17,798 bases of DNA from Ignavibacteria bacterium. GTDB lineage: Bacteria; Elusimicrobiota; Endomicrobiia; PHAN01. The position numbers and the translations under genes are program-made. The stretch is from NCBI GenBank assembly GCA_041694835.1, contig JBGFRZ010000084.1, positions 1 through 17,798 of the forward strand. Direction: 5' to 3'. The number at the start of each line of letters is the position of its first letter. Positions within the stretch are counted from its first letter, which is position 1. Shown here one piece after another: positions 1 to 17,798 of this stretch. The notes beneath the pieces were generated by a model. That model was given only the letters and a program-made list of their open reading frames with translations. It did not search any database and was not told the DNA's origin.

Positions 1-17
1 TTGTTTTCGTCAGAAAT

Positions 18-46
18 ATTATAGCAATTCCGGAGAGAAAATGCAA
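18..46 (-). promoter_or_regulatory. Putative sigma70 promoter firing leftward out of the window
   Basis: Minus strand reads TTGCAT (46-41), 17-nt spacer, TATAAT (23-18) preceded by TGC (extended -10). Divergent from tetR. Confidence 0.6.
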
Positions 47-122
47 ATGTTTTATCGTCGGATTTACCGACGAGAATTATTTCAAAGAACTAAAGAGGGT
101 TTTTCAACGCTCTCATAATAAA

Positions 123-159
123 ACTGACCAGTCAGTCATATTTGTCCAAAGCTGACCGA
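123..159. promoter_or_regulatory. Probable TetR auto-operator
   Basis: Inverted repeat ACTGAC-CA-GTCAGT (123-136) just downstream of a -10-like CATAAT (114-119), plus a second CTGACC half-site at 152-157. TetR-family genes commonly carry such palindromes in their own promoter. Confidence 0.6.
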
Positions 160-169
160 TAAGAGAATT

Positions 170-757
170 ATGGAAGGAAAAAATATAAAATATGAAAATA
201 AAAGAAAAAAAATAATAAAATCCGTCCTCAGGATACTTAATAAGAGAGAGTATCACAGTTGTCCCGTTGACGAGATAGCGAAAAGTGCCGGGGTTGCAAA
301 AGGCACCATTTATCTTTATTTCAAGAGCAAGGAAGAATTGTATTTCGTGGTTTTTTTTCATATGATTGCCCGTATCCAGGAAATTGCCAGGGAGGTTTTC
401 GATTCTAAATTACCGGCGTCCAAACAGATTTATTTATTTTTGAGAAAAGTGAGCACCTTTACAAAAAAATATAAAAACATCGTCAACATAATGAAACCCG
501 AATTAAGAACCATAGATCGAGTCACCCACGAAAAAATGCACCAAAAATTTTATGAGCTGCTCAGAAGTGTAAGCTTGATAATCCAAAAAGGAATTGACGA
601 GAAAGAGTTTAAACGGTATCCGCCGGGACTTGTAGCTGCGATGTTGCTTTCTTTCCTGCCCATAATAGCGCAAAAAGATAGCAAACAAAGTTTGATACCC
701 GGTGAGATATCCGTTAAGACCATAACCGAAGTTTTGCTGAACGGCATAAAGAAGTAG
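170..757 (+). CDS. TetR/AcrR-family transcriptional regulator
   Basis: N-terminal HTH signature VDEIAKSAGVAKGTIYLYFKSKEEL; 195 aa, helical C-terminal ligand domain. Confidence 0.93.
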   Translation: MEGKNIKYENKRKKIIKSVLRILNKREYHSCPVDEIAKSAGVAKGTIYLYFKSKEELYFVVFFHMIARIQEIAREVFDSKLPASKQIYLFLRKVSTFTKKYKNIVNIMKPELRTIDRVTHEKMHQKFYELLRSVSLIIQKGIDEKEFKRYPPGLVAAMLLSFLPIIAQKDSKQSLIPGEISVKTITEVLLNGIKK

Positions 758-832
758 TGCTCTGTCTTGCAAATAACTGTCAATACCGACGGCACAATCC
801 CACTTTGCAAATCCCCCTGCGCGCGGAGTTTA

Positions 833-1004
833 CCCCGCACAGTTATTGTGCGGGGCTCACCCCCGAATAAATTCGGGGGCTACATCGTTCGCTTCGCTCA
901 CTGTCAACGACACTGGTTAGTAGCGGTCGCATTACTATGCGACAAATTCCCCTCTATTAAGAGGGGTTAGGGGTGTGTTTGCGGGATAGCAATCCCGCCG
1001 CTAC
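833..1004. repeat. Cluster of REP-like palindromes, three with a GTAG foot
   Basis: Hairpins CCCCGCACA/TGTGCGGGG (833-855), CCCCCGAAT/ATTCGGGGG+CTAC (860-883), GTAG..GTCGCAT/ATGCGAC (920-943), CCCCTCT/AGAGGGG (949-966), GCGGGAT/ATCCCGC..CTAC (981-1004). Confidence 0.7.
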
Positions 1005-1027
1005 TATTCCCTACTGCCTATTTTTTA

Positions 1028-1396
1028 CTATCCCCTATCCCCTGCTTTAGGTCGCGGTCCTCTTCTGCCACCGGGTTTGCGTGGTGGGAACCCATACCAC
1101 TGCATATCTTCTGAGAATTTGCCAAGTTTGGACTCCAGATAACTCACAACTTTACCAAAAAAGAGTCGGTCCGCATGGTCCTATTTCTCTAATTCTTCTG
1201 TAAGTGACTGCTGGGCTGCTTTCGCTGCCTCCTGCTTGGCATCAAGCGATTTCCTTTTTGTAAGCCGGTCGGTGCATTCTTTCAAGAAGGCATTTTCTTT
1301 TGCATCTGTCTTTGCACCAACTTCCAAACCCGCCTTTAAACCCTACAACGAATCAGTTACATCAGCAAATGACCTTCCTACACGTGGTCGCCCCAT
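1028..1396 (-). pseudogene. Small coiled-coil protein gene (122 codons) interrupted by two in-frame TAG codons
   Basis: SD-like AGAAAGGAAG then ATG at 1396. One frame reads MGRPRVGRSFADVTDSL*GLKAGLEVGAKTDAKENAFLKECTDRLTKRKSLDAKQEAAKAAQQSLTEELEK*DHADRLFFGKVVSYLESKLGKFSEDMQWYGFPPRKPGGRRGPRPKAGDRG*; TAGs at 1345-1343 and 1183-1181. Not in the ORF track. Confidence 0.65.
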
Positions 1397-1434
1397 CTCT
1401 GCTCACTTCCTTTCTATTTGTGGACTTACGTTCA

Positions 1435-1552
1435 CCGCTACTATTCGCTATTTGCGGTTCCATGCCTACCGTCTCCCGTCTACCTTCTCAATTCGCTATT
1501 CGCTTTGCTAAATTGAGGACCGTCCCTAATTTCCCTAATTTCCTAATTTCCC
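1435..1552. repeat. Patchwork of degenerate short tandem repeats
   Basis: CTATTCG-type heptamers, CTACCGTCTCCCGTCTACCTTCT (~1467-1488, same family as the tolB 5' repeats) and CCCTAATTT-like units x3 (1524-1552). Confidence 0.6.
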
Positions 1553-1602
1553 AAAACCTTTATCAGGTGGTCAACATGTTTAGACACACTTGCTTCGAGG
1601 TA

Positions 1603-1632
1603 TTGACACCGACTATCTTCATTTTGTAAAAT
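1603..1632 (+). promoter_or_regulatory. Putative sigma70 promoter for pal
   Basis: TTGACA (1603-1608), 18-nt spacer, TAAAAT (1627-1632), ~45 nt upstream of the ATG at 1677. Confidence 0.55.
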
Positions 1633-1676
1633 ATATTAACATTTGTTTTGGAAATATCATATTCGGGAGGTTTTGT

Positions 1677-2162
1677 ATGAAGTTTTTATTTGGAAGTTTC
1701 TTGGTTATTTTGAGTATTTCATTCGGCTGTGCGAAGAGACCAGTTGTCAAGCCACCCGACACCCCGCCTCCTCCCGGTGTCGAAACAAAAACCGAACCCG
1801 ATATAAGGGTTGAGTGGGAAAGTATACCCGAACTAAATATGATTCACTTTGATTACGATAAATCACAGATACGTTCTGATGCCAGGGAAGTGTTAAAGAA
1901 GAACGCCGAGTATCTTAAGAAAAACCCGGATATAAATATTCTTATCGAAGGCCACTGCGACGAACGCGGAACCACCGAATACAACCTCGCCCTCGGACAG
2001 CGTCGCGCTCAGGCGGTTAGGGAATATTACTCAAGACTTGGAATCCCGCTCGGCAGTATAGCGACTATCTCTTATGGTGAAGAAAAACCGCTCGATTTCC
2101 AGTCGACCGAAGAGGCATGGGCGAAAAACAGAAGAGCCGAGACAAAAGTAAAAAGACAGTAG
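1677..2162 (+). CDS. pal: Peptidoglycan-associated lipoprotein Pal (OmpA-C domain)
   Basis: GGGAGG SD before ATG 1677 (better than the track start 1590); lipobox SFGC; IHFDYDKS, IEGHCDERGTTEYNLALGQRRA, SYGEEKP, KNRRAE motifs. Confidence 0.95.
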   Translation: MKFLFGSFLVILSISFGCAKRPVVKPPDTPPPPGVETKTEPDIRVEWESIPELNMIHFDYDKSQIRSDAREVLKKNAEYLKKNPDINILIEGHCDERGTTEYNLALGQRRAQAVREYYSRLGIPLGSIATISYGEEKPLDFQSTEEAWAKNRRAETKVKRQ

Positions 2163-2230
2163 TTGTCACTATAAGAGTATATAACAGTCGTCAATCCTGG
2201 TGCTCTGTGACAGAGATAGTCGCGCATTTT

Positions 2231-2499
2231 TGTAGTCGCCCATTTATGGGCGGTTTTGAATATAATGCTCGGACATCGGCTATCCCGCAAAGCGGGACTA
2301 AAATGCTAAAAATTCGAGCACTACGACTTAAACCTTTTACCACAGAGTCACAAAGACACAGAGAACAACCAAAAAGAACACTGAGAAACAACTCTGTGAA
2401 CTCCGTGCTCTCCGTGTCTCTGTGGTGAATTTTAGCGAAGTGTCAGTGAACCCTACATATGCTCAATTATCTGTGACACAGATATCCGTGTCGCAGAGC
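2231..2499. repeat. Intergenic palindromes and a long imperfect inverted repeat between pal and cpoB
   Basis: GTAGT-CGCCC/ATTTAT/GGGCG (2232-2252); TCCCGC-AAA-GCGGGA (2283-2297); CACAGAG-type units (2337-2363) facing CTCTGTG/CTCCGTG units (2392-2430); CTGTGACAC/GTGTCGCAG hairpin (~2471-2496). Confidence 0.65.
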
Positions 2500-2524
2500 A
2501 GTAGTTCCGCGCGGATTTTTTGCG

Positions 2525-3265
2525 GTGGCATTATTTGTGAATAAAAACCAAATTTCGGTTTTCTTATTTCTTGCTTCTTATTTCCTGCTTCTTACTTCTT
2601 GCGGATGCATAGCAACTTCTAGGGAAATAGTAGATCTAAGGGATGAGATAAATCAACTTCAGATAAAGTTGGGCGATCTTCAGAGAAATCAGGCTGACCT
2701 TTCGGAGAAGATGGATTCCGTCAATACAAATATGGTCGTGCTCTCCGAGAAGCTCGACGAGAATAAAAATGTAATGTCCCTCGTTTCCCAACGTCTCGAC
2801 GATGTAGAAGTTGGCATCACATCGAAAATCGGAAGAATGGCGGAAAAGTTCTCGGTTCAAGAGTCGTCGGAACCGATAAAACTCACCGGCGCCCTTCCGC
2901 CGAGCGAGCTTTATCGTACGGCGTATGATGACTTTGTCGGCGGAAAGTTCGACCTCGCGATAACCGGCTTTAAAAATTTCCTTGAAAAATATCCCGAAGC
3001 GACTTTATCTCCGTATGCCAACTATTATCTGGCCGAAAGCCACTACGCTAAATCCCAGTGGGAAACGGCCCTCGGCGAATTTGAGACCATCGAGAAAAAA
3101 TATCCTAATTCCGATATCATTGTTTCGGCAAAGTTCAAAAGAGCTCTTGTTCTGGAGCGGCTGGGGAAGTTGCCTGAAGCGATGAATGTTTTCGATGATA
3201 TAATAAAAAACCATCCAAATTCTCATGAAGCCTTGAACTCCGCCGAAAGAATGAAAAAGCGATAG
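2525..3265 (+). CDS. cpoB: Tol-Pal accessory protein CpoB/YbgF (coiled coil + TPR), predicted lipoprotein
   Basis: Follows pal; long N-terminal coiled coil then TPR motifs (LYRTAYDDFVGGKFDLAITGFKNFLEKYP, ANYYLAESHY, IEKKYPNS, IIKNHPNS); signal ends LTSCGC. Start may be GTG 2525 or 2537. Confidence 0.85.
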   Translation: MALFVNKNQISVFLFLASYFLLLTSCGCIATSREIVDLRDEINQLQIKLGDLQRNQADLSEKMDSVNTNMVVLSEKLDENKNVMSLVSQRLDDVEVGITSKIGRMAEKFSVQESSEPIKLTGALPPSELYRTAYDDFVGGKFDLAITGFKNFLEKYPEATLSPYANYYLAESHYAKSQWETALGEFETIEKKYPNSDIIVSAKFKRALVLERLGKLPEAMNVFDDIIKNHPNSHEALNSAERMKKR

Positions 3266-3862
3266 ATGGATTTAAACTTCCGCCGCTCTCTTGAGGTTTC
3301 CTTACTTGTCCATTTAACCCTGCTTCTTTTTACGTCCTTAGCGATAATAACCAGGAGAAAATACATAACGATACCTGTAGATTTGATATATTACCCTCCT
3401 CCTGCCGCAAAGGAAATAACGGAGCCCCCAAAAGAAGAAGAAATCACTATTCCAAAGAAGCCAAAACCTCCGAAGAAAGAAAAAAAAACAAAAGAGACGA
3501 AAAGAGAAGAGCCCAAACCCGCTCAGCAGTCACGCCCCCAGGCTTTACAACCCACAAGCGCCCTTACGACGGATACAGCCAAGTTCCCTTATCTGTATTA
3601 CTTGAAAAATATAAGGGAGAGGATCTCCGGTGCGTGGCAATATGGTGAGCCGGAAGAGGGTTTTTTAAAGACCGTCGTTTATTTTAAAATAAAAAGAGAC
3701 GGAAGCATAACTGAACCTGCATTTAAGGAAAGATCCGGGGATACCGTTTTTGACAGCCTCGCGATGAGAGCGGTGAAGGTGTCGGCTCCGTTTCCGCCTC
3801 TTCCCGCAGGATATGATAAAGATACACTTGGGGTTTACTTCGAGTTTGCATACAGAGAATAG
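3266..3862 (+). CDS. TolA/TonB-family energy transducer
   Basis: N-terminal TM helix with S-x3-H (SLLVH), Pro/Lys/Glu-rich linker, TonB_C-like C-terminus (YLKNIRERISGAW...FKIKRDG...SGDTVFDSLAMRAV...PFPPLP); directly upstream of tolB, so probably TolA in function. Confidence 0.85.
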   Translation: MDLNFRRSLEVSLLVHLTLLLFTSLAIITRRKYITIPVDLIYYPPPAAKEITEPPKEEEITIPKKPKPPKKEKKTKETKREEPKPAQQSRPQALQPTSALTTDTAKFPYLYYLKNIRERISGAWQYGEPEEGFLKTVVYFKIKRDGSITEPAFKERSGDTVFDSLAMRAVKVSAPFPPLPAGYDKDTLGVYFEFAYRE

Positions 3863-3863
3863 T

Positions 3864-5255
3864 ATGCCGGAGGGCAGAGGTCAGAGGACAGAGATGAGGG
3901 GACAGGCGAGAAACGGGAGACGGAAAACGGGAGACGGAAAACGGGAGACGGAAAACGGTTTTTTCACCTTCTACCGTCTACCTTCTACCCTTCTACCTTT
4001 CTTTTTACTCCTTGCCTTTTTTCCCTCGCCGCTTTATTCCCGTGATGTTTATCTCCAATTGATGGCCCACGGAAAAAGGCTCAACATAGGAATATCCGAA
4101 TTTATTCCCCGTCGAGCAGCGATAAATGAATCCAAGTTTTCAAGAGAGGCCATTTCTGTTGTAAGAAACGACCTGCTTTTCACAAAGATATTCAATATCG
4201 TAACAGGCGGGCCTCCTTACACGGGCGAAAAAGACGAGCTTAATTACTGGCGGCAACTGAACGCCGACATCTTGCTGACAGGCACCATTCTTCTCGAAGG
4301 AAAAAACGCATACGTATTAGCCCGACTTATCGATGTGGGAAGTTCATACGAGATATGGAGTGGGGAATTCAGTGATGATGTAAAAAATTTAAGAAAAATC
4401 TCACATTCAATATCAGACGAAGTGATACTGAGGCTCACGGGGGAGGATGGCATAGCTTCCACAAAAATAGCGTTCGTGAACGATTCAAGCGGAGCCAAGG
4501 AGATATACACAATAGACTACGACGGATACAACCTGCAAAAAATCACCAACGAAAATTCGATAATTATTCTTCCGAAGTTTTCTTCCGACGCAAAAGAGAT
4601 AATATACACAACCTACAGATACGGCAATCCGGATTTATACTCAATTGAATTTAAAACGATGAAAAAAAGAAAGGTTTCGTCGGTGCAGGGATTAAACACG
4701 ACGGCGACTTTTTCGCCGGACTCATCTATGATAGCCCTTACCATGTCCAGAGGACAAGCCCCGAATCTTTATCTTATAAGCCGCCATGGCGATTTTTTAA
4801 GACAACTTACATTTCACAAAGGGATAGACACGTCGCCGTCATTTTCTCCGTCTGGCAACGAAATTGTGTTTATATCAAACCGCCCGGGCTATCCCCAGCT
4901 TTATATAATGAACGCTGACGGGACGAATGTCAGAAGGATATCGACGAGAGATTTCTGCGACTCGCCTTCCTGGTCTCCGAAAGGGGACAAGATAGCCTTT
5001 GCTATGAGGAATGCCGGTTGTTACAACATATATGTTTACAATATAAGAGCGGAGAAAACCGTCCAGCTGACTTTCAACTCAGGCAACAACGAAAACCCCT
5101 CATGGTCCCCCGACGGGAGATTCATAGTTTTTACATCTACGAGAAACGGAAAAAAAGAGCTCTTCAAGATGTTTCTCGACGGCTCCGGACAATCAAGGGT
5201 GGCGGAAATTCCCGGCAGATGTTTCACTCCGAACTGGTCACCCCGGCTTTATTAA
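3864..5255 (+). CDS. tolB: Tol-Pal beta-propeller protein TolB
   Basis: TolB N-domain (VVRNDL...LTGEDGIASTKIAFV), KEIYTIDYDG, repeated PD40 motifs (PSFSPSG, PSWSPKG, PSWSPDG, PNWSP). ATG 3864 follows the upstream stop by 1 nt; ATG 3894 is an alternative. Confidence 0.92.
   Translation: MPEGRGQRTEMRGQARNGRRKTGDGKRETENGFFTFYRLPSTLLPFFLLLAFFPSPLYSRDVYLQLMAHGKRLNIGISEFIPRRAAINESKFSREAISVVRNDLLFTKIFNIVTGGPPYTGEKDELNYWRQLNADILLTGTILLEGKNAYVLARLIDVGSSYEIWSGEFSDDVKNLRKISHSISDEVILRLTGEDGIASTKIAFVNDSSGAKEIYTIDYDGYNLQKITNENSIIILPKFSSDAKEIIYTTYRYGNPDLYSIEFKTMKKRKVSSVQGLNTTATFSPDSSMIALTMSRGQAPNLYLISRHGDFLRQLTFHKGIDTSPSFSPSGNEIVFISNRPGYPQLYIMNADGTNVRRISTRDFCDSPSWSPKGDKIAFAMRNAGCYNIYVYNIRAEKTVQLTFNSGNNENPSWSPDGRFIVFTSTRNGKKELFKMFLDGSGQSRVAEIPGRCFTPNWSPRLY
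3871..4000. repeat. Tandem repeats inside the tolB 5' end
   Basis: CAGAGG(A/T) heptamers, three perfect copies of AAACGGGAGACGGA (3911-3952) plus a partial copy, then ACC(T/G)TCT heptamers (~3966-4000). Confidence 0.9.
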
Positions 5256-5300
5256 CTCGTCTTGCCGAATTTTTCCCATTATTTTTGTGTAAGTCGGTAG

Positions 5301-6767
5301 TTACTCTTCAAATTTAAGTACTGTAAAAATGTAGAGTTCCGTCGAAGGTTCCTTCCACGCTTCCGGGTCTAAACCCGCTTTTTGCTGGCAGAGTTCTGAA
5401 AGAAATTCCTCTTTTTTTGAAAAGTGCTCCCATACTTGTGGCAGGAAAAGTCCCCCTCGTCGCCCTTTTTTTATAAAAACCCCGTGCACATTTGGTTTTA
5501 TCGCATCGGAGGAAGATGCGCGTTTCATGGGCGATAATATGGAAATCTCTATTTTTGCTTTTTTAAATTCTTCTTTCGAAATTGGTGGAAATCTCGGATC
5601 ACTCGTGGCCGCCTCTATCGCCATATCGGAGACCGCCTCTATAAGAGGTTTTTGTGGAACGGTCGTTCCTATGCAACCTCTTAATTTCCCATTTATGGTC
5701 AGCGTCACAAAAACAGATGCATTCTGCCTCAATTCATCGTCTGCGGTTGAAGGGATTGAAATTTTTTTGCTGGCAAGGTGCTCCGAAATACTTTTCCTTG
5801 CGAGCTCCAAAAGAAATTTCTGATTTTTTTCAGAAATTTTAAATTCTTCCTCTTTTAATTCTCCCTTTTCACTTTTTATTTTTGATTTTTCACCCACATT
5901 GACAAAGGCGGCCGCACCGTATCCCACGACCCTCGAGCTGTCGCCGGAAACGTCAGATGAGTTCGAGTAGTTTAGAACTATCGCCGTCTCTGCCCCGAGC
6001 AATTTTGATGCGTGCATCGTCGTGTAAACCGCCTCCCGGCCGCACAAGACGCAGTCGAGATTATCCATCCCCTTTTTCATCGTTGCATCAATTGTTCTTG
6101 AAAGATGCTCAATGTCGAATTTTTCAATGGCTTTTAGCGCTTCAAGATCCGAGAGTCTTGCATCCCTGTCCGACGGAAAATGCGACATATCGCTTGATGC
6201 GATTAAAAGGGCTTTCCTGCTGGATTTTTTTAAGACAGTGACGATGTTTTCAGCGAGCTTTTGGCAGTCTTTGAGAGAAAATGTTCCGCTTAAAAGTATC
6301 GGGACTATCTTGAAATTTTTGATGGTCAGCTGAAGAAATGGCAGCTGCACCTCGAGCGAGTGTTCGGGATGGTGAGCGGATATATTCGCTTCAAGTAAAG
6401 TTGAGTTTTTTATAAGTTCGGCCGCCAGGTCCTCATCCACGTCAACCTTGCCGAGCGGGGTCAAAAATGCCCCTCGCGGATAGACGGCGCCTTTCTTAAG
6501 ATAGTAGTTGTGGCTGTTCCCTATTAAAATAACGGTCTCAAACATATTTTCCGTCAACATTCCGTAGCCATAGGATGCCGTTTTGGCGGAATATATGTAT
6601 GCTGCGTGCGGAACCATAAGGCCGATAAGAAGACCTTCCGTTTTTTGAGCCGGAACATTTGAAAGATATCCGAGAACCTCGGTTCTTAATTTTGTAGGAT
6701 TCATTGGATAGAACTGCCCCGCCACCGCTGGTTGTCTTAAGTCGGCTTGTGTTCTGATTTCGGACAT
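5301..6767 (-). CDS. amrB: AmmeMemoRadiSam protein B-A fusion (Memo-like dioxygenase fold + AMMECR1 domain)
   Basis: RQPAVAGQFYP, PHAAYIYS, EHSLEVQLPFLQ, SSDMSH, VVGYGA (Memo family) followed by FVTL...LRGCIG, DPRFPP, GLFLPQVW, KAGL (AMMECR1). ATG 6767 has a GGAGGGAG SD; ATG 6854 is the alternative. Confidence 0.92.
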   Translation of the reverse strand: MSEIRTQADLRQPAVAGQFYPMNPTKLRTEVLGYLSNVPAQKTEGLLIGLMVPHAAYIYSAKTASYGYGMLTENMFETVILIGNSHNYYLKKGAVYPRGAFLTPLGKVDVDEDLAAELIKNSTLLEANISAHHPEHSLEVQLPFLQLTIKNFKIVPILLSGTFSLKDCQKLAENIVTVLKKSSRKALLIASSDMSHFPSDRDARLSDLEALKAIEKFDIEHLSRTIDATMKKGMDNLDCVLCGREAVYTTMHASKLLGAETAIVLNYSNSSDVSGDSSRVVGYGAAAFVNVGEKSKIKSEKGELKEEEFKISEKNQKFLLELARKSISEHLASKKISIPSTADDELRQNASVFVTLTINGKLRGCIGTTVPQKPLIEAVSDMAIEAATSDPRFPPISKEEFKKAKIEISILSPMKRASSSDAIKPNVHGVFIKKGRRGGLFLPQVWEHFSKKEEFLSELCQQKAGLDPEAWKEPSTELYIFTVLKFEE

Positions 6768-6863
6768 AATATCTCCCTCCGGATAAATTATTGTTAAAAT
6801 TGCAAGAATAAATAAATTTCGTTTTCGTCTTAATTTTTCCGCTGAAAGATACATCCCGCCTAT

Positions 6864-6892
6864 ATGTTATAATAATACGATAAGGATGTCAA
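6864..6892 (-). promoter_or_regulatory. Putative sigma70 promoter for the amrB-amrA fusion
   Basis: Minus strand TTGACA (6892-6887), 17-nt spacer, TAACAT (6869-6864). Confidence 0.55.
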
Positions 6893-6935
6893 ATTTTAAG
6901 GATACTTTTCCTCGTTAATTTTTCTACCAGTAATT

Positions 6936-6963
6936 TTGAAAAAATCAGAAAAAAAAGTATACT
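6936..6963 (+). promoter_or_regulatory. Putative sigma70 promoter for the deoC-BMC operon
   Basis: TTGAAA (6936-6941), 16-nt spacer, TATACT (6958-6963); GGGGAG SD before ATG 7006. Confidence 0.45.
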
Positions 6964-7005
6964 TTAGTAATTGTGTCTTTATAAAAAATAAGATGTGGGG
7001 AGCGT

Positions 7006-8457
7006 ATGGATATGAATCTTGTTGAAAAAATCGCAAAAGAGGTTATATCGGATTATTCAAAAAAATCTCCGAGAGGAAAAAAAATTCTTGTAATTTTCAT
7101 GGGCGGGGACAGAAACATCGACGACGCCCTGGAAAGCGTCAGGCAGATGAGTCTGTCTTGTGAAGTCAAGATTGTAGTGACTCGCGCTGGCTCATCCGTT
7201 ATAGGTAGAGAGCGAATAAAGAACACGACTGGCGCTTCATGGATAATATTGGATGATGGAAAACAAGATTCATTAGAGCTATCGTTGTGGGCTGATGTTC
7301 TGGTCATCGCCACCCTGACGCTCAACGGTCTTTCGAAGATAGCCAATCTTATAACGGATACTTTGCATTCCAACATCGTCGTAGGCTGTCTTGAAAGGCG
7401 GATTCCGATAATCGCCGCCAGAGACGCCGTATTTTGTTCCTGCCATCCCGAACCTGTGTCTGGATCAGGACTTTCAAGAAAAGTCGAGTCCTACATCGGC
7501 GAACTCAAAAATTTTGGAATAACCGTTACGACGGCAAAAAATCTTTCGAGGGAAGTTTCGTCAGTTTCAGATTATGCCTCAAGAAAGGTGGAAGTCACAT
7601 ATGGCACCGCCGGAAAAGTTTTCGCTCTTCCACTTGCAAAATTTGGTCCAATCATAGACAACTGTTCCGCATTTAAAGACGGGGTTGATTGCTCGAGTTG
7701 CGGAAAATGTGTCGAGAAAAAATCGGGCTCCGTTGAGGCGGTCATATCCGCCGGTGCCGACAGGATAGGGGACAGCTCTGGAGCTTCGGCGTCTCATCTT
7801 GCTTCGTACATAGATCACACGCTTTTGAAGGCGAACGCGACGCAGGAAGAGATAGGGAAACTTTGCGAAGAGGCGAAAAAATATAAATTCGCATCCGTTT
7901 GTGTCAACCCCGCGTATGTGCCGCTCTGCGCTCATCTTCTGAGGGGTGGCATCGTAAAAATTTGCACCGTCGTCGGTTTTCCTTTGGGAGCGACCACACC
8001 TACGGTTAAAGCAATTGAGGCGAGGGATGCCATAGCCAACGGCGCCGACGAGGTGGATATGGTGCTCAATGTCGGTGCGGTGAAATCCGGAAACTATCAG
8101 CTTGTTCTGGACGACATAAAGGCGGTGCGCGATGCAACTCGGGGCAAGATACTCAAAGTCATACTTGAGACGGCTTATCTGACGCGCGACGAGAAAATAA
8201 AGGCGTGTCAGCTTTCGAAGGATGCCGGTGCGGACTTCGTCAAGACGTCGACCGGCTTTGGTCCCAGCGGAGCTACCGTGGAAGATATAAAACTTATGAG
8301 GGAAACCGTCGGCCCGGTCATGGGTGTTAAGGCTTCCGGCGGCATACGTTCAACGCAAGACGCCGCGAAAATGGTTGAGGCGGGAGCGACGAGGGTTGGT
8401 GCGTCGGCGTCTGTCGCTATCGTGACGGGCAAGGACGCCGGTAAAGGGAAATATTAA
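7006..8457 (+). CDS. deoC: Flavoprotein (HFCD-like) domain / Cys-rich linker / deoxyribose-phosphate aldolase fusion
   Basis: C-terminal ~220 aa is clear DeoC ([57 protein letters not shown]). N-terminal ~185 aa resembles the Flavoprotein family ([34 protein letters not shown]). Confidence 0.9.
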
Positions 8458-8465
8458 ACAGATAA

Positions 8466-8569
8466 GGGGACAGAGAACAGAGGACAGAGGACAGGGGACA
8501 GAGGTCAGAGAAAATCTCATCTCTCATCTCTCACTCACCCCTCATCTCTCGCCTCTGCCCTCTCATCTC
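8466..8569. repeat. Bipartite heptamer repeat tract (purine-rich then pyrimidine-rich)
   Basis: GACAGAG/CAGAGGA-type units (8466-8510) followed by CTCATCT-type units (8515-8569), partly complementary. Confidence 0.85.
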
Positions 8570-8589
8570 TAAACTAAATCGGAGGAAAT

Positions 8590-8871
8590 ATGGCAGAGGT
8601 AAAAGAAGCACTGGGGTTGATTGAAACGAGGGGGTTGGTTGCGCTTATCGAGGCGTCGGATGCTATGGTCAAAGCCGCAAAAGTTCGTCTGGCGGGTTAT
8701 GAAAAAATCGGTTCGGGACTTGTGACGACCATGGTTCGTGGAGAGGTCGGCGCGGTACGCGCCGCTGTCGAAGCCGGAGCTTCCGCCGCCCAGAAAGTGG
8801 GCGAGCTTGTCAGCGTTCATGTCATACCGAGACCTCACGACGATCTAGAAAAGATACTACCGAATAAATAG
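8590..8871 (+). CDS. Bacterial microcompartment hexameric shell protein (BMC-H, PduA/EutM-like)
   Basis: [34 protein letters not shown]...[24 protein letters not shown]...SVHVIPRPH. Confidence 0.97.
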
Positions 8872-8911
8872 CGGCATGTAACAAAAAAACCCGCTCGGCT
8901 TTTGAGCCTTC

Positions 8912-9229
8912 ATGGATAAAAGCGATATCGTAGATATAATAACTCATCTCCTTGGCGTCCGTAAAGTGCGTGCCGAAAGCACGTTCGAAGATGTCAGGCG
9001 AAAAAACCCATCCGAGGAAAAAAAGTATAAAAGCGGTTTTTTTACAAGGCAAAAGTATAATGAACCATTTACGCATCTTAAAGGAGGTCGGGTGTTCATT
9101 TCAGAGTATGACTTAAAGGGGATGCTTCGGGAAAATTCGAACGAAATCACTATTCCGAAAAATGCCATAATAAGTCCGCTCGCCGCTGAGATAATACTTG
9201 AAAAAAATATTGAAGTGAAAAGGATTTAA
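8912..9229 (+). CDS. Small hypothetical protein, probably BMC-associated
   Basis: 105 aa between BMC-H and pilT; amphipathic N-terminal helix DIVDIITHLL; C-terminal FISEYDL...ITIPKNAIISPLAAE resembling the ITxxD...IITPxAxD module of BMC-locus proteins. Confidence 0.65.
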   Translation: MDKSDIVDIITHLLGVRKVRAESTFEDVRRKNPSEEKKYKSGFFTRQKYNEPFTHLKGGRVFISEYDLKGMLRENSNEITIPKNAIISPLAAEIILEKNIEVKRI

Positions 9230-9231
9230 TT

Positions 9232-10311
9232 ATGCCTTACGATGTAAAAAAACTCCTTGAGATAATGCTCAAGAAAAATATATCAGACATACATCTAAAG
9301 GCGAACTCCGCGCCGCTTATTCGCCTTAACGGCGAGTTGATGGAAGCGTCTTCGGAAAAATTGAGTCCCGACGCAATCAGGAGCGTCGCGGATGCGTTGC
9401 TCGACAAGGAGCAAAAGAAAAGTTTCGAAAGCGAATATGACATAGATTTTGCGTATTCAGTTGAAGGGCTTGCCCGGTTTCGTGTAAACATCAGTATGGA
9501 GAGAGGAAACCCGACTCTTGTCCTTAGGGTTATTCCTACAAAAGTAAAGTCCTTCGAAGATCTTAATCTTCCCGCAAGTGTTCTTACAAAATTATGCAGC
9601 GAGTCGCGCGGGCTGGTTTTGATAACCGGCATCACGGGGGCGGGCAAGACAACAACGATGAACGCGATGATAGATTACGTTAACTCAAACATCAAATGCA
9701 AAATAGTTACGGTGGAAGATCCCATAGAGCACTATCATTTCGACAAGAAGTCGTCCATATCTCAGCGGGAAATCGGCAGAGACGCTAAATCTTTTGAAAT
9801 GGCTTTGAAATATGTTTTAAGACAGGATCCAGACATCATCGTTATAGGCGAACTCAGGGATTATGAATCGATGAGGGCTGCTATGACGGCCGCCGAAACG
9901 GGGCATCTCGTAATGGCGACTATACATACAGTCAACGCCGCTCAAACCGTCGAAAGAATCATCAGTTTGTATCCCCCTCACCTCGAGGCTATCGTCCGGT
10001 CGCAGTTTGCAAATGTCATTAAGGGGATTGTGGCGCAGAGACTTGTTCTGAGCAAAAATAATTCGATGCTTTATCCTATAACCGAAATTATGATAGGGAC
10101 ATCCTTGATAAGAAACATTATAACAGAGGGGAAGTACTCCGAGATAAATAAAGCTGTAGAGCAGGGTTCATTTTATGGAATGAAAACTTTTGATCAAAAT
10201 CTGTACGAACTTTGTATGGAAGGGAAAATCTCTACTGAAACGGCCCTTGAAAACGCGACAAACATCGATGATATCACTCTTCGCCTGAAAGGAATCGAAC
10301 GCACGTCTTAA
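9232..10311 (+). CDS. pilT: PilT/PilU-family type IV pilus retraction ATPase
   Basis: SDIHL, RFRVN, Walker A GITGAGKT, VEDPIE, LRQDPDIIVIGELRD, His box AETGHLVMATIHT, LIRNIITEGK, GMKTFDQ. Confidence 0.92.
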   Translation: MPYDVKKLLEIMLKKNISDIHLKANSAPLIRLNGELMEASSEKLSPDAIRSVADALLDKEQKKSFESEYDIDFAYSVEGLARFRVNISMERGNPTLVLRVIPTKVKSFEDLNLPASVLTKLCSESRGLVLITGITGAGKTTTMNAMIDYVNSNIKCKIVTVEDPIEHYHFDKKSSISQREIGRDAKSFEMALKYVLRQDPDIIVIGELRDYESMRAAMTAAETGHLVMATIHTVNAAQTVERIISLYPPHLEAIVRSQFANVIKGIVAQRLVLSKNNSMLYPITEIMIGTSLIRNIITEGKYSEINKAVEQGSFYGMKTFDQNLYELCMEGKISTETALENATNIDDITLRLKGIERTS

Positions 10312-10334
10312 TTCGAAAATTAAAAAAGCAAATA

Positions 10335-12086
10335 ATGTTTAAAAAATGGGAATTCAACCTACTCCCCTCCGAGAAAGATAATTCACGGTGGCGGTTGAAA
10401 ATGCAAATATCCGAAGATGAGCTCGATAAAGTGATTGAGGCGCTGCCGGGGAATAAAGGCCGACCTTTTATCGTCGAGGACGGCGTTTATGATTTTGGTT
10501 TATACTTTTATAATCTGAGTGAATCAGACTACGACAAGATAAAGTTCGCACTCGAAAAAGTATGCCGGGAAGGAAAAGCCGAAAAATTCAGTCAGAATGC
10601 CCCCCCTGATTTTTTTTCGGATCTGGCAGGAGAAATCGAAAAGACGTTTAAAACAGAAGAGACGGACAACTCCGAAGAACCATCAAAAAAGGAATCCAAG
10701 AACGAACGGAATGTTACGACCAGAGAAAAACACGCGTACAAGCAGGATGGCGCTCCCCATCGCGCTTTGGTTGAAGATGTGCCACTGAATCCAGATTATA
10801 GTTTTGAGCAGTTTGTCGTAGGCCCCAACAACAGATTTACCCATGCGGCGGCTCTTGCGGTGGCAAATGCTCCGGGCAAAACCTACAACCCCTTTTTTAT
10901 ACACGGCGGCGTGGGATTGGGGAAAACTCATCTTATGCAGGCCATAGGTCAGCATGTCCGTAAAAATTTTCCGGATTTGAAGGTTTTTTACATTACGACG
11001 GAGGCGTTTGTCGCAGGCGTGATTGATGCCATAAGCAGTGGGGGGGCGACATCGTTAAGGAATTTCTACAAAAATGTTGACATCCTGCTTGTTGACGACA
11101 TTCAATCCCTATCGCAGTCCGAATCGACACAGGACGAGTTTTTTCACATATTCAATCTTCTGCACCAGAACAAAAAGCAGATTGTGATAACCTGCGATCG
11201 CCCGCCAAAGCTTTTAACCATTCTTGAGGACCGCCTTCGCTCGCGGTTCGAGTGGGGACTTATCGCCGACATAAAATCCCCGAGTCTTGAGACGAGGGTC
11301 GCGATATTGAAGAAAAAGGAAGAGTTGGAACATCTTGTTCTTGACGACAATATCCTCCTTTATATCGCCTCTAAGCTTAAATCAAATGTGAGAGAGCTTG
11401 AAGGGTTTCTTAAAAGGATTACGGCATATTCGTCTTTGACAAAACAGGATGTTGACATAGAACTTGTAAAAAACCTGATGGCCGAACTTTTGCCTAGCGA
11501 AGAGGAGCCTCACATTACGGTCGCCGAGGCCGAGCAAAAAGCTCAAGCGGTAACCGTTGTTCCGCCGCCTCCACCCCCGGAAAAGATGGAAACACAGTCG
11601 TTGAAGGCTGAAGAAATAAAAATTGTTTCCGGCCCACCGACGGCTCATGGCGAGCTTCATGCCGCACCGCTTCCGAAAGTGGATCTCACTCTTAAACCCA
11701 TGGATGTTGTATTTTTTTATCCCTCGGGCTCCGAGAAGGAGCTTGCTAAAGTAAAGGAAAAATTCGCTGAAGTTATAAAGAAACACAAGTTGAAATTTCG
11801 GCTTGTCTCGATATTCGATAAGTCGTATGAGATTAAGGGGAAAATAAATTATGCGCTTTTCACCGAACTTTGCAAAACAAATAAGACGAACATAGCCGTG
11901 GTGCTGTCCCCCCCGCCCAACTCGGAGGTAAAGGAAGATGAATTTTCGAATGTATTGGGAGCTCTGATGAGCGACGAAAAAATTTCATTCCAACTCGTGC
12001 CATGGCAGGAACTGAACAAAGATTACAGATATCTAAATCTTGCGCTTGATATCACTTTGAGCAATACAAGCGTGAAGGCAGAATAA
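10335..12086 (+). CDS. DnaA-family AAA+ ATPase paralogue with non-canonical N- and C-terminal domains
   Basis: Well conserved DnaA domain III (LNPDYSFEQFVVG, YNPFFIHGGVGLGKTHL, LLVDDIQ, RLRSRFEWGL, SNVRELEG) but no domain IV HTH; Pro-rich linker and a different ~128-aa C-terminal domain instead. Confidence 0.88.
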   Translation: MFKKWEFNLLPSEKDNSRWRLKMQISEDELDKVIEALPGNKGRPFIVEDGVYDFGLYFYNLSESDYDKIKFALEKVCREGKAEKFSQNAPPDFFSDLAGEIEKTFKTEETDNSEEPSKKESKNERNVTTREKHAYKQDGAPHRALVEDVPLNPDYSFEQFVVGPNNRFTHAAALAVANAPGKTYNPFFIHGGVGLGKTHLMQAIGQHVRKNFPDLKVFYITTEAFVAGVIDAISSGGATSLRNFYKNVDILLVDDIQSLSQSESTQDEFFHIFNLLHQNKKQIVITCDRPPKLLTILEDRLRSRFEWGLIADIKSPSLETRVAILKKKEELEHLVLDDNILLYIASKLKSNVRELEGFLKRITAYSSLTKQDVDIELVKNLMAELLPSEEEPHITVAEAEQKAQAVTVVPPPPPPEKMETQSLKAEEIKIVSGPPTAHGELHAAPLPKVDLTLKPMDVVFFYPSGSEKELAKVKEKFAEVIKKHKLKFRLVSIFDKSYEIKGKINYALFTELCKTNKTNIAVVLSPPPNSEVKEDEFSNVLGALMSDEKISFQLVPWQELNKDYRYLNLALDITLSNTSVKAE

Positions 12087-12087
12087 T

Positions 12088-13722
12088 ATGTTTCTTATGA
12101 AGCTTAGATACAATTTACTCTTCACCCTTTATTTTGTATTCTGGTTTCTGTTAGGTGTTTATTTTTTGTTTACCGCCATTAATGGCGCAATTTCAAATAG
12201 TTTTAGAAAAGATTTAAAGGAAACTTCTCCGAGGACAATCGCCGATTATCACGACTATTTCGAGAGTAAAAAGCCATTGGTGAAGATGATATTAATCGAT
12301 AAAAAAACAAGAGCGGCGGGAAAATCTTTTGTAAAGAAAAACACATATCCGGTTGCTATGTTTTCATTTGAGACATCTTTGAACGGGAAGACGGCGAGGG
12401 TATGGTATTCGTCAGACTCTTTCGTAAGACAGCTGAACAACCATGTTGGAAAAATTTTATTGTTTGTCGTTTTCTGGCTTATTCTCGGAGCGGTGGGATT
12501 TTATGTAATTTTGAAAAAAGCGTTTTTTTTGCCTTTGGAGGCCGCGATGAGCGGAACATCGAACTGCCGCGACAATTTTACAGGCTTATTTGGCGGGTTG
12601 GTAAAAAAGATGGACACCTATAAAGAGCAGAGAAATTTGGCCGAAGTCCACACTTCCATGCTGCTCCAGGCGGCAAAGACGGTGTCTTCTTATATTGATT
12701 TGAACAGAACACTCTCGCAGATTCTCGATATGGTCGTGGAAAAATTTCCAAAGACTTCCTGCGCCATAACCATGCTCGACGAAGATGGATACCTGAGAGT
12801 GAAAAATTCGCGGGGGCTGTCGAACGATTTCGTGAAAGCCGTGAAACTGAAAAGATGCGAAGGTTTTGTGGGAGAATGCGTCGAAACAAGGAAAATCATA
12901 GTTATACAGGACACCGATATCGACAAAAAAGCAGAAACCGAACATCTTGAAAAAATTGAAAATATAAAATCCTTCGTCCACATTCCGATAGTTGTTGAAA
13001 ACAGGGCGATAGGCACGTTTAATATAAACTCGTCGCAAAAGGACTATTTTACACACGAGATTGTAAACATCGTCGCCACTCTTTGCGAATATCTCTCTAT
13101 AGCCATTGCGAACGCCAGGCTCTATGAAAAGATAAAGGATTTCAACAGAAGGCTTGAAGCGGAGGTTTCATACACAACTAGCGAGCTTCTTAAAACTAAC
13201 ACGAAACTTGTAGAAAAAATCAGGGAATTGAAGGCGATATCGGATATCTTTAACATCGTGTCCAAGAATCCAGACATAAACAAGGGTATCGCCGAAGTAT
13301 TCGACAGGGTTCGGGAAATTCTTAATGTCGATGTAGGAGCATTTTTTTCATACAATTCCCGGAGCAAAATATTGACGAGACGGATGCAGTTTTTCGGCTA
13401 CAGAAAAATCACATTCGACGACGAACTTTCGGCATTTTCGGTTGATGTGAAAAATCTTGAAGTGGTGAGAGATGTCGTCGCTCTAAAAGAGCCGAAAATG
13501 GACAACTCTCCCCATCCCCCGAACTGGTCGTTTTTGCCTAAAGAGGTGTACGTACAGTCGCTCATAGTTTTTCCCGTGTCACATTCGGACGATGTTTTGG
13601 GCGTTATGGTTCTTGCCAACAAACTCGGAGGTAAATTCGAAAGTGATGACATGGATTTTGTTTCGCTCGTGTGTTCGTTTATCGCAGAATACATCGGAAA
13701 ACAAAAGTTACTCAAAAAGTAA
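12088..13722 (+). CDS. Membrane-anchored tandem GAF-domain protein with no recognisable output domain
   Basis: Two hydrophobic segments (~7-30 and ~124-143); GAF 1 (EGFVGECVETRKIIVIQD...IKSFVHIPIV...IGTFNI...IAIANARLYE); coiled coil; GAF 2 (VQSLIVFPV...VLGVMVLANK..GKFESDD); ends at TAA. Start ATG 12088 or 12097. Confidence 0.8.
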   Translation: MFLMKLRYNLLFTLYFVFWFLLGVYFLFTAINGAISNSFRKDLKETSPRTIADYHDYFESKKPLVKMILIDKKTRAAGKSFVKKNTYPVAMFSFETSLNGKTARVWYSSDSFVRQLNNHVGKILLFVVFWLILGAVGFYVILKKAFFLPLEAAMSGTSNCRDNFTGLFGGLVKKMDTYKEQRNLAEVHTSMLLQAAKTVSSYIDLNRTLSQILDMVVEKFPKTSCAITMLDEDGYLRVKNSRGLSNDFVKAVKLKRCEGFVGECVETRKIIVIQDTDIDKKAETEHLEKIENIKSFVHIPIVVENRAIGTFNINSSQKDYFTHEIVNIVATLCEYLSIAIANARLYEKIKDFNRRLEAEVSYTTSELLKTNTKLVEKIRELKAISDIFNIVSKNPDINKGIAEVFDRVREILNVDVGAFFSYNSRSKILTRRMQFFGYRKITFDDELSAFSVDVKNLEVVRDVVALKEPKMDNSPHPPNWSFLPKEVYVQSLIVFPVSHSDDVLGVMVLANKLGGKFESDDMDFVSLVCSFIAEYIGKQKLLKK

Positions 13723-13742
13723 AACGCGCAAGGAGGATTGTT

Positions 13743-14921
13743 ATGCAGTTGAGACTGGCTGACAGGTTGTCAAGACTTGGTACGGAAACTGCTTTCGAGG
13801 TTTTGGCAAAAGCCAGAGCTCTTGAAGCGAAAGGCAGGGATATTGTTCATCTTGAAATAGGGGAGCCCGATTTTGACACGCCAAGAAACATTCGCGACGC
13901 CGCAAAGAAAGCTATCGACGATGGATGGACGCATTACGGCCCTTCGGCGGGACTGCCGGAGCACAGAAAGGCGATAGCTGAGTATATTTCCAAAACCAGA
14001 GGCATCGACGTTGCTCCTGAAGAAGTAGTGGTGACGCCCGGTGCAAAACCTATAATATTCTATACCATCCTCACTGTCCTTAAGCCGCGCGACGAGGTTA
14101 TCTATCCAAATCCGGGATTTCCGATATATGAGTCGATGATTAAGTTCGTCAGCGGCATCCCCATATCCATCCCCCTGAGGGAAGAAAACGATTTCAACTT
14201 CGACATAAAGGAATTCAAAAAACTGATAACTCCGAATACAAAACTAATAATTCTGAATTCTCCGCAGAATCCGACGGGCGGCGTCCTTTCAAAAGAGATA
14301 CTTGAAGAGATAGCCGACATAGTGCTGGAAAGGGACGACATAGTTGTGCTTTCCGACGAGGTCTACTCCCGGATGCTATATGACGGCGAAGAGCATTTCA
14401 GTATAGCTTCAATTCCCGGCATGAAAGAAAGGAGCATAATCATAGACGGATATTCGAAGACTTACGCCATGACGGGTTGGCGGGCTGGATATGGCGTGAT
14501 GAACAAAGAGTACGCCGGCTGGATGACGAAACTTATGACAAACTCAAATTCCTGCACCGCTTCTTTCACGCAAGTTGCATGCATTGAAGCTCTGAAAGGG
14601 TCGCAGCTCGAAGTCGTCAAGATGGTTGCGGAATTCAAAAAAAGGCGAGATGTCATAGTAGAGGGTTTGAATAAAATAGTCGGAATAAAGTGCAAAAAAC
14701 CAAGAGGGGCTTTTTATGTATTTCCGAATTTTTCCGACTTTGGAATGAAGTCGAAAGAGATGGAAGAGTTCCTTCTTGAAGAAGCTGGGGTAGCGGCGCT
14801 GGCCGGGACTTCTTTCGGCGAATATGGCGAAGCTTACATAAGATTCTCGTATGCCAATTCGGTTGAAAATATCAAGAAAGCGCTTTCTAAAATTGAAGAG
14901 GCGTTGAAGCGTTTGCGATGA
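13743..14921 (+). CDS. PLP-dependent class I/II aminotransferase (aspartate aminotransferase-like)
   Basis: AGGAGG SD before ATG 13743; LEIGEPDFDTP, NSPQNPTG, SDEVY, SKTYAMTGWRAG, GAFYVF, IRFSYA. Confidence 0.95.
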   Translation: MQLRLADRLSRLGTETAFEVLAKARALEAKGRDIVHLEIGEPDFDTPRNIRDAAKKAIDDGWTHYGPSAGLPEHRKAIAEYISKTRGIDVAPEEVVVTPGAKPIIFYTILTVLKPRDEVIYPNPGFPIYESMIKFVSGIPISIPLREENDFNFDIKEFKKLITPNTKLIILNSPQNPTGGVLSKEILEEIADIVLERDDIVVLSDEVYSRMLYDGEEHFSIASIPGMKERSIIIDGYSKTYAMTGWRAGYGVMNKEYAGWMTKLMTNSNSCTASFTQVACIEALKGSQLEVVKMVAEFKKRRDVIVEGLNKIVGIKCKKPRGAFYVFPNFSDFGMKSKEMEEFLLEEAGVAALAGTSFGEYGEAYIRFSYANSVENIKKALSKIEEALKRLR

Positions 14922-14951
14922 GGTGCCATCAATTTTTTAGAGATATGAAAT

Positions 14952-14980
14952 TTGACATAGAATGAAGTATTATGTATAAT
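14952..14980 (+). promoter_or_regulatory. Consensus sigma70 promoter upstream of the transketolase-like gene
   Basis: TTGACA (14952-14957), exactly 17 nt, TATAAT (14975-14980). Confidence 0.85.
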
Positions 14981-15115
14981 TTTCGTCCTTCCGTAAACCA
15001 TCGCTTATTTTACGGCGTTGGGTCTCGTTTCTGCCGTAACCTGGTTTTTATCCTATCGGCTGATGTTATCGTTTAAAACGCTAATCCATTGTTTGCCAAA
15101 TGTAGGAGGTTAAAG

Positions 15116-17437
15116 ATGTCGGAAAGTTATACGCAAGTGAAATCACGATTTGTAAAATCTTCGGAATTAATCGACGAGAAAAACAGATTTGCAGAACAAG
15201 ACATCCATATATTGGAACGTATGTTCATTGCTTACCGCGCCATTGCAATTCTTATGTTTAATTTTGCGCAGTCAGGTCATCCCGGGGGTTCAATTTCAGT
15301 CGGTCGGATACTTCTGAATCTGGTCTTTAATAAAAATACGAAGATGGATATTGGCGACTTGAGTCGAGGCGATTCAGATGTAATCGGTATGGCCGCCGGC
15401 CACAAGGCTCTCGGTTTGTATTCGTTCCTTGGTTTGCTTTTTGAGATGGTAAAGCTTAAAGACAAAAAACTCTATGATTCGATAAAAAGCAAAATACGGT
15501 TTGAAGATCTGCTCGGCTTCCGAAAAAATCCTGCCACGCTCACGCCTCTGATGAAAAAATACGGTTCCAAAAGATTGGACGGTCATCCGACGCCCGAAAC
15601 TCCGGGTGTTGTTCTTGCCACGGGAGCATCGGGCGTGGGTTTCGGCGCGTTCGGCGGATATGCTTTTGCGAAAAACGAGTATTTCGAAAATCCGCCGGTT
15701 ATAAACATCATTGAGGGAGAAGGCGGCATGACGCCCGGCCGCGTTCACGAAAATCTCGCTCATTTTTGGGCGCTTGACATATGGAACTTGATAATACATG
15801 TGGATTGGAACAACGCGAGTATCGATGCCGACAATGTGTGTTCCGAAGAGGGCTGCTGTGGTCAGTACGTCAACTGGAGACCTTACGACCTCGGAGTGTT
15901 GCACGGCTACAACGTCGTTTTTGTAGATAACGGCTGCGACAACGAGCACATAAAAGCATCGCAAAATTACATCTTCGAGAAAACATTTGCGGAAAAGCCC
16001 TCCCCGAATATGATAGTTTATCGTACCAAAAAAGGAGAGGGCTACATGGAGGGGAGGAAGTCCCATGGGGCGGGATATAAAATGGATTCCGACGAATATT
16101 TTAAAATGCAGAAAATTTTCGAGGATACTTTCAACGTCAAATTCATTAAAACCCCGCCCTCCGCCACCTCCGAAGTCAAAGAGGAGTATTTCTACAAAAA
16201 CCTGCTCATTGTCGAAAATGCGCTCGAATCCGATGGACAACTCATTGATTTCGGCTACAATGGACTGATGGTGAGCCGCGACGCTCTCGGGAATGCCGCA
16301 AGAAGGCCCAAAAAAAATGTAGCGAGAGTCTCCGTTATTTTCGAAAAATCCGATGTTCTTGACATTAAAAATCCGCCTGCGGAAATTTTATATAAAGCCG
16401 GGGATTCCATAACTCTGCGTGAGTCGCTCGGCAACACACTTCATTATCTCAACAAGCTTTCAGGAGGCGGGTTATACGGTTTTGCCGCCGACCTCGTCGG
16501 CTCGACGAGCCTGAACCTTATGTGCGAGGACTTCCAAAAAAAGGGATTTCACTCTTGTGAAAATCCTTATGCGAAGATTATTCCAACCGGCATCTGCGAG
16601 GATGGAAGCTCCAGTTTGATTTCCGGGATTTCGGCCACAGGTCATTACATGGGGGTCGGAAGTTCCTACGCCACATTTATGAGTCCCATGGGATTTACGG
16701 CAGCAAGGTTGTTCGCGATAGCTTATCAGTCGAAGCATGGCAAAGACATTCTGCCAATAATACTCATAAACGCTCACGCGGGACTAAAAACCGGCGAAGA
16801 TGGGCCGACCCATGCTTGCCCCCAGACGCTGTCACTCTGGAAGAGTTTCAATAAATTACAGTGGAAGGTCATTACTCTGACGCCTTGGGATCCGAATGAA
16901 ATCTGGCCGCTTATGGTGGCTTCACTAAGAGAAAGACCGGTCGTCATACTGCCTTATGTCAGTCGACCGGCTGAGATTGTGGTTGACAGAAAAAAGCATA
17001 ATTTCCCTGACATTTCGGAAGTAGTTGACGGAATATACTATATCCGTCGCGCGAAAAAATCAAAAGCAACGGTATTATATCAAGGTGCAGAAGTAGGTAT
17101 TGAGTTGCCAAATGTCGTTGAAACACTGGACAGAGAAAAAATAGATGTAAATATCCTGTATGTTTCAAGTTCAGAATTGTTTTCATATCTGCCAAAGAAA
17201 AAACAAGATGAAATTCTACCTGAAGAATTCAAACAAAATGCGATGGCTATAACGGGCTTTACTATTGATACAATGTATGAATATCTACTCTCTGAAAAAG
17301 GGCGTGACTTTTCTTTGCATCCGTTCAAGAAAGGAATATTTTTAGGCTCAGGTCCCGGTGGCGAAGTCCTTAAACAAGCCGGCTTGGATGTCAAAAGCCA
17401 AATCCAAACGATAAAAAAATATATCAAGAACTTGTGA
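15116..17437 (+). CDS. Transketolase-like TPP-dependent enzyme (divergent)
   Basis: AGGAGG SD before ATG 15116; SGHPGGSIS, AAGHKA, LDGHPTP..PGV..ATG, YRTKKG, SHG, ADLVGST, GICE, HAGLKTGEDGPTH; TPP motif reads EGEGG...DWNN. Confidence 0.85.
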   Translation: MSESYTQVKSRFVKSSELIDEKNRFAEQDIHILERMFIAYRAIAILMFNFAQSGHPGGSISVGRILLNLVFNKNTKMDIGDLSRGDSDVIGMAAGHKALGLYSFLGLLFEMVKLKDKKLYDSIKSKIRFEDLLGFRKNPATLTPLMKKYGSKRLDGHPTPETPGVVLATGASGVGFGAFGGYAFAKNEYFENPPVINIIEGEGGMTPGRVHENLAHFWALDIWNLIIHVDWNNASIDADNVCSEEGCCGQYVNWRPYDLGVLHGYNVVFVDNGCDNEHIKASQNYIFEKTFAEKPSPNMIVYRTKKGEGYMEGRKSHGAGYKMDSDEYFKMQKIFEDTFNVKFIKTPPSATSEVKEEYFYKNLLIVENALESDGQLIDFGYNGLMVSRDALGNAARRPKKNVARVSVIFEKSDVLDIKNPPAEILYKAGDSITLRESLGNTLHYLNKLSGGGLYGFAADLVGSTSLNLMCEDFQKKGFHSCENPYAKIIPTGICEDGSSSLISGISATGHYMGVGSSYATFMSPMGFTAARLFAIAYQSKHGKDILPIILINAHAGLKTGEDGPTHACPQTLSLWKSFNKLQWKVITLTPWDPNEIWPLMVASLRERPVVILPYVSRPAEIVVDRKKHNFPDISEVVDGIYYIRRAKKSKATVLYQGAEVGIELPNVVETLDREKIDVNILYVSSSELFSYLPKKKQDEILPEEFKQNAMAITGFTIDTMYEYLLSEKGRDFSLHPFKKGIFLGSGPGGEVLKQAGLDVKSQIQTIKKYIKNL

Positions 17438-17440
17438 AAA

Positions 17441-17798
17441 ATGAAAACATTAGAAATTGAGCCAACAATAAAATACAAAAGAAGAAATTTTGGTGAACAT
17501 TTAACATCAGTAAGGGTATTTTACAATTACATACTCCCACATATTAAAAATGATATATATAAATATATGTGGGTTGACTTGTATGCCGGAGAAGGAAACC
17601 TAATTTTACCTATTTTAGAATTTATTCATCCAACTCAACGGGTTGATTTTTTTAGAGAACAAATATTTCTATTTGAAATACAAACTGAGTTAGTAGAAAG
17701 GGCAATAACAAAAGCCCAGTATTATGGTATTCCTAAAAAAATTGCAACAGAAAATATTGTCCAAAAAGATACTCTCCGAAACTTTCCTAAAAATATTT
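17441..17798 (+). CDS. Probable N6-adenine DNA methyltransferase, 5' part (runs off the window)
   Basis: Open frame from ATG 17441: MKTLEIEPTIKYKRRNFGEHLTSVRVFYNYILPHIKNDIYKYMWVDLYAGEGNLILPILE...FLFEIQTELVERA...IVQKDTL; motif X-like GEHLT, SAM-binding motif I DLYAGEG, motif II FEI. Catalytic motif IV lies beyond the window. Confidence 0.75.
   Translation, partial: MKTLEIEPTIKYKRRNFGEHLTSVRVFYNYILPHIKNDIYKYMWVDLYAGEGNLILPILEFIHPTQRVDFFREQIFLFEIQTELVERAITKAQYYGIPKKIATENIVQKDTLRNFPKNI

Follow-up and report, generated by a model that had tools for sequence, protein, structure and literature searches.

The closest described relatives of the locus studied here are the sugar-phosphate-utilising microcompartment (BMC) loci of type SPU1 in Elusimicrobia (PMC8217296 supplementary file 4; PMC11585597). 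These have TPI, PTAC, AldDH, PduS, deoxyribose-5-phosphate aldolase (DERA), RpiB, a BMC-P triplet and a PduT-type BMC-T, with no BMC-T-dp; their BMC-H paralogues carry KAAK/PRPH and KAA(N/D)/PQPH motifs (PMC8217296). The SPU1 locus is sometimes divided between two locations (Sutter 2021, PMC8217296), and the main text of the same survey describes satellites formed by fission, in which a shell gene and enzymes are found apart from the main locus, and relatives have the same genes inside it. Small accessory proteins of unknown role are known from other BMC types: TIGR02536 eut_hyp is a free component of SPU4 and EUT2 loci that bears an encapsulation peptide (EP), and SPU6 encodes a ~130-aa EutQ-like protein (Sutter 2021 and its supplementary file 4, PMC8217296).

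The DNA analyzed here (the window) is a stretch of 17,798 nucleotides, contig C27 of a draft Elusimicrobiota assembly (GCA_041694835.1, JBGFRZ010000084.1). The three open reading frames that the initial annotation had described as a microcompartment cassette are all present, on the forward strand and behind a promoter-like site:

6936..6963, forward strand: promoter-like site (TTGAAA and TATACT, 16 nt apart), 43 bp ahead of the DERA start, 10/12 consensus matches
7006..8457, forward strand: DERA fusion, 483 aa, with an EP helix, a flavoprotein-fold (HFCD) domain, an extension with a Cys motif and the aldolase itself, the SPU1 signature enzyme
8590..8871, forward strand: BMC-H shell gene, 93 aa, PF00936 E 1.4e-29, EutM-like (NF012018, 139 bits), KAAK/PRPH paralogue class
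8912..9229, forward strand: accessory small protein, 105 aa, with an EP-like helix, a disordered linker and a module of the EutQ-N/EutT-N type

We consider the cassette of DERA, BMC-H and small protein to be the conserved 3' end of an SPU1 locus of Elusimicrobiota, split off by fission and working together with a main locus on contigs C7 and C82 as one metabolosome, the small protein being most likely a shell-cargo linker. We put the probability of this reading at about 0.85.

The main locus

We searched the genome for shell genes with the PF00936 and PF03319 profiles and for enzymes with Pfam. C7 carries one BMC-H, a tandem BMC-T and two BMC-P, and a third BMC-P lies on C82. The enzymes on C7 are TPI, PduL, AldDH, a PduS-like protein and two RpiB. 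No further BMC domains, and no BMC-T-dp, were found in the genome by the PF00936 search. The positions of the main components are as follows:

C7 7944-11777: TPI, PduL (PTAC) and AldDH, by Pfam; AldDH matches NF011927 at 2e-175
C7 9972-10220, C7 23080-23340 and C82 245-502: BMC-P triplet (PF03319)
C7 18566-19870: PduS-like protein (Pfam)
C7 20389-20940: tandem BMC-T of the PduT type, with a CPGK motif (pore cysteine)

Toxin-antitoxin and restriction-modification genes have invaded this locus; one toxin-antitoxin pair sits between the PduS-like gene and the tandem BMC-T.

Taken together, window and main locus have the composition of SPU1: DERA (pfam01791) in the window, two RpiB (pfam02502) on C7, AldDH, PTAC (PduL), a pfam00121 TPI, a BMC-P triplet, a PduT-type BMC-T-s beside a PduS homologue, and no BMC-T-dp. 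The two BMC-H proteins fall into two clades, KAAK...PRPH in the window and KAAN...PQPH on C7, the same pair of paralogues as in catalogued SPU1 loci. The closest named homologues of the DERA (76% identity) come from Elusimicrobia MAGs.

The initial annotation had counted only three BMC-related genes. This holds for the window, which has one BMC domain and no BMC-P, and fails for the genome, where the rest lies elsewhere. It had left the choice between a satellite of a dispersed BMC locus and a stripped system, and had proposed a search of the genome for BMC-P, BMC-T, RpiB, AldDH and PduL, with a full locus elsewhere pointing to an ordinary satellite. All five were found on C7/C82 as part of a full shell and enzyme set, which bears out the satellite. 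As the rest of the SPU1 locus is present there, the cassette is an ordinary satellite of an already catalogued type and has little significance as a locus. It also agrees with the definition of a satellite given by Sutter 2021, as a shell protein and an enzyme are found apart from a main locus having BMC-H and BMC-P. Compared with catalogued SPU1, the description in Sutter 2021 supplementary file 4 mentions neither the small protein nor the flavoprotein-fold domain.

Gene order and the split

Gene order, like gene content, is directly established from the genomes. DERA, BMC-H and the small protein retain their order in 15 of 18 related loci, and in 11 of the 18 DERA lies directly 3' of the BMC-P3 of the main locus. 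In related genomes everything is contained in one operon, which terminates with these three genes. Here and in a sister genus the 3' end is detached, and the break falls exactly between BMC-P3 and DERA. In genome G001, the main locus lies within a 301-kb contig and ends with BMC-P2 and BMC-P3 followed by TGT/HD, like C82 in the genome studied here, while a different contig holds the DERA module, preceded by the Memo-AMMECR1 gene that also precedes it in the window. By this evidence from G001 the split is real; a mere assembly break is ruled out, as both parts in G001 are inside long contigs. The junction between C7 and C82 was deduced from the arrangement in G001. What distinguishes this case from the fission satellites of Sutter 2021 is that the moved part is the signature enzyme itself.

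The detached module possibly has its own promoter, for which the site at 6936..6963 is a candidate by consensus match only; the region has 15 promoter-like sites, where 5.2 would be expected from shuffled sequence.

The DERA fusion

The protein matches TIGR00126 deoC at 4.6e-90, with 300.7 bits against an equivalog cut-off of 117.3. Within it, PF02441 Flavoprotein covers residues 25-136 (E 1.6e-10; 41.2 bits, above the gathering cut-off of 22.7) and PF01791 DeoC residues 267-466 (E 6.5e-21). Its parts are:

7012..7059, forward strand: N-terminal helix, residues 3-18 (AlphaFold2), encapsulation-peptide-like
7081..7569, forward strand: flavoprotein (HFCD)-fold domain, residues 26-188, pLDDT >90, FMN motifs apparently divergent
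7663..7710, forward strand: four-cysteine motif, C220, C229, C232 and C235, in a low-confidence extension (residues 191-260, pLDDT <60)
7789..8430, forward strand: DERA TIM barrel, residues 262-475

The DERA domain is 64% identical to the solved DERAs of S. suis and B. halodurans. D351, K413 and K442 align with the catalytic D102, K167 and K201 of E. coli (numbering from the legend of Fig. 2 in PMC11585597) and are invariant in 60 fused and 28 short homologues. In the fused forms, C235 is invariant and C220, C229 and C232 are each conserved in at least 90%; in the short forms, the last two cysteines are invariant and the first two ligands are either Cys or His. Such switching would favor structural zinc over an Fe-S cluster at this site.

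The flavoprotein-fold domain has weak sequence matches to AtHAL3a (E 0.003), Dfp, EpiD and DpaB. Among the 60 fused DERAs, 28 match coaBC_dfp and 24 match the middle of TIGR02536. By strong matches, the domain occurs in 12 of the 301 Elusimicrobiota genomes sampled. The terms 'flavoprotein' and 'pfam02441' are absent from the main texts of PMC8217296 and PMC11585597 and from the Dwyer supplements other than file 6, and the Sutter supplements list pfam02441 only for FRAG types and SPU4 (PMC8217296). A similar protein, 'Flav+DERA', is described for Hodarchaeales in the accessible part of a preprint (PMC12747264): there, too, DERA is fused to a flavoprotein domain and a predicted EP, and EP-dependent recruitment to shells is reported as demonstrated for that system. 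Those loci are archaeal and reported there as acquired from Myxococcota, and the likeness is one of description, not of compared sequences. The same text terms the fusion 'uncommon in BMC', while here 12/301 Elusimicrobiota genomes carry it.

The small protein

The 105-aa protein has no Pfam family. In the AlphaFold2 model it consists of three parts:

8918..8977, forward strand: N-terminal helix, residues 3-22
8978..9091, forward strand: linker, residues 23-60, pLDDT 51-67, variable in length and sequence
9092..9223, forward strand: C-terminal alpha/beta module of ~45 aa, residues 61-104, pLDDT about 88

The small protein occurs in 65/301 genomes, as do BMC-P genes, and 64 genomes are common to both lists; it marks these BMCs as reliably as the pentamer genes do (64/65 genomes).

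Of the E. coli proteins compared with the module, 23 in all, EutT (E 1.3e-6) and EutQ (E 2.1e-5) were the only two to match, both over residues 2-46. The alignment with E. coli EutQ covers residues 2-49, and the hhalign probabilities are modest, 18-42% for EutQ and 62-78% for EutT. The module is present in a single copy in the genome. Elsewhere, EutT-like proteins and class II aldolases carry it N-terminally, and it is C-terminal in EP-linker-module proteins of 96 and 103 aa in an EUT locus with a cupin-only EutQ. The small protein itself is not a EutQ, as it has no match to the PF06249 cupin and shares only the region N-terminal to the cupin domain of EutQ; by analogy, it may still work like the EutQ N-terminus.

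Of 40 members of the small-protein family, 32 match TIGR02536 (member 1 at profile positions 161-205). The matches are partial, with 30.6 bits for the small protein and 23.5 bits for the DERA N-domain against a full-length cut-off of 152.6 bits, and by their sequence both are related pieces of TIGR02536, not members. The TIGR02536 protein and the EutQ-like protein of SPU6 resemble the products of the window in being small BMC accessory proteins with a flavoprotein-fold domain and/or the tail module; by comparison with TIGR02536, the window has the two parts on separate polypeptides, one fused to DERA and the other in the small protein.

Other searches yielded few leads. Foldseek of the model against the PDB gave no similar solved structure (best E 0.36), and a profile search of PDB sequences gave chance-level matches only (SKA1 0.007, KtrC 0.39). 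A word-indexed homologue search returned only one relative, and a search with the family alignment found no longer homologues among proteins of 252-2000 aa, a range that lies above the size of TIGR02536 (185-251 aa). In a protein atlas, the best scores were 0.82-0.87, below the 0.9 level, and led to PF15953 PDU_like (PduM), which matches one of the 40 family members at E 0.095. A complex prediction with three BMC-T, one window BMC-H and residues 50-105 of the small protein, run without controls, scored 0.01 against a mark of 0.32, which counts neither for nor against binding.

N-terminal helices

The N-terminal helix pattern is similar in DERA, AldDH, PduL and the small protein. In the fused DERA homologues, a conserved 'LVExITKEV' helix precedes a linker whose length ranges from 0 to about 60 residues, and the short DERA forms begin with the same helix. 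In the small protein, the helix has 'DDIVDII..L', which most of the 40 family members share. We applied the EP criterion of Dwyer 2024 (Table S2, PMC11585597), a predicted helix of >10 aa followed by a poorly conserved and likely unstructured linker. DERA has a helix at residues 3-18 and a variable linker, and the small protein a helix at residues 3-22 and a low-pLDDT linker at 23-60. The DERA extension is absent from non-BMC homologues: in genomes without the fused form, DeoC matches begin only at query residue 263-268, and the open frames that hold them are 210-268 aa long.

The initial annotation had called these helices amphipathic. Both are helical in the AlphaFold2 models and conserved, while their amphipathicity was not distinguished from that of shuffled sequences: in a hydrophobic-moment scan, the fraction of shuffles reaching the observed value was 0.11 for DERA and 0.62 for the small protein. 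As the scan does not single out the helices, their support comes from conservation and architecture and not from amphipathicity statistics. The proposal that they are encapsulation peptides nonetheless draws support from this conservation and from studies of related enzymes (PMC11585597 Table S2; the accessible part of PMC12747264), and we regard both as probable EPs. The literature is divided on this point, as Sutter 2021 (PMC8217296) judged the SPU1 DERA extensions to be unlike EPs, whereas Dwyer 2024 Table S2 (PMC11585597) lists 'EP Nterm'.

A possible shell-cargo linker

A model for the small protein is EutQ of the Salmonella Eut BMC. In the available portions of two reports, H1/H2 of EutQ (residues 9-41) is a shell-associating region whose deletion separates shell from cargo, residues 1-99 direct GFP to Eut BMCs (PMC12487888), and EutQ without residues 1-100 loses EutM binding (PMC4827028). 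We mapped the E. coli EutQ residues onto Salmonella H1/H2 by assumed orthology. As described in these reports, the EutQ N-terminal region bridges shell and cargo through a ~45-aa two-helix shell-associating module and, beyond a flexible linker, a second element for the cargo EPs, an architecture that the small protein resembles. The window protein differs in being reversed, with the module C-terminal, in lacking H3/H4 and the cupin, in having an EP-like helix at its other end, and in its length of only 105 aa. By this analogy, it is most likely a minimal shell-cargo linker.

From these comparisons we infer how the parts may bind. The detached module and the main locus would together form one metabolosome, in whose shell the window KAAK/PRPH BMC-H would tile with the KAAN/PQPH BMC-H encoded on C7. 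The N-terminal helix would target DERA. The C-terminal module of the small protein, being of the EutQ type, would bind the shell, and its EP-like N-terminal helix, carried by the flexible linker, would attach to the EP-bearing cargo core. According to the pathway in the literature, AldDH and PduL would process the aldehyde, and PduS and the PduT-type BMC-T would recycle NAD+.

Alternative readings

A stand-alone miniature BMC, with the aldolase scaffolded by sheets or tubes of the lone BMC-H and no need of other shell genes, was the second option of the initial annotation. The window indeed lacks BMC-P, BMC-T, AldDH and RpiB genes and has a promoter-like site ahead of DERA. We consider such a system very improbable, as it is contradicted by the complete shell and enzyme set of the same genome. 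Moreover, the window BMC-H belongs to a charge-complementary pair of paralogues found together in SPU1 loci, the three genes are the end of a complete operon in 11/18 related loci, and acetaldehyde from DERA requires the AldDH encoded on C7. Another proposal, a larger unit in which a PilT-like ATPase and a DnaA-like AAA+ protein 3' of the small protein belong with the BMC, for example by taking up or handling DNA to supply deoxyribose catabolism, would agree with the view in the literature that the SPU substrate derives from DNA breakdown. Among 16 loci with downstream sequence, 10, from several families, have the PilT gene directly 3' of the small protein, and in the window it starts 3 bp past the small-protein stop; the DnaA-like gene is next in most of the PilT-bearing loci. 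However, PilT is absent from this place in the other six (L031, L032, L035, L039, L040, L041), the genome has about eight T2SSE-family ATPases, neither protein has an EP-like N-terminus, and a neighborhood conserved within one phylum may be plain synteny. A functional link of this kind seems to us quite unlikely.

The flavoprotein-fold domain and the small protein could also be a split TIGR02536-like protein, re-associating into a redox-active or shell-docking unit with a flavin and/or a four-Cys metal centre, wired to PduS and the PduT-type BMC-T. Their matches to TIGR02536 are collinear (positions 54-141 for the DERA N-domain and 161-205 for the small protein) and recur in the 24/60 fused DERAs and 32/40 small proteins mentioned above, and the locus does have PduS and a CPGK BMC-T. 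The eut_hyp protein of SPU4 loci is free and has an EP (PMC8217296), and a 2026 atlas, in its accessible part, predicts by computation only a trimer-on-trimer complex of Listeria EutL with a TIGR02536 protein (PMC13181095). Yet the small protein is found in 65/301 genomes and strong matches to the flavoprotein-fold domain in 12/301, which rules out that it exists solely as a partner of this domain. It also follows short DERAs lacking the domain (L030, L034, L035, L037-L040). As it is both more widespread and found behind such DERAs, the domain is not its primary partner. In the alignment, the canonical FMN-binding motifs look diverged, judging by what we take to be the FMN-binding residues of HFCD proteins, and the Cys/His switching in short forms would suit structural zinc rather than Fe-S. 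We consider a split redox or docking unit unlikely.

Implications

With the cassette read as the detached end of an SPU1 locus, BMC callers that require BMC-H and BMC-P together would call an SPU locus on C7/C82 whose signature enzyme is missing and class the window as an orphan, although both belong together. More tentatively, and at somewhat less than even odds, the 105-aa protein could be a universal minimal tether of SPU1 BMCs, made up of an EP-like helix, a flexible linker and a ~45-aa shell-docking domain that recurs in EutQ, EutT, BMC-associated class II aldolases, TIGR02536 tails and small proteins of EUT loci, and that would act as a general second targeting device beside the classical EP. 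If the module is such a portable shell-docking domain, it would provide a compact tag for loading synthetic microcompartments and would account for the attachment of SPU cargo cores to the shell.

Genes of the cassette

The three BMC-related genes reported in the initial annotation are present in the window as consecutive plus-strand open reading frames:

7006-8457, +, deoxyribose-phosphate aldolase (DERA, DeoC), 483 aa, with PF02441 Flavoprotein at residues 25-136 and PF01791 DeoC at residues 267-466
8590-8871, +, canonical BMC-H, 93 aa
8912-9229, +, small protein, 105 aa

The DERA frame scores 300.7 bits with the deoC equivalog TIGR00126 (cut-off 117.3), and the partner in the DeoC fusion already recognized there is the domain of the flavoprotein (HFCD) fold. 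Its AlphaFold2 model (mean pLDDT 84.5) has four parts, namely a helix (residues 3-18), a confident Rossmann-like domain (26-188), a low-confidence stretch (191-260), and a TIM barrel (262-475). The barrel matches solved DERAs with identity of up to 64% (Foldseek), and D351, K413, and K442 align with D102, K167, and K201 of the E. coli enzyme. For the small protein, Pfam annotation gave no family; its model (mean pLDDT 74) comprises a helix (3-22), a disordered region (23-60), and a small alpha/beta domain (61-104). The G+C content is 52-53% at window positions 7500-9000 versus about 44% in the remainder; the peak overlaps the highly conserved Ala/Gly-rich coding regions of DERA and BMC-H, and nothing in it points to a foreign origin.

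The main locus and its split

The cassette had been interpreted either as a satellite of a dispersed microcompartment (BMC) locus or as a stripped system relying on a single hexamer. The source genome is a 1.9-Mb draft of 89 contigs, 97% complete, in which the window is contig C27. A search with the BMC-domain family added three domains, all on contig C7 and belonging to a BMC-H and a tandem BMC-T, and a pentamer family search found two BMC-P genes on C7 and a third opening contig C82.

Gene order on contig C7 (Pfam and NCBIfam annotation)
Block 1: TPI, PduL, BMC-H, BMC-P, AldDH
Block 2: insert of HicAB, HEPN/nucleotidyltransferase, HepT-like, and DNA methylase genes
Block 3: PduS-like protein, then a toxin-antitoxin pair
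Block 4: BMC-T, RpiB, RpiB
Block 5: TPR protein and 186-aa protein
Block 6: BMC-P, then end of contig

The combined inventory of C7, C82, and the window matches the sugar-phosphate-utilising type SPU1 (Sutter et al., 2021, PMC8217296 supplementary file 4; Dwyer et al., 2024, PMC11585597), including both of its charge-complementary BMC-H paralogues, the KAAK/PRPH type in the window and the KAAN/PQPH type on C7. Hence the satellite reading is right, as the remaining shell and enzyme genes lie on C7 and C82, and the stripped-system reading is wrong, as these contigs complete the SPU1 set. Both the BMC type to which the cassette belongs and its kind of arrangement are already catalogued: SPU1 loci are recorded as sometimes divided between two places, and satellite loci arising by fission have been described (Sutter et al., 2021, PMC8217296).

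Among 18 loci sampled from related genomes, 15 retain the order DERA, BMC-H of the window type, small protein, and in 11 of the 18 DERA immediately follows BMC-P3, so that the three genes represent the end of one long operon. The exceptions are a locus stopping right after DERA (L026), one with BMC-H and the small protein located elsewhere (L027), one with only these two genes visible before the contig end (L031), and two with genes inserted ahead of DERA (L023 and L036).

A mere assembly break is ruled out as the cause of the split by the arrangement in G001, a genome of the same family. There, the main locus is internal to a 301-kb contig and ends with BMC-P2, BMC-P3, and then a TGT and an HD-domain gene, which are also the neighbours of BMC-P3 on C82, while the DERA module lies on a separate contig, preceded by the divergent Memo-AMMECR1 gene that also precedes it in the window. 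Therefore, the split is a real rearrangement common to two genera, and from this comparison we infer that C7 joins C82. The Memo-AMMECR1 gene (window 5301-6854, minus strand; fused AmmeMemoRadiSam system proteins B and A, 517 aa), divergent upstream of DERA in both genomes, marks the new junction.

The main locus is interrupted at C7 11808-18237 and 19873-20365 (7809-14238 and 15874-16366 of locus L008) by genes for HicA/HicB, a HATPase protein, HepT-like, HSDR_N, N6/N4 DNA methylase, and HEPN/nucleotidyltransferase proteins, and a ParE-like pair. L036 and L046 carry restriction-modification or other inserts at equivalent joints, and the SPU1 operon seems to tolerate or attract cassettes of the toxin-antitoxin/restriction-modification kind. 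Between RpiB and BMC-P2 (C7 21973-22948; L008 17974-18949), the TPR protein has a signal peptide and the 186-aa protein a lipoprotein-like N-terminus; the pair, kept at this position in the same-class loci L024, L025, L027, L036, and L046, is apparently exported despite residing inside a microcompartment operon.

Three genes downstream of the module were also considered:

9232-10311, +, PilT/PilU-family ATPase (TIGR01420, 7e-126), starting 3 bp past the small-protein stop
10335-12086, +, DnaA paralogue, 583 aa (AAA+ domain PF00308, 1.1e-66; TIGR00362, 353.9 bits)
15089-17437, +, transketolase-like protein, 782 aa

A PilT gene comes next after the small protein in 10 of the 16 related loci, and the source genome has about eight T2SSE-family ATPases; a possible connection with DNA uptake that would feed deoxyribose catabolism is speculative. 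The DnaA paralogue lacks the DNA-binding domain DnaA_C, which is present in the canonical DnaA encoded on contig C84. In many genomes of the phylum, the paralogue comes after PilT on the downstream side of an SPU1 locus. The transketolase-like protein matches transketolase models only weakly (TIGR00232 at 7.8e-30, a score well short of the cut-off) and has no EP-like (encapsulation peptide) N-terminus; G001, G009, and G053 likewise have its gene within a few genes of the module, on the downstream side. SPU microcompartments would need a transketolase linking ribose-5-phosphate and GAP (Dwyer et al., 2024, PMC11585597).

The N-terminal region of DERA

In sixty fused DERA homologues, the N-terminal helix is followed by a linker ranging from 0 to about 60 residues and then by the flavoprotein-fold domain. 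Four cysteines are shared as well, C235 being invariant and C220, C229, and C232 conserved at 90% or more. We aligned 27 short Elusimicrobia DERAs (310-370 aa) with the window DERA from residue 190 on. The short proteins have the same helix, the "GTAGKVF" stretch, and the four-ligand motif, with Cys or His as ligands 1 and 2, and are without the flavoprotein-fold domain. The long DERA is thus a short SPU1 DERA that has gained an insertion of about 170 residues after the putative targeting helix. The inserted domain, a distant relative of HFCD proteins, is present in 12 of the 301 genomes sampled from the phylum and matches the middle of TIGR02536 (eut_hyp) in 24 of the 60 fusions. For Hodarchaeales microcompartments, PMC12747264 describes a fusion of flavoprotein and DERA whose EP proved to be required in experiments, and SPU4 loci encode a free eut_hyp protein bearing an EP (Sutter et al., 2021, PMC8217296 supplementary file 4).

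The small protein as a candidate bridge between shell and cargo

An exhaustive HMMER search yielded 42 cluster representatives of the small-protein family. In the alignment of 40 (leaving out proteins of 1880 and 1624 aa), the N-terminal helix and the C-terminal domain are conserved, and the linker between them varies in both composition and length. The family and BMC-P are each found in 65 of 301 genomes of the phylum, and comparison of the two lists places them together in 64. G007 has BMC-P and no small protein, its DERA lying where a contig stops; in G160, which has no BMC-P, the only match to the small protein is weak. Since the small protein follows short and long DERAs alike in related loci, it is a general SPU1 component.

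In 32 of the 40 members, the C-terminal module hits TIGR02536 over its final 45 positions. When a profile of the module was run against 23 proteins encoded in the eut region of E. coli K-12, only EutT (residues 2-46; hmmsearch E 1.3e-6, hhalign 1.8e-5) and EutQ (residues 2-45; 2.1e-5 and 2.6e-4) matched, the next best values being 0.15 and 0.015. The source genome has one copy among 22,120 open frames. Three further settings occur in other Elusimicrobiota genomes: the module heads EutT-like adenosyltransferases, heads class II aldolases, or ends 96- and 103-aa proteins of the helix-linker-module plan in an EUT locus. The EUT-type loci L056 and L059 (G143 and G157) encode a cupin-only EutQ of 152 aa, an EutT with the same N-terminal module, and, adjoining EutN, the separate 96- or 103-aa protein. 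The module-headed aldolases (PF00596; L057:3972-4850:- in G076 and L058:2860-3645:+ in G133) are encoded outside the BMC locus of genomes that have SPU1; they are probably satellite cargo. In the literature searched, no description was found of the small protein as a constant component of SPU1 bearing an EutQ-N/EutT-N-type module.

Residues 1-99 of Salmonella EutQ bridge shell and cargo (PMC12487888). Helices H1/H2 (deletion 9-41) are required for shell association, which takes place at the interface of EutL and EutM; after a flexible region come H3/H4, whose affinity for cargo EPs is micromolar; and when any part of the bridge is lost, the shells come apart from the cargo, which forms a polar aggregate. 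In earlier pull-downs, removal of EutQ 1-100 abolished EutM binding (PMC4827028). DERA, AldDH, and PduL carry N-terminal helices similar to that of the small protein. Given the homology of its module to the shell-associating EutQ N-terminus, we put at about even odds (roughly 0.5) that the C-terminal module of the small protein would dock on the shell and its EP-like helix would join the cargo core.

Follow-up and report, generated by a model that had tools for sequence, protein, structure and literature searches.

A DnaA paralogue with both terminal domains exchanged in Elusimicrobiota, probably not a replication initiator

Introduction

The replication initiator DnaA combines an AAA+ motor (domain III with its lid) with DNA-related domains at either end. 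Domain IV reads DnaA boxes, the position of K243 in the E. coli protein is presumably a single-strand DNA contact, and two helices lying between the Walker motifs form an initiator-specific insert. Hda and HdaA (TIGR03420) are also DnaA-derived AAA+ proteins; they have no domain IV and are not initiators. Hda has about 230 residues, carries an N-terminal motif that binds the β-clamp (of the type QL[SD]LF or QLxLxL), and has moved considerably further away from DnaA than the protein described here. The DnaC/IstB loaders (PF01695) belong to the same AAA+ clade.

A further comparison comes from outside the AAA+ proteins. The MID domain of Argonautes binds a 5′-phosphate through a Tyr/Lys/Gln/Lys set of residues. 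Its fold is described, in a passage of PMC3702460, as a four-stranded β-α Rossmannoid sandwich.

The window analysed here is the whole 17,798-nt stretch of DNA from an Elusimicrobiota genome, and it encodes a protein that shares with canonical DnaA (TIGR00362; e.g., the structures 8btg, 2z4r and 1l8q) the same AAA+ domain III with lid and all motor motifs. Unlike canonical DnaA, the protein has no domain IV and no recognisable domain I, has serine in place of the K243-type lysine, is encoded by a second gene copy away from dnaN and DnaA boxes, and carries two new end domains joined to the motor by long disordered linkers. These extra N- and C-terminal domains also set it apart from Hda. The C-terminal domain (CTD) has the four-stranded Rossmannoid sandwich and the size of Argonaute/PIWI MID domains (4p1z, MIWI; 6kr6, Piwi; 7c6b, Ago2), but lacks detectable sequence or profile similarity to them, and Pfam finds no PIWI domain in the protein. 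In the portions of papers that a full-text literature search reached, no description of a DnaA paralogue with this architecture was found.

Results

The open reading frame at 10,335–12,086 (plus strand, as are all features below) translates without a stop into 583 residues, arranged as N-domain, linker, AAA+ domain III, linker and CTD. The upstream gene ends at 10,311 and the downstream gene starts at 12,088, leaving gaps of 23 nt and 1 nt. A first-pass annotation, made from the sequence alone, had reported a DnaA paralogue here and had quoted its motifs. All of them are present: the ATPase motifs at the positions given below, PPPPPP at aa 410–415, and the start of the CTD (MDVVFFYPSG...) at aa 456 (nt 11,700). 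The observation is confirmed, and the interpretation attached to it is partly supported. Of the three outcomes named there as refuting it (a Bac_DnaA_C match in the C-terminal domain, this gene being the sole dnaA, or an architecture without homologues), none was observed.

Domain III and its lid span aa 149–390 (10,779–11,504; PF00308, TIGR00362). A Pfam search of the 583-aa protein matched Bac_DnaA (PF00308) to aa 151–311 at E 1.1e-66, and in the genome-wide comparison the paralogue scored 227.8 bits against this family vs 220.2 bits for the genome's own canonical DnaA. The score against TIGR00362 was 353.9 bits (model positions 66–350 of 437), the DnaA cut-off being 343.9. Identity to the genome's own DnaA was 44% over 271 aa, and comparison with B. 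subtilis DnaA (8btg) gave 298 bits. IstB/DnaC (PF01695) was a secondary Pfam match to overlapping residues, far weaker than that of Bac_DnaA (32.8 vs 224 bits), and the NCBIfam IstB and DnaC models fell far below their cut-offs. Across the two-helix segment that separates the Walker motifs, the alignment with canonical DnaA has no gaps.

Motor residues are kept throughout the family. Walker A (GGVGLGKT, aa 191–198; 10,905–10,928) retains its lysine, K197 in the window protein, in 31/32 members, and all 32 retain Walker B (VDDIQ with D254 and D255, aa 253–257; 11,091–11,105), the arginine finger R304 of box VII (RLRSRF, aa 300–305; 11,232–11,249) and sensor II (SNVRELEG with R353, aa 350–357; 11,382–11,405), as well as the sensor I aspartate and the position of E. 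coli L290. The segment DIQSLSQS (aa 255–262) ends in Ser262 (11,118–11,120), the equivalent of E. coli K243. The loss of this lysine, which the first-pass annotation had read from the single sequence, is a property of the family: the residue is Ser in 29/32 members, Ala in 2/32, Val in 1/32 and never Lys, vs Lys in the genome's own canonical DnaA.

The product of this frame is best read as a non-initiator paralogue, as proposed earlier. The source genome has two Bac_DnaA matches and one Bac_DnaA_C match, the latter on contig C84. There a 466-aa canonical DnaA has DnaA_N, Bac_DnaA and Bac_DnaA_C; homologues of yidC, mnmE and ksgA precede its gene, dnaN and gyrB follow, and two DnaA-box-like sites lie directly upstream of the dnaA start. 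A search for just such a separate dnaA–dnaN locus had been suggested as a check. Across the whole window DnaA-box-like 9-mers number 2 vs 3.7 expected, and none is close to the DnaA-like gene. Also as noted from the sequence, no dnaN follows this gene, the next one encoding a membrane GAF protein, and the coordinates of its neighbours leave no room for an origin. In the paralogue, Bac_DnaA_C (PF08299) and DnaA_N (PF11638) are absent at E ≤ 0.01 (Pfam). Because domain IV, domain I and the K243-type lysine are all lost, the protein would be unable to reach oriC in the manner of DnaA.

At the N-terminus lies a small, family-specific alpha/beta domain (aa 1–85; 10,335–10,589), which is kept in homologues, has no Pfam match and was modelled by AF2 with a pLDDT of 92.1. 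The N-terminus had been judged unlike domain I, and the missing DnaA_N match agrees. DnaA domain I is not among the 50 VIA rows listed for the model, which by itself would be compatible with either view; the best matches there, ACT and SUI1-like chains at Z 7.0, are at background level. Foldseek returned no match at E ≤ 1e-3 and a search of the ESM Atlas no usable match. Given that Z score and the Foldseek result, no fold family is claimed for this domain. It is followed by a Glu/Lys-rich linker (aa 86–148; 10,590–10,778) that varies in length and sequence across homologues; a second, Pro-rich linker (12 Pro in 65 residues; aa 391–455; 11,505–11,699) joins domain III to the CTD and ranges from about 62 to 211 aa among homologues. 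Prediction of a complex between the N-domain and the CTD gave scores of 0.33, 0.00 and 0.00, which speak neither for nor against an interaction.

The CTD (128 residues, aa 456–583; 11,700–12,083) was modelled by AF2 as a four-stranded beta-alpha Rossmannoid with a pLDDT of 92.2, bearing out the claim that a new alpha/beta domain stands in place of domain IV. The best 17 rows of the VIA search were all Argonaute/PIWI MID domains (Z 14.2–11.1, rmsd 2.1–3.6 Å, alignments spanning 106–125 of the 128 residues); the four best had Z 14.2–13.1 and rmsd 2.1–2.4 Å over 115–116 residues, and the best non-Argonaute chain reached Z 10.8. The first-pass annotation had guessed at a TIR- or flavodoxin-like fold. 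This holds only in outline: receiver and flavodoxin-like chains did not exceed a Z of about 9.6, and the 50 VIA rows listed include no TIR chain. By TM-score, the best Foldseek match was the MID domain of MIWI (4p1z, 0.69). In language-model features the CTD lay near clusters with Piwi or ArgoMid members (0.77–0.81, to be taken as a lead only).

Sequence comparisons of the CTD gave a different picture from the structural ones. The window CTD matched no Pfam family at E ≤ 10, and no family was common to 25 CTD-bearing members. Its profile found chance-level matches only among PDB sequences (surfactant protein A, E 1.7), and hhalign against a short pAgo, the single one detected among Elusimicrobiota, returned a probability of 0.7%; in this non-significant alignment only the strand-4 Gln was matched, and the Tyr-Lys pair of the pAgo stood opposite Ser-Asn of the CTD. 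Secondary structure places the PPP and PW loops, together with the conserved residues K562, Y564, R565, Y566 and Y498, at the sheet's C-terminal edge.

Among 1.84 billion proteins the CTD family comprises 80 representative clusters. At E ≤ 1e-3 the CTD matched 148 database proteins; among the 120 listed, PF00308 is present in 118. The domain is present in 165/301 Elusimicrobiota genomes. It has no match in any of the 89 genomes of one family, f2, in which a single Bac_DnaA match was found in 38/46, while 99 of 105 genomes outside f2 had at least two (a manual count). Since the architecture recurs in so many proteins and genomes, the paralogue is no assembly chimera. In a tree where the E. coli protein was the sole DnaA from outside the phylum, the canonical DnaAs, E. 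coli's included, grouped apart from the paralogues with support of 100/98, so that the split looks old and stably kept.

The terminal domains also occur without the motor. In genome G005 pilT is separated from the DnaA-like gene by two ATPase-less genes encoding N-domain and CTD, and in 13 of the 35 species loci with sufficient flank a gene for an ATPase-less N-domain or CTD is directly upstream (the N-domain HMM used for these counts was built from the first 80 residues). We found no DnaA-like paralogue on viral contigs. A defence-system reading was rejected: PADLOC gave weak matches of P-loop level only (best E 6.5e-4 for the protein), and both the fixed chromosomal synteny and the lack of viral-contig occurrence oppose it.

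The upstream neighbour encodes a PilT-family ATPase (9,232–10,311; TIGR01420, 420 bits) that belongs to a distinct orthologous clade, and the downstream neighbour a membrane protein with two GAF stretches (12,088–13,722; Pfam, synteny). No promoter-like site scoring at least 10/12 was found on the plus strand between these two genes and the DnaA-like gene. A look-up of sequencing runs, RNA included, for 9,232–13,722 listed none. Of a set of 20 loci, 15 have pilT upstream and 15 have a downstream GAF gene; for the species set, the counts are 22/35 for pilT and, at the threshold used, 21/45 for GAF. The counterpart of the GAF protein in some other genomes is a GAF histidine kinase; the window's own has no kinase output domain (Pfam). 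In a first PilT tree, which combined the PilT of the window with those of 26 out of 40 loci, the 7 adjacent PilTs formed one clade (support 100/99). A second tree with all 40 loci, whose drawing root is distorted by the very long end branch (8.8) of row L154, contained a branch with support of 100 separating adjacent PilTs from 33 others, among them all 12 sampled from f2. A dedicated PilT paralogue thus appears to travel with the DnaA-like gene, although not everywhere: families f20 and f24 retain a divergent DnaA-like paralogue, but their best PilT match shows only 41–44% identity and is not adjacent.

Genes for deoC, an aminotransferase and a transketolase-like protein are likewise syntenic with the DnaA-like gene, so part of the gene order is perhaps merely inherited.

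Discussion

We tentatively propose, giving it somewhat less than an even chance, that the paralogue is a DnaA-derived, ATP-driven assembly switch without initiator function that works in a PilT/GAF signalling or motor-control cassette. The conserved residues make it most likely that its complete AAA+ module binds and hydrolyses ATP and builds head-to-tail, DnaA-type oligomers via the arginine finger. Having lost the means of DnaA-style targeting to oriC, the protein carries the N-domain and the MID-like CTD, on their long flexible linkers, in place of the DNA-handling ends. These end domains may be docking or ligand-binding modules, as is suggested by the occurrence of both in ATPase-less neighbour genes elsewhere, with the ATPase acting as a nucleotide-controlled assembly switch. 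Co-transcription with the dedicated PilT-family ATPase and the GAF sensor gene is probable and would join the three in one cassette. The first-pass annotation had offered a signalling scaffold as one of two roles, and the conserved PilT and GAF neighbours would fit it. Against the switch, however, domain III is as conserved as in true DnaAs, which would fit a DnaA or DNA partner at least equally well; against the cassette, fewer than half of the species loci scored for it have the GAF neighbour, and the one encoded in the window lacks a kinase output domain.

The other role offered was that of a dominant-negative or Hda-like modulator. In its fuller form, the paralogue would co-assemble with the true DnaA through the AAA+ interface and cap, poison or tune the oligomer at oriC, the end domains providing regulatory input. 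The near-canonical domain III speaks for such a regulator: by itself it carries the protein over the TIGR00362 cut-off, it scores 298 bits against B. subtilis DnaA, and no member has lost the arginine finger, the residue equivalent to L290 or sensor II. That it has stayed so conserved although the DNA-related ends were lost suggests that a DnaA-type partner surface still constrains it, and the apparently old, stably kept split is in keeping with this. But an Hda-like role found no direct support. The score against the Hda model TIGR03420 was 109.4 bits (cut-off 194.8), other Hda and HdaA models gave 24–57 bits vs cut-offs of 268–307, and a clamp-binding-like motif occurred in 0/32 members by regular expression, a scan that a degenerate motif could escape. 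Moreover, the gene is not close to dnaA, dnaN or an origin, its conserved neighbours are the PilT paralogue and the GAF sensor with no replication genes, and family f2 manages without it. We therefore regard a replication regulator as rather unlikely.

A sensor of nucleic-acid ends or nucleotides seems more doubtful still. Here the CTD would be a true, if distant, MID homologue grafted onto a DnaA filament motor; it would bind a 5′-phosphorylated end or a mononucleotide, and the ATPase would assemble on, or respond to, this ligand together with the dedicated PilT and the GAF sensor, for example in receiving or policing DNA drawn in through a PilT-driven pilus. The run of MID domains at the head of the VIA search, the Foldseek TM-score, the language-model leads, the conserved Lys, Arg and Tyr residues and loops at the sheet edge, and the PilT-family motor gene next door are all consistent with this. 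Sequence-level support for MID homology was absent from the Pfam, PDB-profile and hhalign comparisons, though, and a Piwi match was present in just 1/301 genomes of the phylum, not the source genome. Lumazine synthase ranked first in Foldseek by E-value, the likeness to MID of a four-stranded Rossmannoid could have arisen by convergence, and the lysine that in DnaA presumably contacts single-strand DNA is lost. Were the idea correct, MID and DnaA modules would have a previously unknown use beyond guide-directed silencing and replication initiation. That the gene encodes a second initiator serving some other replicon, or is a decaying copy of dnaA or a chimera, is very improbable: several sources do annotate DnaA and the TIGR00362 cut-off is passed, but domain IV, a DnaA-box cluster, space for an origin and viral-contig occurrence are all missing, and the intact frame, the confident folding of both new domains and the phylum-wide conservation speak against decay or misassembly.

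Returning to the assembly switch, the DnaA oligomerisation module may be re-usable as a general switch. Across most of the phylum there is a stable paralogue in which a near-canonical DnaA motor has had both DNA-related ends exchanged, unlike Hda. Two undescribed domains are defined by it, the N-domain and the CTD, the latter with a MID-like fold outside the Argonaute context. Co-inheritance with a dedicated PilT paralogue offers a concrete connection, open to testing, between an ATPase of the DnaA type and a motor of the pilus type.

Public records name the DnaA-like protein 'chromosomal replication initiator protein DnaA'. Because the paralogue both passes the DnaA equivalog threshold and bears this name, Elusimicrobiota genomes look as though they encoded two initiators, and dnaA-based prediction of their origins can go astray; the database label is wrong for this protein. 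The public gene call (P0002) is also shorter than the frame analysed here, with 561 residues starting at Met23. The first 22 residues of the 583-aa frame align with homologues and are folded in the structure model, so that the start at 10,335 is the better one.

A second DnaA-type ATPase without domains I and IV

The open frame at 10335-12086 (+) encodes 583 residues, and its translation carries every motif quoted in the first-pass annotation at the position assigned: Walker A GGVGLGKT (residues 191-198), Walker B VDDIQ (253-257), the segment DIQSLSQS (255-262), box VII RLRSRF (300-305), sensor II SNVRELEG (350-357), a PPPPPP run (410-415) and, from residue 456, a last stretch of 128 residues beginning MDVVFFYPSG. 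A Pfam scan matched Bac_DnaA at residues 151-311 (E 1.1e-66), with weaker overlapping AAA-type matches besides, and reported neither DnaA_N nor Bac_DnaA_C, bearing out the earlier reading that domain IV is missing. The NCBIfam DnaA equivalog TIGR00362 scored 353.9 bits, just over its cut-off of 343.9 and across model positions 66-350 of 437 only, which explains the public naming of relatives as 'chromosomal replication initiator protein DnaA'. In the public gene call the protein begins at Met23 and has 561 residues. Because residues 1-22 align with homologues and are modelled confidently as a strand forming part of the folded N-domain, we prefer the start at 10335; the public call is probably 22 codons too short (10335-10400).

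Over 271 residues the protein shares 44% identity with the canonical DnaA of the same genome, and it matches B. subtilis DnaA (PDB 8btg) at 298 bits; its PF00308 score (227.8) is slightly above that of the canonical copy (220.2). For a residue census, 32 family members were mapped onto E. coli DnaA numbering, using the functional roles known for those positions. The Walker A Lys is kept in 31 of 32 members, and the Walker B Asp-Asp, sensor I Asp, arginine finger (R285), L290 and sensor II Arg (R334) are each present in all 32. The position of E. coli K243 is Ser in 29 members, Ala in two and Val in one, and Lys in the genome's canonical DnaA; among the positions of known function, no other shows a clear change specific to the family. 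Ser at the R245 position is not diagnostic because the genome's own DnaA likewise has Ser there. The gene encodes a second DnaA-type AAA+ protein, with catalytic and inter-subunit residues intact; the protein has no domain I, no domain IV and no K243-type Lys. A domain III tree of 42 sequences has a branch (support 100/98) that separates 15 canonical DnaAs, 14 of them from the phylum and the other from E. coli, from the paralogues. With its single outgroup the tree points either to an ancient split or to an initial phase of fast evolution, and it puts no date on the duplication.

The canonical initiator at another locus

Bac_DnaA is matched twice in the window's genome (1.9 Mb, 89 contigs, 97% complete) but Bac_DnaA_C only once, on contig C84, in a 466-residue DnaA with DnaA_N, Bac_DnaA and Bac_DnaA_C. 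Homologues of YidC, MnmE and KsgA lie upstream of this dnaA, and dnaN and then gyrB come after it. With this complete three-domain DnaA and its dnaN in place, the gene at 10335-12086 is not the only dnaA of the genome and, as had been argued from the sequence, not the initiator; the flanking gaps of 23 nt and 1 nt cited in that argument are also correct. DnaA-box-like sites (9-mers with one mismatch or fewer) number seven in the 14-kb C84 locus against 2.8 expected, a count of at least seven being reached in 5 of 200 shuffles, and two of the seven stand directly upstream of the dnaA start. The window holds two such sites against 3.7 expected, with none close to the DnaA-like gene. The terminal branch of this canonical DnaA (locus L004, 6102-7502) is unusually long in the domain III tree, at 0.77 where the median is 0.11.

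Distribution of the family

When candidates were scored on residues 440-583, 148 of 283 matched at E ≤ 1e-3, and PF00308 was present in 118 of the 120 matches listed. The architecture is thus that of a conserved family and not the assembly chimera that the first-pass annotation had allowed for. Searched exhaustively with the C-terminal domain (CTD) alone, a set of 1.84 billion representative proteins yielded only 80 clusters; among ten distant clusters scanned with Pfam, seven carried Bac_DnaA and three no Pfam domain. When 185,579 species genomes were scanned by pattern, 50 loci were retrieved, which record titles, the sole basis of placement, assign to Elusimicrobia, Elusimicrobiota or Endomicrobia (37), 'bacterium' (6) and 'Clostridia bacterium' MAGs (7). 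No relatives were found on viral contigs, and a literature search of titles and abstract openings found no account of a DnaA paralogue with swapped end domains.

The gene is conserved across most of a phylum. The CTD was matched in 165 of 301 genomes of the Elusimicrobiota and in none of the 89 of family f2. Bac_DnaA was matched in 150 of the 151 genomes tabulated; counted from the table, 99 of 105 genomes outside f2 have two or more matches, and the 46 within it have one (38 genomes), two (7) or none (1). The paralogue of family f20 (L085 5789-9082 in genome G066, and L086 in G011) is 1097 to about 1600 residues long; some 700 or more unassigned residues come first, then a DnaA domain that has diverged much further, and the CTD is weak.

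The end domains

The CTD (residues 456-583) was modelled with pLDDT 92.2 and pTM 0.83, in the order β-α-β-α-β-α-β-α. Against 48,161 representative solved chains, the best 17 rows were all Argonaute/PIWI MID domains (Z 14.2 to 11.1), including 6kr6_A (Z 14.2, rmsd 2.4 Å, 116 residues) and 4p1z_A (Z 13.9, rmsd 2.1 Å); the best non-MID fold was lumazine synthase (Z 10.8), and receiver-type domains reached about 9.6. Foldseek placed lumazine synthase first by E-value (3.4e-4, TM 0.59) and gave its highest TM-score, 0.69, to the MIWI MID domain. Protein-language features gave clusters with Piwi or ArgoMid members at 0.77-0.81, at lead level only. Pfam matched no family to the CTD, a PDB sequence search gave chance-level matches only, and hhalign, run against the only short pAgo that the phylum yielded, gave a probability of 0.7%; in that alignment strands 3-4 and helices 3-4 are in the same register, the strand-4 Gln is matched and the pAgo's Tyr-Lys pair is unmatched. 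As sequence methods give no support to the MID matches, we call the CTD MID-like in fold only. The MID fold is described in PMC3702460; homology of the CTD to the Argonaute MID domain is possible, though less likely than not. The sole Piwi match among the 301 genomes (L141, G222:C6:258198-261662) is a 465-residue short Argonaute-like ORF with a 341-residue ORF directly upstream, possibly a short-pAgo defence pair.

The N-domain (residues 1-85; pLDDT 92.1) is, on its model, a small α/β domain of no assignable family: ACT and SUI1-like chains were its best structural matches, at no more than Z 7.0, and no Foldseek match reached E ≤ 1e-3. Both linkers are variable; linker 2, Pro-rich in the window's protein, spans about 62 to 211 residues across 32 members.

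In other genomes, ATPase-less genes for these end domains occur immediately upstream of the DnaA-like gene. Genome G005 has, in order, pilT, two genes for N-domain, linker and CTD (367 and 358 residues, no Pfam), the DnaA-like gene and a GAF histidine kinase; genome G105 has a CTD-only gene (235 residues) at the corresponding place. Of the 35 species loci with 2.5 kb or more of flanking sequence, 13 have such an N-domain or CTD gene right before the ATPase-bearing gene. Domain order in the ATPase-bearing ORF of the 50 species loci is N-ATPase-CTD in 29 cases, ATPase-CTD in 18 (some truncated at contig ends) and N-N-ATPase-CTD in one; the window's genome has one N-domain and one CTD only. Some short CTD proteins among the matches of the representative-protein search (P0150, P0155, P0174) carry a CxxC...YYCYxC zinc-ribbon-like segment ahead of the CTD, replacing the DnaA ATPase, and one short CTD-bearing protein gave a weak double zinc-ribbon Pfam match (E 0.036).

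Gene neighbourhood

Next to the DnaA-like gene stands a PilT paralogue inherited together with it and, usually, a GAF sensor gene. In the window, the upstream gene encodes a complete PilT-family ATPase (TIGR01420, 420 bits) and the downstream gene a membrane protein with two GAF stretches. Among 20 loci across the phylum, the upstream side has pilT in 15 and deoC in 11, and the downstream side has a GAF gene in 15; the species set has pilT upstream in 22 of 35 and a GAF gene downstream in 21 of 45. On the + strand, promoter-like sites of at least 10 of 12 consensus positions are confined to 6936-6963 ahead of deoC, to 8913-8940, and to 14952-14980 ahead of the transketolase-like gene, and from pilT to the aminotransferase gene the single site (9 of 12, 11124-11152) lies inside the DnaA-like gene. 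This pattern fits one transcription unit, consensus matches being weak evidence.

The window's genome has ten T2SSE-family matches, several of them PilT-like. In a tree of 27 PilTs, the seven adjoining the DnaA-like gene form one clade (100/99), and in the tree of all 41 PilT rows a branch with support 100 sets these seven apart from 33 others, including all 12 sampled from f2. The DnaA-like gene and a PilT paralogue dedicated to it are thus inherited together, and neither was found in f2. Strict dependence on PilT is argued against by families f20 and f24, where a much more divergent paralogue is retained and the best PilT match has only 41-44% identity and is not adjacent to it; in G066 the paralogue (1097 residues, Bac_DnaA E 1.3e-32) directly follows deoC. 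The best PilT matches in f29 (55% identity) and f25 (48%) lie beside the paralogue.

Possible function

We propose that the protein would oligomerise in an ATP-dependent, DnaA-like fashion, that its two tethered end domains could dock partners or a ligand, and that it would serve as a switch within the PilT/GAF cassette. The main alternative, that it still acts on replication by co-assembly with DnaA, draws its best argument from the unusually strong conservation of domain III, but it sits poorly with the clamp-like motif being present in 0 of 32 family members, with Hda models scoring under cut-off on the protein, with non-replicative neighbours and with the dispensability of the gene in f2. 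The MID-like CTD might sense a nucleic-acid end or nucleotide.

Other genes in the window

The upstream genes at 7006-9229 look like a bacterial-microcompartment module. They include a 483-residue protein in which a Flavoprotein-type domain is joined to a deoxyribose-phosphate aldolase (TIGR00126, 300 bits), a 93-residue ORF (8590-8871) that by eye we take to be BMC-H shell protein-like, and, after it, a 105-residue ORF (8912-9229); several genomes show synteny of deoC and these two small ORFs with the DnaA-like gene. At 5301-6854 (-), a 517-residue protein fuses AmmeMemoRadiSam system B (Memo-like) and A (AMMECR1) parts. As listed, the aminotransferase ORF begins at a GTG and shares its first 52 nt (13671-13722) with the end of the GAF gene; since family models match from residues 25-60 only, the true start may be further downstream. 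At 14952-17437, a perfect sigma-70 consensus (TTGACA, 17 nt, TATAAT; 12 of 12) precedes a 782-residue transketolase-like gene, whose score of 103.8 against 682 bits, far below equivalog cut-offs, marks it as a divergent member.
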